Notes under the pieces: generated by a model
Told to the model about the DNA's origin: nothing
Databases searched by the model: none
Seen by the model: only the letters and a program-made list of their open reading frames with translations
DNA from: an uncultured Planctomycetales bacterium
GTDB taxonomy: Bacteria > Omnitrophota > Gorgyraeia > Gygaellales > Profunditerraquicolaceae
Direction of reading: 5' to 3'
Assembly: GCA_964487475.1 (NCBI GenBank)
Contig: CAZAPM010000001.1
Coordinates: forward strand, 122,086-186,085
DNA: 64,000 nucleotides
Translations under genes and position numbers: made by a program
Shown here: positions 1 through 64,000 of the stretch, piece after piece
How positions within the stretch are numbered: position 1 is the first letter of the stretch
Layout: the number at the start of each line of letters is the position of its first letter

Positions 1-1
1 T

Positions 2-154
2 CGGCCTTCGGCGTGTGCTTCTTCCATGCCTGCCAAGATCACGGATGAAGTTAAGACGCAGAGGCTCATGCGGCTCGCCGCCCTCTTAAAGGCGGCAGGG
101 AGAGCGTTTTCCTTGCGAGACTATACGTTGCCCCATGTCCCAACTCATCGCTGA
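2..154 (+). CDS. 3' end of an ORF entering from the window edge (...KTQRLMRLAALLKAAGRAFSLRDYTLPHVPTHR*); alternatively a 42-aa peptide from ATG 26; overlaps the next gene by 20 nt
   Basis: Frame 2 is open from nt 2 to the TGA at 152-154. An ATG lies at 26. Tight overlap with the radical-SAM gene starting at 135 suggests co-translation. Not in the ORF track because it is short or partial. Confidence 0.3.
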   Translation, partial: RPSACASSMPAKITDEVKTQRLMRLAALLKAAGRAFSLRDYTLPHVPTHR

Positions 155-1178
155 ACTGTACCTGACCGAAGCATGTACCATGCGCTGCCGCTATTGTTAT
201 CTCCCCAAACGTCCGCGCAGGATGACCTGGGAAGTCGCACGTAAGGCGGTGGATCTCGTGGCTTCCAGGAAAGTGCCTTCTACCATCATCTGTTTTTTCG
301 GGGGTGAGCCTCTTCTGGAGTGGGAGCTTCTGGTCCGGGTCGTCGCATATGCGCGGCGACAGGGGATCAGGCGTTTCAACATCTGTACGAACGGACTGGC
401 GATCACACGTCGCAGGGCGGCGCAGATGGCAGCCATGAACCTGGTCCCGATGTTCAGTATCGACGGAGCGTTCCGGCAGCATGACCGGGAACGCCTGGGC
501 GTACGGGGAAGGGCTACGCATGCTCGGGTGGTCAGGCGCATAAAGGAAGCGGTCCCTTTTTTCAAGGGGATGCCTGTCCAGGTCCAGATCACGGTCACTC
601 CCGGTACCGTCGATACGCTGCGGGAGTCGGTGGGGTTCATCCGAGGTGCATTCCCCGGATGGGATATTAATCTGGTTCCTGCGGCTGCGCAAGGGGTGCG
701 TTATAGATGGGATGCATCAGCATGTACCACGCTGCGTGCGCAATGCCGGGGATTAGGCGCGGATATCGCCGCAGAGAGGCGCGCGGGAGTATCCGGTTCG
801 GTTTCATACATGTGTTGCGCGCCGCAGCGGGACCTGGCCCATTTTAAGGCAGGTCGCCGTGCTTCTTGTTTTTGCGCCCCGGCGACCAGGCATCTTTCGG
901 TCACGGTGGAGGGAGAGGTATACCCGTGTTTCTTTTTCGCGGGACTCAAGGACAAGGCGTTTCGGATCGGTGATGTGCATGAGGGGTTGTCTGCCGGGCC
1001 TTTTGTGCGTCGGGTAGGAGAGGCTTTTTCGCGAAGGCCGGGAGTGTTTACTTGTTGGGCCGGAAATGCGGTGGTGAGGGGTATGATGGAACACAGGGCC
1101 GGTATATATGAAACGTTCGACAGGGCCTGGGCGGTCGCCGCGGCTCAGGTCAGGCGCCAGGCAACGGAGGTGCGGTGA
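135..1178 (+). CDS. radical SAM enzyme with SPASM/twitch-like C-terminal domain (anSME / peptide-maturase-like)
   Basis: N-terminal CTMRCRYC (CxxxCxxC). FFGGEPLL SAM-binding motif. FSIDG...HD..R......G hallmark of the SPASM subfamily. Cys-rich C-terminal half (YMCC...SCFC...YPC...FTC) with a GDVHEGL motif resembling the SPASM G-N/D-I/V...E motif. Confidence 0.85.
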   Translation: MSQLIAELYLTEACTMRCRYCYLPKRPRRMTWEVARKAVDLVASRKVPSTIICFFGGEPLLEWELLVRVVAYARRQGIRRFNICTNGLAITRRRAAQMAAMNLVPMFSIDGAFRQHDRERLGVRGRATHARVVRRIKEAVPFFKGMPVQVQITVTPGTVDTLRESVGFIRGAFPGWDINLVPAAAQGVRYRWDASACTTLRAQCRGLGADIAAERRAGVSGSVSYMCCAPQRDLAHFKAGRRASCFCAPATRHLSVTVEGEVYPCFFFAGLKDKAFRIGDVHEGLSAGPFVRRVGEAFSRRPGVFTCWAGNAVVRGMMEHRAGIYETFDRAWAVAAAQVRRQATEVR

Positions 1179-2053
1179 GTTCAGCGGCCGGAGTCCCTCT
1201 CCGAATCCTTGAAGTGTTCGCGCGTTCCTGGGGGGGAGCGGGAGAGTATGAGTTCTCTCTTACTCAGGGGAGCGATCAGCTTGGGGTATCTCATCTGGCT
1301 TTTCCCCCCGTACCTGAGACGACTGTGAATTTCATGGAGTTCCATCGTAAACGTTCGGCGCAGATACGGGAGTGCTGCAGGCGTGTCGCGCCTCGCGTGG
1401 TTTCCGGCAGGGTATTGCGCAAGGTATGTACCTTTGCTTTGGCGTACCGGCTCCCTCTGCAGTTCGGTTGCGAGGTAGCGCCGGGAGGGGGAATGCAGGC
1501 AAAGCTGTATCTGAGCGCAGGGCCTCGGCGTATGCACCTTTTAAAGGCCGCACAGGGTATTTTGGACTCTTTCGGGTGTCCTCCGGAGGCAGCGAAAGAA
1601 TGCGTTCCTCCAGAGTGGCATATCGATGCGTTCGGGTTCGACCTTTCCGGCGTTCCGGGGGTGCGCATATATAGCGCGGTCAGGGCTACTTCCCGTGGTC
1701 TGTCCTCTCTCGGCAAGTATCTGCGTATGTGCAGGGGAGGATTTCTCTCTCCGCTTGCCCGGAGGTTCCTCTCGCATGCGTCGCAGGTGAAGCCGAAGGA
1801 TGTGCTCCTCTTGTTCCGCATTGATGCGAAAGGGATCAGTTCAGCGAAGGCTTGTTTCAGGTTCAGGAAGCCGCTTTCTTTCTCCCTGCTTAGGCGTTGC
1901 GGCCGTGTGCCTGGCGGCCGCGGATTCTCCTGGCTGAGCAGCCGCGCAGAGGAGCTGGAGAGGCAGGGGTTCGGCATTTCTTACTTCTGCGCGGAGCGCT
2001 CTTCTTGCGGGATCTATTTCCGTCATCTCACGGCGGTGAGGAGAAGTTCATGA
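1175..2053 (+). CDS. hypothetical protein (292 aa), translationally coupled between radical-SAM genes
   Basis: GTG start at 1175 overlaps the TGA of the upstream gene (GTGA). Its stop at 2051-2053 overlaps the ATG of the next gene (ATGA). Non-repetitive, protein-like composition. Competing ORFs in the interval are Arg/Pro-rich antisense-type junk. No recognisable domain. Confidence 0.5.
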   Translation: MSSAAGVPLRILEVFARSWGGAGEYEFSLTQGSDQLGVSHLAFPPVPETTVNFMEFHRKRSAQIRECCRRVAPRVVSGRVLRKVCTFALAYRLPLQFGCEVAPGGGMQAKLYLSAGPRRMHLLKAAQGILDSFGCPPEAAKECVPPEWHIDAFGFDLSGVPGVRIYSAVRATSRGLSSLGKYLRMCRGGFLSPLARRFLSHASQVKPKDVLLLFRIDAKGISSAKACFRFRKPLSFSLLRRCGRVPGGRGFSWLSSRAEELERQGFGISYFCAERSSCGIYFRHLTAVRRSS

Positions 2054-2955
2054 AAAGAAAATCCCTGCGCAAGCTCGATTACAAGATCGGGTTCGCGTGT
2101 AACAACTATTGTATCCATTGTGTACAGGGAGGCAAGCGGGAGTCGGTACGTGCGAGGACTTTGTTTCAGATCATGCGGGATATACGCGAAAGTGCGGCGA
2201 CCTGTACGGAAGTGGTGTTTACGGGAGGGGAGCCGACCATCCATCCCCATTTCCTTGAGGCGGTGCGGGAAGCTGCGAGGGCCGGCTATTCCGTGATCCA
2301 GGTGCAGTCCAATGGAAGGATGTTCGTCTATCCCGAGTTCTGCCGCGCAGCCATGGACGCAGGAGTCAATGATTTCTGTGTTGCCGTCCTTGGTGACAGC
2401 GCACGTCTCCATGAAGCGCATACTCTTGCGAAAGGGAGTTTTTCCCAGGTAGTGCAGGGTATACGGAACCTGCGTTCTTTGGGATGCCGCGTTTCGGTCA
2501 ACTCCGTGATCACCAAGCTTAACTATCGGCGTCTGCCCCGTCTGGCGATGTTCCTTTCCGGCTTAGGGGTAGCGCAGGTGCAGTTCGCGTTTCCTCATCC
2601 CGGGGGGAGGGCGTGGATAAATTTTCCGCGCGTGGTGCCGCGGATGAGCACGGTCGTGCCTTTCGTGTGCGAGGGGCTGCGGAAGGGAGCGCAGCGTGGG
2701 GTGCGCATGATGACCGAGGCTATCCCTCCGTGCATGCTTCCTGGATTCGAGGGGTTTATCGCGGAACGGATCATGCCCGATGCGACCGTGTTCGATGGCG
2801 ACCTGGTGATCGAGCGTTATGAGGAGTATCGCAGGGATAAGGGGAAGCGAAAAGGGCCCCGGTGCGGCCAGTGCCGGTATTTTCCCTCTTGCGAGGGGAC
2901 ATGGAAAGAGTATCCCGAGAAGTTCGGCTGGAAGGAGTTCAGGCCTGTCGTATGA
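2050..2955 (+). CDS. radical SAM enzyme, tandem paralog 1 (twitch-type auxiliary Cys cluster)
   Basis: CNNYCIHC CxxxCxxC motif. FTGGEPT. VQSNGRMF. GDSARLHEAHT..KGSF. C-terminal CGQCRYFPSCEG (Cx2Cx5C). ATG 2050 is preceded by the Shine-Dalgarno GGTGAGGAG. The track's longer start at 1897 is rejected. Confidence 0.85.
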   Translation: MKRKSLRKLDYKIGFACNNYCIHCVQGGKRESVRARTLFQIMRDIRESAATCTEVVFTGGEPTIHPHFLEAVREAARAGYSVIQVQSNGRMFVYPEFCRAAMDAGVNDFCVAVLGDSARLHEAHTLAKGSFSQVVQGIRNLRSLGCRVSVNSVITKLNYRRLPRLAMFLSGLGVAQVQFAFPHPGGRAWINFPRVVPRMSTVVPFVCEGLRKGAQRGVRMMTEAIPPCMLPGFEGFIAERIMPDATVFDGDLVIERYEEYRRDKGKRKGPRCGQCRYFPSCEGTWKEYPEKFGWKEFRPVV

Positions 2956-3875
2956 TCAGGAAAACGGTGATCATCATGGGGTACCGGTGTAATTGTCATT
3001 GCGTGTTCTGCTGCAATGCGCATAAGCGTTCCCTGCCCGACCGGTCCACCGATGATATTCTGGTCGAGATGGCGCGCGCGCGCAGACGCGGGTGTACGTA
3101 CCTCGAACTTATCGGAGGGGAGGGGACCATACGGAAGGATATTTTGCAGCTGGTTTCACAGGCCCGCCGCATCGGCTTCGAAGAGGTGGTCATGGCGTCC
3201 AACGGGAGGATGTTCGCGTATCCGCATTTCGCCCGAGATCTGGTGGATGCCGGGGTGACACATCTGGTATTCTCCATTCACGGGCATACCGCGGCATTAC
3301 ACGATTCTCTTACCAGGTCCCCGGGTAGTTTTGGGCAGCTGATCGAGGGGATCGGTCATATCCGTCGTTTCAGGGACCGCTGCCCCATCGGGTCTAACAC
3401 GACTATCGTGAAGGGGAATTACCGCGCGCTCGAGGAGATCGGCAAGTTCATCTATTCGCTGGGTATCCGCAACGCCGAGTTCATCTTTGTCGATCCGACA
3501 CAGGGTGCAGCGTTCTCTTCCTTTGCCCGTATCGTGCCGAGACTTTCTGTTATGGCCCCGTACGCACGTAAATGCCTGGAATTCGGGAAGGCCAGGAGGA
3601 TCCCCCACTGGCATCTGCGATACGTGCCGTTATGCCTCTTTCCCGGTCACGAAGACCGAATCAGCGAGCTTGCGGAACGGAAGACGTTCATCACGGAGCA
3701 TGTAGCCGGGGATTTCGTCAATTTTGACGTGCAGTCATCCCGTGCTTCCGTTGGGCGTATCAAGCCTCCGAAGTGCCGTAAGTGTGCGAAATTCGCCAGA
3801 TGCGAGGGGCTTTGGAAGGAATATTACCGACATTACGGGGATAAAGAACTGCTGCCGGATATCACCCATGCCTAA
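2952..3875 (+). CDS. radical SAM enzyme, tandem paralog 2
   Basis: CNCHCVFC motif. LIGGEGT. MASNGRMF. SIHGHTAALHDSLTRSPGSF. CRKCAKFARCEG. ATG 2952 overlaps the stop of paralog 1 (ATGA). Collinear motif-by-motif similarity to paralogs 1 and 3. Confidence 0.85.
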   Translation: MIRKTVIIMGYRCNCHCVFCCNAHKRSLPDRSTDDILVEMARARRRGCTYLELIGGEGTIRKDILQLVSQARRIGFEEVVMASNGRMFAYPHFARDLVDAGVTHLVFSIHGHTAALHDSLTRSPGSFGQLIEGIGHIRRFRDRCPIGSNTTIVKGNYRALEEIGKFIYSLGIRNAEFIFVDPTQGAAFSSFARIVPRLSVMAPYARKCLEFGKARRIPHWHLRYVPLCLFPGHEDRISELAERKTFITEHVAGDFVNFDVQSSRASVGRIKPPKCRKCAKFARCEGLWKEYYRHYGDKELLPDITHA

Positions 3876-4800
3876 TATTTCAGTATATCACAAATGCGAT
3901 AACCGTTGTGTGATGTGCTCCAATCCCAGGGATTTCATACAAAGCCCGGCGAAGGATTTCTCCCTGGCGCGACTTTCACGGCGTTTAAAGAATTTTTCCC
4001 TGGGGAGAAATGTCTTTCTGGAGAATTTCAGGGACGCGTTCATTCTTTCCGGCGGTGAGCCTACCATGTCTCCGGATCTTTTTCCCGTTATCCGGAGGGT
4101 CGCCACGTTGTTCCCGCAGGCTCAGATCACCTGCTTGACCAATGGCAGGGCGTTTTCCCGTGAAGCGTACGCCAGGGAGTTCATGCGGAGGTTCCCGCTG
4201 GTGAATCTGGTGATCCCCGTGCACGGGCATACGGCTTCGCTGCACGACCGTATCACCAGGGTCAAGGGGAGCTTTACGCAGACCCTGCGGGGTCTGCAGG
4301 TGATCAGTGCCCTTATGCGTCCTACCCAGCTGCTTGAGCTCCGGGTGGTCCTGCACGGCCTCAATTACCGCTGGATGAAGGAAATTGCCCGGTTTCTGCG
4401 CGCGCAGGTCCCCAGTGCGGGACGGGTGGTTTTCATATTCGTCGAAATAGAGGGGGAGGCGGCTAAGAACTGGCGGAGGATCGGCGTGACGTATACGCAG
4501 GTCCGTCCTTTCTTGCGGGAAGCGGCTTCAGAATTGCTGCGGCTTCCTGATCCCCGGCTGTACCATTTTCCGCTCTGTCTGGTGCCGCGGGCGCTTTTCC
4601 CCCTTGTTTTTCGCACCCTGCCCGAAGCAGAGATCATGTTCCCCGTTCAGTGCCGCCTCTGTGCGCTTAAAAGCTGTTGCCTGGGGGTACACCGTGGGTA
4701 CGCCGGCGGTGTAGGGGTGGATGAGTTCCGCCCTTTCAGGCGGAAGATACGCTTCGTACGTACGGGCAATTGGTATCATCCGATCGGCAGGGTTTTGTGA
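3868..4800 (+). CDS. radical SAM enzyme, tandem paralog 3
   Basis: CDNRCVMC motif. LSGGEPT. CLTNGRAF. PVHGHTASLHDRITRVKGSF. C-terminal CRLCALKSCC. ATG 3868 overlaps the end of paralog 2 by 8 nt. Confidence 0.8.
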   Translation: MPNISVYHKCDNRCVMCSNPRDFIQSPAKDFSLARLSRRLKNFSLGRNVFLENFRDAFILSGGEPTMSPDLFPVIRRVATLFPQAQITCLTNGRAFSREAYAREFMRRFPLVNLVIPVHGHTASLHDRITRVKGSFTQTLRGLQVISALMRPTQLLELRVVLHGLNYRWMKEIARFLRAQVPSAGRVVFIFVEIEGEAAKNWRRIGVTYTQVRPFLREAASELLRLPDPRLYHFPLCLVPRALFPLVFRTLPEAEIMFPVQCRLCALKSCCLGVHRGYAGGVGVDEFRPFRRKIRFVRTGNWYHPIGRVL

Positions 4801-5738
4801 TGGTTCCTTTCACGCTTGCCGACGCCCTCCTTTTTCCGGGCGTACTGGTCCTGGGAGCGGTAACCAGCATTGAGGATTTCAGGATTGGCAAGGTCCGTAA
4901 TGTCTGGATCCTGCGCGGCATGCTGTACGCGGTACTTGTGTACTGCGCGGTCTTTCTGCTGCAGTTCGTTATGGGAGGGGACCAGGGAGTGCGCGCACTG
5001 GTGCAGCCATTTTTTTACCGTTTCGACAGGTTCCTGGTTACGGTAGGAACGAGTATCTGTGTGGCATATGCGCTTTGGAGGTATCGAGTGTGGGGCGCAG
5101 GGGATGCGAAACTTTTCATCTGTTATTCGATGCTTTTCCCCCTTTCAAGTTACCGGCTTGTGTATTTCGATCATTATTTCGCATCGTACCTTATCCTGCT
5201 GGCGATCTTTATTCCCGCCACCGTCTTTCTCCTGGGGCGTTCGCTGTTTTTTTTCCTCCGATCCGGGGAATACTGGCGCACGCGTGCGGAAACGAGGAAG
5301 GTGATGCCTCGCCGTCCCCTCAAGGAGAAATGCGTGGGAGGAGCGCGGATATTCCTGGGTTTTTTCCTGATGTTCATCCTTGCCCAGTTGCTTATCGCGG
5401 GTATTCCCTTTTTCTCCCGGGGAGGGGCGGGGAGTCTCGGCGCGATCGTGCTTTCGTGGCTCGTGTTTAGGCCGCTATCCCTTTTTTTTAAGCGTTACCA
5501 TCTTGCGGTGATTTCCGGTTTCCTTATCCTTGCCGTGGGAGCAGGGTTTTTCCCGGAGCTGCGTGCCTCGCTTATTTCAAAAGAGCTGTGGTTCTCTTTT
5601 CTGCGTGCGCTGGCGGCGCTTGTGGGTTTCCCGGTATTTCGCATGGTCATCGATGAATATGTGGATTATTCCGGCCGCAAGGAATCCCGTTTTGCGGTGT
5701 GGATGTTCCTGGGAACAATTATTTCACGGTTCCTGTGA
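4800..5738 (+). CDS. polytopic membrane protein, prepilin-peptidase (A24, TadV/CpaA)-like aspartyl protease
   Basis: Highly hydrophobic with multiple predicted TM helices. First catalytic Asp context SIEDFRIGKVRN resembles CpaA/TadV D....R.IPN. Second motif WGAGDAKLF matches the A24 GGGDxKL motif. ATG 4800 overlaps the TGA of the preceding radical-SAM gene (TGATG). The track's TTG start at 4770 is also possible. Confidence 0.6.
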   Translation: MVPFTLADALLFPGVLVLGAVTSIEDFRIGKVRNVWILRGMLYAVLVYCAVFLLQFVMGGDQGVRALVQPFFYRFDRFLVTVGTSICVAYALWRYRVWGAGDAKLFICYSMLFPLSSYRLVYFDHYFASYLILLAIFIPATVFLLGRSLFFFLRSGEYWRTRAETRKVMPRRPLKEKCVGGARIFLGFFLMFILAQLLIAGIPFFSRGGAGSLGAIVLSWLVFRPLSLFFKRYHLAVISGFLILAVGAGFFPELRASLISKELWFSFLRALAALVGFPVFRMVIDEYVDYSGRKESRFAVWMFLGTIISRFL

Positions 5739-5787
5739 GATTCCCTTTCCCGTTGCGTCTTAAGTAGAGGAAAGGGGGGAATTTCGT

Positions 5788-5816
5788 TTGACAGCCCAAG
5801 GGAAGAGGGCTATAAT
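5788..5816 (+). promoter_or_regulatory. sigma70-type promoter upstream of recA (TTGACA-17 nt-TATAAT)
   Basis: Consensus -35 TTGACA at 5788-5793, 17-nt spacer, consensus -10 TATAAT at 5811-5816. RBS GGAGG at 5863-5867 precedes ATG 5874. Confidence 0.6.
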
Positions 5817-5873
5817 TAACTTCTTAAATTACTTTAATAAAGTCGGAAAAAGCTTAAGATTTGGAGGTTTACG

Positions 5874-6974
5874 ATGAGTGCTGAAAAGAAACCAGCAGGA
5901 AAGTCCGCTGCTGCCGCCCCCGTTGCGGCGGTAGAGGAGCAGAAGCAGTCCTCCGAGCGTAACGAGCGAAGCAAGGCGCTTGAGCTCGCGCTTTCCCAGA
6001 TAGAGAAACAGTTCGGCAAGGGGTCGATCATGAAGCTTGGCGGCGACGTCAAGGTTCACGTCGATGCCATCCCGACCGGCGCCCTGACCCTGGATGTGGC
6101 CTTGGGCGTGGGAGGCCTTCCCCGCGGCCGTATCATCGAGGTCTTCGGGCCGGAAGCCAGCGGTAAGACCACCCTGACCCTGACCCTGATCCGCGAGATC
6201 CAGAAAAAGGGGGGTGTCGCGGCATTTATCGACGCTGAGCACGCGTTCGATTCCACTTATGCGAAGGTCATCGGGGTCAATCTCGACGACCTGCTCATCT
6301 CCCAGCCGGATACGGGAGAGCAGGCGCTGGAGATCGCCGAGACTCTGGTGCGCTCCAATGCGGTGGACGTGATCGTGATCGATTCCGTCGCGGCGTTGAC
6401 ACCCCGCGCCGAGATCGAGGGCGAGATGGGGGATGCGCACGTCGGGCTTCAGGCGAGGCTGATGTCGCAGGCCCTGCGCAAGCTCACCGCGGCGATCAGC
6501 AAATCCCGGACCTGCATGGTGTTCATCAATCAGCTGCGCGAGAAGATCGGCGTCATGTTCGGCTCTCCCGAGACCACTCCCGGAGGCCGGGCGCTGAAGT
6601 TCTATTCGTCGGTAAGGCTCGATCTGCGCCGTATCGCGACCCTGAAATCCGGGGAGCAGGTGATCGGCAACCGCGTCAAATGCAAAGTGGTCAAGAACAA
6701 GGTCGCACCTCCCTTCCGCGAGGCGGAGTTCGAGACGCTGCATAACGAAGGGATCTCCAAGGCCGGTTCGATCGTCGACGCCGGGGTGGGGGTGGGGGTC
6801 CTGGACAAGCCCGGGGTGTGGATCTCCTTCAACGGAGAAAAGATCGGACAGGGCAGGGACGCGGCGGTCAAGACGGTCAAAGAGAACATCAAACTTGCGG
6901 ACGCGATCGAGAAAGAGATCCGCAAGCGGATATTCGCAGGTGCGGAACCTGCCAAACCCGCTGCCAAAGCGTAA
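5874..6974 (+). CDS. recA: recombinase RecA
   Basis: [12 protein letters not shown] Walker [45 protein letters not shown]. Unmistakable RecA. Confidence 0.97.
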
Positions 6975-7039
6975 GGGCAGCCTCGTTATCCATCATCCGG
7001 GAGGCCTTTTCGGGCCTTCCGGATGTATCTTTTCAGAGC

Positions 7040-7507
7040 GTGGCACGCACAGAGCTCCCCGAAATTTCGCAGGCGAAGCGGTACGCATTCCTGCTGCTTA
7101 AATACCGGCAGCGGAGCACGGAGGAGTTGCGTCACCGTTTGGGGAAAAAGGGTTTTTCCGCCGAGGTCGTCGAGCCGCTGCTGGCATGGCTGACGGAGAA
7201 ACGTTTCCTGGATGACAGGCAGTTCGCCTTCGACTGGATGCGGCAGAGGCTGGGCAGTTCCTTTGGACGCCGGCGGGTGGCGCTGGAACTGCGGCGTAAA
7301 GGGATCAGCGCCGGGTTGATCGAACAGGCGGGCCAGGAAGTATCCCGGGAGCACGACGAAGGATCGATGGTGCGGGAGATGGTCGCCCGCAAGATGAAAG
7401 TGTACCGGAATCTGGAACCTCAGGTGGCCAAAAGGAGATTGTACGGGTTCCTGCTCCGCCGGGGATTCTCTCCCGAAGTGATCATGGAAGCCATGGAAAA
7501 AATATGA
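7040..7507 (+). CDS. recX: RecX recombination regulator (start uncertain; GTG 7040 proposed)
   Basis: Conserved recA-recX-alaS order. RYAFLLLKYRQRSTEELRHRLGKKGFS... helical-repeat RecX-like sequence. The track ORF from 6818 would overlap recA by 150 nt and is rejected. No ATG lies after the recA stop, so GTG 7040 gives a 155-aa product. Confidence 0.6.
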   Translation: MARTELPEISQAKRYAFLLLKYRQRSTEELRHRLGKKGFSAEVVEPLLAWLTEKRFLDDRQFAFDWMRQRLGSSFGRRRVALELRRKGISAGLIEQAGQEVSREHDEGSMVREMVARKMKVYRNLEPQVAKRRLYGFLLRRGFSPEVIMEAMEKI

Positions 7508-10137
7508 ACGCGAATACCGTCCGTCAGAAATACCTGGATTTTTTCAAGCAGAAGGGGCATAAAGCCGTTGCCAGCGATTCCCTGGTGCCGAAGAACGACC
7601 CGACCCTGCTCTTTACCACAGCGGGGATGAACCAGTTCAAGATGCAGTTCTTAGGCATGGTCACGGATTACCGCCGGGCGACCTCTTCGCAGCGGTGCCT
7701 GCGCACGGACGACCTGGACAAGGTGGGTAAGACCGACTGCCATCACACCTTCTTCGAGATGCTGGGGAATTTCTCCTTCGGCGATTATTTCAAGAGGGAG
7801 GCGATCCTCTGGGCCTGGGAGTTCCTGACCCGGGAGCTCAAGCTCGACCGTGAGCGGTTGTGGGTCTCGGTGTATAAGGACGACACGGAAGCGTTCGATA
7901 TCTGGAAGGATGAGGTCAAGTTCCCGGAATCCAGGATCGTGCGGCTCGGGGATAAGGATAATTTCTGGCCTTCGGAAGCGAAAGAGAAGGGCCCGAACGG
8001 CCCCTGCGGCCCCTGCTCGGAGATCTTCGTGGACTTAGGCCCCCAGACCGGATGCAAAAAACCCGGATGTTCCCCGGCGTGCAGCTGCGGCCGTTTCATC
8101 GAGATCTGGAACCTGGTGTTCACCCAGTTCAACCGTAAGGAAGGCGGGGTGCTCGAGCCTTTGCCCCAGAAGAATATCGATACCGGGATGGGGTTGGAGC
8201 GTATCACCGCGGTGATGCAGGGCAAGACCAATAATTTCGAGACCGATCTTTTCCAGCCGGTGATCAAAGAGATACTGGCCAAGGCGAAAGTGTCGCCGAA
8301 ACAGGAAGTGGTGTATGCGCTCGCCGATCATCTGCGGGCGGTGGCGTTCACCATCCTGGACGGGGTGATGCCCTCCAACGAGTTCCGGGGGTATGTCATC
8401 CGCAAGTTGATCCGGAAATCCGTGCTGCACCTGTATTCCCTGGGGATCAAGGAGCCTTTTCTGTATGCGTTAGTGCCGGTGCTGGCAGAGGTGATGTCCG
8501 TGCCGTACCCGGAGCTTAAAGAACGCCGGGAGAATGTCTCCCAGGTGATCCAGGCGGAGGAGAGGAATTTCATCGCGATCCTGGAGGAGAGCGGGGCGCT
8601 GCTGGAGGAGAAGTTCGCGGCAGTGAAAGCGCGTCCGGATGCGAAGCAGGCCGGGCAGATCGCGTTCCTGCTCAACGATACCTACGGTATCCCTTTTGAC
8701 CTGACCCAGGAGTGGGCGCTGCAGCAGGGGATCGAGATAGACAAGTCCGCGTTCGATGAGGGGCGGCTGGAGCAGAGCGTGCGTTCCCGGCAGCACAGCA
8801 AGATGCAGGGGGATGTCTTCGACGTCAAGGAAGCGCAGCTGCGCAATGTCGCAGCATCTATTTTTGTCGGATACGAGTCCATGAAGGCGCCGGCGGAGGG
8901 GGAAGCCTTACCGCAGGTCATCGCGTTGGTCAATCAGGAAGGTGATCTGGTCAACGAGCTGGGGAATGCTTCGCAGGGGCAGGTGATACTCGACCGCACG
9001 CCTTTTTACGCGGAATCAGGAGGTCAGGCCGGGGATGCGGGCACGATCACCTTTGAGGGGGGGTCTTTCGTCGTTGAGGATACGCATAAGGTGGAGAAGG
9101 TGTTCTTGCATAAGGGGCAGGTCAAAGGCGGGGCGCTCAAAGTAGGGGTCAAGGTCACGGCGGAAGTGAATGCCGGCCGGCGCCTGGACATCATGCGTAA
9201 CCACACCGCCACGCACCTTTTGCAGGCGGCGCTGCGCAAAGTGCTCGGGGAGCATGTGCAGCAGCAGGGGTCGATGGTCGCCGCCGACCGTTTCCGTTTC
9301 GATTTCGCGCATTTCAAGGCTTTGACCGACGAGGAGCTTGCGCACGTCGAGGCGTTCGTCAACGAGCAGGTGATCGTCAACCATGCCGTCACCAAGAAGG
9401 TCATGGATCAGGATGAGGCGAAAGCCGCGGGCGCCCTGGCGTTCTTCGGGGATAAATACGAGGATAAGGTGCGCGTGGTGGCGGTCCCGGGGGTCTCGCA
9501 GGAGCTCTGCGGGGGCACGCATCTGGATTCGACCGGACAGATCGGTCTTTTCAAGATCATCTCCGAAAGCTCGGTGGCCAGCGGGGTGCGCCGTATCGAA
9601 GGCGTGACCGGCAAGGCGGCGTACGAGCTGATCCGGCAGCAGCAGGGGATCCTCAATGAAGTAGCGGAGACGCTGCGCGTGCCGCGGGAGAAGCTGGCAT
9701 CCGAGGTGCAGAAAAAACTGGCGCGGATCAAGGAGCTGGAAAAGCAGCTTTCCTCCGCGAAGAGCGGATCGGTGATCTCGGTGATCGACGAGGCGGTCAG
9801 GCAGGCAGAGGAGATCGCGGGGATCAAGGTGGTGGCGAGAATGCTCGAAGCGGCGGATATGGCACAGATCAGAAGCGCCATGGATGCGGCCAAGCAGAAG
9901 CTGGGAAGCGGCGCGGTGGCGCTCGCCGGAGTATCCGAGGGGAAGGTTGCTTTGGGTATCGGCTTTACTCCCGATCTGGTGGCCAAAGGTTTCGACGCCG
10001 GGGCGGCAGTGCGTGAAGTGGCCCCTTTGATCGGCGGAAGCGGCGGAGGCCGCAAGGATTTTGCGCAGGCGGGCGGCAGCGATGAGTCGGGTATCAATAA
10101 GGCGTTCGAGAAGTTCAAGAACTGGTTGAGGAAATAG
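7504..10137 (+). CDS. alaS: alanyl-tRNA synthetase
   Basis: 877 aa. Class II aaRS N-terminus FTTAGMNQFK. Editing-domain HTATHLL..AL. C-terminal DHHA1-like GGGRKDFAQAGG. ATGA overlap with recX. Confidence 0.97.
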   Translation: MNANTVRQKYLDFFKQKGHKAVASDSLVPKNDPTLLFTTAGMNQFKMQFLGMVTDYRRATSSQRCLRTDDLDKVGKTDCHHTFFEMLGNFSFGDYFKREAILWAWEFLTRELKLDRERLWVSVYKDDTEAFDIWKDEVKFPESRIVRLGDKDNFWPSEAKEKGPNGPCGPCSEIFVDLGPQTGCKKPGCSPACSCGRFIEIWNLVFTQFNRKEGGVLEPLPQKNIDTGMGLERITAVMQGKTNNFETDLFQPVIKEILAKAKVSPKQEVVYALADHLRAVAFTILDGVMPSNEFRGYVIRKLIRKSVLHLYSLGIKEPFLYALVPVLAEVMSVPYPELKERRENVSQVIQAEERNFIAILEESGALLEEKFAAVKARPDAKQAGQIAFLLNDTYGIPFDLTQEWALQQGIEIDKSAFDEGRLEQSVRSRQHSKMQGDVFDVKEAQLRNVAASIFVGYESMKAPAEGEALPQVIALVNQEGDLVNELGNASQGQVILDRTPFYAESGGQAGDAGTITFEGGSFVVEDTHKVEKVFLHKGQVKGGALKVGVKVTAEVNAGRRLDIMRNHTATHLLQAALRKVLGEHVQQQGSMVAADRFRFDFAHFKALTDEELAHVEAFVNEQVIVNHAVTKKVMDQDEAKAAGALAFFGDKYEDKVRVVAVPGVSQELCGGTHLDSTGQIGLFKIISESSVASGVRRIEGVTGKAAYELIRQQQGILNEVAETLRVPREKLASEVQKKLARIKELEKQLSSAKSGSVISVIDEAVRQAEEIAGIKVVARMLEAADMAQIRSAMDAAKQKLGSGAVALAGVSEGKVALGIGFTPDLVAKGFDAGAAVREVAPLIGGSGGGRKDFAQAGGSDESGINKAFEKFKNWLRK

Positions 10138-10139
10138 CC

Positions 10140-11366
10140 ATGAAGATCATCCGTTACAACAGCAAACAGCTGGAGAAGATCTATCAGCGTCAGTTCGGCC
10201 GCAACCGCCGGGTGGAGGAGAAGGTGCGCAAGATACTCGACGACGTACGCCTTGACGGCGACGACGCGCTCCTGCGCTATACCCGCAAGTTCGACCAGGT
10301 GAAGTTACAGCCCAGGCAGCTGAAGGTTTCCCAGATCGAGATCTCCGGCGCGTACCAGAACATCACCCCGAATTTCGTCTCCACCCTCAAGGTGGTCATC
10401 GAGAACGTGAACCGTTTTTATAAGAAATCCCTGCGTAAATCCTGGAGGCTCAAGGACGGTGACGGGATGGTGCTGGGCGAGGATTACGTGCCGCTGGAGC
10501 GGGTGGGGGTCTATATCCCCGCGGGCACCGCGCCGCTGGTCTCGACCGTGTATATGACGGTGCTGCCGGCAAAGATCGCGGGGGTCAAGAAAGTGGCCAT
10601 GGTCAGCCCCCCGGATGAGAACGGGTTCATCAACCCGCACATCCTGGTGGTCGCGGACCTGCTGAAAGTGGATGAGATATACCGGGTAGGAGGCGCGCAG
10701 GCGATAGGCGCGCTGGCATACGGCACCAAGACCATCCCCAAGGTGGATAAGATCGTCGGGCCGGGCAATCAGTATGTGACCGAGGCCAAGCGCCAGGTCT
10801 TCGGGCACGTGGATATTGACATGGTCGCCGGGCCGACCGAGCTGGTGATCATCGCCAACCGTTTCAGCGACCCGAAGTTCATCATCGCGGACCTGAAAGC
10901 CCAGGCCGAGCATCACGGAGGGCTGGCGATACTCATCACCAACTCCAAGGGGTTGGCCAAGGAGATCAAGGCCGCAATGGACGGGGCCAACGGCCAGATC
11001 ATCCTGACCAAGAATCTGGCGCAGGCGGTGGAGATCGCCAATAAGATCGCTCCCGAGCATCTCGAGGTGCTGGTGCAGAATCCGAGGGATATCGCCAGGC
11101 AGATCAGGAACGCCGGCGCGATCTTCCTCGGGCCGTACAGCCCGACCGCGGTGGGGGATTACGTCGCCGGGCCCAGCCACGTGCTGCCGACCTCCGGCAC
11201 CGCGCGGTTCTTCTCCGGGCTTTCGGTCTCGGATTTCATCAAGACCAATCATATCATCGGGTATTCGAAGAAGGCGCTGGAGAAGGTGCGCGAACCGCTG
11301 GAGAAGATCGCGGGGATCGAAGGGCTCTCCAAACATCTGGAATCGGTGAAAGCGAGGTTCTCATAA
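10140..11366 (+). CDS. hisD: histidinol dehydrogenase
   Basis: IVGPGNQYVTEAKR, DMVAGPTE, AEHHGG, HLE motifs of HisD. Confidence 0.95.
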   Translation: MKIIRYNSKQLEKIYQRQFGRNRRVEEKVRKILDDVRLDGDDALLRYTRKFDQVKLQPRQLKVSQIEISGAYQNITPNFVSTLKVVIENVNRFYKKSLRKSWRLKDGDGMVLGEDYVPLERVGVYIPAGTAPLVSTVYMTVLPAKIAGVKKVAMVSPPDENGFINPHILVVADLLKVDEIYRVGGAQAIGALAYGTKTIPKVDKIVGPGNQYVTEAKRQVFGHVDIDMVAGPTELVIIANRFSDPKFIIADLKAQAEHHGGLAILITNSKGLAKEIKAAMDGANGQIILTKNLAQAVEIANKIAPEHLEVLVQNPRDIARQIRNAGAIFLGPYSPTAVGDYVAGPSHVLPTSGTARFFSGLSVSDFIKTNHIIGYSKKALEKVREPLEKIAGIEGLSKHLESVKARFS

Positions 11367-11968
11367 TGCGCAAGGCGACCATTGCACGCAACACTACGGA
11401 AACGAAGATCACCGCCACGGTCAATGTCGACGGAAGCGGCAAGGCGAAAGTGGATACCGGCATCGGGTTCCTCGACCATATGCTGCAGCTTTTTGCCTTC
11501 TGGGGATTTTTCGATCTCGATATAAAGGCCAAGGGCGACCTGAAGGTGGATGCGCACCATACCAATGAGGATATCGGCCTGGTGCTGGGGCAGGCGTTCA
11601 AAAAGGCGCTGGGGGATAAGAAGGGTATCCGGCGCGTAGGCTTCGCCTCCGTGCCGATGGAGGAAGTGACCGCACACGCGGCCATCGATATCAGCGGCCG
11701 CGGGTCGCTCGCGTTCGGGTCCTGCTGCCGGGGGGCACTCAAGTCCGCGGCTCAGGAGGGGTACAAGATCGAGTACGCCCAGCATTTCTTCGATTCTTTC
11801 GCCAAACAGTCGGGGATCAACCTTAACATTTCCATCGAGAATCCCGGCAGGGACCTGCATGCCACGCTCGAGCCCGCGTTCAAGGCGTTAGGCATCGCGC
11901 TGGATATGGCCACGCAAAAGGATCCCCGCCGCAAGGGCGTGCCTTCGACCAAAGGCGTTATCGACTAA
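11366..11968 (+). CDS. hisB: imidazoleglycerol-phosphate dehydratase
   Basis: GIGFLDHML and HHTNEDIG IGPD motifs. Begins at the hisD stop. Confidence 0.95.
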   Translation: MRKATIARNTTETKITATVNVDGSGKAKVDTGIGFLDHMLQLFAFWGFFDLDIKAKGDLKVDAHHTNEDIGLVLGQAFKKALGDKKGIRRVGFASVPMEEVTAHAAIDISGRGSLAFGSCCRGALKSAAQEGYKIEYAQHFFDSFAKQSGINLNISIENPGRDLHATLEPAFKALGIALDMATQKDPRRKGVPSTKGVID

Positions 11969-11982
11969 AGGTCTTTTCTGCT

Positions 11983-12588
11983 ATGATCACCATCATCGAT
12001 TACGGGATGGGCAACATCCACAGCGTACAAAAGGCGATGGAATCCCTGGGCGCCGGTACGCAGGTGGTGGAATCCGCCCGGGAGATCGCGCAGGCCGGCA
12101 AGTTGGTGCTGCCGGGCGTAGGCGCTTTCGATGACGCCATGCAGGTGCTTAAGGCCAAGGGGCTTGTCCCGGCGATCCGGGAGTATGCCGCTTCGGGCAA
12201 GGCTCTGTTGGGTATTTGCCTCGGCATGCAGCTTTTCTTCGATACCAGCGCGGAAGCGGTCCGCGAGACCGGGCTGGGGATCATGGCCGGAAGCGTGGAG
12301 AAGTTCGATCCGGCGGTGAGCGGCAAGGTGCCGCACATGGGCTGGAACAGGCTTACCGTATCCGGCAAGTCGCCGCTGATGGCGGGGATCCCGCAGGGAG
12401 CATACGTGTATTTCTGCCACTCGTATTACTGCGCACCCCGCGAGGATGCGCTGGTCGCGGCGCGCGCTTCCTACGGAGTGGAGTTTGCCGCCGTGGTGCA
12501 GCAGGGTAACGTCTACGGGGTGCAGTTCCACCCGGAGAAGAGCCAGGATGTGGGTCTGCAGATACTGAGGAATTTTATCGCCTTATGA
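11983..12588 (+). CDS. hisH: imidazole glycerol phosphate synthase, glutamine amidotransferase subunit
   Basis: IIDYGMGN. GICLGMQ catalytic Cys. GVQFHPEKS. Confidence 0.95.
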   Translation: MITIIDYGMGNIHSVQKAMESLGAGTQVVESAREIAQAGKLVLPGVGAFDDAMQVLKAKGLVPAIREYAASGKALLGICLGMQLFFDTSAEAVRETGLGIMAGSVEKFDPAVSGKVPHMGWNRLTVSGKSPLMAGIPQGAYVYFCHSYYCAPREDALVAARASYGVEFAAVVQQGNVYGVQFHPEKSQDVGLQILRNFIAL

Positions 12589-13307
12589 TCATTTATCCTG
12601 CGATCGATCTGCGGGGCGGAGAGGTGGTGCGGCTGTTCCAGGGGGATTTTTCCGCCAGCAAGACGTATTCCCGGGACCCGGTGCAGATCGCGCTGGAGTG
12701 GGCCGGACAGGGTGCCGAGATCCTGCACGTGGTCGATCTCGACGGCGCGGCGCAGGGCGTACCGTCGAACCTGGAGGTAGTGCGCTCCATCGTGCAGAAG
12801 GCGAAGGTCCCGGTGCAGTGCGGCGGCGGGGTCAGGAGCCTGGAGACGGTCAGGATGCTGCTGGATGCCGGGGTCTCGAGGGTGGTGCTGGGTACTAAGG
12901 CCGTCGAGGATAAAGACTTCCTGGAGGCGGCGTATGCCGCGTACGGGGCAAAGGTAATTGTCAGCCTGGATGCGCGGCAGGGCATCCTGCAGGTGCGGGG
13001 ATGGCAGGAGAAAAGCGCCGGGATAGAGGCGGTGGTGTTCGCGGCCGGGCTCAAGGCGCTGGGTTTTACGGAAGTGATCTACACGGATATTTCCAAGGAC
13101 GGCACGCTTAAAGGTCCGAACATCTCCGAGATGACGGAGCTGGCGCGTTCCTCGGGATTGCGGGTCATCGCTTCGGGAGGAGTATCTTCCCTGGATGATA
13201 TCCGCCGCCTGGCGGAATGCGAAGGGCAGGGGATCAGCGGCGTGATAGTAGGCAAGGCTTTGTATGAGCACAGGTTCACTTTAACCGAGGCGCTTCGGGC
13301 GGCTTGA
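12585..13307 (+). CDS. hisA: ProFAR isomerase
   Basis: MIIYPAIDLRGGEVVRL... TIM barrel. SGGV.S..D. Confidence 0.93.
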   Translation: MIIYPAIDLRGGEVVRLFQGDFSASKTYSRDPVQIALEWAGQGAEILHVVDLDGAAQGVPSNLEVVRSIVQKAKVPVQCGGGVRSLETVRMLLDAGVSRVVLGTKAVEDKDFLEAAYAAYGAKVIVSLDARQGILQVRGWQEKSAGIEAVVFAAGLKALGFTEVIYTDISKDGTLKGPNISEMTELARSSGLRVIASGGVSSLDDIRRLAECEGQGISGVIVGKALYEHRFTLTEALRAA

Positions 13308-13326
13308 TCGTTCACAAGGAGAGCAT

Positions 13327-13770
13327 ATGAAAAGGATGACGGCAGTGGCGGCGGGTGTTGCGGTAGCGGCAATGTTGAGCGGTTGCGCGACGGGCAGGAA
13401 ACAGCAGAACGCGGAGATGGAGAACCTGCGGGGGCAGGTGTCCTCCTTAGAGGCGCAGCTGCAGTCCAGGGACGCGGAGATCGCGTCGCTGCGGCAGACC
13501 ATGGAGCAGATATCCGCCCAGATGCAGCAGGCGCAGGCGCTGGCAGCTAGCGACGTGGACGAGGCGAAATCCCGTCCCAGCGTCAAGCAGGTCCAGACCG
13601 CCCTGGAGAACGCCGGGTACGACGTGGGCACGGTCGACGGCAGGATGGGCAGGAAGACCCGCGAGGCGATCCGCGCCTTCCAGAGGGCGAACGGCCTTCC
13701 GGTCGACGGAAAAGCCGGGAAAAAGACCTGGGAACTGCTCAAAGAGTACCTGACCAAGAAGACCAAGTAA
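13327..13770 (+). CDS. lipoprotein with coiled-coil region and C-terminal peptidoglycan-binding (PG_binding_1-like) domain
   Basis: Signal peptide with lipobox LSGC. Gln/Ala-rich heptad-like segment. C-terminal [43 protein letters not shown] matches the PG_binding_1 consensus. Sits between hisA and hisF. Confidence 0.7.
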
Positions 13771-13772
13771 GT

Positions 13773-14528
13773 ATGCTCGCCAAGAGGATCATCCCCTGCC
13801 TGGATATCAAGGAGGGCAGGGTGGTAAAAGGGGTAAAGTTCGTCGAGCTGCGCGATGCCGGGGACCCGGTGCAGGTGGCCAAAGCCTATGACGCCGCCGG
13901 GGCCGATGAGCTGGTGTTCCTGGATATCACCGCCAGCCATGAAGAGCGCAAGACCCTGGTCGAGCTGGTGGAAAGGATCGCGCGCACCATCTATATGCCT
14001 TTTACCGTGGGCGGGGGGATCGCTTCCGTGGAGGACATTCGCGGATTGCTTAACGCCGGCGCGGATAAGGTGTCCCTGAACACCGCGGCGGTGCGCGAGC
14101 CTTCCCTGGTGACGGAGGCCTCGGCTAAGTTCGGCAGCCAGTGCATCGTGGTGGCGATCGACGCGAAAAGAGGCAGCGGCCGCTGGCAGGTATACACGCA
14201 CGGCGGACGCAAGGCAACGGGGATCGATGCCGTGGCCTGGGCTAAAGAAGTGGTGAAGCTCGGCGCCGGAGAGATCCTGCTTACCAGCATGGATTGCGAC
14301 GGCACCAAGCAGGGGTATGACCTGGAGCTGACCAAAGCGGTGTCCGAGGCGGTGTCCGTGCCGGTGATCGCCTCGGGCGGAGCGGGCGCTCCGGAGCATT
14401 TCGAGGAAGTGCTGACCAAGGCAAAAGCGGATGCGGCGCTGGCGGCGTCGCTGTTCCATTACCAGGAGCTGACCGTCGCGCAGGTCAAACGATATTTACG
14501 CGATAAAGGAGTCGAGGTACGCATATGA
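13773..14528 (+). CDS. hisF: imidazole glycerol phosphate synthase cyclase subunit
   Basis: [16 protein letters not shown] and SGGAG HisF motifs. Confidence 0.95.
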
Positions 14529-14875
14529 AGGCTGAGGAAAAGAAGGACGTGAAGGTCGCAGATCTCAAATTTGACGAAAAGGGGCTGATCCCGACGATTA
14601 TCCAGGAGTACAAGACCGGGGAAGTGCTGATGCTGGCGTATATGAACGCCGAGTCCATCAAGCGCACCATGAAGCTGGGCAAGACCTGCTTCTGGTCCCG
14701 TTCCCGCCAGGAGTACTGGGTCAAGGGGGAGACTTCGGGGCATTACCAGTTCGTCAAGTCCGTATCCTTCGACTGCGATCTCGACGCTTTGCTGATCAAG
14801 GTGCGGCAGATCGGGCCGGCGTGCCACACGAACAACGTTTCCTGTTTTTACCGGAAGTTCAAATTGGCGAAATAA
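14525..14875 (+). CDS. hisI: phosphoribosyl-AMP cyclohydrolase
   Basis: 116 aa. [22 protein letters not shown]...CHTN. Cyclohydrolase only, no HisE part. Confidence 0.9.
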
Positions 14876-14910
14876 TGAAACGTAACTTTCGGAAAGCACG
14901 GATGTATGCT

Positions 14911-14962
14911 TCGCTTAAGGTGTGGCCGCTCGAGTCTTTAGAGAATGGCCACACATGCGCTC
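14911..14962 (+). repeat. conserved ~52-nt structured motif, copy 1 (TCGCTTAAGG-stem-GCTCGAG-N5-AGAGAATGG-stem'-ATGCGCTC), intergenic hisI/trpE
   Basis: Near-identical blocks shared with 19327-19380. The variable arms GTGTGGCC / GGCCACAC are perfectly complementary. Confidence 0.55.
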
Positions 14963-14992
14963 AGCACACATCCGCGCTTTCCGATAGATAAC

Positions 14993-16483
14993 ATGTTCAA
15001 TCCATCATTTCAGGAATTTAAAAAGCTGGCGAAACAGGGGAACGTTGTTCCTGTGTATAAGGAGATCAACGCCGACCTGGATACGCCGGTCTCTGCCTTC
15101 CTTAAGATACGGGAGAAGGGCTACGCCTTCCTCCTGGAGTCCGTGGAAGGACAGGAGAAGATCGGCCGTTACTCTTTCCTGGGGACTTCGCCCTCGTTGG
15201 TCTTTACCAGCAAGGGCCGGCGTATCAGCATACGGTATCCCGCGACCGGCCGGGTGAAGGAGTTCGATACCGCGACCGACCCCCTGGACGAGGTGCGCAC
15301 CCTCATGCAGGGATACAAGGACGTGCCGGTTCCCGGGCTGCCCAGGTTCTACGGCGGGATGGTCGGGTATTTAGGGTATGATATGGTGCGTTTTTTCGAG
15401 GATATCCCGGATAAGAACCCGGATGAACTCCATCTGCCGGATTCGGTGCTGATGCTCACCGATACCATCCTGATCTTCGACCACGTCAAGCATACCATCA
15501 AGATCGTCAGCAACTGCCTGCTGGGCGGGAACGGGAAAAAGGGCAGGTCAGAGGCTTCCCTTTCAGCCGTATACCGCCAGGCCGTGCGCCGGATCGAGAC
15601 TTATGAGGCGCTCCTGGGCAAGGCCGTACCGGCTGCCAGCCGGGTGCACCATACCGGCCGCGGGGCCCGGATCACTTCGAACTTTAAAAAAGAAGAGTTT
15701 CATGGTATAGTTGATAAGTCTAAAAAGTACATCAAAGCAGGGGATATCATCCAGGTGGTGCTTTCGCAGCGTTTCGCTGCCCGCACGGATAAGGCGCCGT
15801 TCGATATGTACCGTACGCTGCGCAGCCTCAACCCCTCACCGTATATGTTCTTTCTCCAGATGGACGGGTTCCATCTGGTCGGTTCATCCCCCGAGATCCT
15901 GGTGCGATGCGAGGACAGGGTAGGGGTGGTGCGTCCTATCGCGGGTACCCGGCCGCGGGGAAGGGACGAGCAGGAGGATCTGGAGCTGGAGCGCGAGCTT
16001 CTGGCGGACCAGAAGGAAAGGGCCGAGCATCTGATGCTGGTGGACCTCGGCCGCAACGACCTGGGCCGGGTCTCCAAGCCGGGCAAGGTCAAAGTGACCG
16101 AGTTCATGACCGTGGAGCGGTATTCCCACGTGATGCATCTGGTCAGCGAGGTGCAGGGTATCCTCGAGAACAAGTACGACATCTACGATTGCCTGCGGGC
16201 GAGTTTCCCGGCCGGGACGGTTTCCGGCAGTCCCAAGATCCGGGCGATGGAGATCATAGATGAGCTGGAGAAGACCCGCCGCGGGCCGTACGCCGGAAGC
16301 GTCGGGTATTTCAGCTTCTCGCACAACATGGATATGTGCATTACCATCAGGACGATCATGCACAAAGGAAATACTGCCTACGTCCAGGCAGGAGCGGGGA
16401 TAGTGGCGGATTCGCTGCCCGCGCGTGAATATCGGGAGACCGAGCAAAAAGCCAAGGCCTTGATAGAGGCGATCAGCAAGTAA
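14993..16483 (+). CDS. trpE: anthranilate synthase component I-like chorismate-binding enzyme (TrpE/PabB family)
   Basis: N-terminal FKKLAKQGNVVPVYKEINADLDTPVSAF typical of TrpE. C-terminal chorismate-binding motifs LMLVDLGRND, PAGTVSGSPK, GPYAGSVGYF. Start taken at ATG 14993 because the track start at 14945 overlaps the conserved motif. Confidence 0.85.
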   Translation: MFNPSFQEFKKLAKQGNVVPVYKEINADLDTPVSAFLKIREKGYAFLLESVEGQEKIGRYSFLGTSPSLVFTSKGRRISIRYPATGRVKEFDTATDPLDEVRTLMQGYKDVPVPGLPRFYGGMVGYLGYDMVRFFEDIPDKNPDELHLPDSVLMLTDTILIFDHVKHTIKIVSNCLLGGNGKKGRSEASLSAVYRQAVRRIETYEALLGKAVPAASRVHHTGRGARITSNFKKEEFHGIVDKSKKYIKAGDIIQVVLSQRFAARTDKAPFDMYRTLRSLNPSPYMFFLQMDGFHLVGSSPEILVRCEDRVGVVRPIAGTRPRGRDEQEDLELERELLADQKERAEHLMLVDLGRNDLGRVSKPGKVKVTEFMTVERYSHVMHLVSEVQGILENKYDIYDCLRASFPAGTVSGSPKIRAMEIIDELEKTRRGPYAGSVGYFSFSHNMDMCITIRTIMHKGNTAYVQAGAGIVADSLPAREYRETEQKAKALIEAISK

Positions 16484-16494
16484 GGAGGAGTTTC

Positions 16495-16731
16495 ATGGCA
16501 GTACGTATTCGTATGAGAAGGATCGGCAAGAACCCCAAGAAGCAGCCGCATTTCCGCATCACCGTCTTCGAGGAGACCAGGAACCGCGACGGAAGGCTCA
16601 TCGAGGAGCTGGGATATTACACCCCCGTGACGGGCGTGGTCAAGCTGGATAAGGAACGGTACGCGCACTGGATCAAGATGGGCGCGCAGCCGACGGATAC
16701 CATCAAGTCGATCGTGAAGAAGCAGAAATAA
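16495..16731 (+). CDS. rpsP: 30S ribosomal protein S16
   Basis: MAVRIRMRRIGKNPKKQPHFRI... Confidence 0.95.
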   Translation: MAVRIRMRRIGKNPKKQPHFRITVFEETRNRDGRLIEELGYYTPVTGVVKLDKERYAHWIKMGAQPTDTIKSIVKKQK

Positions 16732-16794
16732 TTGAACTGACACCCGGCCTTATCGGAGCGGCCGGTGTTGCCCTTTCTGGGCAAGGAGGCTTTA

Positions 16795-17079
16795 ATGCCG
16801 CAGGGAGCAGCTTTGAGCCAGATGCTTTTGATGCTGGTGATCTTCGGGATCTTCTATTTTCTGGTGATCATGCCCCAGAAGAAGAAGGAGAAGGAGCATC
16901 AGGAGACGTTGAACAAACTGGCGAAGAACGACGAAGTGATCACCGCTGCGGGGATCCACGGCACGGTGGTCAATGTCAAGGATAAGACGGTGATCGTGCG
17001 GGTAGACGAGAACGTCAAGATCGAGATGGAAAAAAGCAGTATCGCAGTGGTGAAAAGACAACCCGGTATCTCGAAATAA
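16795..17079 (+). CDS. yajC: preprotein translocase subunit YajC
   Basis: Single TM helix. DEVITAAGIHGTVVNVKDKTVIV YajC motif. RBS AAGGAGG before ATG 16795. Confidence 0.9.
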   Translation: MPQGAALSQMLLMLVIFGIFYFLVIMPQKKKEKEHQETLNKLAKNDEVITAAGIHGTVVNVKDKTVIVRVDENVKIEMEKSSIAVVKRQPGISK

Positions 17080-17088
17080 GGACCGTAC

Positions 17089-19290
17089 ATGGAAAAGAAA
17101 CTGATCTATAAGCTGTTGCTGGTGCTGGGCGTGGTAGGGTTGTGCGTCTACTTCGCCTTCCCTCTTAACAAACGCATCAACCTGGGGCTCGACCTTCAGG
17201 GAGGGATGCATCTGTTGTTGAAGGTGGATACTTCCAAGCTCCCGGAGAAGGATAAAGAGGATGCGTGCGACCGTGCGCTGGAGGTCATCCGCAACCGTAT
17301 CGATCAGTTCGGCGTGCGCGAGCCGTCCATCGTCAAGCACGGCACGGACGAGATCGTGGTGCAGTTGCCCGGGGTCACCGACCGCGAGCGGGCCATCGAT
17401 CTTATAGGTAAGACCGCGCTGCTGGAGTTCAAGATGGTCTCCGATGACGGGGAGAAGATCAAGCAGGCTCTTTCCGGCACCGTGCCGGAAGGATATGAGC
17501 TCAAGGAAGACCAGGAGGAGCGCACGCGCTTGCTCTTGGAGAAGGACGCGGTTTTGACCGGGGATGCCATCGCCAACGCCATGGTCAAGTTCGACGAGTC
17601 CTCCATGAACGAGCCGATGGTGACGCTGGAGTTCAATCCCGAAGGCGCCAAGAAGTTCGCGGAGATCACCGCGGCGAACGTGGGCCGGCGCCTGGCGATC
17701 GTCCTGGACGGGAAGGTGCAGACCGCCCCGAACATCAAAGAGGCGATCCCCAGCGGCCAGGCCGTGATCACCGGACGTTATGATGTTACCCGGGCGCAGG
17801 ATATCGCCCTGGTGCTGCGCGTAGGCGCGTTGCCTGCTCCCATGTACGTGGAAGAGGAGAGGACCATCGGCCCGTTGCTGGGGCAGGATTCCATCAAGAA
17901 CGGGATCAAGTCGAGCTTGATCGGCTGTGCGCTGGTATTGCTGTTCATGGCGGGGTATTATCTCATTGCCGGTTTGGTCGCCAACGTCGCGCTTTCCCTG
18001 AACATGCTCATGGTCTTAGGAGGTTTGGGGATGCTGCCGATCCTTTTCCCAGGGATCTCCGCAACGCTTACCCTGCCGGGTATCGCAGGTATGGCGTTAT
18101 CCTTAGGTATGGCTATCGACGCGAACGTGCTCATCAACGAGCGGATCCGCGAGGAACTTAAGTCAGGGAAGACCCTGCGTCAGGCCATCGGCCTGGGGTA
18201 TGACCGGGCGTTCACCGCGATCTTTGATTCCAATATTACCACACTGATTGCGGCATTCCTTCTGTTCCAGTTCGGCACCGGCCCGATCCGCGGCTTTGCC
18301 GTGACCCTGACCATCGGTCTGATCTCATCGCTTTTTACCGCGGTGGTGGTGACCAGGACCATCATGGAGACTTTGCTGCACTTCGGATGGCTCAAATCCC
18401 TGCCCATGCTTTCCCTGGTTAAGCAGACCAAGATCGATTTTATCGGGAAGCGGCGTATCTTCTATGCGCTTTCCGTCCTGGTGATCGGCGCAGGCCTTTG
18501 GTCGTTCATCTCCCGCGGAGATAAGGTCTATGGCATCGATTTCGCCGGAGGACAGGTGCAGGAGTACAAGTTCCAGCAGGCCCCTTCCGTGGATACCGTC
18601 AGGCAGCTGCTGGCGGAGATCGGGCTCAAGGATGCTTCTATCCAGCAGTTCAGGGATAATCCGCAGGTGGTGATGATCCGCACCGTTGAGGATAAGAACA
18701 AGGAGATCACCGCCAAGCTTAAAGAGGCGATGCCGGGACAGACCATCGAGACGCTGCGTATCGAACGCGTGGGCCCGGTGGCGGGAAAGTACCTCAAGGG
18801 CAAAGCGTCCGCGGCGCTGTTATGGTCTCTGATCGGCATCCTGATCTACGTGGCAATTCGCTTCAAGCATTTCAACTTCGCGGCAGCCGGTGTTATCGCG
18901 CTCTTGCATGACGTGCTGGTGGCGATGGGAGCGCTGGCTTTGACCGGCAGGCAGATCGACCTGTTGAGCGTGACGGCGTTCCTGACCATTGCCGGTTATT
19001 CCATCAACGATACCATCGTCATTTACGACAGAGTGCGCGAAAATATGCGGCTGCAGCGTAAGATGACCTTGGCCGAGCTGATAAACTTAAGCGTCAATCA
19101 GACCCTGGGGAGGACTTTGCTTACTTCCGGGGTAACGCTGCTGGTGGTCTTGTCGATCTTCCTGTACGGGGGGGAGATCCTGAGCAATTTCGCGTTTACG
19201 CTTCTGGTGGGGTTTGTCTCGGGCGTGTATTCGACCGTGTACATCGCTTCGCCCCTGGTGCTGGCCTGGCCCAGGAAACCGAAGAAGTAA
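17089..19290 (+). CDS. secDF: fused protein-export membrane protein SecDF
   Basis: 733 aa. SecD periplasmic domain and 6 TM, followed by a SecF-like second 6-TM module. yajC-secDF order. Confidence 0.93.
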   Translation: MEKKLIYKLLLVLGVVGLCVYFAFPLNKRINLGLDLQGGMHLLLKVDTSKLPEKDKEDACDRALEVIRNRIDQFGVREPSIVKHGTDEIVVQLPGVTDRERAIDLIGKTALLEFKMVSDDGEKIKQALSGTVPEGYELKEDQEERTRLLLEKDAVLTGDAIANAMVKFDESSMNEPMVTLEFNPEGAKKFAEITAANVGRRLAIVLDGKVQTAPNIKEAIPSGQAVITGRYDVTRAQDIALVLRVGALPAPMYVEEERTIGPLLGQDSIKNGIKSSLIGCALVLLFMAGYYLIAGLVANVALSLNMLMVLGGLGMLPILFPGISATLTLPGIAGMALSLGMAIDANVLINERIREELKSGKTLRQAIGLGYDRAFTAIFDSNITTLIAAFLLFQFGTGPIRGFAVTLTIGLISSLFTAVVVTRTIMETLLHFGWLKSLPMLSLVKQTKIDFIGKRRIFYALSVLVIGAGLWSFISRGDKVYGIDFAGGQVQEYKFQQAPSVDTVRQLLAEIGLKDASIQQFRDNPQVVMIRTVEDKNKEITAKLKEAMPGQTIETLRIERVGPVAGKYLKGKASAALLWSLIGILIYVAIRFKHFNFAAAGVIALLHDVLVAMGALALTGRQIDLLSVTAFLTIAGYSINDTIVIYDRVRENMRLQRKMTLAELINLSVNQTLGRTLLTSGVTLLVVLSIFLYGGEILSNFAFTLLVGFVSGVYSTVYIASPLVLAWPRKPKK

Positions 19291-19297
19291 ATAAGTC

Positions 19298-19407
19298 AGG
19301 GACGGTTCTGCTGCAAAAGGGGTTTCTCGCTTAAGGTCGGTCCGCTCGAGCAATCAGAGAATGGACCTCAATGCGCTCGAACCCCCTTTTGCAGCAGAAC
19401 CGTCCCT
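19298..19407 (+). repeat. inverted-repeat element, copy A: perfect 25-bp terminal inverted repeats (AGGGACGGTTCTGCTGCAAAAGGGG / CCCCTTTTGCAGCAGAACCGTCCCT) enclosing the ~52-nt conserved motif (copy 2, 19327-19380); followed by a T-tract
   Basis: Arms at 19298-19322 and 19383-19407 are exact reverse complements. The loop carries the second copy of the TCGCTTAAGG...ATGCGCTC motif. TTTTTT follows at 19412-19417. Lies between secDF and mfd. Confidence 0.8.
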
Positions 19408-19424
19408 AATGTTTTTTACCTGTT

Positions 19425-21335
19425 ATGTTTAAAGCGCTCAAGCTTTATAAGGGGGAACCTCTTAATGTGGCCAGGTTCGCAATGGACCTGGCGGAGTACG
19501 GCTACCGGCCGCACGAGGCCGTGGCGCAGGAGGGGGACTTCTCCCGCCGGGGCGGGATCATCGACGTTTTCCCCTTCACCTTCGAGCTGCCTATCCGCAT
19601 CGAATTAGACGGCGACGTGATCGCGTCCATCCGCAGCATCGTCCCGGAGACCGGCCAGCCGCTCTGGGACCATTCCATGGCGATCGTCCTGCCCATCCAC
19701 AAGCGCGGGGCGGCCAAACACCTTCAGTTCAAGGAAGAGGTCCCCCTGGATAATTTCGTGGACCTTTCCGCAGGGGATTATGTCGTCCATACCCAGCACG
19801 GTATCGGCCGCTTTCTGGGCCTGGAGCGCATCAGGACGGGTGAGAAGCGCAAGGACCACCTGGTCATCGAATACGACCGGCACGAAAAGCTCTATGTCCC
19901 GGTCGACCAGATGCATCTGGTGCAGAAGTACCTGGCCTTCCAGAGCCGGCGGCCGAAACTCTTCCGTTTGGGTGGCAAGGAGTGGGCCAGGGTCAAGGAA
20001 AGGGCTAAAAAGGGCATCCAGAAGCTCGCCTGGGACCTTCTGACCCTCCAGGCGATGCGCGCCACGGTGCAGGGGCACTCCTTTGAAAAGGACACTGCCT
20101 GGCAGGAGCAGTTCGAGGCCACCTTCCCGTTTACCGAGACCCCCGACCAGCTTAAAGCCACTCAGGAGGTCAAGGCGGACATGGAGTCGGATAAGCCGAT
20201 GGACCGGCTGCTCTGCGGTGACGTCGGCTACGGCAAGACCGAGGTCGCCATGCGCGCGGTATTCAAGGCCGCGGCTTCCGGAAAGCAGGTCGCGTTCCTG
20301 GTCCCGACCACCATCCTGGCTGAGCAGCACTACAAGAACTTCAGCAAGCGGCTGACGGAATTCCCCCTGCGCGTGGAGATGCTCTCCCGTTTCAGGACCC
20401 CCCGGGAGCAGCGGGAGGTCGTCAAGGCCGTGGCGCAGGGCAGGGTGGATGTGGTCATCGGCACGCACCGGCTGCTTTCGCAGGACGTTTCCTTCCGCGA
20501 CCTGGGGCTGGTGGTGATCGATGAGGAGCAGCGCTTCGGCGTGCGTTCCAAGGAGAAGCTCAAGGCGATGCGCCTTAACACCGATGTACTGACCCTGACC
20601 GCCACCCCCATACCCCGTACCTTATATATGAGCCTGATGGGCGCCAAGGACCTTTCCATGATCAATACCCCTCCCCAAAACCGGTTGCCTATAAGGACCG
20701 TTGTGGTAGAATATGACGAAGATCTGATCCGCCAGGCGATCGCGCGCGAGCTCGCCCGCAAAGGGCAGGTGTATTTTTTGCACAACCGCGTGCAGGATAT
20801 CGAAAAGATCAAGGAACGGGTTGCGCGTCTGGCTCCGGCCGGCGCCAGGATCGCGATCGGCCACGGCCAGATGGCTTCCCGGCCGCTGGAACAGGTGATG
20901 ACCGGGTTCCTGGAGGCGAAATACGATATCCTGATCTGCACCATGATCGTGGAATCGGGGATCGATATCCCCAACGTCAATACGCTGATCGTCAATAACG
21001 CCCATACCTTCGGGCTGGCCGATCTGCATCAGCTGCGGGGCAGGGTGGGAAGGCTGGACAAACCGGCCTACGCCTATTTCATGGTGCCGCGCTCCCAGGT
21101 GTTCGATTCCGACGCGAAAAAGAGGCTGGAGGCGCTGCAGGAGTATTCGCAGCTGGGCGCGGGGTTCAAGATCGCGATGCAGGACCTGGAGTTGCGGGGC
21201 GCCGGCAACCTGCTGGGCGCGCAGCAGCACGGGTACATCGCCGCGGTCGGGTTCGATCTCTACTGCCGGCTTTTGAAGGAAGCGGTCAACGCATTTGAAA
21301 AGACAGGAGTGCAGGCAACTCATGAAACTCATTAA
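19425..21335 (+). CDS. mfd: transcription-repair coupling factor Mfd, short form (lacks N-terminal D1a and part of D2, and the C-terminal D7)
   Basis: RGGIIDVFP. RID-like HEKLYVPVDQMHLVQKY. Helicase motifs GDVGYGKTEVA, DEEQRFGV, QLRGRVGR. Only 636 aa versus about 1150 for canonical Mfd. Confidence 0.85.
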   Translation: MFKALKLYKGEPLNVARFAMDLAEYGYRPHEAVAQEGDFSRRGGIIDVFPFTFELPIRIELDGDVIASIRSIVPETGQPLWDHSMAIVLPIHKRGAAKHLQFKEEVPLDNFVDLSAGDYVVHTQHGIGRFLGLERIRTGEKRKDHLVIEYDRHEKLYVPVDQMHLVQKYLAFQSRRPKLFRLGGKEWARVKERAKKGIQKLAWDLLTLQAMRATVQGHSFEKDTAWQEQFEATFPFTETPDQLKATQEVKADMESDKPMDRLLCGDVGYGKTEVAMRAVFKAAASGKQVAFLVPTTILAEQHYKNFSKRLTEFPLRVEMLSRFRTPREQREVVKAVAQGRVDVVIGTHRLLSQDVSFRDLGLVVIDEEQRFGVRSKEKLKAMRLNTDVLTLTATPIPRTLYMSLMGAKDLSMINTPPQNRLPIRTVVVEYDEDLIRQAIARELARKGQVYFLHNRVQDIEKIKERVARLAPAGARIAIGHGQMASRPLEQVMTGFLEAKYDILICTMIVESGIDIPNVNTLIVNNAHTFGLADLHQLRGRVGRLDKPAYAYFMVPRSQVFDSDAKKRLEALQEYSQLGAGFKIAMQDLELRGAGNLLGAQQHGYIAAVGFDLYCRLLKEAVNAFEKTGVQATHETH

Positions 21336-22242
21336 GCAGGCGGCAATCATCGGGATATATCTCGCAGCGGGCGCGGCCCTTCCGGCAGGCGTCCGGGCCC
21401 AGGAACAGATCGTGGCGGTGGTGAACAACGACGTCATCACGGGCAAGGACTTGAACGATTTTTTGAACTTCATGCGCATGGAGCTTTCTTCCCAGAATCC
21501 GGCCATGGACGTCGAATCCAAGATCGAAGGGATGAAGAAGGACCTGCTGCAGAAGCTCATCGAGGATAAGCTGATCCTCCAGGAAGCCAAAAAGAGCGGG
21601 GCGAAGGTGGACGAGTCCAGGATCAAGGGCCGCCTGGCGCAGATGCGCAGCCAGCACGGTTCGGACGCCGATTTTCAGCGGATGCTCGCCAAGCAGGGGC
21701 TGGTGCAGGCGGACCTGGAGCAGCGCATGCGCGAGCAGTTCCTCACCTACCGGGTGATCGAGGATAAGGTGAAAAAGAACGTGTTCGTGCATCCGGGAGA
21801 GGTCACGGGATTCTATTACGCCAACATCAAGGAGTTCTCCCTCCCCGAGCTGCGCGAGTTCGAGGTGGTGCGTTTTGAGGATGTGCAGGGCGCGCGGGAT
21901 TTCATCAATCTGCTGCGGACGGGGGAGGAGTTCTCTTCCGCGGCGCAGAAGGTCTCCGCGGAGGTCCAGTCCATGACCGCATATAAGGGTAAAGAGTTCA
22001 AGCCCGAGATCGATACCAAGGTGTTCGCCCTGGCGCAGGGGGATCACAGCGATCCTATCGAGCTGCGCAGCCAGTTCTACGTGTTCCGGGTGAAAAACAT
22101 CACCCCTCCCCGCGAGGAGACCCTTTCCGAAGCCCAGGAAAAGATCTATTCCTACCTTATGGACAACAAGATGCGCGAAGCCATGACCGCCTGGCTGGAA
22201 ACGCTCAAAAAGAACGCCTATATCAAAGTGTTCGCGGAATGA
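21322..22242 (+). CDS. surA: SurA-like periplasmic chaperone / parvulin-type peptidyl-prolyl isomerase
   Basis: Signal peptide. SurA N-domain. Parvulin-like FEVVRFEDVQGARDF...; surA-pdxA-rsmA synteny. Confidence 0.8.
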   Translation: MKLIKQAAIIGIYLAAGAALPAGVRAQEQIVAVVNNDVITGKDLNDFLNFMRMELSSQNPAMDVESKIEGMKKDLLQKLIEDKLILQEAKKSGAKVDESRIKGRLAQMRSQHGSDADFQRMLAKQGLVQADLEQRMREQFLTYRVIEDKVKKNVFVHPGEVTGFYYANIKEFSLPELREFEVVRFEDVQGARDFINLLRTGEEFSSAAQKVSAEVQSMTAYKGKEFKPEIDTKVFALAQGDHSDPIELRSQFYVFRVKNITPPREETLSEAQEKIYSYLMDNKMREAMTAWLETLKKNAYIKVFAE

Positions 22243-22246
22243 TCCC

Positions 22247-23236
22247 ATGACCTTATCCTCGCGCCGCACAGTACGGGTCGGTATCACCATGGGGGATCCC
22301 GCGGGGATAGGTCCGGAAGTGATCGCCCGTTCCCTCGCGCAGCTGCCGGAATCCGCGCAGTACCTGTTGATCGGGGACGCGGGCGTGTTGTTCCGCTATC
22401 TGAAGGCACGCCGGCTGCCGCGGCATGTCGCCATCCTGGATTGTGCCAATGTCAACGCGAGAAATCTGCAGCCGGGGAGGATCTGCGCCGCATACGGTAA
22501 CGCTTCGCTGGAGTATGTCGACCGGGCGCTGGACCTTTGCCTCCGCGGGCAGCTCGACGCGCTGGTGACCGCTCCTCTTTCCAAGGAGGCGGTGTGCCTG
22601 GGAGGGCAGGCGGATTTCCGCGGCCATACCGAATATCTGGCCAGAGCCTGCGGCGTGGCCCAACCGGTGATGATGTTGATGAACCGCGCCTGCAAGATCG
22701 TGATGGCCACCCGGCATATCCCGCTTTCGCAGGTGTCCCGGACGCTTGATCCCGGCGAGATCGCGCATGCGGTTATGACCGCCGCGGCCCTGCTGCCGAA
22801 GGAGTTCGGTATCCGCGCCCCGCGTTTCGTGGTCTGCGGCCTCAATCCGCACGCATCGGATCACGGTATCATCGGAAAAGAGGAGGCGCAGGTCGTGCAG
22901 CCGCTTGTCCTGAAGCTGCGCAGCAGGCTTACGCGCAAGGGATGCACGATCGAAGGGCCTCTGGCCGCCGATGCCGCATTGAGCGCCGCGGTCTGCGGCC
23001 GCTACGATTGCGCGGTGGCCATGTACCATGACCAGGCGCTGATCGCGCTGAAAGTCTCTCACGCCGACAGCGGCGTTAACGTTACCCTGGGGCTGCCTTT
23101 TGTCCGCACCTCGCCTCTGCACGGGACCGCGTTCGATATCGCCGGCCGTGGAATCGCGCGAGCCGATTCGCACCTGGCAGCGGTGCGCACCGCCGTTTCC
23201 TGCGCGCAAAAAAAACTTCTCGCAAGGAAATCCTGA
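22247..23236 (+). CDS. pdxA: 4-hydroxythreonine-4-phosphate dehydrogenase
   Basis: VGITMGDPAGIGPEV. GHTEYLA. C-terminal TSPLHGTAFDIAG. Confidence 0.92.
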   Translation: MTLSSRRTVRVGITMGDPAGIGPEVIARSLAQLPESAQYLLIGDAGVLFRYLKARRLPRHVAILDCANVNARNLQPGRICAAYGNASLEYVDRALDLCLRGQLDALVTAPLSKEAVCLGGQADFRGHTEYLARACGVAQPVMMLMNRACKIVMATRHIPLSQVSRTLDPGEIAHAVMTAAALLPKEFGIRAPRFVVCGLNPHASDHGIIGKEEAQVVQPLVLKLRSRLTRKGCTIEGPLAADAALSAAVCGRYDCAVAMYHDQALIALKVSHADSGVNVTLGLPFVRTSPLHGTAFDIAGRGIARADSHLAAVRTAVSCAQKKLLARKS

Positions 23237-24051
23237 TGGCGCGTCACCGGCCCAAGAAATCCCTGGGACAGCATTTTCTCGCCGACCGGCATTACCGCAG
23301 CCGCATCGCGGAGCTGCTGGGATTGGACGGCACGCAGCGGGTCATCGAGATCGGCCCGGGCAGGGGGGAGATGAGCGCGCTTATCGCGCCCCGCGCGGCG
23401 CGGCTGGCCTGTATCGAGCTGGACCGCGATGTGCTCCCGGCGCTCGAAGCGGCGCTGGCCCCGTATCCGCACACGAAGATATTCTGCGCGGATGTGCGCA
23501 AAGCGGATATGGACGCGATCGCGCAATGGGTGCTGGAAGGCGCTCCCCGGGCGGGGATCCTGGCGTTCGGCAACATCCCCTATTACATTACCACGCCCAT
23601 CTTAGAGAAGCTCATCCCGCAGCGCCACCGCATCCGGCGCATCGTGCTTACGGTGCAGAAGGAGTTCGCGCACCGCATGGCTTCCGCGCCCGGTTCCAAG
23701 GAGTTCGGCGCATTGAGCTGTTTTGCGCAGTATCATGCGCATTGCCGCGTCCTGCTGGAGATCCCGCGGGGGGCGTTCTGGCCGGTCCCGAAGGTGGATT
23801 CTTCGGTGGTCGAGTTGAGGCTCAAGGAAACCCTTCCCTGTACGCCGGACGAGGAGAAGCGCCTTTTTTTCCTGATCCGCGCCGCGTTCACCCAGCGGCG
23901 AAAAATGCTGCGTTCCGCCCTGAAAGGCTTCGCGCCGGCCGCGGCGCTCGAGCAATCATGCGCCGCGTGCGCCGTCGACAGCCGCCAGCGGCCGGAAACC
24001 CTCTCCCTGGAGCAATTCATCTGCCTTTCCTCCCGGATTTTTAGAAAATAA
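23236..24051 (+). CDS. rsmA: 16S rRNA (adenine1518/1519-N6)-dimethyltransferase
   Basis: KSLGQHFL. VIEIGPGRGEMS. FGNIPYYITTPI. Confidence 0.93.
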   Translation: MARHRPKKSLGQHFLADRHYRSRIAELLGLDGTQRVIEIGPGRGEMSALIAPRAARLACIELDRDVLPALEAALAPYPHTKIFCADVRKADMDAIAQWVLEGAPRAGILAFGNIPYYITTPILEKLIPQRHRIRRIVLTVQKEFAHRMASAPGSKEFGALSCFAQYHAHCRVLLEIPRGAFWPVPKVDSSVVELRLKETLPCTPDEEKRLFFLIRAAFTQRRKMLRSALKGFAPAAALEQSCAACAVDSRQRPETLSLEQFICLSSRIFRK

Positions 24052-24054
24052 TTG

Positions 24055-24083
24055 TTGACAATGCGGTCAATCTCGTATATACT
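24055..24083 (+). promoter_or_regulatory. candidate sigma70 promoter (TTGACA-17-TATACT) upstream of the tRNA/rpmG/secE-nusG cluster
   Basis: -35 TTGACA at 24055-24060. -10 TATACT at 24078-24083. Confidence 0.4.
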
Positions 24084-24142
24084 TTTGGCTCTGTTCAATT
24101 TGGGCATCCACCCACGATACAACAGTCGGGGATCAGCGCAGT

Positions 24143-24180
24143 AAGAATTGCGAATGCGTGATTCTTATTTGGGGTTTTTT
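24143..24180 (+). terminator. weak hairpin plus T-tract (AAGAAT-loop-ATTCTT ATTTGGGGTTTTTTT)
   Basis: 6-bp AT-rich stem followed by a run of 7 T. Possibly the rsmA operon terminator, or a leader structure. Confidence 0.3.
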
Positions 24181-24222
24181 TATTTTCCACGCAATGACGG
24201 AACACCCGTGTCACATACTCTC

Positions 24223-24295
24223 GCTGGAGTAGCTCAGTTGGTAGAGCACGTCCTTGGTAAGGACGGGGTCACGGGTTCAATTCCCGTCTCCAGCT
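24223..24295 (+). tRNA. tRNA-Thr (anticodon GGT)
   Basis: Cloverleaf: acceptor GCTGGAG/CTCCAGC; D-arm GCTCAGTTGGTAGAGC; anticodon arm CGTCC-TTGGTAA-GGACG; T-arm ACGGG-TTCAATT-CCCGT. Confidence 0.9.
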
Positions 24296-24332
24296 TAAAC
24301 TTCTGAACTCACGCGGGCACTAGGGAGCACGA

Positions 24333-24494
24333 ATGGGAAAAGCGGTACGCGAGATCATCAATTTCGAATGCACGGTATGCAAGCACCGCAATTATACCGG
24401 CACGAAGAACAAGAAGCAGCATCAGGAAAAGCTCGAACTGAAGCGGTATTGCAAGTTCTGCCATAAGCACACTCCCCATAAAGAGATTAAGTAG
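24333..24494 (+). CDS. rpmG: 50S ribosomal protein L33
   Basis: 53 aa [53 protein letters not shown] with zinc-ribbon Cys pairs. Below the track's ORF size cutoff. Confidence 0.9.
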
Positions 24495-24575
24495 GACAGA
24501 AAGTCCTACACCAGCCTATCCGATTAGGCTGGGTGTTGGTTCAGCAGGTTGTGGTAGGGAGTAGGCAGTAGATTT

Positions 24576-24646
24576 AGGAGCGTCGGTTAATGGCAAACCA
24601 ACGGTCTCCAAAACCGTGACTGCAGGTTCGAGCCCTGCCGCTCCTG
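24576..24646 (+). tRNA. tRNA-Trp (anticodon CCA)
   Basis: Acceptor AGGAGCG/CGCTCCT. Anticodon loop CTCCAAA. T-arm GCAGG-TTCGAGC-CCTGC. Canonical position upstream of secE. Confidence 0.85.
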
Positions 24647-24688
24647 TAAATATCCGTAAGGGGCACTACGCAGAGATCAAAGGACGCA

Positions 24689-24886
24689 ATGGCAAACGTG
24701 TTACAGAAGCCGGTAAATTTCATCAGGGAAGTGAAGGCCGAATTAGGGAAGGTCTCCTGGTCCTCGAGGCGGGAACTGCTCGGTTCGACCATGGTGGTGA
24801 TCGTAATCACGCTTTTGATGGCGCTTTTCATCGGAATTGTCGACTGGGGCCTGGCAGCGTTACTGCGCAGGATATTCGCTCAATGA
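24689..24886 (+). CDS. secE: preprotein translocase subunit SecE
   Basis: 65 aa, single TM. FIREVKAELGKVSW. Confidence 0.9.
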   Translation: MANVLQKPVNFIREVKAELGKVSWSSRRELLGSTMVVIVITLLMALFIGIVDWGLAALLRRIFAQ

Positions 24887-25410
24887 GAAACTGGTACGTA
24901 GTTCATACGCAGACGGGTTTGGAGGACAAGGTCAAAGCGCTTTTGGAACACCGCATCGGCGCGCAGAACCTTGCGGAATCGATCAGTAAAGTAGTGATCC
25001 CCACCGAACAGATCTCCGAGGTCCGCTCCGGCAAGAAGAAGATCTCCCAGCGCAAGTTCTTCCCGGGATATATCCTCGTGGAAATGGACCTTTCGGAAGA
25101 GGCGTATCTCCTGGTCAAGACCACCCCCGGCGTGACGGGTTTCATCGGTCTGGGAAAAAAGCCCATGCCGCTTCCCGAGCATGAGGTGAACAGCATCCTG
25201 AAGCGCACCGAGGAAACCGCGGCCAAGCCGTCTCCGCGCACGGTCTTCGACCGGGGCGAAGCGGTGCGGGTTACCGACGGACCTTTCGTAAATTTCAACG
25301 GCACGATCGACGAAGTGCACCCGGAAAAGGGCAAGCTTCGCGTGAGCGTGTCGATCTTCGGAAGAGCTACTCCGGTCGAACTGGAGTACTGGCAGGTAGA
25401 AAAGATTTAA
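24883..25410 (+). CDS. nusG: transcription termination/antitermination factor NusG
   Basis: [18 protein letters not shown] domain. [28 protein letters not shown] overlap with secE. Confidence 0.95.
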
Positions 25411-25424
25411 CAAAGGTACAGACA

Positions 25425-25850
25425 ATGGCTAAGAAAGTCAACGCACAGATCAAGCTTCACGTTCCCGCAGGGCAGGCTAACCCGGCGCCGCCGGTAGGCC
25501 CCGCGCTCGGTCAGCACGGCGTCAACATCATGATGTTCTGCAAGCAGTTCAACGAGCAGACCAAGGCCAAGGACGGGTTGATCCTGCCCGTGGTCATCAG
25601 CGTATACGAGGACCGTTCCTTTACCTTTATTATTAAGAGCCCTCCGTCTTCGGTGCTCCTGAAGCGCGCGGCGAACCTGGCCAAGGCTTCCGGGACCGCA
25701 GGCAAGGAGACCATCGGTACCGTGACCAAAAAGCAGATCGAGGAAATAGCGAAACAGAAGTTGAGCGATCTTAACACCTCCGACATGGAACAGGCGATCA
25801 AGGTCATCGCCGGGACCGCGCGGAGCATGGGGATCGCCGTTAAGGACTAA
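25425..25850 (+). CDS. rplK: 50S ribosomal protein L11
   Basis: [35 protein letters not shown]. Confidence 0.97.
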
Positions 25851-25851
25851 G

Positions 25852-26532
25852 ATGAAAACGCACAGCAAACGTTATAAGAAGTCGGCAGAGTCAGTCACCA
25901 AGGATCAGATCTATTCCCTTAAGGACGCGGTGGCCATCATGAAGAAGATGGTCGCCCCGAAATTCGACGCATCCGTGGACCTGCATTTCCACCTGAACGT
26001 CGATTCCAAGAAGTCCGACCAGATGGTGCGCGGCACCGTGGTCCTGCCTCACGGCACCGGCAAGCTGGTGCGCGTGGCGGTGTTCTGCAAAGGCGAACAC
26101 GAGCGTCAGGCGAAAGAAGCGGGCGCCGAGATCGTCGGCGGCAGCGAGCTGATCGAGAGGGTGGCCGGCGGGTTCCTGGATTTCGACTGCGCGATCGCCA
26201 CCCCCGATATGATGAAGGACTTGAGCAAGCTGGGCAAGGTGCTCGGGCCCCGCGGCCTGATGCCTTCCCCGAAGACCGGTACCGTGACCCAGGACGTGGT
26301 CAAGGCTATCGAGGATGTCAAGCGCGGCAAGGTCGAGTTCCGCGTGGATAAGCAGGGCGGTGTCCACCTGGCGGTGGGCAAGGTTTCCTTTTCTCCCGAG
26401 AAGATTTTCGAGAACGCCTCGCGCGTCATCGAGGCCCTTAACGAAGCAAAGCCCGCGTCGGTCAAAGGCAAGTTCATCAAAACGCTTACCGTAAGCGTCA
26501 CCATGAACCCCGGCCTGAAACTGGCGGTGTAG
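25852..26532 (+). CDS. rplA: 50S ribosomal protein L1
   Basis: Typical L1: [30 protein letters not shown]. Confidence 0.95.
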
Positions 26533-26546
26533 TCGAGGTCGATCTC

Positions 26547-27086
26547 ATGAAAAAGCTAGGTATTATCGTCAAGGAAGCAACGGAAAAGATCATCACGCAG
26601 AGCGCCAAGGAAGCGGAGGCGGTGTTCATCGTCAAGTACTCCGGACTTTCCAGTTTCGCCATGTCGAACCTGCGCCGCTCGCTCAAGGAATCTCACTCCC
26701 GGATGTTCGTGGTCAAGAACACCGTGGCCAGGAGAGCGCTGAAGGGGATGGGGTTGGACGGCGTCATCAAGTCGATCGACGGGCCGTGCGGCCTGGTCTT
26801 CGGCAAGGACGAGCCGGTGAGCACCTCCAAAGCGCTGTATGCCTTCTTCAAGGATAACAACAAGCTGGTGCTTGAGGGGGGGTTCATTAAAGATAACGTG
26901 CTGAGCCAGAAGGATGTGGAAGCGCTGGCGAAGCTGCCCGGTAGAGACCAGTTGCGCGCTCAGTTGGTCGGCGGATTGATGTCGCCCATCAGCGGGTTGG
27001 TCTTCGTGCTTAACGCGAACCTGCGCACGTTCGTGTATTGCTTAGATCAGGTCAAACAAAAGAAAGCTGCCGCTGGCGGCCAGTAA
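26547..27086 (+). CDS. rplJ: 50S ribosomal protein L10
   Basis: Position between rplA and rplL. L10-like sequence. Confidence 0.85.
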
Positions 27087-27125
27087 TCTTCGTACACATT
27101 GTTCGTGTCCAAAGGAGGAAGTGAA

Positions 27126-27512
27126 ATGGCAAGTGCAAAAGTTGAGGAATTGATCAAGTCCATCGAGGTTTTGAGCGTCCTGGAACTCGCCGAGACGGTG
27201 AAAGCCTTGGAGGAGAAGTTCGGCGTGTCCGCAGCCATGCCCATGATGGCCGCACCCGCCGGCGGTGCCGCAGCAGCCGCTGCACCCGCAGCCGAAGAGA
27301 AGACCATCTTTACCGTCGTGATCGCCAATGCCGGTGCCAACAAGATCTCCGTCATCAAGGAAGTGCGCGCGATCACCAACCTCGGATTGAAGGAAGCCAA
27401 GGACCTGGTTGACGCCGCTCCCAAGGCCGTCAAAGAGGGCGTAGGCAAGGAAGAGGCGGAAGAGATGAAGAAGAAGCTCGAGGCTGCCGGCGCAACCGTC
27501 GAGTTGAAATAA
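27126..27512 (+). CDS. rplL: 50S ribosomal protein L7/L12
   Basis: Ala-rich hinge [19 protein letters not shown]-terminal domain [43 protein letters not shown]. Confidence 0.95.
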
Positions 27513-27543
27513 GTAGTTCAACTAAAGTACTACGATTTGCCGA

Positions 27544-27566
27544 CCCGCGGGTGAAAAATCCGCGGG
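27544..27566 (+). promoter_or_regulatory. hairpin in the rplL-rpoB spacer (CCCGCGG-GTGAAAAAT-CCGCGGG), candidate partial attenuator
   Basis: 7-bp GC stem in the 82-nt rplL-rpoB gap. An attenuator exists at this position in other bacteria. No strong U-tract. Confidence 0.35.
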
Positions 27567-27594
27567 GCGGCATATCTATAAAGGTAAGCCAAAG

Positions 27595-35066
<7,472 letters not shown>

Positions 35067-35070
35067 GTAC

Positions 35071-35460
35071 ATGCCTACGATTTCACAGTTAATCAGACTC
35101 GGACGTGTCGCCAAAGCGAAGAAATCCAAATCGCCGGCCTTGAAAGAGTGCCCGCAGCGCCGCGGTGTGTGCCTGCAGGTGCGTACCATGACCCCGAAGA
35201 AGCCCAACTCCGCGCTGCGTAAGATCGCCAGGGTCCGCCTGACGACCGGCATCGAAGTGACGGCGTACATCCCGGGCGAAGGGCATAATCTCCAGGAGCA
35301 TTCCATCGTCCTGGTCAGAGGCGGCCGCGTCAAGGACCTTCCGGGTGTGCGTTACCATATCGTGCGCGGCACTCTGGACTCAGCGGGTGTCAATGCCCGC
35401 CGGAAATCACGTTCAAAGTACGGCGCAAAGCGGCCGAAGGCAAACGCCCCGGCGAAATAA
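35071..35460 (+). CDS. rpsL: 30S ribosomal protein S12
   Basis: PTISQLIR...[10 protein letters not shown]. Confidence 0.97.
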
Positions 35461-35488
35461 CACCAGATACGCAAAAAGGACTGGACTC

Positions 35489-35959
35489 ATGAGAAGAAGA
35501 AGTGCACAGGAACGAGAGATATTACCGGACCCTAAATATAATTCAAAGATAATCGGCAAGTTCATCAATATGCTGATGGTCAAGGGCAAGAAGGCGGTCG
35601 CAGAGAAGATCCTTTACGACGCGTTCGATAAGATCAAGACCGTGACCAACGAGCAGGACGTGATGAAGGTCTTCCACAAGGCCATCGACAACGTCCGGCC
35701 CCGCCTTGAGGTCAAGCCGCGCCGCGTGGGCGGTGCGACCTACCAGGTGCCGGTAGAGGTCCGCCAGGAGCGCGGTACTTCCATCGCGTTGCGCTGGATC
35801 AGGGATTATGCCAAGGCCAAGAAGGGCAAGTCCATGATGGACAAGCTGGCCGACGAGATCATCTCCGCGTTCAAGGGGGAAGGCGCCGCGATCAAGAAGC
35901 GCGACGATACCCACAAGATGGCGGAATCCAACAAGGCGTACGCGCACTTCAGGTGGTAA
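35489..35959 (+). CDS. rpsG: 30S ribosomal protein S7
   Basis: PDPKYNSKIIGKFINMLMVKGKKAVAEKI. Confidence 0.95.
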   Translation: MRRRSAQEREILPDPKYNSKIIGKFINMLMVKGKKAVAEKILYDAFDKIKTVTNEQDVMKVFHKAIDNVRPRLEVKPRRVGGATYQVPVEVRQERGTSIALRWIRDYAKAKKGKSMMDKLADEIISAFKGEGAAIKKRDDTHKMAESNKAYAHFRW

Positions 35960-36016
35960 ACGGATAACTGACGGGTTATTAAACCTAAAAGATAGATAAC
36001 TTCATACACACGACTA

Positions 36017-38116
36017 ATGGCAGCCAGAACATTTCCGCTTAGCAAGTTAAGGAACATCGGGATCATCGCGCATATCGACGCGGGCAAGACCACGACCACC
36101 GAGCGTATCCTGTTCTATTCCGGCCGTAGCCATAAACTGGGTGAAGTGCACGACGGTACCGCGACCATGGACTGGATGGTGCAGGAGCAGGAGCGGGGCA
36201 TCACCATCACCGCCGCCGCCACCCGCTGCCAGTGGAAGGACTGCTACATCAATATCATCGATACTCCCGGGCACGTGGATTTCACCATCGAGGTCGAGCG
36301 TTCACTGAAGGTATTGGACGGCGCCTGCGTGGTGTTCTGCGGAGTGGGCGGGGTGGAGCCTCAGTCGGAGACGGTGTGGCGCCAGGCGGACCGCTACGGC
36401 GTGCCGAGGATCGCCTACGTCAACAAGATGGACCGCACCGGCGCGGATTTCTATACCTGCATCAAGCAGATGCACGAGCGCCTGGGGGCGAATGCCGCCG
36501 CGATCCAGATCCCCTACGGGGCGGAAGAGAATTTCAAGGGCATCATCGATATCGTGGACATGAAGATGTACCTTTATCAGGACGACCTGGGCAAGAAGAT
36601 CGACGTGGTGGCCGTGCCCGAGGAGAAGAAGGAAGAGGTCGAGAAGATGCGGGCCCTGCTGGTCGAGAAGCTCGCGGAAGCCGACGATGAGGTCCTGGAG
36701 AAGTATCTGGGGGGTGTCGCGCTTACCAACGCCGAGCTGAAGACCAAGATCAGGAGTTGCGTGGTGTCGAATAAGTTCACCCCGGTGCTGCTGGGATCGT
36801 CCTTTAAGAACAAGGGTATCCAGCTGGTGCTTGACGCGGTGTGCGATTATCTGCCTTCTCCCGACGATCTTCCTCCGGTCAAGGGGACCAAGCCCGATTC
36901 CGTGGATTTCGAGGAGATCAAGGTTTCCGATGACGCGCCGTTTTGCGCGCTGTGCTTCAAGATCGCGACCGACCCGTACGTGGGCAAGCTCAACTTCATC
37001 CGCGTCTACTCCGGCACGCTCAACGCGGGGACGTACATCTACAACGCCTCCAAGCGTACGCGCGAGCGCGTGACCAAACTGGTGCGTATGCACGCCAACA
37101 AGCAGGAGATCGTGGACAGCGTCATGACCGGGGACATCGTGGCCGCGGTGGGATTGAAGGAGACCAAGACGGGGGATACCCTGTGCATGGAAGACGCGCA
37201 GATCCTGTTGGAAGCCATGCGCTTCCCCGATCCGGTCATTCAGCAGTCCATCGAGACCGAGAGCAAGGATGAATCCGAGAAGCTCGGGCTCGCGCTGCAC
37301 AAGCTGGCGGACGAGGATCCTTCGTTCCGTACCATGTACAATCAGGAGACCGGCCAGTCGTTGATCGCCGGGATGGGACAGCTGCACCTGGAGATCATCG
37401 TCGACCGTCTCAAGCGCGAGTTCAACGTGCAGGTGCAGGTGGGCGTTCCCCAGGTAGCGTACCGCGAGACCATCACCAAGGCGGTCTCGGCCACGGGTAA
37501 ATTCGTGCAGCAGTCGGGAGGACGCGGGCAGTACGGTCATTGCGTGCTCGAGGTCGAACCGGCGGAAGCACCGGGTACGGGCATCGTGTTCGAGAACAAG
37601 ATCAAGGGCGGGGCCATTCCGCAGGAGTTCATTCCGGCGGTCAAGGACGGCGTGATCGCGACCGCCAAGACCGGCGTATTGGCCGGATATCCCGTCACCG
37701 ACCTCAAGGTCACCTTGGTCGACGGCTCGTATCACGACGTCGACTCGTCGGAACTGGCATTCAAGATGGCGGCGGGGATGGCTCTTTCCGACGCCATGCG
37801 CCGCGGTTCTCCGCGGATCATGGAGCCGATCATGGACATGGAGGTCATGACCCCCGAAGAGTTCATGGGCGCCGTGATCGGGGACTTAAGCTCCCGCAGA
37901 GCCAAGATCATCGCCATTAATTCACGCGCCAACGTGCGCGCGATCAGGGTGCATATACCTTTGTCCGAGACCTTCAATTATTCGACGATCGTAAGGAGCT
38001 TGACACAAGGGCGTGCATCCTATACAATGGAGCCCTCGTACTACGCAGAGGTGCCTGGAAGTATAGCGGAGAAGATCATCGCAGGTTCAACAGCGGTCAG
38101 TGTGAGGAAATCATAA
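36017..38116 (+). CDS. fusA: elongation factor G
   Basis: [22 protein letters not shown]...DTPGHVDF. Confidence 0.98.
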
Positions 38117-38137
38117 CCAACTTTAGGAGGTGAAGTA

Positions 38138-39340
38138 ATGGCTAAGGAAAAGTTTGTAAGATCAAAACCCCACTGCAACATCGGTACCATCGGTCACATC
38201 GACCACGGCAAGACGACCTTGACCGCGGCTATTACCGCCGTGTTGTCAAAGCTCGGTAAAGCGACGGTGAGGGACTACGCGGATATCGCCAAGGGCGGTA
38301 CCGTAAGAGACGAGACGAAAGTCGTCACCATCTCGGTAGCGCACGTAGAGTACGAGTCCGATGCCCGCCATTACGCGCACATCGACTGCCCCGGCCACGC
38401 CGATTATATCAAGAACATGATCACCGGCGCCGCGCAGATGGACGGCGCGATCCTGGTGGTTTCTGCCGTTGACGGCCCTATGCCCCAGACCCGCGAGCAC
38501 ATCCTGCTCGCGCGTCAGGTGAACGTGCCTTCGATGGTGGTATTCATGAACAAATGCGACCTGGTGCAGGATAAAGAGCTCCTGGACCTGGTGGAGATGG
38601 AAGTGCGCGACCTGCTGACCAAGTACGGATATCCGGGCGACAAGACCCCGATCGTGCGCGGTTCGGCGCTCAAGGCGATGCAGGCGTCCGATCCCAAGAG
38701 CGAGGATGCCAAGCCGATCCTGGAGCTGATGAAGGCGTGCGACGAGTTCATCCCGCTGCCCGTGCGCGACCTGGATAAACCGTTACTGATGGCCGTCGAG
38801 GACGTCTTCTCGATCGAAGGCCGCGGTACCGTGGGAACCGGCCGTATCGAGCGCGGTAAGGTGCATATCAACGACGAAATCGAGATCGTGGGCCTTCGCC
38901 CCGAGCCGATGAAGTCGGTGGTCACCGGTATCGAAATGTTCCGCAAGCTCCTCGATGAGGGGCAGGCCGGGGACAACGTCGGGCTGCTTCTGCGCGGCGT
39001 GGACAAGAAAGCGATCGAGCGCGGCATGGTCATCGCGGCGCCCAAGTCCATCACCCCGCATACCAAGTTCAAGGCCCAGGTCTACGTCCTGACCAAGGAA
39101 GAAGGCGGACGCCATACCCCGTTCTTCAAAGGGTATCGTCCCCAGTTCTACTTCCGTACCACGGACGTGACCGGAGCGGTGACCCTTCCCGCGGGCGTGG
39201 AAATGATCATGCCGGGTGACAACGTGGCCTGCGACGTGGAGTTGATCACTCCCATCGCTATGGAAAAGGAATCCCGTTTCGCCATCCGCGAGGGCGGCAA
39301 GACGGTTGGTGCAGGTGTGGTTACCGAAATAGTCAAGTAA
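38138..39340 (+). CDS. tuf: elongation factor Tu
   Basis: [18 protein letters not shown]...DCPGHADY...NKCD. Confidence 0.98.
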
Positions 39341-39364
39341 CCTTCGCTCTTTGAAGTAATAATG

Positions 39365-39398
39365 CCCCGGAGACATTCAGTTCCGGATGTCTCCGGGG
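39365..39398 (+). terminator. 12-bp perfect hairpin after tuf (CCCCGGAGACAT-loop-ATGTCTCCGGGG), partial terminator/attenuator before the S10 operon
   Basis: Exact reverse-complement arms with a 10-nt loop. No clean U-tract, so read-through into rpsJ is likely. Confidence 0.5.
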
Positions 39399-39422
39399 TT
39401 CAAATTCAAAAGAAAGCTACTC

Positions 39423-39731
39423 ATGAACGCAAATCAGAAGATCAGAATCAAATTGAAGGCATACGACCACCGTTTGCTCGACCAGGCGGTGGGGGAGATC
39501 GTGGAGACGGTGCGCAGGACCGGGGCGAAAGTTTCCGGGCCGGTGCCTCTGCCCACGAAGAAGGAGATCTATACCGTCAACCGTTCGCCGGTCATCGACA
39601 AGAAGTCCCGCGAACAGTTCGGGCTCTTCACCCACAAGCGTTTGATCGATATCTTTGAGCCGACCTCCAAGACCATCGATTCGCTGCGTAAGTTGAACCT
39701 GCCTTCAGGCGTCGACGTCGAGATTAAATAA
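39423..39731 (+). CDS. rpsJ: 30S ribosomal protein S10
   Basis: [18 protein letters not shown]... Confidence 0.97.
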
Positions 39732-39854
39732 TCCGTGTGCGTGTGTCCTTAGAGTAGAGCGGGGGGAACCTGCCTCCCGCGAGATCCCTTTCGGGGACGG
39801 GACAAAGCATACGCAGTGATCGCCTTGCCAGGAAGGGCGGAGAAAGTTACGGAT

Positions 39855-40466
39855 ATGAACGCGATAGTTGGTAAAAAGCTGGGGATGACACAGATTTTCA
39901 CCGATCAGGGCGACCTGATCTCGGTGACCGTCGTGGAAGCGGGGCCCTGCCCTGTCCTGGCGGTGAACGCGAAGAACGTGCAGGTGGGTTTCGGAGAAGT
40001 GGACGGCAAGCGCATGAAGAAGCCTTTGCTGGGATATTTCAAGAAACTCAACATCTCCCCGCGTAAAGTGATCAAGGAGTTCGCCAAGGACCCCTCCCGT
40101 GAGTATAAGGTGGGAGAGGAGATCAAGGCGGACCTTTTCAAAGCCGGTGATTTTGTGGACGTGTCGGGTATTACCGTCGGTAAAGGGTTCCAGGGCGGTA
40201 TGAAGCGCTGGCACTGGAAGGGCGGCCCGATGACCCACGGTTCCACCTCGCATCGCCGGGTGGGGTCACTCGGTTCCTCCACCACTCCCGGACGGGTGTG
40301 GAAAGGACATCACCTTCCCGGCCACATGGGAGCGGTCGCCGCGACGGTGCAGAGCCTGAAGGTGGCGAAGATAGACCTGGAGAACAACCTCATCCTGATC
40401 GAGGGCGGGGTGCCCGGACATAAGAACAGTATAGTGGTGATTCGCAAGGCCAAGAAGAAAAGATAA
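39855..40466 (+). CDS. rplC: 50S ribosomal protein L3
   Basis: IVGKKLGMTQIFTDQGDLISVTVVE. Confidence 0.95.
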   Translation: MNAIVGKKLGMTQIFTDQGDLISVTVVEAGPCPVLAVNAKNVQVGFGEVDGKRMKKPLLGYFKKLNISPRKVIKEFAKDPSREYKVGEEIKADLFKAGDFVDVSGITVGKGFQGGMKRWHWKGGPMTHGSTSHRRVGSLGSSTTPGRVWKGHHLPGHMGAVAATVQSLKVAKIDLENNLILIEGGVPGHKNSIVVIRKAKKKR

Positions 40467-40472
40467 AATACT

Positions 40473-41123
40473 ATGGACACATTGACGTTACCTATCATCA
40501 ACGCGAAGGGCGCGGAAGTGGCAAAGGTCTCTCTGGATAAGGAATTATTCGGCCAGAAGATCTCTGCCGGCGCATTGTATCAAACGGTCACGACCTACCT
40601 GGCGAATCAGCGCAAGGGCCTGGCGGCGACGAAGACCCGCGGAGAGGTATCCGGCGGCGGCAAGAAACCGTGGAAGCAGAAGGGGACCGGGCGCGCCCGC
40701 GTGGGTTCGACCCGTTCGCCTTTGTGGCGCCACGGCGGCGTGGTCTTCGGACCCCATCCCAGGGATTTTTCCGTGACGCTTCCCAAGGGCGTGCGCTTGA
40801 GCGCGCTGGCGGCGGCGGTCTCGGTCAAAGTGGCGGAAGGCAACGTGATCGTGGCGGACGCCTTATCCTTCGAGTCGGAGAAGACCAAGGATGCGGTGGC
40901 GCTTTTGACCGGCCTGAACATAGATCTGAAGAAGAACAAGAGCTATAAGGTGCTGGTGCTGCTGGATAAGGAAGACGTGAAGGCACGCCGGGCTCTGGGC
41001 AATGTCGCGTTGGTCACCGTCGGGCTGGCACAGGACGCCAATGCGTACGAATTGCTCAAGCACAAAAAGATCGTGGTTACCAAACCAGGATTGGAACAGA
41101 TAATAAAAAGGTTGCAAAAATGA
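40473..41123 (+). CDS. rplD: 50S ribosomal protein L4
   Basis: KGTGRARVGSTRSPLWRHGGVVFGP. Confidence 0.95.
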   Translation: MDTLTLPIINAKGAEVAKVSLDKELFGQKISAGALYQTVTTYLANQRKGLAATKTRGEVSGGGKKPWKQKGTGRARVGSTRSPLWRHGGVVFGPHPRDFSVTLPKGVRLSALAAAVSVKVAEGNVIVADALSFESEKTKDAVALLTGLNIDLKKNKSYKVLVLLDKEDVKARRALGNVALVTVGLAQDANAYELLKHKKIVVTKPGLEQIIKRLQK

Positions 41124-41398
41124 ATTCTCATGGTATAATTAAAGCTTTACTGCGTACTGAGAAGTCTGCGGCCTCCGAACCCGCCCGCAAGTACCTGTTT
41201 CTGGTGGTGAAGAACGCCAATAAACCGGCGATCAAGCGCGCAGTGGAAGAAATATACAAGGTCAAGGTGCAGGACGTGAATACCTACATCTCGGCGGGAA
41301 AAGCGAAGCGGGTGCGCCATCAGATGGGCAGGACCCCGGACCTGAAAAAGGCCGTGGTGACCCTGCGTGAAGGTGCCAAGATCGATACAGGAGTATAA
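41120..41398 (+). CDS. rplW: 50S ribosomal protein L23
   Basis: ATGA overlap with rplD. L23-like sequence KRAVEEIYKVKVQDVNT. Confidence 0.93.
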   Translation: MNSHGIIKALLRTEKSAASEPARKYLFLVVKNANKPAIKRAVEEIYKVKVQDVNTYISAGKAKRVRHQMGRTPDLKKAVVTLREGAKIDTGV

Positions 41399-41404
41399 GG
41401 TCCC

Positions 41405-42238
41405 ATGGGTATAAAAAAATTCAAACCGTATACAGCGTCCCGGCGATTCATGAGCGGATCGGATTTTGCCGAGATCACCAAATCCGAACCCGAGAAATCG
41501 CTGCTGCAGCCGTTGAAAAAGACCGGCGGCAGGAACAGCTATGGCCGCATCACCACCAGGCATGTCGGCGGCGGGCATAAGCGTATGTACCGCATCATCG
41601 ATTTCAAGCGCGACCTGCTGGAGCAGCCGTGCAAAGTGATCGCGGTGGAGTATGACCCCAACCGCAGCGCGCGCATCGCGCTGGTGGAGTACGAGAATAA
41701 AGAGAAGCGTTATATACTGGCACCTGCGGGCATCACGGTCGGTACGGTGATCCTCAGCACGGAGGTGAAGGGGGCGGACCTTAATATCGGCAATTGTATG
41801 CCGCTGCGCAACATCCCCACCGGTACGCTCATCCACAATCTGGAGATCGTCAAGGGCAAGGGCGGACAGATCGTGCGTTCCGCGGGCGGGTATGCCACTA
41901 TCATGGCCAAGGAAGGCAAGTTCGCGCATGTGCGTCTGGCATCCGGCGAAGTGAGGCTGATCGATGTTGACTGCCGTGCCACCATCGGCCAGGTAAGCAA
42001 TATCGAGCATGAAGCGACCAGCGTGGGCAAGGCGGGACGTTCGCGTTGGATGGGGATCAGGCCTACGGTGCGCGGTCTGGCCATGAACCCGGTAGACCAT
42101 CCGCACGGCGGCGGCGAAGGCAAGTCCGGCCAGGGCAACCCGCATCCGGTCAGCAAGTGGGGTATGCCTACCAAGGGTTACAAGACCCGGTCGAAACATA
42201 AATATTCCGATAAGTTCATCGTCAAGAGAAGGAAATAA
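41405..42238 (+). CDS. rplB: 50S ribosomal protein L2
   Basis: [22 protein letters not shown]...[15 protein letters not shown]. Confidence 0.97.
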
Positions 42239-42240
42239 GC

Positions 42241-42528
42241 ATGGCACGTTCCCTAAAGAAAGGCCCGTTCGTTGAGGATAGTCTGCTGAAGAAGGTGGAG
42301 AAAGCCCGTAAGCTGGGCGACCGTCAGGCGATCAAGACCTGGTCCCGCCGCTCGACCATCATCCCGGATTTCGTCGGGGTGTCGTTCGCGGTGTATGACG
42401 GCCACAAACATATCCCGGTGTTCGTCACCGAGAACATGGTGGGGCATAAGCTCGGCGAATTCGCGCCTTCCAGGATCTTCCGCAAACACGGCGGCGTCAA
42501 GGCTAAGAAAGCGGCTGAAAAAACCTAA
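42241..42528 (+). CDS. rpsS: 30S ribosomal protein S19
   Basis: [14 protein letters not shown]...[11 protein letters not shown]. Confidence 0.97.
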
Positions 42529-42585
42529 TTGTACCCCGGCTCATGGGATTGCCGGGTATGGACGTTCTGTCCAAAGGACATACAC

Positions 42586-42918
42586 ATGATCGTTAAAGCA
42601 GAAGCGAAGTTCATCAGATTGCAGCCGACCAAGACCAGACTGGTACTGGACCTGGTCCGTAACAAAGGTGTCGAGGAAGCCCACGGCATCCTGCTGCATC
42701 TTAATAAGCGGCCCAAAGAGTTCCTGCTCAAGCTCCTGAAACAGGCGGTTTCCAACGCCAAGGTCAAGGGGTTCGAGCCCAAACAGCTCTACATCAGCAA
42801 GATCACCTGCGACAACGGCCCGATGTGGAAGCGTTACAAGGCCGCGGCATTCGGAAGGGCGACCTCTATCCTGAAGAGGACTTCACATATCAAGATCGAA
42901 TTGGACGTCAAAAGCTAA
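42586..42918 (+). CDS. rplV: 50S ribosomal protein L22
   Basis: MIVKAEAKFIRLQPTKTRLVLDLVRNK. Internal ATG chosen over the track's N-extended start at 42529. Confidence 0.93.
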   Translation: MIVKAEAKFIRLQPTKTRLVLDLVRNKGVEEAHGILLHLNKRPKEFLLKLLKQAVSNAKVKGFEPKQLYISKITCDNGPMWKRYKAAAFGRATSILKRTSHIKIELDVKS

Positions 42919-42941
42919 CGTAGTAGATAAGCGAGGAGTGT

Positions 42942-43661
42942 ATGGGACATAAAGTAAGTCCGTTGATTATGAGAATCGGGTTCATCAGAACCTGGAACAG
43001 CCGTTGGTTCGCCAAGCCGAAGGATTACGCCAAGTACCTGGAGCAGGATTACCGCATCCGCAAGTACATCAAGACCAAGCTCAAGCAGGCGGCGATCTCC
43101 AAGATCGTGATCGAGAGGCTGGCAGACCGCATCAAGATCCGCATCCACTCCGCGCGTCCCGGTATCATCATCGGCCGCCATGGCGCCGATATCGAAAAGC
43201 TCCGCGAAGACATCAATCTGATGGTAAAGACGGAGATTTCCATAGATATAGAAGAGGTCAAGCAGACCGCGCTCGACGCCCAGCTGGTGGCGGAGAACGT
43301 CGCCATGCAGATCGAGAAGCGCGTGGCCTTCCGCCGCGCGGTGAAGCGTTCCATCGAACAGAGCATGAACGCCGGAGCGAAGGGTATCAAGATCACCTCG
43401 TCCGGACGTCTTAACGGCGCGGAAATGTCCCGTACCGAGACGTACCGGCAGGGCAAGATCCCGCTGCATACGCTGCGCGCGGACATTGATTACGGTTTTG
43501 CCGAGGCGTTGACCACCTACGGCCTTATCGGGGTCAAGTGCTGGCTTTATAAAGGCGATATTTTAGGCAAGAAAGAGGCGCATGCCGCGGCGAACGCCGT
43601 GAATATAATCGGGCAGCAGCCTCCCAGAAAAGAAAAAGAAGCGGTGAAGAGCGCCGCGTAA
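42942..43661 (+). CDS. rpsC: 30S ribosomal protein S3
   Basis: MGHKVSPLIMRIGFIRTWNSRWFA. KH domain. Confidence 0.97.
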   Translation: MGHKVSPLIMRIGFIRTWNSRWFAKPKDYAKYLEQDYRIRKYIKTKLKQAAISKIVIERLADRIKIRIHSARPGIIIGRHGADIEKLREDINLMVKTEISIDIEEVKQTALDAQLVAENVAMQIEKRVAFRRAVKRSIEQSMNAGAKGIKITSSGRLNGAEMSRTETYRQGKIPLHTLRADIDYGFAEALTTYGLIGVKCWLYKGDILGKKEAHAAANAVNIIGQQPPRKEKEAVKSAA

Positions 43662-43692
43662 GTATATTTATCCGTAAAGCGAGGATCCTACG

Positions 43693-44109
43693 ATGGTAAT
43701 GATGCCCAAGAGAGTGAAATACCGCAAGCTGCAGAGAGGTCAGCGGCGCGGGGTTGCGACCACCGGAGCGACGCTGGCGTTCGGCGAGTTCGGTCTGAAA
43801 ACCCTCGAGAACGGATGGATCAAGAACACCCAGATCGAATCGGTGCGCGTGATCCTGGCCCGCCAGCTGAACAAGGGCGGCAAGATGTGGATCAGGATCT
43901 TCCCCGACCATTCGATCACCAAGAAGCCGGCAGAAGTCCGCATGGGCAAGGGCAAGGGCGACCTGGACCATTGGGTCGCGGTGGTAAAGCGCGGAAGGGT
44001 GCTTTTCGAGCTGGGAGGCGTGCAGGAAGAGTATGCGCGCCGTTGCTTCCGCCTGGCGGCGCACAAGCTTCCTTTGAGGACCAAATTCGTAACCCGCAGC
44101 CATAAGTAA
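43693..44109 (+). CDS. rplP: 50S ribosomal protein L16
   Basis: MMPKRVKYRKLQRGQRRG. Confidence 0.95.
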   Translation: MVMMPKRVKYRKLQRGQRRGVATTGATLAFGEFGLKTLENGWIKNTQIESVRVILARQLNKGGKMWIRIFPDHSITKKPAEVRMGKGKGDLDHWVAVVKRGRVLFELGGVQEEYARRCFRLAAHKLPLRTKFVTRSHK

Positions 44110-44139
44110 ACGGGTATAAGGCAGTACCAAGGAGATCAA

Positions 44140-44331
44140 ATGAAGATGCAGGAGTTGGCAAGTCTTTCGAAGGAAGAGCTGGCGCAGAAGGAAAAGGCGC
44201 TGCGCGAGGAGCTCTTTAAGCTGAATCAGCAGCGCTATACCGGCAGGGTGGAGAAGCCGCACCGTTTTTCAGCCATCCACAAGGACATCGCGCGTATTCA
44301 TACCATTCTACAGGGCAAGAAAGAGAAATAA
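44140..44331 (+). CDS. rpmC: 50S ribosomal protein L29
   Basis: 63 aa. LSKEELAQKEKALREELFKLNQQ. Confidence 0.93.
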   Translation: MKMQELASLSKEELAQKEKALREELFKLNQQRYTGRVEKPHRFSAIHKDIARIHTILQGKKEK

Positions 44332-44332
44332 C

Positions 44333-44614
44333 ATGGGAAGAAGAAAAACCTTTGTGGGTGAAGTCGTAAGCGCCAAGATGCAGAAGACCGTCGTGGTCAA
44401 GGTCACCAGAATGACCAAGGATGCCAAATACGGCCGTATCTACAAGCGCGTGATTAAGTTCAAGGTGCATGACGAGAAAGGCCAGGCTCATGTCGGGGAC
44501 GCGGTCAAGATAGAAGAGACCAGGCCTTTGTCGAAAGACAAGCGTTTCACTTTACACTCGATCATGAAAAAGGCGGCGGCCCCGCATATCGAGATTAAGG
44601 ACGAGGTGAAGTAA
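44333..44614 (+). CDS. rpsQ: 30S ribosomal protein S17
   Basis: [20 protein letters not shown]. Confidence 0.95.
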
Positions 44615-44615
44615 G

Positions 44616-44984
44616 ATGATCCAATTACGATCGATTCTCGATGTTGCCGATAACTCCGGCGCAAAAAGGGCTTCCTTCATCAGCGTGATGGGCCGCAAGA
44701 ACGGCATGTTCGCGCAGGTGGGCGATGTGGTCACGGTCAACGTCAAGGAAGCTTCCTCTGACGGTTCGGTGAAGAAGGGCGAAGTGGCCAAAGCGGTGCT
44801 GGTGCGCACGAAAGCCCCTATCCGCAGGACGGACGGCACGGTGCTGCGTTTCGACCGCAACGCGATAGTCTTCATCGATGCCCAGCAAAATCCGAAAGGC
44901 ACCCGTGTGTTCGGGCCTGTCGCCCGCGAGCTGCGGGACCGGAACTTTACCAAGATCATCTCATTAGCACCCGAGGTCATTTAA
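44616..44984 (+). CDS. rplN: 50S ribosomal protein L14
   Basis: [17 protein letters not shown]. Confidence 0.97.
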
Positions 44985-44985
44985 C

Positions 44986-45297
44986 ATGCTTAAGATACGC
45001 AAAGGCGATACTGTCCAGGTCACCAAGGGCAAGGACAAAGGGAAAAAAGGGAAAGTGATCATGGTCTCCGACGAGTTGAAGAAGGCGCTCGTGGAAGGCG
45101 TGAACATGGTCAAGAAGCATAAGCGCAAGAGCCAGCAGGACCAGCAGGGCGGCATCGTTTCCATCGAGAAGCCCATCGCGGTGTCCAATCTGCTGGTGGT
45201 ATGCAAGGCCTGCAGCAAAGCGGTGCGGGTAGGATTCAAGGTCCTGGAGGACGAAAGCAAAGTGCGCATGTGCAAGAGCTGCAAAGAGACACTCTAA
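44986..45297 (+). CDS. rplX: 50S ribosomal protein L24
   Basis: KIRKGDTVQVTKGKDKGKKGKV. KOW domain. Confidence 0.95.
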   Translation: MLKIRKGDTVQVTKGKDKGKKGKVIMVSDELKKALVEGVNMVKKHKRKSQQDQQGGIVSIEKPIAVSNLLVVCKACSKAVRVGFKVLEDESKVRMCKSCKETL

Positions 45298-45316
45298 CCA
45301 TTAAGGAATACGAGCG

Positions 45317-45874
45317 ATGAATCCGAGGCTTTTGGAGAAATACCGTAAGGAAGTGGTGCCCGAGCTGATGAAGAAATTCGGGATCAAGAATGCCATGGCC
45401 GTGCCCCATCTGGACAAGGTCGTGATCAACATGGGCGTCGGGGAGGCACTGCAGGACGTCAAGGTGCTGGATAAAGCGATGGACGAGCTGGCGACGATCA
45501 CCGGGCAGCGCCCGCTGTTGCGCCGCGCCAAGAAGGCCATCTCGAACTTCAAGGTCCGCGAGAACCAGCCGGTGGGATGCAAGGTGACGCTGCGCAAGAA
45601 CCGCATGTACGAGTTCGTGGACAGGCTTTTCAACGTGGCCATGCCTCGTATCCGCGACTTCCGCGGGATCAGGGATACTTCCTTCGACAAGGCGGGCAAT
45701 TTCACCATGGGGCTTTCGGAGCAGTCGATCTTCCCGGAGATCGATTACGACAAGATCACCCGTGCGCAGGGCATGGATATCACGTTTGTCATTAAGAACG
45801 CAAAAACGAAAGAACAGGCGCGCGAGCTTCTGGTGCTCATGGGCATGCCTTTCGAGCGCCACGAGCGCGATTAA
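45317..45874 (+). CDS. rplE: 50S ribosomal protein L5
   Basis: [20 protein letters not shown]... Confidence 0.97.
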
Positions 45875-45900
45875 TCACGAGGAAGAGGTAACCGTACACA

Positions 45901-46086
45901 ATGGCTAAGAACTCACAGTTAGCACGTTGGAAGAGACCGGCAAAATTCAAGTCCCGCAAATATAACCGCTGCCATATCTGCGGACGTTCGGGCGGATATC
46001 TGCGCCGTTTCCAGCTGTGCCGCATCTGCTTCAGGGAGCTTGCCTGGCAGGGTGCGATCCCGGGTGTCAAGAAGGCAAGCTGGTAG
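45901..46086 (+). CDS. rpsN: 30S ribosomal protein S14, type Z (zinc-binding, 61 aa)
   Basis: [20 protein letters not shown] Cys4 zinc ribbon. Confidence 0.95.
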
Positions 46087-46113
46087 CATTACGTCAGGAG
46101 AGAGAGTAACCCC

Positions 46114-46509
46114 ATGGCAAGAACAGATCTGATTGCTGATGCATTTACGAGTGTACGTAACGCCTTAATGGCGAAAAAAGAGACCGTCGACGTGCCGGCT
46201 TCGAACGTCCTGCGCAAGGTCTTCGAGCTGCTGAAGAATGACGGATACATCGAGACGTTCAAAGAGATCGAGGACAAGAAACAGGGAGTGCTGCGCATTT
46301 ATCTCAAGTACATCGCCGGCAAGCCCGCGATCCGTACCATCAAGAGGATCTCCAACCCCGGGGTGCGCCGTTATGTGAAGAAGGTGAAGATCCCGAAGGT
46401 CCTGCGCGGAAAAGGCATGGCGATCGTCTCGACCTCGAAGGGTGTGGTTACCGACGTGCAGGCGAGAGAGCTCGGCGTCGGCGGTGAAGTGATTGGGTAT
46501 ATATGGTAA
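46114..46509 (+). CDS. rpsH: 30S ribosomal protein S8
   Basis: DLIADAFTSVRNALMAKKETV. Confidence 0.95.
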   Translation: MARTDLIADAFTSVRNALMAKKETVDVPASNVLRKVFELLKNDGYIETFKEIEDKKQGVLRIYLKYIAGKPAIRTIKRISNPGVRRYVKKVKIPKVLRGKGMAIVSTSKGVVTDVQARELGVGGEVIGYIW

Positions 46510-46619
46510 GGTAATAAGTTTATCCCGGCACATCCCCCGCAAGAGCGGGGCACCCGTCGATCCGATATAGACGGGGTGCGATAAGGCCGGGGATAACGAT
46601 AAGAAAGAAGAGAATAGAT

Positions 46620-47168
46620 ATGTCTCGTATAGGGAAAAAACCGGTACAGATTGCCAAGGATGTGAAGGTTTCCGTCAACGGCGGCACGTTGTCGGTGGAA
46701 GGCCCCAAGGGCAAGCTCGATTTCAAGCTCTCTCCCCGGGTGACCGTCGAGGTCAAGGACGGGGTGGCGGTGGTGGGCAGGGTGACGGACACCAAGCAGG
46801 ACAGGGCGCTCCACGGGCTTACGCGGGCGCTGCTGGCCAACATGATCAAGGGTGCCAGCGAGGGGTACGTCAAGGAACTGGAGATCCAGGGTGTCGGGTT
46901 CAAGGCCCAGGTCGCCGGGTCCAAGCTTACCATGGCGCTCGGTTTTTCCCATCCGGTGGTGTTCGAGATCCCGGCCGGCATCAAGATCGAAACGCCTAAA
47001 CCGACACAGCTCGTCGTGCGCGGCATAGATAAGGAAAAAGTGGGCGAAGTGGCAGCGGAATTGCGCGCCTTCTATCCTCCCGAGCCGTATAAGGGCAAGG
47101 GGATCAGGTATGTGGGCGAGGTAGTCAAGAAGAAGGTCGGCAAGGCAGCAGCCGGCGGCGGTAAATAA
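46620..47168 (+). CDS. rplF: 50S ribosomal protein L6
   Basis: SRIGKKPVQIAKDVKVSVNGGTLSVEGPKG. Confidence 0.95.
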   Translation: MSRIGKKPVQIAKDVKVSVNGGTLSVEGPKGKLDFKLSPRVTVEVKDGVAVVGRVTDTKQDRALHGLTRALLANMIKGASEGYVKELEIQGVGFKAQVAGSKLTMALGFSHPVVFEIPAGIKIETPKPTQLVVRGIDKEKVGEVAAELRAFYPPEPYKGKGIRYVGEVVKKKVGKAAAGGGK

Positions 47169-47182
47169 GAGGATACGCACTC

Positions 47183-47542
47183 ATGAACAGCAAAGAGATA
47201 TTACGCAAGAAGAGGCACGCCCGTATCCGCATGAAGGTGCGGGGCAATGCCGAAAAACCGAGGCTGGTGATCAAGCGCGGTATCAGCAACTTCACCGCAC
47301 AGATCATCGATGATGTTAAGAACGTGACGATCTTCTCCCTTTCTACCGCCGATAAAGCGGTGCGCGCGAAGTTCGCGACAGCGGGTAACGTCAAGACCGC
47401 TGAGACCTTCGGCGAGATGTTCGCGTCGAAGGCGAAGGAAAAGGGCATTACCCAGGTGGTATTCGACCGCGCCGGGTATTTGTATCATGGCCGCGTGAAG
47501 GCGTTCGCCGACGCGGCAAGAAAAGGGGGGTTGGTGTTCTAA
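47183..47542 (+). CDS. rplR: 50S ribosomal protein L18
   Basis: [25 protein letters not shown]. Confidence 0.95.
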
Positions 47543-47543
47543 C

Positions 47544-47996
47544 ATGCGCGAATTACGGATCGAACAACAGTCAGAATTCATCGAGAAGGTCATTACGATC
47601 AACCGTGTCTGCAAAGTGACCAAGGGCGGCAAGAAGCTGCATTTTTCCGCGCTGGTCGTGGTCGGGGATACCAAAGGCCGCGTCGGGTTTGCGCTGGATA
47701 AAGCCAACGAGGTGGCGGACGCCATCCGCAAATCGCTGACCAAGGCCAAGAAGAATCTTTTCCTCGTGCCCATGGAAGGCACCACCATCCCGCACGAAGT
47801 GCTGGGAGAATACGGCGCGGCGAAAGTGCTGTTGAAGCCCGCTTCGGAAGGGACCGGGATCATCGCGGCCGGCCCGGTGCGCGCGGTCTGCGAGGCGGCC
47901 GGGATCAAGAACATACTCACCAAATCACTCAGGTCCAACAATCCCATCAACGTCATCAAGGCGACGGTGGAGGGGTTGAAAGACTTAAAAGCATAA
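47544..47996 (+). CDS. rpsE: 30S ribosomal protein S5
   Basis: [31 protein letters not shown]. Confidence 0.97.
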
Positions 47997-48014
47997 ACTT
48001 TCAGGCGGGTACTT

Positions 48015-48596
48015 ATGGAAAAGAAAACCACGAAGTCGAAAGAAGTTGTGAGGCCGAAAGCGGCGGTCAAGAAAGCGGAGAAGAAGCCCGCGGCGGCGAA
48101 GAAGCCTGCAGCGGCGGCGGCGGAAAAGTCCGCGGCTGCCCCGGCGTTGTTCTCTCTGCACCGCATGGAGGTGCCTAAGGGCGCCCACAAGCGCAAGAAG
48201 CTTCTCGGACGGGGTCCCAGCTCCGGCCACGGTAAGACCTCTACCCGCGGCAGCAAGGGACAGACTTCCCGCGCCGGACGCGATATGTACGCCGGTTTCG
48301 AAGGCGGACAGACGCCGTTGATCCGCAGGTTCCCCAAACGCGGTTTCACCAATAAGTTCCGCAAGGTGTTCCAGATCGTCAACCTCGGCCAGCTGGCGAA
48401 GGTCAAGGATGCCGTGATCACTCCGGAAGTGCTCAAGGCGGCAGGCCTGGTGGCGAATTCGAACAAGCCGGTGAAGATCCTCGGTGAAGGTGATTTTTCT
48501 CGCGCGGCCACGATCAAGGCGCACGCGATCTCCAGAAGCGCGCAGGAAAAGCTTTCCAAGGCCGGCGCGAAGTTCGAGGTAGTCGTCAATGCTTAA
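48015..48596 (+). CDS. rplO: 50S ribosomal protein L15, possibly with a Lys/Ala-rich N-terminal extension (alternative TTG start at 48147 gives the canonical length)
   Basis: Core FSLHRMEVPKGAHKRKKLLGRGPSSGHGKTSTRGSKGQ aligns with the L15 N-terminus. Upstream in frame: MEKKTTKSKEVVRPKAAVKKAEKKPAAAKKPAAAAAEKSAAAP. No rpmD (L30) gene lies between rpsE and rplO. Confidence 0.85.
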   Translation: MEKKTTKSKEVVRPKAAVKKAEKKPAAAKKPAAAAAEKSAAAPALFSLHRMEVPKGAHKRKKLLGRGPSSGHGKTSTRGSKGQTSRAGRDMYAGFEGGQTPLIRRFPKRGFTNKFRKVFQIVNLGQLAKVKDAVITPEVLKAAGLVANSNKPVKILGEGDFSRAATIKAHAISRSAQEKLSKAGAKFEVVVNA

Positions 48597-49926
48597 TGCG
48601 CTGTCGAACGCGTTCAAGATCCCGGATCTCAAGCGGCGCTTACTCATCACGCTCGGTCTTATCGCGATCTACCGCGTAGGATGCTACATCCCTACCCCCG
48701 GCATTGACGGGGAACAGCTGGCGCTGTTCTTCAACAATGTCGCGCAGACCCAGGGCGGTGCGCTCTTTGGCATCATCAATATGTTCTCCGGAGGCGCAAT
48801 GGAGAAGCTCACCATTTTCGCGCTGGGGATCATGCCGTACATCTCTTCCTCGATCATATTCCAGCTCTTGACCGCGGTCATCCCGGCGCTGGAGAAGATG
48901 GCCAAGGAAGGCAAGGCCGGCTACGAGAAGATCAATCAGTACACCCGTTACGGTACGGTGGTACTTTCCATCATACAGTCCTATTTCATCGCGCGCTGGC
49001 TGGAGAATTTCGAAGGATACAAGATCGTGCTCGCGCCGGGGATCGGGTTTCAGCTCCTGACCGTGCTGACCCTGACCACCGGGACGATCTTCATCATGTG
49101 GCTGGGAGAACAGATCCAGGAGCGCGGCATCGGCAACGGGATCTCGCTGGTCATCACCGCGGGTATCATCTCCCGCATCCCGTCCGCGGTCCATCAGCTG
49201 ATCACCCTGATCTCGCCTACCAATCCGACCCACAGCCAGATACAGCCCTTCACGCTCGTGATCATGTCGGCGCTGCTGGTGGGAGTGGTTTTTGCGGTCA
49301 TCATGGTGACGCAGGCCCAGCGCAAGATACCCGTGCAGTACGCGCGCCGGGTGGTGGGCAGGAAGATATTCGGCGGACAGAGCACCTATATTCCCCTGAA
49401 AGTGGATACCTCGGGCGTTATCGCCATCATTTTCGCGCAGTCCATCATCCTTTTCCCGGCTACGATCGCGTCGTTTATCCCCAACCAGGCGTTCCAGGGG
49501 ATCGCGCACGCGCTGGTGCGGGGGCAGGGGTTGTATACCCTGGTCTATGCGCTGCTGATCGTGTTCTTCTGCTATTTCTATACCGCGATCGTGTTCAATC
49601 CGGTGGACCTTTCCGAGAACATGAAGAAGTACGGCGGGTTCATCCCGGGGATCAGGCCGGGCACCGCCACCGCGGAGTATCTGGATTTCGTCATGACCCG
49701 GGTGACTTTGGCCGGGGCGCTTTTCATCGCGTTCATCGCCATCTTCCCGGACTTCCTTATGTCCTGGCTCAATGTGCCGTATCTGGTGGCTTCGTTCTTC
49801 GGCGGCACCGGCGTGCTGATCATCGTCGGCGTCATGCTGGATTTCATCAAGCAGATCGAGTCGCATCTGTTGATGCACCATTACGAGGGTTTTATCAAAG
49901 GTGCTCGGATCAAAGGGAGAAGATAA
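48589..49926 (+). CDS. secY: preprotein translocase subunit SecY
   Basis: 10 TM helices. GIMPYISSSIIFQLL. Confidence 0.97.
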   Translation: MLNALSNAFKIPDLKRRLLITLGLIAIYRVGCYIPTPGIDGEQLALFFNNVAQTQGGALFGIINMFSGGAMEKLTIFALGIMPYISSSIIFQLLTAVIPALEKMAKEGKAGYEKINQYTRYGTVVLSIIQSYFIARWLENFEGYKIVLAPGIGFQLLTVLTLTTGTIFIMWLGEQIQERGIGNGISLVITAGIISRIPSAVHQLITLISPTNPTHSQIQPFTLVIMSALLVGVVFAVIMVTQAQRKIPVQYARRVVGRKIFGGQSTYIPLKVDTSGVIAIIFAQSIILFPATIASFIPNQAFQGIAHALVRGQGLYTLVYALLIVFFCYFYTAIVFNPVDLSENMKKYGGFIPGIRPGTATAEYLDFVMTRVTLAGALFIAFIAIFPDFLMSWLNVPYLVASFFGGTGVLIIVGVMLDFIKQIESHLLMHHYEGFIKGARIKGRR

Positions 49927-49929
49927 TCG

Positions 49930-50577
49930 ATGATCATCATCTTGCTGGGTCCTCCGGGGGCGGGTAAAGGAACGCAGTCGAAAACGCTGGCAGTGGATCT
50001 GAAGCTGCCGCATATCTCCACCGGCGACATGCTGCGCCAGAACGTGGCGCAGGGCACGGAATTGGGCATACAGGCGAAGGGTTTCATGGAAAAAGGCGCC
50101 CTGGTGCCGGATGAGCTTTTGACCAGGATGCTGGAGCTGCGCATCGTCCAGCCTGACTGCAAAGCGGGTTTTATCCTGGACGGCTATCCCCGGACCATCG
50201 GCCAGGCCGATATCCTGGAAGCGATCCTTAAGAAAGCGGCGCGCAAGATCGGGTTTGTGGCCTACCTTGATACGACCGAGCCGGTAGTGATCCAGAGGCT
50301 TTCGGGCAGGCTGGTGTGCAAGGGGTGCGGGCTTAATTTCCACGCGACCAATATGCCGCCGAAAAAGAGCGGGGTATGCGATTCCTGCGGGGGCGAGCTG
50401 TATCAGCGCGCCGACGACAAGGAAGCGACGATCCGCAACCGGCTGGCAGTGTACCTTAAGGAAACCTCAGGCCTGATCGCCTATTACGAGGCCAAGGGCC
50501 TCCTGCGCCGCATCAATGCGGATGAGCCGGCAGAGAAAGTGCTTGCGGAGATCATTCGCCTGGCCAAGGCGGGATGA
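49930..50577 (+). CDS. adk: adenylate kinase (zinc-lid type)
   Basis: ILLGPPGAGKGTQ P-loop. Lid CKGCG...CDSCGG Cys4. Confidence 0.97.
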   Translation: MIIILLGPPGAGKGTQSKTLAVDLKLPHISTGDMLRQNVAQGTELGIQAKGFMEKGALVPDELLTRMLELRIVQPDCKAGFILDGYPRTIGQADILEAILKKAARKIGFVAYLDTTEPVVIQRLSGRLVCKGCGLNFHATNMPPKKSGVCDSCGGELYQRADDKEATIRNRLAVYLKETSGLIAYYEAKGLLRRINADEPAEKVLAEIIRLAKAG

Positions 50578-51320
50578 TCGTCATACGGCAGGAGCAGGAA
50601 TTAGCGCAGTTGAGGGCATCCGGCAGGGTGCTGGCGAGGATCCTGCAGCAGTTGAGGCAATTCGTGAAGGCGGGGGTCAGCACCGCCGATATTGACAAGT
50701 TCGCAGAGGAGTTATGCGCCCGCGAGGGCGTGCGTCCGGCGTTCAAGGGATACAAGGGGTATCCGGCGAGCGCCTGCGTTTCCGTGAACGAGGAGATCAT
50801 CCACGGGATCCCCAGCGACGGTAAGATCGTGCGCGAGGGGGATATCGTCAGCGTCGATTTCGGGATCGAGAAGCAGGGGTTCTTTTCCGACGCGGCGTTC
50901 ACGCAGGCGGTGGGCAGGATCGATAAGCAGCGCAAGACGCTTATCGAAGTGACGCGCCAGGCGCTGCATGAGGGCATCAAGCAGGCTAAACCGGATAACC
51001 GGATAGGCGACATCGCTCACGCGATACAGAGCTATGTCGAACGGTATGGTTTTTCCGTGGTCAGGCAGTTCGTGGGGCACGGGATAGGTACGAGGCTGCA
51101 TGAGGAGCCCGAGGTTCCCAATTACGGGCGGGCCCATACGGGCCAGGTATTGAAGCCCGGTATGGTGCTGGCGATAGAGCCGATGGTCAACGCCGGTACC
51201 TGGGAATCGAGGATACTCGATAACGGCTGGACTGCGGTAACGTGCGACGGAGCGCCTTCGGCGCATTTCGAGCACACCGTAGCGATTACCGCGCAAGGCG
51301 CGGAGATCCTGACCGCATAA
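50574..51320 (+). CDS. map: methionine aminopeptidase type I
   Basis: Pita-bread fold motifs: [28 protein letters not shown]. Confidence 0.95.
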
Positions 51321-51333
51321 AGGACGGGGGAGT

Positions 51334-51552
51334 ATGCCTAAAGAGGACCTGATAGAAACAGACGGCGTGATCGTGGAAACGTTGCCTAACGCGATGTTTA
51401 GGGTCAAGCTGGAAAGCGGCCACGTGGTACTGGCCCATGTCTCCGGAAAGATGCGCATGCATTTCATCCGTATCCTTCCGGGGGATAAAGTGAAGCTGGA
51501 GCTGTCTCCGTACGACCTGAGCCGCGGCAGGATCACGTACCGGGTCAAATAA
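51334..51552 (+). CDS. infA: translation initiation factor IF-1
   Basis: [32 protein letters not shown]. Confidence 0.97.
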
Positions 51553-51571
51553 ATATTGCAAGGGAGAATTC

Positions 51572-51685
51572 ATGAAAGTCAAAGCGTCGATCCGTAAGAT
51601 TTGCGATAAGTGCAAGATCATCAAGCGCGCGGGCGTGGTGCGCGTCATCTGCTCTAACCAGAAGCACAAACAAAGACAAGGGTAA
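51572..51685 (+). CDS. rpmJ: 50S ribosomal protein L36
   Basis: 37 aa [37 protein letters not shown]. Below the ORF-track size cutoff. Confidence 0.9.
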
Positions 51686-51701
51686 TAGAAGGAGCTTCCG
51701 T

Positions 51702-52091
51702 ATGCCAAGGATTCTAGGTGTCGACATTCCTAAGGAAAAAAGGATCGAGATCTCGCTGATGTATCTGTTCGGGGTAGGGCGCACCATGGCCAACCAGATA
51801 CTTAAAGAGGTCAATATTGAGCCGGGCAAGCGCGCCAAGGATCTTTCCGACGAGGAGATCAACCGGATCACGCTGGTCATCCAGAAGGGGTACCGCGTCG
51901 AGGGCGACCTGCGCCGCGATATTTCGCAGAACATCAAGCGCCTCCAGGATATCGGTGCCTGGCGCGGCATGCGCCATAAGAAGGGCCTGCCGGTAAGAGG
52001 GCAGCGTACGCGCACCAATTCCCGTACCCGCAAAGGTCCGAAACGGGGCGGTACCATGATCGTGAAGAAAGCGGAGCCGGGCAAGAAGTAA
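51702..52091 (+). CDS. rpsM: 30S ribosomal protein S13
   Basis: [18 protein letters not shown]. Confidence 0.97.
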
Positions 52092-52115
52092 TCTCTAAGG
52101 AGAAGAGGGGAGTAT

Positions 52116-52505
52116 ATGGCGACCAAAGAAAAGGCAAAGAAGAAGAAGCTTGCCAAGGGAATTACCACCGGCATAGCGCACATCCAGGCAAGTTTTAATA
52201 ATACCATCATCACCATTACCGATAAACAGGGCAACGTGCTGGTGTGGTCCGCTCCCGGCGTGGTCGGGTACGGCGGATCCAAGAAGTCGACCCCGTTCGC
52301 GGCGCAGATCGCGGCTGCGGATGCCGCGCGCAAGGCCAAGGATATCGGCCTCAAGGAAGTCGACGTGCACGTCAAGGGTCCCGGGTTCGGCCGTGAATCG
52401 GCGATCAGGGCTTTGCAGGCATCGGGTCTGGTCATCACTTCGATCAAGGACGTCACCCCGATACCGCATAACGGTTGCCGCCCGAAAAAGAAAAGGAGAG
52501 TTTAA
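52116..52505 (+). CDS. rpsK: 30S ribosomal protein S11
   Basis: [18 protein letters not shown]. Confidence 0.97.
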
Positions 52506-52508
52506 TAC

Positions 52509-53135
52509 ATGGCTCGTTACACAGATGCAGTCTGCAGGTTGTGCCGCCGCGAAGGCGAGAAGCTGTTCCTGAAAGGGAACAAGTGCAATGGGGCGAAGTG
52601 CACCATCGCCAAGCGCCAGACGCTCCCCGGGCAGCACGGTACTTCACGCGTGAAACTGTCCAACTACGGCGTGCAGATGAAAGAGAAGCAGAAGGTGAAG
52701 TGGATGTACGGAGTGCTGGAGCGCCAGTTCCGCCGCTACTTCCAGATCGCGGAGCGCACGAAGGGCGTCACGGGCAAGGTGCTGTTGCAGCTTCTGGAGC
52801 GCCGTCTGGACAACGTGGTGTTCCGTATGGGCATCGCTACCTCCCGGCCTCAGGCCCGCCAGGTGGTGCGTCATAATTTCGTCTACGTCAACGGCAGGAG
52901 GACCAACGTGCCTTCCTTCCTTGTCGATAAAGAGGATGTGATCGAAGTGCGTGCCAAGGACAAGGCCATGAAGAAGATCAAGGAGAACATCGAGCTGGCC
53001 AAGGACCGTACCGTGCCGACCTGGCTGCAGTATGACGCTGCCGCCATGAAGGCGAAGGTGCTGCGTCTTCCCGAAAAGGGCGACATCGCGCACACCATCC
53101 AGGAACAGTTTATCGTCGAGTTGTATTCCAAGTAG
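52509..53135 (+). CDS. rpsD: 30S ribosomal protein S4 (with N-terminal Cys4 zinc ribbon)
   Basis: ARYTDAVCRLCRREGEKLFLKGNKCNGAKC. Confidence 0.97.
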   Translation: MARYTDAVCRLCRREGEKLFLKGNKCNGAKCTIAKRQTLPGQHGTSRVKLSNYGVQMKEKQKVKWMYGVLERQFRRYFQIAERTKGVTGKVLLQLLERRLDNVVFRMGIATSRPQARQVVRHNFVYVNGRRTNVPSFLVDKEDVIEVRAKDKAMKKIKENIELAKDRTVPTWLQYDAAAMKAKVLRLPEKGDIAHTIQEQFIVELYSK

Positions 53136-53161
53136 CGTTTATTTACTCTTAGGAGGATACG

Positions 53162-54154
53162 ATGGGTATAAAGTGGAGAGATTTTCAACTGCCGAAAAGG
53201 CTTGAGTGCGACGAGTCGACGTACACCAATACGTACGGCAAGTTCATCGCGGCGCCTTTTGAGCGCGGGTACGGGGTGACGTTGGGCAATTCGCTGCGGA
53301 GGGTGCTCCTGTCTTCCATCGAAGGCAGCGCGGTCACTTCCGTCAAGTTCGGCGGTGTGCAGCATGAGTTCACTTCGATCCCCGGAGTGCTCGAGGACGT
53401 CACGGAGATCATCCTGAACGTCAAGAGCCTGGTGATCAACTGCCACTCCAAGATACCCAAGACCATCACCATCAAGGTCGATGAGAAGGGCGAGGTCAAG
53501 GCGAAGGATATCGAGGCCGACGAGACCATCGAGATCATCAATCCCGAGCACCATATCTGCACCCTGTCCAAAGACACCAAGTTCCAGATGGAGATGGAAG
53601 TGGCGCGGGGCCGCGGGTACGTGCCTGCGGAGCAGAACAAGAAGGAAGAGATATCCCTCGGCAGCATCGCGGTGGATTCCCTTTTCTCTCCCGTGAAGAA
53701 GGTCAATTTCCAGGTGGAGAACACCCGCGTCGGGCAGCGTACCGATTATGACAAGCTGGTGCTCGAGATCTGGACCAACGGGGCGATCTCCCCTAAGGAT
53801 GCGCTGCTCTATGCGTCCAATATCCTGCAGCGCCATCTCGACGTGTTCGTGAACTTCGGCCAGCTCCCCGAGGATATCGAGGAAGAGGAGCCGGAGATGA
53901 CCAAGGAGGAAGTGGCGCTCTACGAGAAGCTCAAGCTGCCCATTTCCGAGCTGGAGTTATCGGTGCGCAGCTCCAACTGCCTGCGTGAAGCCAATATCAA
54001 GGTGATCGCGGACCTGGTCAAGCGCAGCGAGGACGAGATGCTGGGTTTCAAGAATTTCGGCAAGAAATCGTTGACCGAGATCAAGGACCTCCTGGCCGGC
54101 ATGGGTTTGACGCTGGGCATGCAGGTGGACCCCAAGAAACTCAAGAAAGTGTAA
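53162..54154 (+). CDS. rpoA: DNA-directed RNA polymerase subunit alpha
   Basis: NTD GNSLRRVLLSS. CTD LELSVRSSNCLREANIKVIADLV. Confidence 0.97.
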   Translation: MGIKWRDFQLPKRLECDESTYTNTYGKFIAAPFERGYGVTLGNSLRRVLLSSIEGSAVTSVKFGGVQHEFTSIPGVLEDVTEIILNVKSLVINCHSKIPKTITIKVDEKGEVKAKDIEADETIEIINPEHHICTLSKDTKFQMEMEVARGRGYVPAEQNKKEEISLGSIAVDSLFSPVKKVNFQVENTRVGQRTDYDKLVLEIWTNGAISPKDALLYASNILQRHLDVFVNFGQLPEDIEEEEPEMTKEEVALYEKLKLPISELELSVRSSNCLREANIKVIADLVKRSEDEMLGFKNFGKKSLTEIKDLLAGMGLTLGMQVDPKKLKKV

Positions 54155-54184
54155 CCTGACCATAATCCTAAAGTAGGGACGACA

Positions 54185-54703
54185 ATGAGACATAAGGTAC
54201 GCAGACACAGAGTCAATCGTTTTACCAGCTGGCACAAGGCGACGGTCTCCAGTATGCTTCGCAGCATACTCAAGTACGAGAGCATCAAGACCACCAAGGC
54301 GAAAGCTTTGCTGATCCGCCCCGTACTTGACCGCCTGATCAGCGATGCCCTCGAGGGCACGCTGGTGGCGAAGCGCCGCGCCTTCGAGCTGCTGGGCGAC
54401 CATGCGCTGGTGAGCCATCTCTTCGGAGAGATCGCCGGGCGTTTCAAGGACAAGAAGAGCGGGTTCACCCGCATCATCGGCAACGGCATCCGCCGCGGAG
54501 ACAGCGCCGAGATGGTGATCTTCGAGCTCACCGAAGTGAAGAAGAAGGAACCCAAGAAGGCGAAGAAGAAAACGGCGCACGAGCATACCGAAGGCGAGCA
54601 TGCCCATGAAGCGCACGAGGGCAAGCCTGTCGACGAGAAGAAGCCCAAGAAGTTCCTCGGCGGGATCAAGGGCATCTTCAAGAAGGAACGTGACGCGTTA
54701 TAA
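54185..54703 (+). CDS. rplQ: 50S ribosomal protein L17 with a His/Glu/Lys-rich C-terminal extension
   Basis: MRHKVRRHRVNRFTSWHKATVSSM L17 core of about 120 aa, then VKKKEPKKAKKKTAHEHTEGEHAHEAHEGKPVDEKKPKK. Confidence 0.93.
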   Translation: MRHKVRRHRVNRFTSWHKATVSSMLRSILKYESIKTTKAKALLIRPVLDRLISDALEGTLVAKRRAFELLGDHALVSHLFGEIAGRFKDKKSGFTRIIGNGIRRGDSAEMVIFELTEVKKKEPKKAKKKTAHEHTEGEHAHEAHEGKPVDEKKPKKFLGGIKGIFKKERDAL

Positions 54704-54744
54704 GCAGTAAAGAGTGGTGATCGAAGAAATAGATAGTGCAGGAG

Positions 54745-54809
54745 AGCGCAAAGTAAAAGTGACTGCGGTATAGCCGCCAAAAGCTTTTGGCTTTGCGCTC
54801 TTTGCTTTG
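54745..54809 (+). terminator. nested hairpin terminator after rplQ (outer GAGCGCAAAG/CTTTGCGCTC; inner palindrome GCCAAAAGCTTTTGGC; then TTTGCTTTG)
   Basis: 10-bp outer stem and a perfect 16-nt inner palindrome followed by a T-rich tract. Sits at the end of the alpha operon. Confidence 0.55.
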
Positions 54810-54828
54810 TCAAGGAGAGAACCCGTAG

Positions 54829-55998
54829 ATGAAGATCGAGACCAGGCTGGCGGAGAGGCTCAAGAAGGTCAAGCCTTCTTCCACGCTGGCTATCACCAGT
54901 AAGGCGAAGAAGCTCAAGGCCGAAGGCAGGGACGTGGTGTCCTTTGCCGCGGGAGAACCCGATTTCGATACGCCGGATTTCGTCAAGCAGGCGGCGATCG
55001 AGGCGATCAACGCGGGGTTCACCAAGTATACCCCGACCACGGGGATCCCTGAGCTCAAAAAAGCGGTGTGCGATAAGTTCCGCAAGGATAACGGGCTGGA
55101 GTATGTCCCGGAGCAGGTGGTGGTCTCCTGCGGCGCGAAGCACAGCATCTTCAACGCGCTGTTCGTGCTGGCGGAGAAGGGGGATGAGGTGCTGATCCCC
55201 TCGCCGTACTGGGTAAGCTACCCGGAAATGACCAATCTCTGCGGCGCTACCCCGCGGTTCATCAAGACGGATGCCGAGAACGGCTTCAAGATGACCCTGG
55301 AGGACCTGGAGCGTAACTTAAGCGCCGGGGCGAAAGTGCTCATCCTCAACAGCCCGTCCAACCCGACGGGAAGCGTCTATTCCGCGAAGGAACTGCAGGA
55401 GATCGCGAAACTGTGCGTGGCCAAAAAGGTGTTCGTGATCTCGGATGAGATCTACGAGAAGATCATGTATGACGGCGTGACCCATACTTCGATCGCTTCC
55501 TTCGGGCCGGAGATCTACGACCTGACCATCACCGTCAACGGGCTTTCCAAAAGCCACTCCATGACCGGCTGGCGAATCGGCTATATGGCGGGTCCTAAGG
55601 ATGTGATGGAGGCGGTCTCCAAGGTGCAGGACCATACCACTTCCAATCCTGCGTCCATGGCGCAGAAGGCGGCGCTGGCGGCATTGACCTCGCCGGACGA
55701 TTTCGGGAAGAAGATGGCGCAGGAGTTCCAGAAGCGCCGGGATTGCCTGATCGGCCGGGTGCAGAAGATCCCTAAGATGAAGCTGGTGCGGCCGCAGGGA
55801 GCGTTCTACCTTTTCTGCGATATCTCGAAGACAGGGATGGGGTCGGTCGAGTTCGCGACCCGGCTGCTGGACGAGGAGTATGTGGCGGTGATCCCGGGGG
55901 ATTCCTTCGGGGCGGATGAATTCGTGCGGTTCAGTTTTGCCACCAGCATCGATCAGATCAACAAAGGTTTAGACCGTATAGAGAAATGGATCAAATAA
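54829..55998 (+). CDS. aspartate/aromatic aminotransferase (class I PLP fold)
   Basis: SFAAGEPDFDTP. NSPSNPTGSVY. SKSHSMTGWRIGY (PLP lysine). Confidence 0.9.
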   Translation: MKIETRLAERLKKVKPSSTLAITSKAKKLKAEGRDVVSFAAGEPDFDTPDFVKQAAIEAINAGFTKYTPTTGIPELKKAVCDKFRKDNGLEYVPEQVVVSCGAKHSIFNALFVLAEKGDEVLIPSPYWVSYPEMTNLCGATPRFIKTDAENGFKMTLEDLERNLSAGAKVLILNSPSNPTGSVYSAKELQEIAKLCVAKKVFVISDEIYEKIMYDGVTHTSIASFGPEIYDLTITVNGLSKSHSMTGWRIGYMAGPKDVMEAVSKVQDHTTSNPASMAQKAALAALTSPDDFGKKMAQEFQKRRDCLIGRVQKIPKMKLVRPQGAFYLFCDISKTGMGSVEFATRLLDEEYVAVIPGDSFGADEFVRFSFATSIDQINKGLDRIEKWIK

Positions 55999-57254
55999 TG
56001 GGACAGACGATCGCGGAGAAGATATTGAGCGCCCACTGCGGGAAGAAGGTGTACGCAGGGGATTTTGCCATCTGCAAGGTGGATTTCACCTTCGGACAGG
56101 ACGGCACCTCGTCGATCATCATCGACCGGGTCAAGGAATTGGGGCTCTCGAAGGCCAAGACGAAGTTCTGCATGGTCATCGACCACAGCTCTCCTTCGCC
56201 CAGCGAAGGGGTTTCCCGGGTGCACAAGAAGATGCGCACCTTCGCCTCGGATTTCGGGGTGGGGCTGTATGACATCGGCTGCGGGGTGTGCCATCAGGTG
56301 ATCCCGGAATCCGGGGAGATCAAGCCCGGAGACCTGGTCCTGGGCGCGGATTCCCATACCTGCACCTACGGCGCGCTGGGTGTGTTCTCGACGGGTGTCG
56401 GCTCGACCGACCTGGCGATCGCGCTGACCACGGGCAAGAACTGGTTCAAGGTGCCCGAGACCTACAAGATCGTGGTCAAGGGAAAGCTTCCCAAGGGCGT
56501 GTACGCGAAGGATATCATCCTGCATATCATCACCGACTTGACCGCGGACGGGGCGACCTACAAGGCGGTCGAGTTTTGCGGGCCGGTCATGGACGCGCTG
56601 GATATAGACGGCCGCATGACCATTTCCAATATGGCGGTGGAGATGGGAGCGAAGGCGGGTTTCATGCCGGTGGATGAGAAGACGGTGGCGTGGTTCAAGG
56701 CCCGGGGGCTTAAGGCTAAAGATATCCCCCTGATCAAAGCCGACCCTGACGCAAAGTACGAACGTGTGATAGAATATGACGTGACCAAACTCACTCCCCA
56801 GGTGGCCAAGCCCCATGCGGTGGACAATACCGTGCCGCTGGCGAAGGTGAAGGGGACCAAGATCGACGAGGCGTACATCGGCACCTGCACCAACGGCCGG
56901 CTGGCGGATCTTAAGCTCGCGGCGAAGGTGCTCAAGGGAAGGACGGTGCATCCTTCGGTCAAGTTGATCATCGCTCCGGCTTCGCGGGAAATATATCTCG
57001 AGGCGCTTAAGGCCGGGTATGTGGATACGTTCGTCAAGTCCGGCGCGGTGATCGTGGCGCCGGGCTGCGGGCCCTGCGTGGGCACGCACAACGGCGTTCC
57101 GGCTGACGGGGAGTCGGTCATCTCGACGGCAAACAGGAATTTCAAGGGCCGCATGGGGAATCCCAATGCGTTCATTTATCTTGGTTCGCCTGCCACGGTC
57201 GCGGCTTCCGCGTTGACGGGCAGGATCACCGATCCGGTAAAGTACTTATCATAA
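55998..57254 (+). CDS. leuC: 3-isopropylmalate/(homo)aconitate dehydratase large subunit (LeuC family, ~420-aa archaeal type)
   Basis: Aconitase-family Fe-S ligands: GADSHTCTYGALG, GTCTNGR, GCGPCVG. Start could alternatively be 55986. Confidence 0.9.
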   Translation: MGQTIAEKILSAHCGKKVYAGDFAICKVDFTFGQDGTSSIIIDRVKELGLSKAKTKFCMVIDHSSPSPSEGVSRVHKKMRTFASDFGVGLYDIGCGVCHQVIPESGEIKPGDLVLGADSHTCTYGALGVFSTGVGSTDLAIALTTGKNWFKVPETYKIVVKGKLPKGVYAKDIILHIITDLTADGATYKAVEFCGPVMDALDIDGRMTISNMAVEMGAKAGFMPVDEKTVAWFKARGLKAKDIPLIKADPDAKYERVIEYDVTKLTPQVAKPHAVDNTVPLAKVKGTKIDEAYIGTCTNGRLADLKLAAKVLKGRTVHPSVKLIIAPASREIYLEALKAGYVDTFVKSGAVIVAPGCGPCVGTHNGVPADGESVISTANRNFKGRMGNPNAFIYLGSPATVAASALTGRITDPVKYLS

Positions 57255-57270
57255 CCTTCGAGGGGTAGCT

Positions 57271-58317
57271 ATGGAAATCAGGGACCTGCTGGTGATGTGT
57301 ATCGACAAGAAGGCTTCCGATCTTCATTTGACGGAGAACGAGCCTCCGATCCTGCGCATCAACGGTAAACTGCACCGCATGCCGGGGGATAAACTTCCCG
57401 CTGCAGAGCTCAAGAAGATGATCTACAGCGTCCTGACGAATACCCAGAAGGAGATGTTCGAGCGCGACCTGGAGCTGGATTTCTCCGTGGCGCTTCCGGG
57501 GCTCGACCGTTTCCGTGTCAACGTGCATATGCAGAAGGGGTCGGTGGAATCGGCGTTTCGGCGCGTGCCGCTGGTGATCCCGAGCGTGGATGATTTGGGG
57601 CTGCCGCAGATCGTGCTGGACTTAGGGCGCAGGCCCAACGGCCTGGTGCTGGTGACCGGGCCTACCGGCGTGGGCAAGACCACCACGCTCGCCTCGATCA
57701 TCAACATGATCAACAACGAGCGCGAGTGCCTGATCATGACCATCGAGGACCCCATCGAGTTCATCTATGCCAACAAGAAGGCGATCATCAAGCAGCGCGA
57801 AGTCTATGCGGATACCCATTCTTTCGCCGATGCGCTCAAGCACTGCCTGCGCCAGGATCCCAACGTCATCGTGGTCGGAGAGATGCGCGACTTGGAGACC
57901 ATCTCCACGGCGCTGACCGCGGCGGAGACGGGTCACTTGGTGTTCGCCACGCTGCATACTCCCGATGCGCCCCAGACCATCGAGCGTATCATCGACGTGT
58001 TCCCTCCGCACCAGCAGCAGCAGGTGAAGCTTCAGCTCGCCGACTGTCTCCAGGGTGTGGTGTCCCAGCTCCTGCTCCCTAAGGTTGACGGGAACAGCCG
58101 GGTGCTGGCCACCGAGATCATGATCGCCACCCCCGGTATCCGCAACCTGATCCGCGAGCAGGAGATCGAGCAGATCCCCACCCTGATGCAGACCGGAAGC
58201 CAGTACGGGATGAAGACTATGGACCGTTCCCTGAAGGACCTTTACCAGAAGGGGATCATCAGCCTTGATTCGGCCATGTCCAAGGTCAAGAACGTCGACG
58301 AATTCAAACAGCTTTAA
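57271..58317 (+). CDS. pilT: type IV pilus retraction ATPase PilT
   Basis: GPTGVGKTT Walker A. EDPIEF. VGEMRDLET. AETGHLVFATLHT. PilT signature GIRNLIRE. Confidence 0.9.
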   Translation: MEIRDLLVMCIDKKASDLHLTENEPPILRINGKLHRMPGDKLPAAELKKMIYSVLTNTQKEMFERDLELDFSVALPGLDRFRVNVHMQKGSVESAFRRVPLVIPSVDDLGLPQIVLDLGRRPNGLVLVTGPTGVGKTTTLASIINMINNERECLIMTIEDPIEFIYANKKAIIKQREVYADTHSFADALKHCLRQDPNVIVVGEMRDLETISTALTAAETGHLVFATLHTPDAPQTIERIIDVFPPHQQQQVKLQLADCLQGVVSQLLLPKVDGNSRVLATEIMIATPGIRNLIREQEIEQIPTLMQTGSQYGMKTMDRSLKDLYQKGIISLDSAMSKVKNVDEFKQL

Positions 58318-58343
58318 ACCATACGGTATTCGAGAGGCACACG

Positions 58344-58844
58344 ATGAAAATAGAAGGCAACGCGATCAAGATCGGCGATAACATCAATACGGACTTTATC
58401 ATCTCCGGACGTTACAAGTTCTCCATCACGGATATGAAGGAGTTGGCGAAGCATATCATGGAGGACCTCGATCCGGAGTTCCCTAAGAAGATCACCCCCG
58501 GGAAATCCATCATGGTCGCGGGAAGCAATTTCGGGATGGGGTCGTCGAGAGAGCAGGCTCCGCTGGTGATCAAAGAGGCGGGGATCACCGCGGTCATGGC
58601 CAAGAGCTTTGCCCGGATATTCTTCCGCAACGGTTTCAACGTCGGGCTCGCCCTGATCGAGTGCGATACGGATAAGATCGGGGATAAGGACGAGCTTTCC
58701 ATCGACCTTGACCGCGGGGTGGTGCGCAATATCACCCGCAATATCGAGCTGGTCTTCAAGCCCCTGCCCGTGTTTATGCAGGAGCTCCTGAAAGAGGGCG
58801 GGGTCGTCAATTACTATAAGAAACACGGCGAACTAAAAGTTTAG
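58344..58844 (+). CDS. leuD: 3-isopropylmalate/(homo)aconitate dehydratase small subunit (LeuD family)
   Basis: GDNINTDFIISGRYKF, GSNFGMGSSREQAP, FARIFFRN. Confidence 0.9.
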   Translation: MKIEGNAIKIGDNINTDFIISGRYKFSITDMKELAKHIMEDLDPEFPKKITPGKSIMVAGSNFGMGSSREQAPLVIKEAGITAVMAKSFARIFFRNGFNVGLALIECDTDKIGDKDELSIDLDRGVVRNITRNIELVFKPLPVFMQELLKEGGVVNYYKKHGELKV

Positions 58845-58868
58845 GGACGCCCCTAAAGGGGACACCCC
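58843..58868 (+). repeat. degenerate copy (D) of the AGGGACGG inverted-repeat element family (AGGGACG + CCCCTAAAGGGGACAC)
   Basis: Shares the left terminus AGGGACG and the internal GGGGACAC hairpin with the copy at 63134-63206. Located at the leuD stop, in the leuD-leuB spacer. Confidence 0.5.
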
Positions 58869-58878
58869 TTATACGAAA

Positions 58879-59979
58879 ATGACGCATAAAATTACATTAA
58901 TTCCCGGTGACGGGATCGGTCCGGAAGTGGCTCTCGCGGCAAAACGCTGTATCGACGCGACGGGTGTCAAGATCGAGTGGGAGGAAGTGATCGCCGGCCA
59001 GGCGGCCCTGGAGAAGTTCGGGGAGCTGCTTCCTGCGGCGGTGCTGGATTCGGTCAAGCGCAACAAAGTCGCGCTCAAGGGGCCGATGACTACCCCCATC
59101 GGCACGGGATTCCGTTCTGTCAACGTGGCGCTGCGCCATGCGCTCGATCTGTATGCCTGCGTGCGGCCGGCCAAGTCTTACCCCGGGGTCAAGAGCCCGT
59201 ATAAGGATATCGACCTGGTCATTGTCCGCGAGAACAGCGAGGACCTTTACGCGGGGATTGAGTTCGAGATGGATAAGCCCGAGACCAGGGCCTTGATCGC
59301 AGAGATCGAAAAAGGCTCCAGGAAAAAGATACTTCCCGATTCGGGGATCTCGATCAAGCCTATCTCGGTGACCGCAACCCGCCGCATCGTCAAGTACGCC
59401 TTCGAATACGCCCTGGCTCACCGCCGGAAGAAAGTGACCGTGGTCACCAAGGCGAACATCATGAAGTTCACCGACGGGCTGTTCCTCAAGACTGCCCGCG
59501 AGGTGGCCAAGGAATACGAGGGAAGGGTACAGTTCGAGGAGGCGCTGGTCGATGCCATGGCCATGCAGCTGGTGCAAAAGCCGCACTCCTACGATATCCT
59601 CTGCCTGCCGAACCTTTACGGTGATATCATCTCGGACCTTTGCGCCGGTTTGATCGGCGGATTGGGAATCGCGCCCGGGTCCAATATCGGCGACGGCATG
59701 GCGGTATTCGAGGCGGTGCACGGTTCTGCTCCCAAATATGCCGGACAGAACAAGGTGAACCCTACCGCGATGATCCTTTCCGGGGTGCTGATGCTGCGCT
59801 ACCTTAACGAGGGCAAGGCTGCGGATGCGCTGGAAGGCGCGCTTACGGCCGTGCTGGCCGAGGGTAAGGATGTCACGTATGATCTTAAGCCTTCGCGCGA
59901 GGATCCGACCGCGGTAGGCACCAGCCAGATGGCGGATGCCATTATTAAAAAAATAGGGGACACTTCTAACCGTAAATGA
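58879..59979 (+). CDS. isopropylmalate/isocitrate dehydrogenase family enzyme (LeuB or NAD-IDH)
   Basis: IPGDGIGPEV. Conserved substrate-binding SVNVALR. GDIISDL. Cluster context with leuCD favours LeuB, but the adjacent mdh leaves IDH possible. Confidence 0.85.
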   Translation: MTHKITLIPGDGIGPEVALAAKRCIDATGVKIEWEEVIAGQAALEKFGELLPAAVLDSVKRNKVALKGPMTTPIGTGFRSVNVALRHALDLYACVRPAKSYPGVKSPYKDIDLVIVRENSEDLYAGIEFEMDKPETRALIAEIEKGSRKKILPDSGISIKPISVTATRRIVKYAFEYALAHRRKKVTVVTKANIMKFTDGLFLKTAREVAKEYEGRVQFEEALVDAMAMQLVQKPHSYDILCLPNLYGDIISDLCAGLIGGLGIAPGSNIGDGMAVFEAVHGSAPKYAGQNKVNPTAMILSGVLMLRYLNEGKAADALEGALTAVLAEGKDVTYDLKPSREDPTAVGTSQMADAIIKKIGDTSNRK

Positions 59980-59990
59980 GAACCGTCCCT
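59956..59990 (+). repeat. half copy (C) of the AGGGACGG inverted-repeat element (GGGGACACTTCT...GAGAACCGTCCCT), embedded in the leuB/mdh junction
   Basis: The 12-mer GGGGACACTTCT is identical to the copy at 63171-63182, and the right terminus AGAACCGTCCCT is shared with the other copies. It encodes the last 8 codons and TGA of the dehydrogenase, and the ATG plus first 5 codons (MRTVPK) of mdh. Confidence 0.7.
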
Positions 59991-60911
59991 AAGATTTCGA
60001 TTATCGGAGCGGGGAATGTAGGCGGGATGACCGCCATGCGCATCGCCCAGGAGGATCTGGGAGAGGTGGCGCTGATCGATATCGCCAAAGGCCTGGCAAA
60101 AGCCAAAGCCTGCGATATGGACGATTCCCGCCAGGTCCTCGGCAACGGTTTCCGGATCACCGGCAGCGAGGATATGTCCGCGCTCTCGGGATCGGAGGTA
60201 GTGGTGGTGACCGCCGGCCTGGCCCGCAGGCCGGGGATGACCAGGGAGGACCTGCTGGCTAAGAACGCGCAGATCCTCAAAGAAGTGTGCTCTGCCGTAA
60301 AGGCGCACGCTTCCCAGGCGATCCTGGTGGTGGTGACCAATCCTTTGGATATCATGACCAGGTATGCCTTGAGCGTGACCGGATTCCCCCGGGAGCGCGT
60401 GATCGGGATGGGTTTAAGCCTGGATGCGTCCCGTTTCGCCAATCTGATCGCAGGAGAATTATCCGTACCCGTGACATCGGTCGATCCGTGCGTGATCGGA
60501 AGCCACGGAGAGGGGATGATGCCCTTGCCGCGTTTTACCACCGTCAACGGCAAGCCTTTGTCTAAGCTCGTTTCTCCCGAGAAGGCCCAGGAGCTGGTCG
60601 CCCGCACGGTATCCCGCGGCGCCGAGATCGTCGGGCTTTACGGCAGCGGGAGCGCGTATTTCGCGCCGTCGGCTTCTTCCGCCTGCCTGGTGCGCGCCAT
60701 CCTCAAGGACGAGAAGCGGACCATCGGCGTCTCCTGTTTCCTCCAGGGTGAATACGGGATCAAGGATACCTGTATCGGCGTGCCCTGCGTCATCGGCCGC
60801 AAAGGTATCGAGAAAGTGGTGGCCCTGGACCTGGATGCCCAGGAGAGCGCTGCGCTGCAGTCTTCCGCCGGAAAGCTGGCCGCGCAGTGTGTGTCCCTTA
60901 CCGCAGCATAA
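59976..60911 (+). CDS. mdh: malate dehydrogenase (LDH-like MDH family)
   Basis: KISIIGAGNVGG Rossmann motif. LARRPGMTREDLL. VTNPLD. GSHG. Confidence 0.9.
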   Translation: MRTVPKISIIGAGNVGGMTAMRIAQEDLGEVALIDIAKGLAKAKACDMDDSRQVLGNGFRITGSEDMSALSGSEVVVVTAGLARRPGMTREDLLAKNAQILKEVCSAVKAHASQAILVVVTNPLDIMTRYALSVTGFPRERVIGMGLSLDASRFANLIAGELSVPVTSVDPCVIGSHGEGMMPLPRFTTVNGKPLSKLVSPEKAQELVARTVSRGAEIVGLYGSGSAYFAPSASSACLVRAILKDEKRTIGVSCFLQGEYGIKDTCIGVPCVIGRKGIEKVVALDLDAQESAALQSSAGKLAAQCVSLTAA

Positions 60912-60924
60912 TCAGCGAGGGCTT

Positions 60925-62220
60925 ATGCGTTACGATGTCGCGATCATCGGCGCAGGATGGGCGGGGTTCAACGCCGCCCGCCTTGCCCATGCGGCAGGCA
61001 AAAAAGTCGTACTCATCGAGCCGGGCCCGCTCGGCGGCACCTGTCTTAACCGGGGCTGCATTCCTACCAAAGCCCTGATCCAATCCGCAAAAGTCTTCTC
61101 TACCGTAAAAAAAGCCCATACCTTCGGCATCCAGACCTGTGCGCCGGTCATTTCTTTTAGCGCGGTGCAGTCGCGCAAGGACAGGATCGTGCAAAAGCTG
61201 GCGCAGGGGTTGGCGTATCTCCTTAAGCAGATCGAGGTGGTGCCGTCCCCCGGGATCTTTCTCGATGCGCATACCATGGACGCTTCGGGCAGGAAGATCG
61301 AGGCGGAATATTTCATCATTGCCACCGGATCTCGCCCGATGTCCTTTCCCGCATTGCCCTTTGACGGCAGCAGGATCATTTCCAGCGATGATGCGCTCTC
61401 TCTGACGGAACTCCCCGGTTCTTTGCTTGCGGTGGGAGGAGGGGTGGTAGGGTGCGAGTTCGCCAGTCTCTTTTCCGTGATGGGCACCAAGGTGACGCTG
61501 GTAGAAAAGATGCCGCAGCTTTTGCCCGGCCAGGACGCCGAGGCGGCCAGGAAGCTCGAGGTGCTGTTCCGTAAGAAGGGGATCACCGTGCATTGCAACG
61601 CGGATGTGTCGGCGTTTGACCTTTCGCAGTATGATAAGGTCCTGGTATGCGTGGGCCGCGCACCGAACATCGAGGGGCTGGGTTTGGACGCCGCCGGGGT
61701 GAAGGTAGAGCACGGGCATGTGGCGGTGGACGGATTCCTGAGGACCAGCGTGCCGCATATCTTTGCCGCCGGTGATTGTGCTTCCCTCATCAAGCTGGCG
61801 CATTTTGCCGCGTATCAGGGAGAGACCGCCGCCTTCAATGCCGCGCATCCGGATACGATGAGGAAAGCGGATAATCTTTCCGTTCCCAGCGCGATATTCA
61901 CCGATCCGGAAGTCGCGTCGGTCGGGATGCTCGAGGAGGAAGCCCGCGCCAAGGGAATTGACTGTGCGGTCAAGAAGTTCGATTTCCTCGGGTCGGGTAT
62001 GGCCAGGATTCTTGATGAGGCGGAGGGTTTTATCAAGGTCGTGGCGGATTCCAAGGACGGCCGGGTGCTGGGCGCAGTGATCGTGGGTCCCAGGGCCACG
62101 GAACTGGCGGCGACACTGACTGTCGCGGTCACGCATCATCTGCGCATCGAGCAGCTTAAGGATACGATCTTCGCGCATCCAACCCTTTCGGAGGGGATAC
62201 TTGATGCTTTACGCGGGTAG
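60925..62220 (+). CDS. lpd: dihydrolipoyl dehydrogenase (E3)
   Basis: YDVAIIGAGWAGF. Redox-active GGTCLNRGCIPTK. Second Rossmann GGGVVGCEFAS. C-terminal HAHPTLSE. Internal ATG 60925 chosen over the track start at 60748. Confidence 0.92.
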   Translation: MRYDVAIIGAGWAGFNAARLAHAAGKKVVLIEPGPLGGTCLNRGCIPTKALIQSAKVFSTVKKAHTFGIQTCAPVISFSAVQSRKDRIVQKLAQGLAYLLKQIEVVPSPGIFLDAHTMDASGRKIEAEYFIIATGSRPMSFPALPFDGSRIISSDDALSLTELPGSLLAVGGGVVGCEFASLFSVMGTKVTLVEKMPQLLPGQDAEAARKLEVLFRKKGITVHCNADVSAFDLSQYDKVLVCVGRAPNIEGLGLDAAGVKVEHGHVAVDGFLRTSVPHIFAAGDCASLIKLAHFAAYQGETAAFNAAHPDTMRKADNLSVPSAIFTDPEVASVGMLEEEARAKGIDCAVKKFDFLGSGMARILDEAEGFIKVVADSKDGRVLGAVIVGPRATELAATLTVAVTHHLRIEQLKDTIFAHPTLSEGILDALRG

Positions 62221-62902
62221 AGCAGAACGCGCAACAGGTACAGCCAGCGTAGTACTCACCCCAGGGATCGTCGATTATTATAAGGCGCTCCAGCTTCAAA
62301 AAGAGCTCCAGGAAAAGGTAATTTCCGGCAGTCTTCCCGGCGCGCTGATCGTCTGCCGCCACGTTCCGGTGATCACGCTGGGGAGGTCAGCCAGCGACGC
62401 CAACCTTATGGCGGAGGCGGAATTGCTCCTCGAGAAGGGGATCGGCGCCTGCCGCACTGACCGGGGAGGGGATGTGACCTACCACGGCCCGGGACAGCTG
62501 GTGGCATATCCGATCTTTAACCTGGAACATCTGCATAAGGATCTGCACTGGTTCCTGCGGCAGCTGGAGGAAGTGGCGATCCGTTTTCTGGCCGGGTGCG
62601 GGGTAACGGGTGAGCGCAAGGCCGGGTTTACCGGGGTGTGGGTGGGCACGCATAAGATCGCTTCGGTCGGGATCTCGGTGCGGCAGTGGGTGACCATGCA
62701 CGGGTTAAGCATCAATATCCGCAGGGATATTCCCGATGGATTCAGCCTGATCAGGCCGTGCGGTCTGGATGTGCGCATGGCGTATGTGCAGGATTTTTTC
62801 GGAAGTTTCATGGACGTGGAAGCTTTTACCGGACAGCTGGTAAAGCAGTTCGGCAAGGTCTTTGGCCTGGAATTCCGTGAGGAGGCGGGTACGCATGATT
62901 AA
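62201..62902 (+). CDS. lipB: lipoyl(octanoyl) transferase
   Basis: RGGDVTYHGPGQLVAYPI and catalytic-region motifs of LipB. Confidence 0.9.
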   Translation: MMLYAGRAERATGTASVVLTPGIVDYYKALQLQKELQEKVISGSLPGALIVCRHVPVITLGRSASDANLMAEAELLLEKGIGACRTDRGGDVTYHGPGQLVAYPIFNLEHLHKDLHWFLRQLEEVAIRFLAGCGVTGERKAGFTGVWVGTHKIASVGISVRQWVTMHGLSINIRRDIPDGFSLIRPCGLDVRMAYVQDFFGSFMDVEAFTGQLVKQFGKVFGLEFREEAGTHD

Positions 62903-63125
62903 GGTGGTTCTTCCTGAACTGGGCGAAAAGGTGGAGAAAGCCACGGTGTCCTACTGGTTCGTGCAGGTAGGGCAGAAGGTGGAGGAGAAGGCTGATCTGG
63001 TCGAGTTGACCACGGATAAGGCGGCGTTCAACCTTCCCAGTCCCGGCGCCGGGACCTTGGCAGAGGTGTTCTTTAAAGAGGGGGATACGGTTAAGGTCGG
63101 CGACTTGCTGGCGATAATCCAGTAA
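62895..63125 (+). CDS. free-standing lipoyl-domain (lipoyl carrier) protein, ~76 aa
   Basis: MIKVVLPELGEKVEKATVSYW...VELTTDKAAFNLPSPGAGTLAEV. Lipoyl-lysine TDKA motif in a single hybrid-barrel domain. 8-nt overlap with lipB. Confidence 0.75.
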   Translation: MIKVVLPELGEKVEKATVSYWFVQVGQKVEEKADLVELTTDKAAFNLPSPGAGTLAEVFFKEGDTVKVGDLLAIIQ

Positions 63126-63133
63126 CAGCTCGT

Positions 63134-63206
63134 AGGGACGGTTCTGGTTTACGGTTAAAAGTGTCCCCCTGGGGACACTTCTCCGAACAAAAACAGAACC
63201 GTCCCT
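63134..63206 (+). repeat. inverted-repeat element, copy B: 13-bp termini AGGGACGGTTCTG / CAGAACCGTCCCT with internal hairpin GTGTCCCC-CT-GGGGACAC; then a T-tract
   Basis: Termini identical to the first 13 nt of the arms of copy A (19298-19407). Located right after the lipoyl-carrier stop. TATTTTTAT follows. Confidence 0.75.
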
Positions 63207-63217
63207 ATTTTTATCTC

Positions 63218-63266
63218 TTGACAACCCATGGCATGGCATGTATATTCTAGATATGCGTAGATATGC
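63218..63266 (+). promoter_or_regulatory. sigma70-type promoter (TTGACA-17-TATATT) with two tandem TAGATATGC repeats just downstream of the -10
   Basis: -35 at 63218-63223. -10 at 63241-63246. Direct repeats at 63248-63256 and 63258-63266 with a 10-bp period. The spacer also carries CATGGCATGGCATG. RBS AGAGGAG at 63281-63287. Confidence 0.55.
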
Positions 63267-63290
63267 CTAAAACAGCGCTAAGAGGAGTAC

Positions 63291-63551
63291 ATGGGTAAGA
63301 ATAGAGAGATCATGACGGCAAAGGAAGTCGCAGAGTACCTTAGCGTACACCCTCTCACGGTGCATAAATACGCGCGGGAGGGGAAGATCCCCGCATTCAA
63401 GATCGGGACGGACTGGAGATTCCACCGTAAATATATAGAGAACTGGATCAAGGATAAGTTAGACGACCGGCCGGTAGTAAAGGCAAAAGATAAAATCAAA
63501 GAGAAGTCGAAGAACGAGCAGCCTGCGGAAAATAACCCGCAGGCTTCTTGA
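63291..63551 (+). CDS. excisionase-family helix-turn-helix DNA-binding protein
   Basis: MTAKEVAEYLSVHPLTVHKYAREGKIPAFKIGTDWRFHRKYIENWI matches the excisionase/MerR-like HTH_17 pattern (...IP..K.G..WRF). Lys/Glu-rich tail. Confidence 0.7.
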   Translation: MGKNREIMTAKEVAEYLSVHPLTVHKYAREGKIPAFKIGTDWRFHRKYIENWIKDKLDDRPVVKAKDKIKEKSKNEQPAENNPQAS

Positions 63552-63564
63552 TTTTAGGGCACCT

Positions 63565-64000
63565 ATGACGTCTTCAGCCACGGAATTCGCATATCTGACT
63601 TGTGTAAGCGTCCCTGATTTTGCCAGGCAGCGGTTTGGCTGGGCAGCGTCTATCCCGGCTCCCGTGCTCTCGTTCTTTGTAAAGGGCAGAGTGGCGCAGG
63701 CAGGGTGCGTGGTCTCTACCCGCGGCAAAAAAGTGTGCGGGTACATGATCAATTGCCCTGAAATGGCGTTCTCGAAGCAGGCGCAGGATGAGTACTCCGT
63801 GTTCAACCAGGTGCTGTCAGCAGGCAAACTGGCGAAATCCATCGGGGTGCATACCGTGGGCCTTGACGGGTTCTCCCGTTTGCTCGGGGCCAGGGCCGCG
63901 TCATTGCCTAAGATCGCCAAAGTCGCGTTCACTACCGGCATTTCACTGGCTGCCTGGAGCTTGTACGAAGCGTTATACCGTTGCGCCGGCAAGCAGGGGA
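63565..64000 (+). CDS. hypothetical protein, 5' part (runs off the window end)
   Basis: Open frame from ATG 63565 to the window end with a protein-like composition. The opposing minus-strand ORF 63459-63992 looks like antisense junk. Confidence 0.4.
   Translation, partial: MTSSATEFAYLTCVSVPDFARQRFGWAASIPAPVLSFFVKGRVAQAGCVVSTRGKKVCGYMINCPEMAFSKQAQDEYSVFNQVLSAGKLAKSIGVHTVGLDGFSRLLGARAASLPKIAKVAFTTGISLAAWSLYEALYRCAGKQG

What the first reader, a model, noticed from the sequence alone, without database searches (positions are those of the whole stretch)
1..5738. Fully translationally coupled radical-SAM cassette ending in a prepilin-peptidase-like membrane protease: candidate undescribed peptide/protein maturation system
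Six consecutive + strand genes are chained by overlapping stop/start codons: a 20-nt overlap with the ORF entering from the window edge, then GTGA at 1175, ATGA at 2050, ATGA at 2952, an 8-nt overlap at 3868, and TGATG at 4800. Four of the six are radical-SAM enzymes: one SPASM type (135-1178) and three tandem twitch-type paralogs (2050-4800). The fifth is a 292-aa unknown protein. The sixth is a polytopic membrane protein carrying both catalytic-Asp motifs of A24 prepilin peptidases: a TadV/CpaA-like D....R.(I/V)PN context and G-x-G-D-x-K-L. SPASM/twitch radical-SAM enzymes are the signature maturases of ribosomally synthesised, post-translationally modified peptides (RiPPs). A24 peptidases cleave class-III (type IV pilin / Flp-like) leader peptides at the membrane. 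I do not recognise this combination — three tandem radical-SAM paralogs, a SPASM enzyme and an A24-type leader peptidase — as a described system. It suggests a multiply modified peptide or pilin-like product whose leader is removed by a prepilin-peptidase homologue. The cassette ends about 50 nt before a consensus recA promoter.
Basis: partly seen in the sequence, partly recalled or inferred. Interest (0 to 1): 0.85.

Follow-up and report, generated by a model that had tools for sequence, protein, structure and literature searches.

The report
Tail of an expanded His-Xaa-Ser cluster
The cassette is real and is most likely the far end of an enlarged version of the named "His-Xaa-Ser" (Hxs) radical-SAM protein-maturation system, carrying two parts I found described nowhere for it: a prenyltransferase-fold protein and a dedicated prepilin-peptidase-type membrane protease that may remove the leader of the modified peptide.

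Summary
Six + strand genes (135-5738), plus an ORF entering from the window edge, are chained by overlapping stop and start codons.

- **g1, g3, g4, g5:** four radical-SAM enzymes.

The combination is not wholly undescribed. g3-g5 hit the HxsC/HxsC4 models best, below cut-off. Their orthologues lie in the same order (g3…g4-g5-g6) in uncultured CPR/Patescibacteria, Omnitrophota, Elusimicrobia, Myxococcota and DPANN genomes. Those clusters also hold bona fide HxsB, HxsD, HxsD-like and short HxsA3/A4-type His-Xaa-Ser repeat precursors.

The canonical four-gene HXS system was shown in 2026 to be an anti-phage system whose effector is cut by an unidentified protease.

The g6 family sits at the end of such multi-radical-SAM clusters: 39 of 42 metagenome loci sampled through g6 itself, and 6 of 6 look-ups.

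No precursor, HxsB or HxsD lies in the window, and the upstream DNA could not be retrieved. Membership is therefore inferred from synteny.

Verdict: a new variant of a known kind. I found neither the A24-protease link nor the ABBA link described.

The parts
2..154 (+). g0: 3' end (50 codons) of an ORF entering from the window edge; identity unknown
   Evidence: The frame is open to a stop at 152-154 and overlaps g1 by 20 nt. It was called as a gene on JGI contig L001. It does not match the HxsA, HxsD, HxsD-like or HxsB profiles. No full-length relative is in the protein collection.
135..1178 (+). g1: 347-aa radical-SAM enzyme with a partial SPASM/twitch motif; forms a conserved pair with g2
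   Evidence: Pfam Radical_SAM scores 63.2 bits; SPASM scores 19.8, below the 21.5 cut-off. The best NCBIfam hit is PapB at 138 bits (cut-off 340); HxsB scores only 61 bits (cut-off 370). It has CxxxCxxC at residue 14 and Cx12Gx4C at 247. In 6 of the 8 loci holding a g2-family gene (the window included), a g1-like radical-SAM gene lies immediately upstream, with a gap of -34 to +3 nt.
1175..2053 (+). g2: 292-aa protein with a predicted ABBA (PT-barrel) prenyltransferase fold
2050..2955 (+). g3: 301-aa HxsC4-like radical-SAM enzyme; a widespread orthologue family
   Evidence: The best NCBIfam hit is HxsC4 at 152.7 bits (cut-off 500). Orthologues are 44-52% identical; at least 570 were found among one-genome-per-species contigs. 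Cys228, 272, 275 and 281 are invariant.
2952..3875 (+). g4: 307-aa HxsC4-like radical-SAM paralogue
   Evidence: HxsC4 scores 143 bits (cut-off 500). Orthologues are 50-57% identical and lie next to g5 and g6 orthologues in related loci.
3868..4800 (+). g5: 310-aa HxsC-like radical-SAM enzyme
   Evidence: The best NCBIfam hit is HxsC (TIGR03977) at 157.2 bits (cut-off 267.9). Orthologues are 30-38% identical and lie immediately upstream of g6 orthologues. Its orthologue in the bona fide Hxs cluster L099 scores the same, 153.3 bits.
4800..5738 (+). g6: 312-aa polytopic A24/GxGD aspartyl protease homologue with a family-specific C-terminal membrane extension
5788..5816 (+). Consensus sigma-70-type promoter ahead of recA; marks the 3' boundary of the cassette
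   Evidence: TTGACA-17-TATAAT matches 12 of 12 positions. recA at 5874-6974, then recX and alaS, follow.

Best explanation
Window 1-5738 is the distal part of one operon of an enlarged His-Xaa-Ser (Hxs)-type maturation cluster.

In relatives, such clusters start with HxsD, a short HxsD-like protein and HxsB. They also encode an 85-130-aa HxsA3/A4-type precursor. The precursor has four parts:
- a conserved basic leader (PKIKKNlKxFLTSEEGKIsKKdivK);
- a short hydrophobic segment;
- a run of His-Xaa-Ser repeats;
- a C-terminal aromatic or GGWC end.

Proposed steps, all inferred rather than shown:
1. The radical-SAM enzymes g3, g4 and g5 (HxsC paralogues), together with g1, install radical-mediated modifications on the repeat region. 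This is by analogy with the +8 Da change in SHRSS made by HxsB, HxsC and HxsD in the canonical system.
2. The ABBA-fold protein g2, always paired with a g1-like enzyme, adds a prenyl group or holds the substrate.
3. The membrane protease g6 removes the leader at the cytoplasmic face of the membrane. A candidate site is the conserved K-[LIAM]-[G/A/S/T] just before the hydrophobic segment, as class III signal peptides are cut.

Shown here: the gene identities, folds, catalytic motifs and conserved gene order.

Inferred: the substrate (it is off-window), every chemical step, and the cleavage.
For: **Family hits.** g5's best family is HxsC, and g3 and g4's best family is HxsC4. Their orthologues in verified Hxs clusters score just as far below cut-off.

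**Synteny.**
- L099 has HxsB, HxsA, then the g3 orthologue (48%), the g4 orthologue (55%), the g5 orthologue (38%) and the g6 orthologue (30%), in the window's order.
- 11 of 42 g6-bearing loci have the full g3, g4, g5 and g6 orthologue set.

**Core Hxs components in related loci pass curated cut-offs.**
- HxsB: 538 and 503 bits (cut-off 370).
- HxsD: 64 and 62.6 bits (cut-off 50).
- HxsD-like: 72.7 and 68.2 bits (cut-off 41).
- HxsA4: 59.4 bits (cut-off 55).

**Complete clusters** L093, L096 and L100 contain HxsD, HxsB, HxsA, several radical-SAM genes and the A24-like gene. L093 and L096 also carry the g1-like/g2-like pair.

**g6 family location.**
- 6 of 6 look-ups through g6 homologues place it at the 3' end of a multi-radical-SAM cluster.
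- 39 of 42 metagenome loci found through g6, with at least 3 kb upstream, have two or more Hxs-type radical-SAM genes within 6 kb upstream on the same strand.
- Only 2 of 43 have a type IV pilin-like ORF within 4 kb.

**g6 as a protease:** both Asp invariant and a FlaK-like fold.

**Precursors:** 31 align without gaps and have a small residue (G19, A6, S4, T2) before the hydrophobic segment.

**Canonical system:** HxsA undergoes a non-canonical N-terminal cleavage whose protease is unknown (PMC13128918).
Against: - The 64-kb window has no HxsA, HxsB, HxsD or HxsD-like gene.
- The upstream DNA could not be obtained.
- No window protein reaches a curated Hxs cut-off.
- g0 does not resemble any Hxs component.
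- Some loci with the same g1-g2-g3...g6 module (L111, L010) show no Hxs core within 10 kb upstream. L111 has glycosyltransferases there.
- Only 5 of 26 g6-sampled metagenome loci with at least 8 kb upstream show HxsA, HxsB or HxsD. In the loci I mapped, further radical-SAM-type ORFs fill the upstream DNA almost to its end, so absence is not established.
- The hydrophobic segment of the precursors is short (12-14 residues) and is followed by AxA-like motifs. Ordinary signal peptidase I could therefore do the cutting.
- The g2 model has only moderate confidence.
Confidence: 0.6

Rival explanations
1. The cassette is a separate radical-SAM RiPP system. It borrows HxsC-like enzymes but acts on a different precursor, not a His-Xaa-Ser repeat peptide, encoded upstream of the window. 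The g1-g2 pair and the A24 protease would be its specific parts.
For: - The window has no Hxs core.
- g1's best hit is PapB, a ranthipeptide maturase, not HxsB.
- Loci L111 and L010 carry the g1-g2-g3...g6 module without a visible Hxs core in 10 kb.
- g0 is unlike any Hxs protein.
Against: Where whole clusters are visible (L093, L096), the g1-like/g2-like pair lies inside a cluster with HxsD, HxsB and HxsA. The g4-g5-g6 triad is found with HxsA and HxsB in L099, L040, L015, L019 and L045.
Confidence: 0.17
2. The cluster makes a small molecule (cofactor, lipid or glycan modification), not a peptide. The radical-SAM enzymes and the ABBA prenyltransferase would act on a metabolite, and g6 would be a membrane partner.
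For: - No precursor lies in the window.
- JGI names the enzymes MoaA/PqqE-like.
- Glycosyltransferases lie upstream in L111.
Against: - The MoaA, PQQ and heme-d1 models score well below the Hxs models.
- Relatives encode conserved ribosomal precursors in the same operons.
- A protease with intact catalytic Asp residues points to a protein or peptide substrate.
Confidence: 0.1
3. g6 is simply the cell's prepilin or Flp peptidase and happens to lie next to an unrelated radical-SAM operon.
For: - It has the A24 fold and motifs.
- In L093 the homologue is followed by a type IV pilin gene and pilMNOQ.
- NCBI names some homologues 'prepilin peptidase'.
Against: - g6 is translationally coupled to g5 (TGATG).
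- The family is linked to multi-radical-SAM clusters in 39 of 42 independently sampled loci and 6 of 6 look-ups.
- Pilin-like ORFs lie nearby in only 2 of 43 loci.
- The family is a divergent clade, with weak Pfam scores and an extra C-terminal membrane domain.
Confidence: 0.06

Closest known systems
Canonical HXS anti-phage system, HxsD-HxsB-HxsC-HxsA (Li et al., Nat Commun 2026, PMC13128918; named by Haft and Basu 2011)
   Same: HxsC-type radical-SAM enzymes are the best family match for g3, g4 and g5. Syntenic relatives hold HxsB, HxsD and His-Xaa-Ser repeat substrates. The substrate is both modified and cut at its N-terminus.
   Different: - The canonical system has four genes, and 99.7% of its occurrences are in Pseudomonadota.
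[quoted passage not shown]
- It has no protease gene and no ABBA-fold protein.
- Here there are three or more HxsC paralogues (up to ten or more radical-SAM genes in relatives), short precursors with long repeat runs, a dedicated A24 protease, and hosts among CPR, Omnitrophota, Elusimicrobia and DPANN.
- The window itself lacks HxsA, HxsB and HxsD.
- A role in phage defence was not tested; the window's downstream neighbours are housekeeping genes (recA, recX, alaS).
NCBIfam variant-Hxs models (HxsA2/A3/A4, HxsC4 NF038332, HxsD_rel NF038315)
   Same: These curated models name components of the enlarged clusters found here. HxsA3/A4 and HxsD_rel hits pass cut-off in related loci.
   Different: No model reaches its cut-off for g1-g6 or for their orthologues. 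No curated model covers the A24-like or the ABBA-like family. I found no publication describing these variants.
A24 GxGD aspartyl proteases: FlaK/PibD (A24B), TadV/CpaA, PilD
   Different: - Sequence similarity to the Pfam model is weak (17.8 bits).
- About 140 extra C-terminal residues form further membrane helices; CPR members also carry an insertion of about 65 residues.
- The gene context is radical-SAM clusters, not pilus, archaellum or secretion genes.
RiPP prenyltransferases of the ABBA fold (cyanobactin PagF, LynF, PatF; DciF) and DMATS enzymes
   Different: There is no detectable sequence family membership. The gene is always paired with a g1-like radical-SAM gene. Activity and substrate are unknown; it could be non-catalytic, as PatF is.
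Other multi-radical-SAM peptide clusters (ranthipeptide PapB, SCIFF, proteusin/polytheonamide)
   Same: Several radical-SAM enzymes act on one ribosomal precursor. g1's best hit is PapB.
   Different: Scores are far below cut-offs (PapB 138 against 340). The precursor type and the protease type differ.

Membership tests
His-Xaa-Ser (Hxs/HXS) system | A His-Xaa-Ser repeat precursor or effector (HxsA; TIGR03979, NF038296, NF038309, NF038313) encoded in the cluster | tested here: not met
   The 64-kb window has no H.S-repeat ORF and no HxsA-profile hit. Such precursors are present in syntenic relatives. The region upstream of the window was not retrievable.
His-Xaa-Ser (Hxs/HXS) system | HxsB radical-SAM/SPASM maturase (TIGR03978, cut-off 370 bits) | tested here: not met
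   g1 scores 61.4 bits, and its best hit is PapB. A true HxsB (503-538 bits) is present in related loci.
His-Xaa-Ser (Hxs/HXS) system | HxsC radical-SAM maturase (TIGR03977 cut-off 267.9; HxsC4 NF038332 cut-off 500) | tested here: not met
   g5 scores 157.2 for HxsC; g3 scores 152.7 and g4 scores 143.0 for HxsC4. Each is the best hit but below cut-off. Orthologues inside verified Hxs clusters score the same, so the cut-offs do not cover these paralogues.
His-Xaa-Ser (Hxs/HXS) system | HxsD (LLNDYxLRE protein, TIGR03976) or HxsD-like (NF038315) | tested here: not met
   Profiles built from verified members find no hit in the window. The g0 fragment does not match.
His-Xaa-Ser (Hxs/HXS) system | Conserved gene order shared with verified Hxs clusters | tested here: met
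   The order g3...g4-g5-g6 recurs in L099, L014, L015, L019, L020, L026, L033, L039, L040, L045, L056 and L090. Several of these carry HxsA, HxsB or HxsD on the same strand.
Peptidase family A24 (GxGD aspartyl proteases) | Match to Pfam PF01478 at the gathering score (26.5 bits) | tested here: not met
   g6 scores 17.8 bits. 29 of 32 family members match at E<=0.01, best 3.3e-8.
Peptidase family A24 (GxGD aspartyl proteases) | Two catalytic aspartates, the second in a GxGD motif | tested here: met
   D26 and D102 (GAGD) are invariant in alignments A2 and A3.
Peptidase family A24 (GxGD aspartyl proteases) | FlaK-like membrane fold | tested here: met
Peptidase family A24 (GxGD aspartyl proteases) | Cleaves class III signal peptides after a small residue that precedes the hydrophobic segment | not testable with these tools
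   Precursors in relatives have K-[LIAM]-[G/A/S/T] before a 12-14-residue hydrophobic segment. This is suggestive only.
ABBA (PT-barrel) aromatic prenyltransferases | Ten-stranded antiparallel barrel built of five alpha-alpha-beta-beta units | tested here: met
ABBA (PT-barrel) aromatic prenyltransferases | Sequence membership in a curated prenyltransferase family | tested here: not met
   There is no Pfam or NCBIfam hit.
ABBA (PT-barrel) aromatic prenyltransferases | Basic and Tyr residues lining the barrel that bind the prenyl diphosphate | tested here: inconclusive
   E26, K110, Y112, D151, Y166, R215, K225, Y281 are invariant and R229, Y270, R283 nearly invariant in alignment A4. Most fall in or next to predicted strands. 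No superposition on a ligand-bound structure was done.
SPASM/twitch radical-SAM enzymes | CxxxCxxC plus C-terminal auxiliary-cluster Cys motifs (the SPASM seven-Cys motif or the twitch half) | tested here: inconclusive
   CxxxCxxC is present in g1, g3, g4 and g5. g1 has only the Cx12Gx4C half, and Pfam SPASM scores 19.8 against 21.5. g3-g5 have C...CX2CX5C with four Cys conserved in g3 orthologues, but no SPASM model hit.

The most novel reading that the evidence does not exclude
A distinct clade of A24/GxGD aspartyl proteases is the dedicated leader peptidase of radical-SAM-modified His-Xaa-Ser repeat peptides. It would cut a class-III-like signal between the conserved leader and the hydrophobic segment. 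The product would be a membrane- or surface-exposed, heavily modified and possibly prenylated repeat peptide, in CPR, DPANN, Omnitrophota and Elusimicrobia. As far as I could find, this would be the first A24 protease working outside pilus, archaellum and secretion systems. It would also suggest what kind of enzyme performs the unexplained cleavage of HxsA.
Probability: 0.3. Interest if true: 0.8.

Novelty: new variant of a known kind. Interest (0 to 1): 0.6.

Why it matters
- The canonical HXS system has just been shown to block phage DNA entry, but the chemistry of its modification and the protease that cuts HxsA are unknown. The enlarged clusters found here encode a candidate protease and many extra tailoring enzymes, so both questions become testable.
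- The clusters are widespread. At least 570 hits were found among one-genome-per-species contigs, in lineages with very small genomes. A cluster of 10-20 kb in such genomes suggests an important function.
- A24 proteases are known only from pilin-type substrates. A clade tied to radical-SAM peptide maturation would widen that family's biology.
- For the window alone the gain is smaller, because it holds only the distal half of the cluster and no substrate.

Tried and rejected
1. **Getting the DNA upstream of the window.** All attempts failed.
   - Exact-protein look-ups returned only short JGI or Logan contigs, the best starting 12 nt before the window.
   - The source genome is not among the best 80 loci of the genome-contig scan, where it would have ranked first.
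   - A metagenome scan with g1 found nothing.
   - A protein search with the 50-aa g0 fragment found nothing.
2. **g0 as an HxsD-like protein.** I guessed this from 'LRDYTL'. Profiles of HxsD and HxsD-like do not match, so I rejected it.
3. **Small ORFs in L010 (4330-4887) as precursors.** By eye they read like fragments of a transposase, and they have no HxS repeats. Rejected.
4. **PADLOC defence models.** Only generic viperin-type radical-SAM hits appeared. This 2023 library returned no Hxs-named hit.
6. **Profile search of the g6 family against PDB sequences.** No hit.
7. **Automatic test of whether g6-bearing metagenome loci lack an Hxs core.** This was inconclusive. My profiles miss many cluster genes and the 10-kb flanks are shorter than the clusters.
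8. **Cofactor families (MoaA, PqqE, NirJ, AhbD).** They score lower than the Hxs models for g3-g5.


Full report
**1. Observation**

The ORF list and direct translation confirm six consecutive + strand genes:
- g1: 135-1178
- g2: 1175-2053
- g3: 2050-2955
- g4: 2952-3875
- g5: 3868-4800
- g6: 4800-5738

An open frame (g0) enters from the window edge and stops at 152-154. A perfect TTGACA-17-TATAAT lies at 5788-5816, ahead of recA at 5874-6974. The ORFs after recA fit recX and alaS; a JGI cluster member of the 7504-10137 product is named alanyl-tRNA synthetase, and recX was not tested.

**2. What the proteins are**

Radical-SAM enzymes:
- g1, g3, g4 and g5 pass Pfam Radical_SAM (63.2, 72.0, 61.4 and 52.3 bits).
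- g1 is only marginally SPASM (19.8 against 21.5 bits). Its best NCBIfam hit is PapB at 138 bits (cut-off 340).
- g3 and g4 hit HxsC4 best (152.7 and 143.0 bits; cut-off 500).
- g5 hits HxsC best (157.2 bits; cut-off 267.9).
- Cofactor families (MoaA, PqqE, NirJ, AhbD) score lower.

g6:
- It scores 17.8 bits on Pfam Peptidase_A24 (cut-off 26.5). It has 50 homologues at up to 37% identity.
- In 32- and 36-sequence alignments D26 (TS[YI]EDF[KR]xxKI[RK]N) and D102 (WGAGDAKLF) are invariant.
- 29 of 32 members match PF01478 at E<=0.01.
- g6 is therefore a real A24-type protease homologue. It has about 140 extra C-terminal residues that form further membrane helices.

g2:
- It has no Pfam or NCBIfam family and no homologue in the word-based search.
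- An exhaustive phmmer run found six distant relatives.
- The model (pLDDT 73.5, pTM 0.75) has five alpha-alpha-beta-beta units.

**3. Context in relatives**

- Look-ups of six g6 homologues all placed the gene at the 3' end of a same-strand run of many radical-SAM genes.
- A scan of one-genome-per-species contigs with an alignment of g3 orthologues found at least 570 relatives. The best 80 are 45-52% identical. They come from Patescibacteria/CPR, Elusimicrobia, Omnitrophota, Myxococcota, Margulisiibacteriota, Planctomycetia and Aenigmatarchaeota.
- ORF clustering of these loci revealed a recurrent module upstream. NCBIfam identifies its parts above cut-off:
  - HxsD: 64 and 62.6 bits (cut-off 50).
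  - HxsD-like: 72.7 and 68.2 bits (cut-off 41).
  - HxsB: 538 and 503 bits (cut-off 370).
  - HxsA4/A3-type repeat peptides: 59.4 bits (cut-off 55).
- These are therefore enlarged His-Xaa-Ser systems.
- L099 shows HxsB, a 242-aa protein, HxsA, four further genes, then the g3 orthologue (48%), a 283-aa radical-SAM gene, the g4 orthologue (55%), the g5 orthologue (38%) and the g6 orthologue (30%). This is the window's order.
- 11 of 42 g6-bearing loci hold the full g3, g4, g5 and g6 set.
- The orthologues in L099 score just as far below the HxsC and HxsC4 cut-offs as the window genes do.
- The g1-g2 pair is also conserved. In 6 of the 8 loci holding a g2-family gene (the window included), a g1-like gene lies immediately upstream.
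- In L093 and L096 this pair lies inside clusters with HxsD, HxsB, HxsA and an A24-like gene.
- L100 is a compact complete example bounded by housekeeping genes: HxsD, HxsD-like, HxsB, a 223-aa protein, HxsA, four radical-SAM genes and the A24-like gene.

**4. Is the protease link more than chance?**

Most loci from the genome scan were fetched through g3, so they contain a radical-SAM gene by construction. I therefore sampled again through the g6 family in metagenome contigs.
- Of 42 loci with at least 3 kb upstream, 39 have two or more Hxs-type radical-SAM genes on the same strand within 6 kb upstream.
- In the genome set, 30 of 44 g6-like genes lie within 100 nt of the preceding radical-SAM gene, and many overlap it.
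- Only 2 of 43 have a type IV pilin-like ORF within 4 kb.

**5. The precursors**

Thirty-one HxsA3/A4-type ORFs align without gaps. The pattern is PKIKKNlKxFLTSEEGKIsKKdivK-[LIAM]-[G19/A6/S4/T2], then 12-14 hydrophobic residues, often an AxA-like motif, then His-Xaa-Ser repeats ending in GSW, GQW, GSY or GGWC.

A small residue preceded by Lys, just before the hydrophobic segment, is the arrangement cut by A24 proteases in class III signal peptides. That comparison rests on established knowledge of the family; it was not tested here. Signal peptidase I is an alternative.

**6. What is missing**

- The window holds no HxsA, HxsB, HxsD or HxsD-like gene.
- g0 matches none of them.
- Every route to the upstream DNA failed.
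- Some loci with the same module show no Hxs core within the 10 kb fetched. L111 has glycosyltransferases there.
- Only 5 of 26 g6-sampled loci with at least 8 kb upstream show the core. In the loci I mapped, further radical-SAM-type ORFs fill the upstream DNA almost to its end.

Membership of the window's cassette in an Hxs system is therefore an inference from family hits and synteny.

**7. Known work**

- The His-Xaa-Ser system was named by Haft and Basu in 2011. I could not read that paper; it is cited in PMC9062424 and PMC8939145.
- Li et al. 2026 (PMC13128918) showed that the four-gene HxsD-HxsB-HxsC-HxsA system blocks phage DNA entry.
  - 99.7% of its occurrences are in Pseudomonadota.
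  - HxsA receives a +8 Da modification in SHRSS.
  - HxsA undergoes a non-canonical N-terminal cleavage that needs HxsB, HxsC and HxsD. The protease is not identified.
- Searches for an A24 protease in a RiPP or radical-SAM context, and for radical-SAM RiPP clusters in CPR, found nothing relevant.

**8. Verdict**

It belongs, most likely, to a variant of an already named system, and the 'unknown' protein has a prenyltransferase fold.

- Best explanation: confidence 0.6.
- Novelty: new variant of a known kind.
- Interest: 0.6.

Noticed in passing
window 5788-10137: A perfect consensus promoter (TTGACA-17-TATAAT) precedes recA. ORFs that fit recX and alaS follow on the same strand. The cassette therefore abuts core housekeeping genes rather than a defence island.
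   Followed up: partly
window 24223-24295, 24576-24646, 27595-39340: Two tRNA genes lie here (Rfam). They are followed by rpoB/rpoC-sized ORFs (1134 and 1355 aa), EF-G (named so by a JGI cluster member) and a 400-aa ORF that is presumably tuf. The 400-aa and 1134-aa products are alone in their 90%-identity clusters, which suggests a poorly sampled lineage.
   Followed up: no
L015 3311-4825, L040 7337-8866, L045 3138-4805: These proteins of about 500-555 aa start with the HxsA3/A4 leader and long His-Xaa-Ser runs. They continue into a conserved domain of about 300 aa that begins CCPF[IV]..WNGK. The repeat module is thus also fused to a large domain of unknown function.
   Followed up: no
L093 16133-20921: Directly after the A24-like gene of this complete Hxs-type cluster come a type IV pilin gene (MKKRGFTLVEIM...) and pilM, pilN, pilO and secretin genes. 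This is one of only two loci with a pilin-like ORF near the protease.
   Followed up: partly
alignment A2, columns 336-400 (L014, L033, L040, L055, L072): The g6 homologues recovered from five genome-scan loci (mostly CPR) carry an insertion of about 65 residues, apparently soluble, before the last membrane helix. The window protein and the homologues from the protein search lack it.
   Followed up: no
L006 8190-9742, L010 8563-10017, L093 13508-14975, L111 8549-10000: In these four loci (the one with an organism label, L006, is Omnitrophota) a conserved protein of about 325-355 aa and unknown function, plus a TPR-like protein of about 160 aa, always precede the A24-like gene. The window has g4 and g5 in that position, as the CPR-type clusters do.
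   Followed up: no
L111 421-4773: Two glycosyltransferase-like ORFs and a 659-aa radical-SAM ORF with N-terminal extra domains lie upstream of a g1-like/g2-like/g3-orthologue module. No Hxs core is visible within the 10 kb fetched.
   Followed up: partly
L010 4330-4887: Two small ORFs (91 and 65 aa) in the middle of the radical-SAM cluster read like fragments of a transposase. This suggests an insertion remnant inside the cluster.
   Followed up: no
L092 3-1043: A contig holding a close relative of g1 (same 90%-identity cluster) continues after a 64-nt gap into another gene instead of an overlapping g2. A variant arrangement may exist in a related strain.
   Followed up: no

What the first reader, a model, noticed from the sequence alone, without database searches (positions are those of the whole stretch)
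2050..4800. Three tandem radical-SAM paralogs with conserved motif order and start/stop overlaps
Genes at 2050-2955, 2952-3875 and 3868-4800 are each about 300 aa and share collinear motifs: CxxxCxxC, GGEP/GGEG, (S/T)NGR(M/A)F, HG.T..LHD..T...GSF, N..I.K.NYR and a C-terminal Cx2Cx5C-type cluster. Triplication of a twitch-type radical-SAM enzyme points to iterative or site-specific modification of one substrate (as with multiple crosslinks or epimerisations in RiPPs), or to a hetero-oligomeric enzyme. The ATGA and 8-nt overlaps imply stoichiometric co-expression.
Basis: seen in the sequence. Interest (0 to 1): 0.65.

Follow-up and report, generated by a model that had tools for sequence, protein, structure and literature searches.

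The report
Three HxsC-like radical-SAM peptide maturases
Three neighbouring genes encode related but long-diverged iron-sulfur "radical SAM" enzymes that sit in one operon with a membrane protease and other tailoring enzymes. They most likely modify a histidine/serine-repeat peptide, as an expanded and uncharacterised cousin of the recently described HXS anti-phage system, found in Omnitrophota, Patescibacteria and DPANN archaea.

Summary
Genes at 2050-2955 (P1), 2952-3875 (P2) and 3868-4800 (P3) are collinear radical-SAM paralogs. Each keeps the CxxxCxxC triad, the GGE motif and four further invariant Cys, which fits one auxiliary cluster (twitch type).

They are not a local triplication. P1, P2 and P3 fall in three old orthogroups, each with closer relatives in other bacteria and in archaea (39-54% identity) than in each other (26-36%).

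They lie in a longer translationally coupled operon: a partial methylthiotransferase-like ORF cut by the window edge, a SPASM-like rSAM (135-1178), a possible ABBA-prenyltransferase-fold protein (1175-2053), P1-P2-P3, and an A24-type intramembrane aspartyl peptidase (4800-5738).

The nearest curated families are HxsC (P3) and HxsC4 (P1, P2); all three score far below the cut-offs.

In related loci the same P1/P2/P3/A24 module sits beside HxsD, HxsB and a conserved-leader precursor with 5-9 His-Xaa-Ser repeats.

No such precursor lies in the 64-kb window. The operon runs off the left edge, so the substrate assignment here is inferred.

Best reading: an expanded HXS-type peptide maturation pathway in which the three paralogs do non-redundant radical steps. 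Novelty: a new variant of a known kind.

The parts
2..154 (+). 3' end of an ORF cut by the window edge, overlapping the next gene by 20 nt. It is possibly a TRAM-less MiaB/RimO-type methylthiotransferase-like rSAM. It is not HxsD.
   Evidence: Translation. There is no HxsD or HxsD_rel hit; the only hit is a weak MiaB one (TIGR01574, E 0.12, profile positions 338-368). In L028 a 390-aa UPF0004+Radical_SAM gene without TRAM holds the same position, directly upstream of the SPASM-like rSAM. The assignment is weak.
135..1178 (+). SPASM-like radical-SAM enzyme (347 aa). It is PapB/HxsB-like but is a member of neither family.
   Evidence: PF04055 scores 63 bits; SPASM scores 19.8 bits, below the 21.5 cut-off. 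The best NCBIfam hit is PapB at 138 bits (cut-off 340); HxsB scores 61 bits (cut-off 370). It is 27% identical to L028 4221-5333, which holds the same position.
1175..2053 (+). X292, a 292-aa protein of a very small family, possibly with an ABBA (alpha-beta-beta-alpha) prenyltransferase fold.
   Evidence: No Pfam or NCBIfam hit. An exhaustive phmmer search of 1.8 billion representatives found only 6 remote homologs. The single-sequence AF2 model has pLDDT 52 but a repeated helix-helix-strand-strand pattern. In Foldseek against PDB, 49 of the top 50 hits are ABBA prenyltransferases: PriB (E 5e-4), DMATS1, IptA, CymD, PagF and NphB. No sequence-level PDB hit. A homolog occupies the same operon position in L028.
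2050..2955 (+). P1: HxsC4-like twitch radical-SAM enzyme (301 aa).
   Evidence: PF04055 scores 72 bits. HxsC4 (NF038332) scores 152.7 bits against a cut-off of 500. There are 922 homologs at E<=1e-5 among the 8000 candidates scored, the best at 45-54% identity. The AF2 model has pLDDT 96.4. The P1 clade contains bacterial and archaeal members.
2952..3875 (+). P2: HxsC4-like twitch radical-SAM enzyme (307 aa).
   Evidence: PF04055 scores 61.4 bits. HxsC4 scores 143 bits over its full length, against a cut-off of 500. Orthologs are 54% identical in L023, 56% in L029 and 52% in L013. It forms its own clade.
3868..4800 (+). P3: HxsC-like twitch radical-SAM enzyme (310 aa). It lacks the ~90-125-aa N-terminal extension seen in the two canonical HxsC proteins compared.
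   Evidence: HxsC (TIGR03977) scores 157.2 bits against a cut-off of 267.9. A tblastn search of plasmids gave 434 matching records; all 15 listed are annotated hxsC, at 27-29% identity over about 94% of P3. BLASTP to Paraburkholderia HxsC aligns P3 residues 3-290 with HxsC residues 123-399. In the NJ tree the clade holding P3 and its L023 ortholog is sister to canonical HxsC.
4800..5738 (+). Multi-pass membrane protein: A24-family (prepilin/preflagellin-type, GxGD) intramembrane aspartyl peptidase homolog, and the candidate leader peptidase.
   Evidence: The window copy scores only 17.8-18 bits on PF01478, below the 26.5 cut-off. However, 8 of 9 family members match Peptidase_A24 (best E 3.6e-9) and 6 of 9 match Arc_PepC. 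Invariant residues are D26, N34, W98-x-A-G-D102-x-K104 and the C-terminal F-A...G. It is encoded at the downstream end of the rSAM gene set, directly after the last HxsC-like gene, in the window, L023, L024, L029 and L031.

Best explanation
P1, P2 and P3 are three anciently diverged, catalytically intact HxsC-type twitch radical-SAM enzymes. Together with an A24-type intramembrane aspartyl peptidase they form the conserved downstream module of an expanded His-Xaa-Ser (HXS)-type peptide maturation operon.

Proposed mechanism:
1. A ribosomal precursor is made. It has a conserved basic leader (…P-x-I-K-K-x-I-x-x-F-L-x-x-E-E-G-x-I-S-K-K…G), a hydrophobic segment and a core of 5-9 His-Xaa-Ser repeats.
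2. It is bound in the cytoplasm.
3. Each paralog reductively cleaves SAM at its CxxxCxxC cluster. It then uses the 5'-deoxyadenosyl radical to abstract a different hydrogen in or near the HxS repeats, so the three install distinct, successive modifications. The single auxiliary [4Fe-4S] cluster serves electron transfer or substrate ligation.
4. The other operon enzymes add further steps. These are the SPASM-like rSAM, the methylthiotransferase-like rSAM and the possible ABBA prenyltransferase-like protein.
5. The hydrophobic segment inserts in the membrane, and the A24 peptidase removes the leader at the conserved Gly before that segment, as for class III signal peptides. This releases a modified His/Ser-rich peptide at the cell surface.

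Shown here: paralogy, intact motifs, the fold of P1, the operon structure, orthogroup conservation across domains, and co-location with HxsB, HxsD and HxS-repeat precursors in related loci.

Inferred: that the window's own operon uses such a precursor (none is in the window), the division of labour among P1, P2 and P3, the chemistry, the cleavage site, and the biological role (envelope defence as in E. coli HXS, or metal or surface function).
For: 1. Motifs and fold. There are 49 invariant columns among the three proteins. In a 79-sequence alignment, C17, C21, C24, C228, C272, C275 and C281 are all invariant. The P1 AF2 model has pLDDT 96.4 and pTM 0.92, with a beta-hairpin (245-254) and helix (257-265) between C228 and CxxCx5C. 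The top Foldseek hits are SkfB, BlsE, GDGT-MAS, viperin, DesII, SuiB and MoaA. By sequence, the closest PDB entries are BlsE, PqqE, GDGT-MAS, SkfB and MoaA.

2. HxsC kinship. P3's best family is HxsC and P1/P2's best family is HxsC4. A tblastn search with P3 matched 434 plasmid records; every one of the 15 listed is annotated hxsC. The NJ tree places P3 and its L023 ortholog as sister to canonical HxsC.

3. Old orthogroups. L023 (Omnitrophota) carries one-to-one orthologs of P1 (51%), P2 (54%), P3 (39%) and the membrane peptidase (32%), in the same order. L029 (Patescibacteria) carries P1 (50%), P3 (36%), P2 (56%) and the peptidase (28%). Archaeal loci L005, L010, L013 and L018 carry all three types.

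4. Link to HXS components. L023 has HxsD (TIGR03976, 52 bits against cut-off 50), HxsD_rel (65 against 41) and HxsB (490 against 370). It also has a 106-aa precursor with the run HNSHTSHSSHGSHGSHSN, which hits HxsA3/HxsA4. Homologous precursors with the same leader occur in L006, L014, L015, L017, L020, L028 and L029.

5. Bridge to the window's architecture. L028 has, in order: an HxS-repeat precursor, HxsB-like fragments, a HemN-like rSAM, a methylthiotransferase-like rSAM, a SPASM-like rSAM, an X292 homolog, YcaO, then P1 (51%).

6. A24 peptidase family assignment.

7. Single operon. All junctions overlap. The only strong promoter match lies downstream, before recA.

8. Precedent. [quoted passage not shown]
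Against: - No HxS-repeat or leader-like ORF exists anywhere in the 64-kb window, by regex or by an HMM built from six precursors run against the six-frame translation.
- No HxsD or bona fide HxsB is visible in the window. The upstream region could not be recovered.
- All three proteins score far below the curated HxsC and HxsC4 cut-offs, and P3 lacks the canonical N-terminal domain.
- Only 8 of about 24 P1-family loci show a precursor within the fetched flanks. Some P1 homologs are solitary (L019, L030).
- P3-type genes were not found in the fetched parts of the Iainarchaeum loci and of L007.
- The NJ tree has no bootstrap support.
- The chemistry of even the canonical HxsC is unknown.
Confidence: 0.6

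Rival explanations
1. The three paralogs assemble into an obligate hetero-oligomer that performs one (or fewer than three) reactions. Some subunits would serve mainly as scaffold or substrate-binding partners, replacing the missing N-terminal domain and the HxsD partner of canonical HxsC.
For: The genes are tightly translationally coupled. Several loci conserve them as a set. A natural 657-aa fusion of two HxsC-like domains exists in L029. Canonical HxsC works in a complex with HxsD. P1-P3 lack the N-terminal extension of canonical HxsC.
Against: All three keep every catalytic and cluster-binding residue. P1 deviates at only 4 of 88 near-invariant family positions, within the normal range. The set is not fixed: some loci have P1+P2 without P3, P1+P3 without P2, or solitary P1.
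Confidence: 0.2
2. The three enzymes do the same chemistry but at different repeats or positions of a repetitive substrate (site specialisation), rather than three different reactions.
For: Precursors in related loci carry 5-9 near-identical HxS repeats. The number of paralogs per locus varies from 2 to more than 6.
Against: The paralogs are only 26-36% identical to each other, yet each is conserved at 39-56% across phyla and domains. That pattern is more typical of distinct functions. In E. coli one HxsC suffices for a five-repeat HxsA.
Confidence: 0.15
3. The operon makes or modifies a non-peptide molecule, such as a cofactor, nucleoside, or isoprenoid/lipid. The rSAMs would be related to MoaA, BlsE, AhbD or Tes, X292 would be a prenyltransferase, and the last gene a membrane protein.
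For: Source annotations call them MoaA/NifB/PqqE-family enzymes. There are weak NCBIfam hits to BlsE, AhbD, MoaA, NirJ and Tes. BlsE and GDGT-MAS are among the best fold matches. X292 has a possible ABBA prenyltransferase fold.
Against: All those hits are 40-66 bits against cut-offs of 231-650 and cover only the generic rSAM core. No molybdopterin, heme or lipid genes lie next to the operon. The best-scoring families are the peptide/protein maturases HxsC and HxsC4. Orthologous modules sit beside HxsB, HxsD and HxS-repeat precursors. The membrane protein is a peptidase homolog.
Confidence: 0.08
4. A recent local triplication of one gene, giving redundant or decaying copies.
For: The genes are tandem, about equal in length and share motifs.
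Against: Each copy is more similar to genes in other phyla, and in archaea, than to its neighbours. The three fall in separate clades. There is no loss of conserved residues.
Confidence: 0.02

Closest known systems
HXS (His-Xaa-Ser) system, HxsA-HxsB-HxsC-HxsD. It was defined bioinformatically by Haft & Basu 2011 (from my own knowledge; the attribution is quoted in PMC9062424) and shown to be an anti-phage system in E. coli (PMC13128918).
   Same: P3's best family is HxsC, and it aligns over about 94% of its length with plasmid hxsC genes. Orthologs of P1-P3 in L023, L029, L020, L014 and L015 are clustered with proteins that pass the HxsB and HxsD cut-offs and with HxS-repeat precursors. N-terminal processing plus export of the substrate is a feature of the canonical system. 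Here it is matched by a dedicated peptidase gene.
   Different: The canonical system has four genes, lies 99.7% in Pseudomonadota, and has one HxsC of 360-405 aa with an N-terminal extension. Here there are three short HxsC-like paralogs, all below the family cut-offs, plus an A24 peptidase, a SPASM-like rSAM that is not HxsB, a methylthiotransferase-like rSAM and a possible ABBA-fold protein. Precursors in related loci are short (86-125 aa), carry a different conserved leader and a hydrophobic segment, and have no peptidoglycan-binding domain. No HxsA or HxsD is visible in the window.
NCBIfam variant-HXS models: HxsC4 (NF038332), HxsA3 (NF038309), HxsA4 (NF038313) and HxsD_rel (NF038315).
   Same: HxsC4 is the best hit for P1 and P2. 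The precursors in related loci hit HxsA3/HxsA4 across the leader and repeats. The 75-aa protein in L023 passes HxsD_rel.
   Different: P1 and P2 score 153 and 143 bits against a cut-off of 500. The precursors score 37-49 bits against cut-offs of 65 and 55. These are therefore more distant relatives than the curated families. I found no publication describing those families.
Twitch/SPASM radical-SAM maturases with solved structures: SkfB (6efn), BlsE (7vob), MoaA (1tv7), SuiB (5v1q) and PqqE (6c8v).
   Same: They share the partial TIM-barrel rSAM core followed by a Cys / beta-hairpin / helix / CxxCx5C auxiliary-cluster domain.
   Different: Sequence identity is 13-23% and TM-scores are 0.5-0.72. 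P1 has only four auxiliary Cys, so one cluster rather than the two of SPASM, and no RRE or N-terminal peptide-binding domain.
Type IV prepilin / archaeal preflagellin peptidases (MEROPS A24: PilD, FlaK, PibD, EppA).
   Same: The last operon gene shares the D...N and GxGD-K-L motifs and a C-terminal PFA...G motif that I take (by recall, not tested) to correspond to the A24 PFGP motif. Family members hit PF01478 and the archaeal A24 C-terminal domains. Precursors in related loci have a basic N-terminus and a Gly directly before a hydrophobic stretch, like class III signal peptides.
   Different: The window copy is below the Pfam cut-off (18 against 26.5 bits). The leader is about 30-40 aa, much longer than prepilin leaders. 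No pilus assembly genes are adjacent. Cleavage has not been shown.

Membership tests
Radical SAM superfamily (PF04055) | CxxxCxxC motif for the SAM-binding [4Fe-4S] cluster | tested here: met
   P1 has CNNYCIHC, P2 has CNCHCVFC and P3 has CDNRCVMC. The three Cys are invariant in the 79-sequence alignment.
Radical SAM superfamily (PF04055) | Score above Pfam's gathering threshold | tested here: met
   72.0, 61.4 and 52.3 bits against 29.5.
Radical SAM superfamily (PF04055) | Partial (beta/alpha)6 TIM-barrel fold | tested here: met
   Tested for P1 only. The AF2 model has pLDDT 96.4, and all top Foldseek matches are rSAM enzymes.
Twitch subclass of SPASM/twitch rSAM enzymes | A C-terminal domain with Cys ligands for one auxiliary Fe-S cluster, arranged Cys / beta-hairpin / helix / CxxCx5C | tested here: met
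   C228, C272, C275 and C281 are invariant in all three paralogs and in 76 homologs. The model places a hairpin at 245-254 and a helix at 257-265 between them.
Twitch subclass of SPASM/twitch rSAM enzymes | Actual binding of an auxiliary [4Fe-4S] or [2Fe-2S] cluster | not testable with these tools
   Needs Fe/S quantification, EPR or a crystal structure.
SPASM (PF13186; seven-Cys, two auxiliary clusters) | The seven-Cys motif CX9-15GX4C...CX2CX5CX3C...C | tested here: not met
   Only four conserved C-terminal Cys are present. P1, P2 and P3 have no PF13186 hit.
HxsC (TIGR03977) | Score at or above the curated cut-off of 267.9 bits | tested here: not met
   P3 scores 157.2, P1 88.3 and P2 71.0 bits.
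HxsC (TIGR03977) | Encoded next to HxsB, with HxsA and HxsD in the locus | tested here: inconclusive
   None is visible in the window, but the operon is cut at position 1. Orthologs in L023 and L029 do sit with HxsD, HxsB and an HxS-repeat precursor.
HxsC (TIGR03977) | N-terminal extension of about 90-125 aa before the Cys triad, as in the two canonical proteins compared | tested here: not met
   The triad starts at residue 10 in P3. It starts at residue 130 in Paraburkholderia HxsC and at residue 94 in Rhizobium HxsC.
HxsC4 (NF038332) | Score at or above the curated cut-off of 500 bits | tested here: not met
   P1 scores 152.7, P2 143.0 and P3 92.9 bits.
HxsB (TIGR03978), tested for gene 135-1178 | Score at or above the curated cut-off of 370 bits | tested here: not met
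   It scores 61.4 bits. Its best hit is PapB at 138 bits against a cut-off of 340.
Peptidase A24 (PF01478), tested for gene 4800-5738 | Two catalytic Asp, the second in a GxGD motif | tested here: met
   D26 and the motif W-G-A-G-D102-A-K-L are invariant in nine family members.
Peptidase A24 (PF01478), tested for gene 4800-5738 | Score at or above the gathering threshold of 26.5 bits | tested here: not met
   The window copy scores 17.8-18.0 bits. However, 8 of 9 homologs match at E<=0.01, the best at 3.6e-9.
ABBA prenyltransferases, tested for gene 1175-2053 | PT-barrel made of repeated alpha-alpha-beta-beta units | tested here: inconclusive
   The predicted secondary-structure pattern fits, and Foldseek's top hits are ABBA prenyltransferases. 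However, the model has pLDDT 52 and TM 0.4-0.5, and there is no sequence-level hit.

The most novel reading that the evidence does not exclude
A multi-radical-SAM pathway is conserved across domains: in Omnitrophota, Patescibacteria, an unclassified low-GC contig, and DPANN archaea. Three or more distinct HxsC-type enzymes, plus variable HxsB, B12-rSAM, HemN-like, methylthiotransferase-like, YcaO and prenyltransferase-like partners, would heavily rewrite a His-Xaa-Ser-repeat peptide. That peptide would then be processed like a pilin by a dedicated A24 intramembrane peptidase and displayed at the cell surface. This would be a new RiPP or protein-maturation class. It would extend the HXS 'DNA-entry gatekeeper' idea, or a metal-binding or attachment function, to lineages that include many small-genome and ultra-small organisms. 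Each of P1, P2 and P3 would catalyse a different, so far undescribed radical reaction on His or Ser.
Probability: 0.35. Interest if true: 0.8.

Novelty: new variant of a known kind. Interest (0 to 1): 0.6.

Why it matters
The chemistry of HxsC is unknown even in the one characterised HXS system, where only an unexplained +8 Da change has been reported (PMC13128918). Here the HxsC scaffold has split into at least three orthogroups, each conserved between bacteria and archaea. They are linked to a dedicated leader-peptidase candidate and to short, simple precursors.

That gives a tractable route to the chemistry: co-express a ~100-aa peptide with one, two or three small (~300-aa) enzymes. It could also assign functions to a family with at least 922 detectable homologs, whose best-scoring members are labelled only 'radical SAM protein' or 'MoaA/NifB/PqqE/SkfB family'.

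The cluster spans about 10-13 kb in L023 and L029. In L029, a Patescibacteria MAG, it lies between ftsZ and nrdR/nrdD, i.e. among core genes. That placement hints at an important envelope function rather than a dispensable island.

Tried and rejected
1. Recovering DNA upstream of window position 1. I tried exact-protein look-ups of the SPASM-like rSAM, P1 and RecA, an exact 30-nt DNA scan of metagenome contigs, and a protein-pattern scan with the 50-aa upstream fragment. Only 1.3-5.2-kb contigs that do not extend leftwards, or nothing, came back.

2. My first guess was that ORF 2-154 is HxsD, because of an 'LRDYTL' motif. I rejected this: it has no HxsD or HxsD_rel hit, and the syntenic gene in L028 is methylthiotransferase-like.

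3. Searching the window for a precursor. A regex for three or more HxS repeats and an HMM built from six precursors, both run on the six-frame translation, found nothing.

4. X292. The word-indexed homolog search found only itself. A profile search added one protein.

5. PADLOC gave only generic rSAM cross-hits to pVip. This is not evidence of a known defence system.

6. The Mem-family profile against PDB sequences gave no A24 structure hit.

8. I suspected P1 might be decaying, because it has LGD where the family has HGH. I rejected this: it is a subclade trait, and P1 deviates at only 4 of 88 near-invariant positions.

9. Haft & Basu 2011 could not be read.

10. The organism could not be named. 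Source records give no taxon.

Full report
**1. Observation**

The + strand of window 135-5738 carries six ORFs whose ends all overlap:
- 135-1178: a SPASM-like radical-SAM (rSAM) enzyme, here called A
- 1175-2053: X292
- 2050-2955: P1
- 2952-3875: P2
- 3868-4800: P3
- 4800-5738: Mem

The junctions read GTGA, ATGA, ATGA, ATGCCTAA and TGATG. A further ORF, cut by the window edge at 2-154, overlaps A by 20 nt.

Only three promoter-like sites are found in 1-6100, which is no more than the shuffled sequence gives. The single + strand site is a perfect 12/12 sigma-70 consensus at 5788-5816, in front of recA. The three genes of the finding are therefore the middle of one longer operon.

P1, P2 and P3 each pass PF04055. 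They align collinearly with 49 invariant columns. All keep the CxxxCxxC triad, the GGE motif and four further Cys (C228, C272, C275, C281 in P1 numbering). Pairwise E-values run from 4e-14 to 2e-51.

**2. Fold**

I aligned P1 with 76 homologs plus P2 and P3. The seven Cys, G59-G60-E61, N88, R90, H121 and a few other residues are invariant. AlphaFold2 on this alignment gives pLDDT 96.4 and pTM 0.92. The model has a beta/alpha core, then a beta-hairpin (245-254) and a helix (257-265) between C228 and CxxCx5C.

The best Foldseek matches in the PDB are SkfB, BlsE, GDGT-MAS, viperins, DesII, SuiB and MoaA. By sequence the best are BlsE, PqqE, GDGT-MAS, SkfB and MoaA.

Four auxiliary Cys and no PF13186 hit indicate one auxiliary cluster. 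That makes these enzymes twitch type rather than SPASM.

P1 deviates from the family's near-invariant residues at only 4 of 88 positions (median 2, maximum 6 among homologs). Its 'LGD' in place of 'HGH' is shared by its closest relatives. None of the three looks like a pseudo-enzyme.

**3. Family**

NCBIfam's best hits are HxsC4 (NF038332) for P1 (152.7 bits) and P2 (143.0 bits), and HxsC (TIGR03977) for P3 (157.2 bits). All lie far below the cut-offs of 500 and 267.9. Hits to MoaA, AhbD, NirJ, BlsE and Tes score 40-66 bits and cover only the generic core.

A tblastn search of plasmids with P3 matched 434 records. All 15 listed are annotated hxsC, at 27-29% identity over about 94% of P3. Canonical HxsC carries an extra ~90-125 N-terminal residues that P3 lacks.

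**4. Not a recent triplication**

A scan of species-representative genomes and several exact-protein look-ups gave about 24 loci with P1 relatives at 41-54% identity. They come from Omnitrophota, Patescibacteria, 'Deltaproteobacteria' MAGs and DPANN archaea (Aenigmatarchaeota, Iainarchaeum, Woesearchaeota and Undinarchaeota).

Most of these loci carry several HxsC-like paralogs. L023 (Omnitrophota) has one-to-one counterparts of P1 (51%), P2 (54%), P3 (39%) and Mem (32%), in the same order. L029 (Patescibacteria) has P1 (50%), P3 (36%), P2 (56%) and Mem (28%). L005, L010, L013 and L018 have all three types.

A neighbour-joining tree of 62 sequences puts P1, P2 and P3 in three separate clades, each mixing bacterial and archaeal members. 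P3 and its L023 ortholog are sister to canonical HxsC. The tree has no bootstrap, but it agrees with the identity values.

**5. Context and substrate**

L023 encodes, upstream of its P1-P2-P3-Mem module:
- HxsD (TIGR03976, 52 bits against a cut-off of 50)
- an HxsD-like protein (NF038315, 65 against 41)
- HxsB (TIGR03978, 490 against 370)
- a 106-aa protein containing HNSHTSHSSHGSHGSHSN, which hits the HxsA3/HxsA4 models below their cut-offs

Homologous precursors occur in L006, L014, L015, L017, L020, L028 and L029. They share three features:
- a conserved leader (…P-x-I-K-K-x-I-x-x-F-L-x-x-E-E-G-x-I-S-K-K…G)
- a hydrophobic segment of about 12-15 residues
- 5-9 HxS repeats where the gene is complete (the copy in L006 is cut by the contig end)

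L028 is the bridge to the window's particular architecture. It reads, in order: precursor, HxsB-like fragments, a HemN-like rSAM, a UPF0004+rSAM (methylthiotransferase-like, no TRAM domain), a SPASM-like rSAM (27% identical to A), an X292 homolog, YcaO, then P1 (51%). Its precursor is frameshifted at a run of nine G; the +1 frame restores seven HxS repeats.

The window's cut ORF (2-154) gives only a weak MiaB hit and no HxsD hit. By position it corresponds to L028's methylthiotransferase-like gene.

The window itself contains no HxS-repeat or leader-like ORF. Every attempt to recover upstream DNA failed. The substrate assignment for this operon is therefore by homology of context, not by direct observation.

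**6. The last gene (Mem)**

Mem and its relatives are multi-pass membrane proteins. They share an invariant D26, N34, W-x-A-G-D102-x-K and a C-terminal F-A...G. Of nine relatives, eight hit Peptidase_A24 (best E 3.6e-9) and six hit the archaeal A24 C-terminal domain. The window copy alone is below the Pfam cut-off.

The precursors have a basic N-terminus and a conserved Gly immediately before the hydrophobic stretch. This is the layout of class III signal peptides cut by A24 enzymes (established knowledge). In E. coli HXS, N-terminal processing and export of HxsA depend on the rSAM enzymes, and no protease for that cleavage is named in the sections I read.

**7. X292**

X292 has no family hit. 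An exhaustive search found only six remote homologs. The low-confidence model (pLDDT 52) shows four to five helix-helix-strand-strand repeats. Of Foldseek's top 50 PDB hits, 49 are ABBA prenyltransferases, with E down to 5e-4 and TM 0.4-0.5. This is suggestive, not established.

**8. Mechanism proposed**

The operon encodes an expanded HXS-type maturation line. P1, P2 and P3 each use SAM-derived radical chemistry on the HxS-repeat core and carry out different, successive steps. Other operon enzymes add further modifications. The A24 homolog then removes the leader after membrane insertion, which leaves a modified His/Ser-rich peptide at the surface.

The steps shown and the steps inferred are listed separately under the best explanation. 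Three rivals remain open at lower probability: an obligate hetero-oligomer, the same chemistry at different repeats, and a non-peptide substrate. A recent local triplication is refuted.

**9. Comparison and novelty**

The canonical HXS system has four genes, is almost confined to Pseudomonadota, and blocks phage DNA entry (PMC13128918). NCBIfam holds models for variant components (HxsA3, HxsA4, HxsC4, HxsD_rel), so such variants have been noticed by curators. I found no paper on them.

The window's proteins fail every curated cut-off, so they are not members of those families. They are best described as a new variant of the HXS kind. The differences are multiple short HxsC paralogs, a dedicated A24 peptidase, extra tailoring enzymes, and a host range that spans Omnitrophota, Patescibacteria and DPANN archaea.

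**10. Limits**

- Sampling of loci was anchored on P1.
- Only 8 of about 24 loci show a precursor within the fetched flanks.
- Some P1 homologs are solitary (L019, L030).
- The chemistry is unknown.

Noticed in passing
window 1175-2053: X292 is a 292-aa protein with no Pfam or NCBIfam hit and only six remote homologs among 1.8 billion representatives. Its predicted helix-helix-strand-strand repeats and Foldseek hits point to an ABBA prenyltransferase fold. It is a candidate peptide (possibly His) prenyltransferase inside the operon.
   Followed up: partly
window 135-5738 versus 5874-64000: Third-codon-position GC of the six operon genes is 0.62-0.67. In the flanking housekeeping genes (recA, alaS, hisD, rpoB/C, fusA, tuf) it is 0.74-0.85. 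This is compatible with horizontal acquisition or with low expression.
   Followed up: no
window 5788-5816: A perfect sigma-70 consensus promoter (TTGACA, 17 nt, TATAAT) lies 58 nt upstream of recA. It follows an imperfect inverted repeat (CCCTTTCC...GGAAAGGG, about 5743-5776) after the operon's last stop codon.
   Followed up: partly
window 2-154: An ORF cut by the window edge ends 20 nt inside the next gene. It gives a weak MiaB-like match. If it is a methylthiotransferase it lacks the TRAM domain, like the syntenic 390-aa gene in L028.
   Followed up: partly
L028 182-547 (G9 run near 395-405): The HxS-repeat precursor gene is frameshifted at a run of nine G. The +1 frame restores GGGHGSHASHTSHASHASHSSHGSHGSGGWC*. 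This is either an assembly error or homopolymer phase variation of the substrate gene.
   Followed up: partly
L029 10918-12891: A 657-aa protein is a natural fusion of two HxsC-like rSAM domains (P1-like plus P2-like). This hints that the paralogs work in physical proximity.
   Followed up: no
L023 3093-3596 and 14862-15989: Two secreted proteins flank the Omnitrophota cluster and share an N-terminal 'ET(M/V)TITTYYPSPxGSY' motif. The second carries a Peptidase_S74 (intramolecular chaperone) domain.
   Followed up: no
L005, L006, L016, L017, L021, L028, L029 (for example L016 1317-2327); L005, L007, L009, L012, L016 and L017 for the small protein: Two more families recur in the archaeal and Patescibacteria clusters. 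One is a ~300-340-aa 'GYP(E/K/D/R)CC...H(V/I/T)PC' protein with a weak DUF483 hit. The other is a ~130-150-aa membrane-anchored Cys-rich protein (motif WCC...C), encoded directly after P2 in L005, L007, L009 and L012 and just upstream of P1, on the opposite strand, in L016 and L017. Neither is present in the window.
   Followed up: partly
L032-L039 (IMG/VR contigs): Distant P1 relatives (26-36% identity) occur on eight predicted viral contigs, three of them 159-267 kb. Some lie next to other rSAM genes. No HxS-repeat precursor is nearby.
   Followed up: partly
window 24223-24647: tRNA-Thr(GGT) and tRNA-Trp(CCA) lie upstream of a ribosomal-protein/rpoB-rpoC/fusA-tuf block. This is an ordinary core-genome layout, which shows that the operon sits in a housekeeping region.
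   Followed up: no

Follow-up and report, generated by a model that had tools for sequence, protein, structure and literature searches.

A divergent A24-class membrane protease encoded with radical SAM enzymes of variant His-Xaa-Ser systems as a candidate precursor peptidase

Among the closest described systems is the canonical His-Xaa-Ser (HXS) system, HxsD-HxsB-HxsC-HxsA, which was found in 2026 to protect broadly against phages (PMC13128918). In experiments, its HxsA component undergoes N-terminal processing and leaves the cell by a route yet to be identified (PMC13128918; Nat Commun 2026), and dedicated accessory translocators have been proposed for HxsA (PMC13128918). In the survey of these systems, 99.7% were found in Pseudomonadota, and they consisted of four genes (PMC13128918). 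None of the four codes for an A24-like protein, and the canonical HxsA carries a plain signal peptide and a peptidoglycan-binding domain.

Proteases of the A24 class are associated with other substrates. The archaeal preflagellin (class III signal) peptidase FlaK/PibD (A24B; PDB 3S0X), with six transmembrane helices and a soluble insert, acts on archaellins and pilins. Flp prepilin peptidases cut the leader FLKDESG after its Gly residue, and known A24 substrates are cut directly at the junction between the leader and the hydrophobic segment. The GxGD proteases, to which A24 enzymes belong, also include signal-peptide peptidases. None of the papers searched links a prepilin peptidase with Hxs systems or with radical SAM (rSAM) RiPPs.

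The window, i.e., the whole 64-kb stretch of DNA analyzed here, harbors a six-gene module whose last gene codes for an A24-like polytopic membrane protein (Table 1). Neighboring genes overlap throughout the module, at 1175-1178, 2050-2053, 2952-2955, 3868-3875 and 4800, and the first base of the peptidase ATG (4800-4802) is also the last base of the TGA that ends the rSAM gene before it (4798-4800, 'tgatg'). This is the translational coupling to rSAM genes that a preliminary description of the locus had claimed. The JGI gene calls on identical metagenome contigs gave the same boundaries for the peptidase open reading frame.

Table 1. Coordinates of the genes and motifs of the six-gene module and of its flanks in the window.
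Feature	Position	Strand	Remarks
MiaB/MtaB-like methylthiotransferase-type rSAM gene, 3' end	1..154	+	20-nt overlap with the next gene
Radical SAM/SPASM enzyme, PapB-like, 347 aa	135..1178	+	motif CTMRCRYC
292-aa protein	1175..2053	+	no family hit
Radical SAM enzyme, HxsC4-like, 301 aa	2050..2955	+	motif CNNYCIHC
Radical SAM enzyme, HxsC4-like, 307 aa	2952..3875	+	motif CNCHCVFC
Radical SAM enzyme, HxsC-like, 310 aa	3868..4800	+	motif CDNRCVMC; stop codon runs into the peptidase ATG
Divergent A24/GxGD aspartyl intramembrane protease (predicted), 312 aa	4800..5738	+	final gene of the module
First catalytic box SIEDFRIGKVRN, residues 23-34	4866..4901	+	D26 codon gat 4875-4877; N34
Second catalytic box WGAGDAKLF (GxGD motif), residues 98-106	5091..5117	+	D102 codon gat 5103-5105
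C-terminal helix motif FAVWMFLG	5691..5714	+	F298 in 74/76 and G305 in 71/76 relatives
Perfect TTGACA-17-TATAAT promoter for recA (5874-6974)	5788..5816	+	12/12 consensus matches; outside the system, boundary marker

The four rSAM enzymes of the module relate to Hxs enzymes to different extents. The first, the only SPASM enzyme of the window, matched Pfam Radical_SAM at 63 bits and SPASM at 19.8 bits, slightly under the cut-off of 21.5; its best NCBIfam match was PapB (138 bits, cut-off 340), ahead of HxsB (61 bits, cut-off 370), and it scored 27 bits against the HxsB protein of a related locus (L007). The 292-aa protein encoded next probably has an ABBA (PT-barrel) prenyltransferase-like fold. 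The three remaining rSAM enzymes are HxsC-like, as in canonical systems, but their best NCBIfam matches all fall short of the cut-offs: 152.7 bits for HxsC4 (NF038332, cut-off 500; 88 bits for HxsC) for the product of 2050-2955, 143 bits for HxsC4 (cut-off 500) for that of 2952-3875, and 157.2 bits for HxsC (TIGR03977; profile positions 31-289 of 292, cut-off 267.9) for that of 3868-4800. Clear orthologues of the three occur in HxsA-containing clusters. Those of the first score 270-330 bits in related loci; those of the second (340-408 bits) are encoded one gene 5' of the A24-like gene in many loci, in the order C_b-C_c-A24, and those of the third immediately 5' of it in most loci. Related loci also contain bona fide HxsB, HxsC and HxsD as well as HxS-repeat precursors, while the module of the window is devoid of HxsA, HxsB and HxsD. 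The PADLOC defence models returned generic viperin-like similarity for the rSAM enzymes and left the peptidase unmatched.

The 5' boundary of the module is probably the MiaB/MtaB-like gene. An exact 30-mer search of metagenome contigs for sequence upstream of the window found none. A JGI contig (L099), which encodes a protein at least 90% identical to B_spasm, extends the sequence by 97 nt, with a translation of the upstream reading frame tail identical to that of the window. The resulting 82-aa tail (GFPGETEKDF...) aligns with residues 271-328 of UPF0004+Radical_SAM genes of 402-405 aa, which are located directly 5' of Hxs clusters in loci L091 (E 6e-7) and L007 (2e-6). The same order, with the MtaB-like gene preceding the Hxs cluster, is found in L100. 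We had considered that the operon might merely be cut off by the edge of the window and dropped this idea, the upstream gene being MtaB-like in the 97-nt extension.

Judged by its sequence, the last gene encodes a genuine, though divergent, aspartyl protease of the membrane that belongs to the A24 (GxGD, prepilin-peptidase) class. PF01478 was the sole Pfam family that it matched, at 17.8 bits (E 0.0047) for a gathering threshold of 26.5 bits, leaving no better family assignment. The same family was matched by 22 of 24 members (best E 3.3e-8), including a Clostridial one above the threshold (L058, 29.4 bits) and another, P0232, at 25.5 bits. Both Asp residues lie within the conserved boxes, as had been proposed. 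D26 aligns with position 14 of the Pfam profile, as does D94, the first catalytic-box Asp of Escherichia coli GspO, and its box is found just after TM1, as in A24 enzymes. The G-x-G-D-x-K-L box is at the start of a transmembrane helix that begins at residue 100 in the model, and the helical fold is of the FlaK type. Loops rich in K/R are present on either side of both Asp residues, arguing that the active site faces the cytoplasm. Proteolytic activity is what these features predict.

The architecture is best explained by a FlaK/TadV-like core devoid of a methyltransferase domain, with an insertion of ~140 residues forming 4-5 helices before the last core helix. The FAVWMFLG motif is probably that last helix of the A24 fold, displaced by the insertion. 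With about ten helices and 11% identity to FlaK, the protein thus differs from the archaeal enzyme by its membrane insertion and by its context, rSAM peptide maturation. It has the same Pfam domain as the bifunctional type IV prepilin peptidase PilD/GspO (A24A) and weakly resembles it at the C terminus (FAxWMFLG versus FGPWLALG), but it does not have the N-terminal Cys-rich N-methyltransferase domain; the core starts at about residue 5, and there is no second Pfam domain. Similarity to PilD/GspO was not significant in pairwise or profile-to-sequence comparisons, and the genomic context is neither that of type II secretion nor that of a type IV pilus. In hhalign comparisons with the single GspO sequence, the full-length family profile (A1) paired only the C-terminal helix (FGPWLALG), with low probability; with either that profile or one of the N-terminal domain (A3), the only motifs paired were correct ones, the C-terminal helix and the first Asp box, at non-significant levels that provide no more than a hint. 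Searches of PDB sequences with the two profiles yielded a chance match to the leptin receptor or nothing, and a Foldseek search of the PDB gave nothing significant.

The family is large and its catalytic boxes are strictly conserved. Fifty full-length homologues were collected (E down to 1e-47), and a profile search of cluster representatives (50% identity) retrieved 1394 at E<=1e-3, 993 of them at E<=1e-10. The nearest relatives are 34-37% identical and come from metagenome-assembled genomes labelled Omnitrophota, Planctomycetia or Deltaproteobacteria. Among 78 distinct relatives from many phyla, D26 is conserved in 77/77 and N34 in 76/77 sequences; in the second box, W98 is found in 77/78, and G101, D102, K104, L105, F106 and P114 are present in all 78. 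The homologue and conservation data show that the matches to the catalytic boxes are not due to chance. No second GxGDxK[LMIF] motif was found in the called open reading frames of at least 40 aa of the window. A tblastn search with the N-terminal domain against 72,556 plasmids gave no match, and no relatives of the peptidase were found in viral contigs.

These data also bear on a non-proteolytic role for an A24-derived fold, be it as a membrane scaffold, as an immunity-type protein or as a conduit for export; the protein would tether the rSAM maturation complex or carry the modified peptide through the membrane. The 4-5 extra transmembrane helices have no known counterpart, and the protein invariably sits in the membrane and at the end of clusters that otherwise encode cytoplasmic enzymes. 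One relative is a fusion with a GT-C (PMT_2) membrane glycosyltransferase, and the accessory translocators proposed for HxsA would fit such a function. However, both Asp residues and the entire GxGDxKL box are invariant in 78 sequences whose N-terminal domains are otherwise only ~27% identical column-wise, and catalytic residues are usually lost when enzymes evolve into scaffolds. Conservation is lowest in the inserted helices, where no column is invariant from about 140 to 298. We thus regard a non-proteolytic role as rather improbable.

The genomic context of the family was analyzed in 77 loci retrieved independently with sequence patterns of the peptidase only. Hxs-type rSAM genes are present in the flanks of 72 of them, and in 65/77 a gene of the Hxs cluster (for an rSAM enzyme, HxsD, HxsA or a TPR partner protein) adjoins the peptidase gene on the same strand. 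HxsB was found in 35 of the loci and HxsD in 26; 32 encode an HxsA-like precursor, and the other 45 show none within +/-10 kb. This synteny spans Omnitrophota, CPR/Patescibacteria, Clostridia, Myxococcota and other groups. Twelve loci of Clostridia/Halanaerobiales have a common cassette, HxsA3-HxsD-A24-HxsC-HxsB, whose HxsA3 (106.9 bits), HxsC (329) and HxsB (520) all exceed the NCBIfam cut-offs. Conversely, a search starting from a precursor, P0058, showed that its cluster ends with the peptidase gene (L091, E 8.6e-94). In JAUXSB010000003.1, the HxsA4 gene and the peptidase gene bracket ~21 kb with 16 rSAM genes, or 17 if the HxsB gene just 5' of the precursor gene is counted. The family is thus almost always a component of variant (type 3/4) His-Xaa-Ser rSAM systems rather than of a pilus. 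The rSAM context, which had been called unusual, is therefore real, but far from being an isolated curiosity it is what the family normally shows.

Alternatively, the protein could be a standard prepilin peptidase of the type IV or Flp kind, working for a pilus or secretion system whose genes are located elsewhere and neighboring rSAM genes by chance; this explanation is highly improbable and already largely refuted. Some database entries do name relatives 'prepilin peptidase' or 'CpaA', and in two loci, L091 and L100, a pilin-like N_methyl gene lies ~9-17 kb upstream, accompanied in L091 by a T2SS-F gene. The overlap of the peptidase start with an rSAM stop codon and the conserved Hxs synteny in many phyla argue against chance. 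The window has no pilus gene, and no Flp or pilin motif was detected in its 64 kb by a six-frame scan or in 98 other loci. In addition, no NCBIfam prepilin-peptidase model was matched, the four family members tested matched no NCBIfam model, and a signature and an additional domain of its own set the family apart. The protein had been described as TadV/CpaA-like. It resembles TadV/CpaA/FppA in being a stand-alone A24 domain with D-x7-N and GxGDxKL boxes, and its assignment to A24 stands. In contrast, orthology with TadV/CpaA was ruled out by its size, which is, as proposed, about twice theirs (312 versus ~140-170 aa), by the ~140-aa insertion that accounts for the extra helices, by the absence of Flp genes from the window and by the rSAM neighbors. 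The protein belongs to a separate, larger subfamily outside tad/cpa loci, in which the residue preceding the Asn of the Asp box is R, K or Y rather than P.

A candidate substrate is found in the neighboring genes of related loci. In HxsA3/HxsA4 precursors, which pass the NCBIfam HxsA3 (NF038309) and HxsA4 (NF038313) cut-offs in L058 and L026, the Sec-like signal sequence is preceded by an N-terminal extension whose last residues are F-L-x-S/E-E-E-G. This ending resembles the Flp leader FLKDESG; in annotated Flp pilins, the sequence is MTKLFTRFLKDESG↓ATAIEYGLI. The putative substrates differ from Flp pilins in that no G↓xxxxEY motif follows the Gly, and the Flp Pfam model gave no hit with the precursors. 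Leader statistics were computed on 114 leader-bearing precursors chosen with a regular expression anchored on E-E-G, so that the 100% value for E-E-G is by construction; at the Gly position, where the expression permitted G, A or S, all 114 have Gly. In these sequences F(-6) is conserved at 99%, L(-5) at 94%, I(+2) at 95% and G/A(+11) at 96%. In an alignment independent of the expression (A2), E27 and E28 are invariant, and G29 is conserved at no less than 90%. Past +11 come ~10 hydrophobic residues, an Ala-rich stretch at +26 to +28 and the first His at +29/+30.

The leader and the peptidase co-vary across system types. In the canonical hxsD-B-C-A cassette of Aeromonas salmonicida there is no A24-like gene, and HxsA starts directly with a Sec signal peptide. 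The leader extension and the peptidase are thus the two features that go together, whereas both types of systems have HxsB, HxsC and HxsD. At the level of the family, this bears out the guess that the peptidase might define the leader chemistry of its substrate, as neighboring precursors do carry the FLxSEEG leader; in the window itself, the substrate gene is absent.

From these sequence comparisons, we consider it probable, at roughly 60%, that the family is the dedicated protease of variant Hxs systems and trims HxsA3/HxsA4-type precursors of their N-terminal extension on the cytoplasmic side of the membrane. The cytoplasmic rSAM enzymes would first modify the His-Xaa-Ser core, and the peptidase would then cut at the membrane, preferably after the Gly of EEG. 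The cut would expose a Sec-type signal peptide with a basic n-region, ~12-15 hydrophobic residues and an Ala-rich (AAA) c-region. As the latter resembles the AxA site of signal peptidase I, this enzyme might finally free the modified peptide outside the cell. An alternative site for the peptidase would be a second conserved Gly, at +11, where the hydrophobic stretch begins. The FLxSEEG motif could instead be what HxsD or the rSAM enzymes recognize.

It is also conceivable, though unlikely, that the protein is an active protease with another role, cutting at the +11 Gly at the membrane junction in a class-III-like manner, which would leave a short hydrophobic N terminus, or clearing the leader or signal remnant after signal peptidase I has freed the peptide. 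The conservation of G/A at +11, preceded by a Lys at +9 and directly followed by the hydrophobic run, reproduces the geometry of known A24 substrates, while the Gly of EEG lies ~10 residues N-terminal of the hydrophobic segment. The AxA-like AAA stretch ahead of the first His argues for a separate cut by signal peptidase I, and the GxGD intramembrane aspartyl chemistry common to presenilin and signal-peptide peptidase (eukaryotic and archaeal enzymes) makes a clearing role on signal-peptide-like segments possible. Nevertheless, ~10 hydrophobic residues are too few for a pilin-like anchor, some of the precursors (L065, L073 and P0138) have A, T or S at +11, and it is the Gly of EEG, not that at +11, that is invariant in the selected set and resembles Flp leaders.

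The main caveat to the dedicated-protease reading comes from the window itself. No HxsA-like precursor, HxsD (the LLNDYxLRE protein) or HxsB (an rSAM/SPASM enzyme of ~470 aa) is encoded within its 64 kb on either strand in any frame. A scan for HxsA revealed no open reading frame with at least 3 HxS per 40 aa, tblastn with 11 precursors gave no match in the window, and a six-frame search of it for FLxxEEG as well as phmmer searches with HxsA, HxsD and HxsB queries were negative. These genes are probably not just past the edge of the window, because the upstream gene resembles the housekeeping mtaB-like gene that flanks complete clusters elsewhere. The precursor gene would thus be located elsewhere in the source genome.

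We tentatively propose a broader reading, with odds slightly short of even, in which the family represents a missing fifth Hxs component ('HxsE', our own nickname and not an established name) that cuts a Flp-type leader fused 5' of a Sec signal peptide as an export checkpoint. Removal of the leader would license export of the fully modified HxS effector, which, by analogy with canonical HXS, could be an envelope-located anti-phage or metal-binding peptide. In this broader proposal, the six-gene module, with its SPASM rSAM enzyme, ABBA prenyltransferase-like protein, three HxsC-like rSAM enzymes and peptidase, might be a tailoring and processing module acting in trans on a distant precursor.

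The family provides a concrete candidate protease for the processing of His-Xaa-Ser precursors. If the proposed role is correct, rSAM-modified RiPP-like peptides would join pilins, archaellins and some archaeal solute-binding proteins among the substrates of A24 peptidases, and this would be the first A24/prepilin-type peptidase dedicated to an rSAM-modified peptide, not a pilin or archaellin. The precursors show a composite leader, in which a Flp-type leader is followed by a Sec signal peptide. The family comprises about 1000-1400 sequence clusters now labelled 'hypothetical protein' or, misleadingly, 'prepilin peptidase', and it reliably marks very large multi-rSAM clusters in Omnitrophota, CPR/Patescibacteria, Clostridia and other groups. 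The variants differ from canonical HXS in their short precursors, which carry an extra Flp-like leader, in the peptidase and in an rSAM complement that reaches about 17 genes; they indicate that the Hxs system is much more widespread and modular than the survey of four-gene Pseudomonadota systems implied.

A Pfam search with the 312-aa protein returned Peptidase_A24 (PF01478) as its sole match, at 17.8 bits (E = 0.0047; profile positions 8 to 100 of 104), which is under the curated cut-off of 26.5 bits, and searches of NCBIfam and PADLOC gave no match. By sequence similarity, the protein is a member of a large, coherent family: 50 full-length homologues were found at 30 to 37% identity, and in an exhaustive profile search 1,394 sequences, each representing one 50%-identity cluster, reached E ≤ 1e-3, of which 993 reached E ≤ 1e-10 and 258 reached E ≤ 1e-30. 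PF01478 was matched by 22 of 24 aligned members (best E, 3.3e-8), and a clostridial member exceeded its curated threshold with 29.4 bits. Across 78 distinct members, taken from 77 genomic loci, conservation amounts to 77/77 for D26, 76/77 for N34 and 78/78 for each of G101, D102, K104, L105, F106 and P114, with an overall column identity in the N-terminal domain of only 27%. D26 falls on profile position 14, that of the first-box Asp, D94, of Escherichia coli GspO, and the second box reads GAGDAKLF versus GYGDFKLL in GspO. As K/R-rich loops flank them (GKVR following TM1, RYRVWG ahead of the GxGD helix), both Asp residues would lie at the cytoplasmic face, which is the known topology of the A24 family. 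No methyltransferase domain was found in the protein.

The preliminary description had called this protein a TadV/CpaA-like A24 prepilin-peptidase homologue. The profile match, the invariant Asp boxes and the equivalence with D94 of GspO bear out the A24 homology, and the protein is almost certainly an A24-clan protease homologue. Clan motifs and fold stand, but the narrower label does not: the protein is set apart from the TadV/CpaA as well as the PilD/GspO subfamilies by its size, domain content, locus and putative substrates. The invariance of the catalytic box argues for an enzyme over a scaffold. The additional helices, previously placed at the C terminus, do exist, four or five of them at residues ~160 to 295, weakly conserved and accompanied by a very basic cytoplasmic loop. 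The final helix, FAxWMFLG, is conserved and similar to the GspO helix FGPWLALG, and the extra segment is thus read as inserted ahead of the last core helix. These poorly conserved helices may serve in docking.

The gene closes a module of six genes on the same strand, whose neighbors overlap by 1 to 8 nt. The overlap reported earlier between the peptidase start and the stop of the preceding radical-SAM (rSAM) gene was confirmed, the ATG (4800-4802) and the TGA (4798-4800) having an A in common, and JGI, calling genes on metagenome contigs of identical sequence, placed both ends of the peptidase gene at these positions.

Features of the module and its downstream border (window positions)
Feature	Position	Strand	Remark
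rSAM/SPASM enzyme, 347 aa	135-1178	+	
292-aa protein of no named family	1175-2053	+	
rSAM	2050-2955	+	
rSAM	2952-3875	+	
rSAM	3868-4800	+	
A24-like protein, 312 aa	4800-5738	+	intact ORF, last module gene
sigma-70 consensus promoter, TTGACA-17-TATAAT	5788-5816	+	perfect, 12/12 matches; 58 nt 5′ of recA start
recA	5874-6974		downstream of module

Because the perfect promoter precedes recA, the module ends with the peptidase gene. Beyond it lie two tRNAs, and the ORFs translated between 5.9 and 12.6 kb are recA, a recX-like gene, alaS and his genes; from these and the ORF sizes further on, housekeeping genes appear to make up the remainder of the window. A related contig adds 97 nt 5′ of the window start, where the upstream ORF is a MiaB/MtaB-like rSAM gene, as it is directly 5′ of complete His-Xaa-Ser (Hxs) clusters in loci L007, L091 and L100; the module therefore probably starts at its SPASM gene. 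Joined to L099:3-251, window positions 1-154 (+) encode a MiaB/MtaB-like methylthiotransferase rSAM that shares 20 nt with the first gene of the module and stops ~50 aa short of its 402- to 440-aa counterparts in those three loci, so that it appears to be without its C-terminal part. The rsmE-mtaB-like neighborhood, shared with the same three clusters, suggests a conserved insertion site with a reduced module in the window. The module region (window 1-6000) has a negative AT skew (-0.18, -0.09 and -0.25 in 2-kb steps) in a window that is mostly positive, with a similar GC content inside and outside (0.55 to 0.60); this skew may stem from the amino-acid make-up of a Phe/Leu-rich membrane protein or from a foreign origin of the module.

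The NCBIfam models nearest to the three adjacent rSAMs were HxsC (157 bits) and HxsC4 (153 and 143 bits), all under equivalog cut-offs. Loci were drawn from 185,579 species-representative genomes with peptidase-only patterns (W[GA][AG]GDAKLF and FAxWMF[LS]G), and their ORFs were then classified. Hxs-type rSAM genes lay within the flanks at 72 of the 77 distinct loci, and at 65 the same-strand direct neighbor was an Hxs-cluster gene (rSAM, HxsD, HxsA or TPR partner protein); HxsB was present at 35, HxsD at 26 and an HxS-repeat precursor at 32. Twelve Clostridia/Halanaerobiales MAG loci have in common a compact cassette, HxsA3-HxsD-A24-HxsC-HxsB, in which HxsA3 (106.9 bits), HxsC (329) and HxsB (520) score above the NCBIfam cut-offs and HxsD at its cut-off (49.3 versus 50). 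A second recurrent arrangement, in MAGs with the labels Omnitrophota, Planctomycetia or CPR/Patescibacteria, has the peptidase as its last gene, behind 3 to 16 HxsC-like rSAMs, often with orthologues of the three window rSAMs (~300, ~400 and 200 to 300 bits) directly 5′ of it. On JAUXSB010000003.1, ~21 kb separate an NCBI-named HxsA4 from the peptidase within a single co-directional run that has 16 rSAM genes, 17 with the HxsB just 5′ of the precursor. Conversely, a search begun from the precursor P0058 led to a cluster ending in the peptidase (L091, 18473-19387; E = 8.6e-94); three other precursor-anchored loci break off short of the end of their cluster. No relatives were found in the viral contigs searched. 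The peptidase is very probably a dedicated component of Hxs-type rSAM systems.

Several further features of these clusters were observed. The JAUXSB010000003.1 cluster (L100 and L004, ~99.3-57.2 kb; a Candidatus Omnitrophota MAG) reads HxsD, 69-aa ORF, HxsB, 246-aa protein, HxsA4, 16 further rSAMs (one double-domain, one B12-binding), DUF483-like 355-aa protein, TPR protein and peptidase, which puts ~17 rSAM genes alongside a single precursor of ~98 aa. A ~320- to 355-aa DUF483-borderline protein (24.6 bits; cut-off, 25) and a ~160-aa TPR protein form a conserved pair directly 5′ of the peptidase in Omnitrophota-type clusters (L004:8190-9742, L091:17029-18480, L012, L014 and L021), and neither gene is in the window. 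Between HxsB and the precursor, type-4-like clusters conserve a Cys-rich ~225- to 245-aa protein whose N terminus is a signal or anchor sequence (L007:4698-5369, L006:352-1086, L091:9257-9976 and others). In the 817-aa family member P0201, an N-terminal PMT_2 domain (GT-C, protein O-mannosyltransferase-like; 27.8 bits, cut-off 26.1) is fused to an A24-like part (residues 554-751), and L006:12941-14608 is a stand-alone PMT_2 gene two genes 3′ of the peptidase. This could mean that the exported Ser-rich peptide is glycosylated, or the fusion could be an artefact of gene calling.

The precursors adjoining the peptidase have a distinctive common N terminus, the profile of which retrieved 216 proteins; all 19 inspected contain an HxS core, and one is NCBI-named HxsA4. 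We aligned 114 sequences on E-E-G, with its Gly as position 0; the motif was fixed by the anchoring expression and is independently invariant or at least 90% conserved in an alignment of precursor N termini. A basic N terminus is followed by F(-6) (99%), L(-5) (94%), S/E(-3) and E-E-G, then by K/N(+1), I(+2) (95%), basic residues at +4/+5 and +9, G/A(+11) (96%), ~ten hydrophobic residues, P/D/E, an Ala-rich stretch at +26 to +28 and the first His at +29/+30. With basic, hydrophobic and Ala-rich stretches in that order, the segment after E-E-G appears to be built as a normal Sec signal peptide is, with n-, h- and c-regions, the AAA stretch resembling an AxA cleavage site. The preceding segment, FLxSEEG, is similar to the leader of Flp prepilins, which in annotated Flp pilins reads MTKLFTRFLKDESG/ATAIEYGLI; TadV/CpaA enzymes cleave after the Gly of that leader. 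An aromatic C-terminal residue is very common in the precursors (L006-L093, P0058-P0177), with the ending GGWC in 26/114 and GQW and GSY/SSY frequent. Several loci carry tandem precursor genes (two in L023, three in L073), and the clostridial HxsA3 core AHRSHSSHRSHSSH has approximately the same repeat as canonical Aeromonas HxsA.

No HxsA, HxsD or HxsB homologue was found anywhere in the 64-kb window, and the module does not qualify as a complete Hxs system; it is a precursor-less set of a SPASM rSAM, the 292-aa protein, three HxsC-like rSAMs and the peptidase. It looks functional, since none of its four CxxxCxxC motifs and neither Asp box is disrupted and two of its proteins recur across samples, the peptidase identically in three further ones and the SPASM rSAM identically in L009 and as variants at least 90% identical in two more. 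Multiple or split systems do occur: contig CAYRDK010000002.1 carries two different peptidase copies ~25 kb apart (L015 and L018), and in L022 and L028 an HxsD-HxsB-HxsA block lies 4 to 9 kb from the peptidase. Each copy on CAYRDK010000002.1 ends its own rSAM array. By analogy with such split systems, a precursor encoded in trans is plausible but unproven for the window.

Canonical HXS of Aeromonas salmonicida (hxsD-B-C-A) is without an A24-like gene, and its HxsA opens directly with a signal peptide (MKKLMSTLQRWGVLGLGVLSG...). Canonical and variant types share HxsB, HxsC and HxsD. Only types 3/4 combine the N-terminal extension with the peptidase, which is most simply explained if the extension is what the peptidase acts on. 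We put at about 0.6 the probability that it is the leader peptidase of HxsA3/4-type precursors, with a putative activity like that of TadV/FlaK-type enzymes. We infer the following order: rSAM enzymes, partnered by HxsD as they are in the canonical system, would modify the precursor in the cytoplasm; its signal-like segment would engage the membrane; the A24-like protease, working at the cytoplasmic face, would cut off the Flp-like extension; and after export, signal peptidase I would release the peptide at the AxA-like site. A cut specifically after the E-E-G Gly is preferred but tentative, the alternative being the junction Gly at +11.

Canonical HXS was described in 2026 as a four-gene anti-phage system without a peptidase, the N-terminal processing and export of HxsA being unexplained (PMC13128918). 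In the literature searched, no paper ties prepilin peptidases to Hxs systems or to rSAM peptide systems, and no description of the peptidase partner was found. NCBIfam already curates HxsA3, HxsA4 and HxsC4, and their peptidase partner is without a model there. The family defines a large, unannotated, Hxs-dedicated A24 subfamily, for which a role as leader peptidase is plausible and testable.

Follow-up and report, generated by a model that had tools for sequence, protein, structure and literature searches.

A 52-nt motif made up of four invariant blocks and three variable segments occurs twice in the 64-kb window (the whole stretch of DNA that was analysed). This repeated, modular hairpin element is genuine, and with a probability that we put at roughly 0.55 it forms the conserved centre of a nested-hairpin repeat of the REP/REPIN/MITE kind that is dispersed and specific to the lineage. 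The window was searched with the gapped pattern TCGCTTAAGG-N7-GCTCGAG-N5-AGAGAATGG-N6-ATGCGCTC and with a fixed-spacing pattern tolerating three mismatches, using dinucleotide-preserving shuffles as controls. Matches were found only at positions 14911-14962 (copy 1) and 19327-19378 (copy 2), in both cases with 0 mismatches, on the + strand and with identical spacing between the four blocks. The two copies differ at 0 of 34 block positions and at 12 of the 18 positions of the three variable segments (Fisher p=9e-8), therefore neither chance nor uniform decay after duplication accounts for the similarity. The original prediction of a ~52-nt motif present twice, with four identical blocks in the same order and spacing and with a similarity beyond chance, was borne out in all these points; only the end of the second copy had to be moved from 19380 to 19378.

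Chance similarity, plain recent duplication of one long segment and a small protein-coding gene retain next to no probability as explanations, and are effectively refuted. Zero motif pairs were found in 100 shuffles (0 expected), and there is no relationship between the flanks just outside the 52 nt. One of the reading frames (TCG CTT AAG…) stays open across the two cores, but the 12 nucleotide differences result in six changed codons, none of them synonymous. Elsewhere in the window, positions 23945-23958 (CGCTCGAGCAATCA) are identical over 14 nt to block B plus the variable loop of core copy 2. The matching stretch sits in a coding region (ORF 23236-24051, whose counterpart in the related contig L088 has an RrnaAD domain) just upstream of a tRNA cluster. 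Because its BLAST E value is 0.008, this match is probably due to chance.

The arms flanking the variable loop are self-complementary in each copy, with the 8 and 5 bp that had been predicted. In copy 1 the inner stem (GTGTGGCC/GGCCACAC) consists of 8 bp (core positions 10-17 with 37-44). In copy 2, GGTCC and GGACC form 5 bp in the same register (core positions 13-17 with 37-41), three pairs of copy 1 being broken, or else a competing helix of 8 bp can form in a shifted register, which recruits the 'conserved' TTAAGG block. Only two inner pairs are truly compensatory (13-41, T-A to G-C; 15-39, G-C to T-A). When the isolated cores were folded and compared with shuffled sequences, a z score of -2.4 was obtained for copy 1, and copy 2 was no better than the shuffles (z=-0.35). 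These changes had originally been taken for a classic covariation signature. The coexistence of identical unpaired blocks with variable, self-complementary segments stands, but the inner stem itself offers two pairs in two sequences, and copy 2 has the competing register and the poor z score. The pattern of blocks and segments gains strength when the outer stems described below are included: both members then change in 17 of 34 pairs, of which 15 belong to the outer helix and two to the inner.

Both cores are the tips of long outer hairpins, of about 20 bp in copy 1 and 29 bp in copy 2, and each copy together with its outer stem measures roughly 96-115 nt. The hairpin of copy 1 had been overlooked earlier. 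Its 5' arm (TCGGAAAGCACGGATGTATGCT, 14889-14910, + strand) pairs at 20 of 22 positions with the 3' arm, which begins directly after the core (14963-14984, + strand); the remaining two positions are A.C oppositions on the + strand and G.U on the - strand. In copy 2, the perfect 25-bp hairpin mentioned in the original prediction was found again as part of a longer stem: the 5' arm (19296-19326, + strand), whose base bears a REP-like terminus, (C)AGGGACGGTTCTG, common to another element at 63133-63207, pairs with the 3' arm (…CAGAACCGTCCCTAA, 19379-19409, + strand) at 29 of 31 positions, including an uninterrupted run of 25 perfect pairs. A T6 run (19412-19417, + strand) follows a few bases 3' of this hairpin, and the composite structure is terminator-like for secDF. 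Between the two copies, the outer arms show no sequence relationship (local similarity p about 0.99), and in both copies they abut the core exactly at its first and last base. In an ungapped alignment of the core with 20 nt on either side, 91% of the cells pair, compared with 26-50% in slid controls.

Folded as + strand RNA, the whole elements reach -54.3 kcal/mol (copy 1, z -9.5) and -70.6 kcal/mol (copy 2, z -10.3). The folds of the - strand are slightly better (-62.0 and -74.3 kcal/mol), owing to mismatches of the transition type, which are A.C on the + strand and G.U on the - strand. This holds for all four oppositions of this type (14898/14975, 14906/14967, 19297/19408, and core position 7/43 of copy 2); the strand bias of these four cases has a one-sided p of about 0.06, and it is the antisense strand that folds better though the nearby genes are all on the + strand.

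The 14-nt termini of copy 2 (TAGGGACGGTTCTG) recur in the window at two further sites. The first, at 63133-63207 (+ strand), is a REPIN-like doublet without the core; its two units (TAGGGACGGTTCTG…GTGTCCCC) are in inverted orientation, and a T-run comes after them. It can form a nested hairpin with a 14-bp outer stem, an internal loop and a 9-10-bp inner stem, and lies 3' of a gene encoding a biotin/lipoyl domain; a promoter-like sequence (TTGACA-N17-TATATT) is present just past it. The second, at 59956-59991 (- strand), is a single unit, 92% identical to the left unit of the doublet and in the opposite orientation. This singlet is located within coding sequence, where it provides the last codons and the stop of icd (TGA, 59977-59979) as well as the start (ATG, 59976) and first codons of mdh. 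Together with these sites, the window holds two cores and three GGGACGG-type elements, all at gene ends. Inverted REP units (TAGGGACGGTTCTG) are present on both arms in the outer part of copy 2 and in the doublet; the arms of copy 1 have no second occurrence within the window.

Local alignment of the core with the GGGACGG unit, and of the arms of copy 1 with those of copy 2, revealed no significant similarity (p 0.5-0.99). In semi-global tests against the unit, p was about 0.08 for copy 1 (not significant) and about 0.025 for copy 2. Copy 2 and the hairpin in the orthologous spacer of a related locus (L068) have GTTT(T/C)TCGCTTAA in common at the same place of the loop (p about 4e-4), and the doublet at 63133-63207 has GTTTACGGTTAA there. 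From these two likenesses, at least block A of the core (TCGCTTAA) seems to be native interior of the GGGACGG-type hairpin family; the rest of the core beyond block A was found in none of the 43 syntenic relatives. Copy 2 is a mosaic of REPIN-like termini and a centre common to copy 1.

Exact deletion of the 52 nt from either element leaves zero-spacer, near-perfect palindromes (…ATGCT|AGCAC… and …GGTTTC|GAACC…). On this account, the core could represent a mobile unit of miniature size whose insertion takes place exactly on the dyad axis (hairpin tip) of pre-existing perfect palindromes, a GGGACGG REPIN in one case and an unrelated palindrome in the other. IS1397 and ISKpn1, which insert in REP/BIME loops, provide a precedent, and the unrelated outer stems as well as the origin of the copy 2 outer part from a family that exists without the core are in keeping with such an event. 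We nevertheless regard it as doubtful. There is no terminal inverted repeat, target-site duplication or conserved flanking target, and differences at 12 of 18 variable positions would be odd for a recently transposed unit. In addition, block A is already present in the orthologous hairpin loop of L068, with the similar CGGTTAA at the corresponding place in 63133-63207, and the outer 3' arm of copy 1 (CACACATCCGCGCT) resembles the 3' part of the core itself, CACACAT--GCGCT, as if duplicated locally (p about 0.006, uncorrected for six tests).

For a comparison of the two spacers, 41 metagenome loci with SecDF relatives (40-76% amino acid identity, mostly 54-76%) and two closer contigs, L088 (HisI 85%) and L089 (HisI 83%), were used, in total 43 relatives and about 496 kb. 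The nearest named homologues of HisI belong to Candidatus Omnitrophota MAGs (74-81% identity); one 83% match is labelled Deltaproteobacteria, and the sole cluster at 100% is the source organism. Seven short metagenome contigs of the same organism (≤2.2 kb) fall inside the window, and their copy 1 region is identical to that of the window. The gene order hisF-hisI-trpE-rpsP-yajC-secDF-mfd is kept in most relatives. The element was absent from the orthologous spacers of all relatives examined. A covariance model (R1) detected no copy in the relatives and no further copy in the window; its weak matches (E 0.14-10) lay inside the hisI coding sequence and did not cover the central part of the model.

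In 15 of 21 loci the gap between hisI and trpE is 14 nt or less (0-14). In six relatives this spacer contains unrelated inserts of 89-182 nt, palindromic or tandemly repeated: an AT-rich palindrome in L052, an imperfect hairpin in L060, a perfect 27-bp hairpin in L061 (whose family has three copies in the L061 locus), a tandem repeat in L064, and GC-rich nested inverted repeats in L088 and L089. The independent inserts in at least six other lineages thus make the hisI-trpE junction a recurrent landing site of hairpin DNA, and the insert carrying copy 1 is one more insertion at this hot spot.

The secDF-mfd spacer is tiny in some relatives. It contains a canonical terminator in L058-L061, L070 and L088, and a 'GGGGACG…CGTCCCC' hairpin or its variant GGGACCG in L049, L050, L055, L068 and L071; most of the readable hairpins of this type are preceded by an A-run and followed by a T-run. 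The outer stem of copy 2 is of the same GGGGACG…CGTCCCC type, and its termini (TAGGGACGGTTCTG) recur as GGGGACG hairpins in L050, L055, L065, L068, L071 and L089. By analogy with the hairpins of the relatives, the copy 2 hairpin and T-run most likely terminate the secDF transcript. The intrinsic terminator scan skipped copy 2 in spite of the T6 run at 19412-19417 a few nt past the stem, because the loop exceeds 8 nt. The element is lineage-specific and was gained at places that are empty or filled by other hairpins in the relatives.

Perfect palindromes whose loop has 0 or 1 nt are common in these loci. Examples of 28-53 bp are found at L048 4231-4266, L061 4819-4860, L066 9253-9280, L069 1277-1310, L050 12223-12275 and L064 19485-19527. 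Some palindrome families are species-specific, for example ACCCGCATCTGAAAC, with three sites in L061, and TAGTT(T/A)ATAGTTCAT in L064. The zero-loop palindromes suggest an origin at the DNA level, not selection for RNA hairpins.

The data have to be weighed against a structured RNA that functions in cis, as the binding partner of a protein or the substrate of a nuclease, and would govern stability or expression of the flanking mRNAs. The postulated fold has a long P1, a CGC/GCG helix of 3 bp, an asymmetric internal loop (UUAAG/AU), a P2 that varies and an apex that is conserved. Conserved unpaired blocks next to variable paired segments, the extreme predicted stability of the whole elements, outer stems that meet the core at identical positions, and the orientation of both copies along the flanking genes, within probable operons, are all compatible with such an RNA. 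However, the shared orientation says little, because essentially all genes between 1.9 and 63 kb are on the + strand (the GC skew is positive throughout). The copy 2 core with its z score of -0.35, the unequal register of the inner helix in the two copies, and the four A.C oppositions, which become G.U on the antisense strand only, speak against such an RNA. The downstream genes, trpE and mfd, are functionally unrelated, the element is missing from all syntenic relatives examined, and the perfect zero-loop palindromes of those relatives point to DNA-level processes. Rfam 15, searched with the whole window at gathering thresholds, returned two tRNAs only, and for the two loci with E up to 10 it returned only noise from miRNA-precursor hairpins (14-41 bits against gathering thresholds of 49-114). 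We therefore consider a cis-acting RNA possible but rather unlikely. The original interpretation, a structured RNA or a protein-bound palindromic site, is in agreement with the pattern of conservation; it fits less well with the absence from the relatives' spacers, with the palindrome hot spots and with the building of copy 2 into a REPIN-like family.

Pfam assigned the genes flanking the copies to PRA-CH (hisI), anthranilate synthase I (trpE), SecDF and an Mfd-like helicase, which confirmed the predicted location of copy 1 between hisI and trpE and of copy 2 between secDF and mfd. The genes recognized around the copies were hisF, hisI, trpE, rpsP, yajC, secDF and, 3' of copy 2, the gene of the Mfd-like helicase of 636 aa; icd, mdh, a lipoate ligase and other housekeeping genes were identified elsewhere in the window. 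The predicted 'mfd' product (19425-21335) is short and contains the domains UvrB_inter, CarD_TRCF_RID, DEAD and Helicase_C. Mfd of L088 has the same short form (633 aa), and this lineage appears to lack the C-terminal portion that Mfd normally has. The L088 counterpart of the ORF 3' of mfd is SurA-like.

The true start of trpE is at 14993, because the relatives align from residue 1. The longest-ORF and JGI calls place it at 14945, at an ATG inside the core, which adds 16 spurious codons; gene callers thus extend trpE into the repeat. The copy 1 element lacks a T-run, and its end lies 8 nt ahead of the start codon of trpE. A 38-codon ORF (14875-14991, + strand) begins in a TAATG overlapping the hisI stop, runs through the entire copy 1 element and terminates with a TAA one base before the trpE ATG. 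Its translation, which is only predicted, may preserve translational coupling between hisI and trpE. Since such an arrangement would arise by accident with a chance of roughly 7%, a figure estimated without computation, it is to be taken as a lead only. In copy 2, a 23-codon ORF (19361-19432) starts from the conserved ATG of the core, and its TAA overlaps the mfd start (ATGTTTAA). The bridging ORFs of the two copies may reflect a logic of tolerated insertion, i.e. translational coupling, or may be a coincidence. The start codon at the apex or the bridging ORF might let the module sit between coupled genes without polarity.

The location of both copies upstream of genes, and the three short palindromes within the conserved blocks (CTTAAG, CTCGAG, GCGC), could also indicate a binding site for a protein on double-stranded DNA or a promoter before trpE and mfd with GAGAAT as -10. 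This is very unlikely. The promoter scan found nothing in the core, TTAAGG and GAGAAT are 20 nt apart, and the blocks as a whole lack dyad symmetry. CTCGAG and CTTAAG occur in the window at the expected frequencies (27 versus 28.8 and 21 versus 20.5), without the avoidance typical of restriction sites, and the motif is absent from relatives of the same gene order. By-eye likenesses to K-turn, sarcin-ricin, 11-nt tetraloop receptor, sigma-54 and IHF motifs were also considered, and none fits without ad hoc changes.

Further copies were sought beyond the relatives. A search for CTTAAGG..GCTCGAG..AGAGAATGG in 185,579 species genomes gave one chance match, in an fmt coding region, and in metagenome contigs zero matches. 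The 16-base half pattern had 37 matches in viral contigs, every one without the flanking blocks, and blastn against plasmids and phages gave zero matches. A literature search found no report on palindromic or intergenic repeats of Omnitrophota.

REP doublets form hairpins and are mobilised by RAYT HUH transposases (PMC3116915, PMC3337134). Like REPs and REPINs, the elements described here are extragenic, dispersed, long near-perfect hairpins in which a conserved recognition sequence is combined with a segment that is different in each copy and always pairs. They also have flanking A-runs and T-runs and are co-opted as terminators, the singlet at 59956-59991 accompanies the doublet at 63133-63207, and in its outer part copy 2 is a true inverted doublet of a repeated unit. 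In contrast to REPINs, the core has its conserved part, which is asymmetric, in the centre and varies at its ends, the reverse of the canonical layout. The core has no GTAG-like 5' tetranucleotide, and because the four blocks are inverted copies neither of one another nor of one REP, it is not itself a REP doublet. No RAYT or transposase was recognized among the 20 ORFs of the window that were scanned with Pfam; the others have the look of ribosomal or housekeeping genes. Together with the mere two copies, the lack in the core of terminal inverted repeats, target-site duplication and GTAG-type signature counts against the repeat reading, and so does the perfect retention of 34 unpaired nt beside fully diverged stems, which also fits a functional RNA.

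Correia elements and other bacterial MITEs are bounded by terminal inverted repeats, have a length of 100-150 bp and are transcribed into hairpins cut by RNase III; some carry promoters or IHF sites. The present elements resemble them in their size of about 100 nt, their location between co-transcribed genes and the folding of the whole element as a long mRNA hairpin. They differ in that the two core-bearing elements are similar only in the centre: the outer arms are unrelated, a common terminal inverted repeat and a clear target-site duplication are lacking, and no bases are consistently duplicated at the boundaries of core or element, the sole hint being an imperfect ATAATG/ATAACATG at the flanks of copy 1. 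A conserved foreign segment at the tip of a palindrome, whose removal restores the palindrome, is reminiscent of IS1397 and ISKpn1; those, however, are full insertion sequences with transposase, terminal inverted repeats and target-site duplications, whereas the segment found here is 52 nt long and non-coding.

With attC sites and IS200/IS605 elements, the motif shares the principle that a fold and a few unpaired or extrahelical bases are recognised and the stem sequence is free. The attC sites and the subterminal hairpins of IS200/IS605 are structure-specific single-strand DNA substrates (for the HUH superfamily, PMC6006769). Unlike in these systems, there are no R''/R' boxes (RYYYAAC/GTTRRRY) in either element and no adjacent integrase, cassette array, TnpA or TnpB, the neighbours being hisI/trpE and secDF/mfd; furthermore, the conserved parts of attC are at the ends, not in the centre. 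Copy 2 resembles a Rho-independent (bidirectional) terminator in its GC-rich hairpin followed by TGTTTTTT, at a place where relatives carry canonical terminators, but its 29-bp stem with a 52-nt structured tip goes far above what termination needs, and copy 1 has no T-run. A trp leader or attenuator (TRAP site, T-box or leader peptide) does not fit either: there was no T-box or leader match, copy 2 precedes mfd, and the motif is absent before trpE in the relatives. The element works like REP/REPIN and MITE hairpins but cannot be assigned to a defined family: the core lacks inverted REP units, terminal inverted repeats, a target-site duplication and attC boxes, no RAYT is visible among the scanned ORFs of the window, and the layout is reversed.

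If the motif is the centre of such a nested-hairpin repeat, the element would have spread within the lineage as folded single-stranded hairpins, either by HUH/RAYT- or IS200-like transposition or by palindrome-palindrome recombination and template switching. The four unpaired or asymmetric blocks, kept identical, would constitute the surface that a trans-acting protein reads sequence-specifically on the folded single strand. The stems would need only to pair; they could drift and then be re-matched, by selection for the hairpin or by quasipalindrome correction. The latter, being templated by the hairpin itself, is a route to 'compensatory' changes that requires no selection. In the case of REPINs, the spacers are different in every copy and the hairpin is always formed, and REPIN activity yields long perfect palindromes (PMC3337134). 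At its present place, copy 1, a very stable hairpin within the formerly coupled hisI-trpE junction, would act as a protector of mRNA 3' ends or a target of RNase III, with the ORF from the hisI stop to the trpE start possibly maintaining translational coupling. Membership in a longer mobile repeat, with a similarity due simply to recent duplication, had been named in advance as a finding that would speak against a structured motif. Both copies do lie within longer hairpin repeats, but their flanks differ, so that one long unit was not simply duplicated in recent time.

All of this is based on two copies from a single uncultivated genome. It is improbable, in our view, that the 52-nt module is a new structure-recognised element, whether a tip-targeting mobile unit or a protein-binding RNA or single-stranded DNA module with freely covarying P1 and P2. 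Such a protein-recognised structure or mobile unit would amount to a new, tool-like recognition system, which two copies cannot show. 'Compensatory' changes in hairpin repeats alone are not evidence for a regulatory RNA. If the repeat reading is true, the modular form of the element, a conserved centre with free stems that is nested in another repeat family, is unlike the textbook REP/REPIN, and it would show palindromic repeats colonising and re-using the few permissive spacers in the compact genome of an uncultivated lineage.
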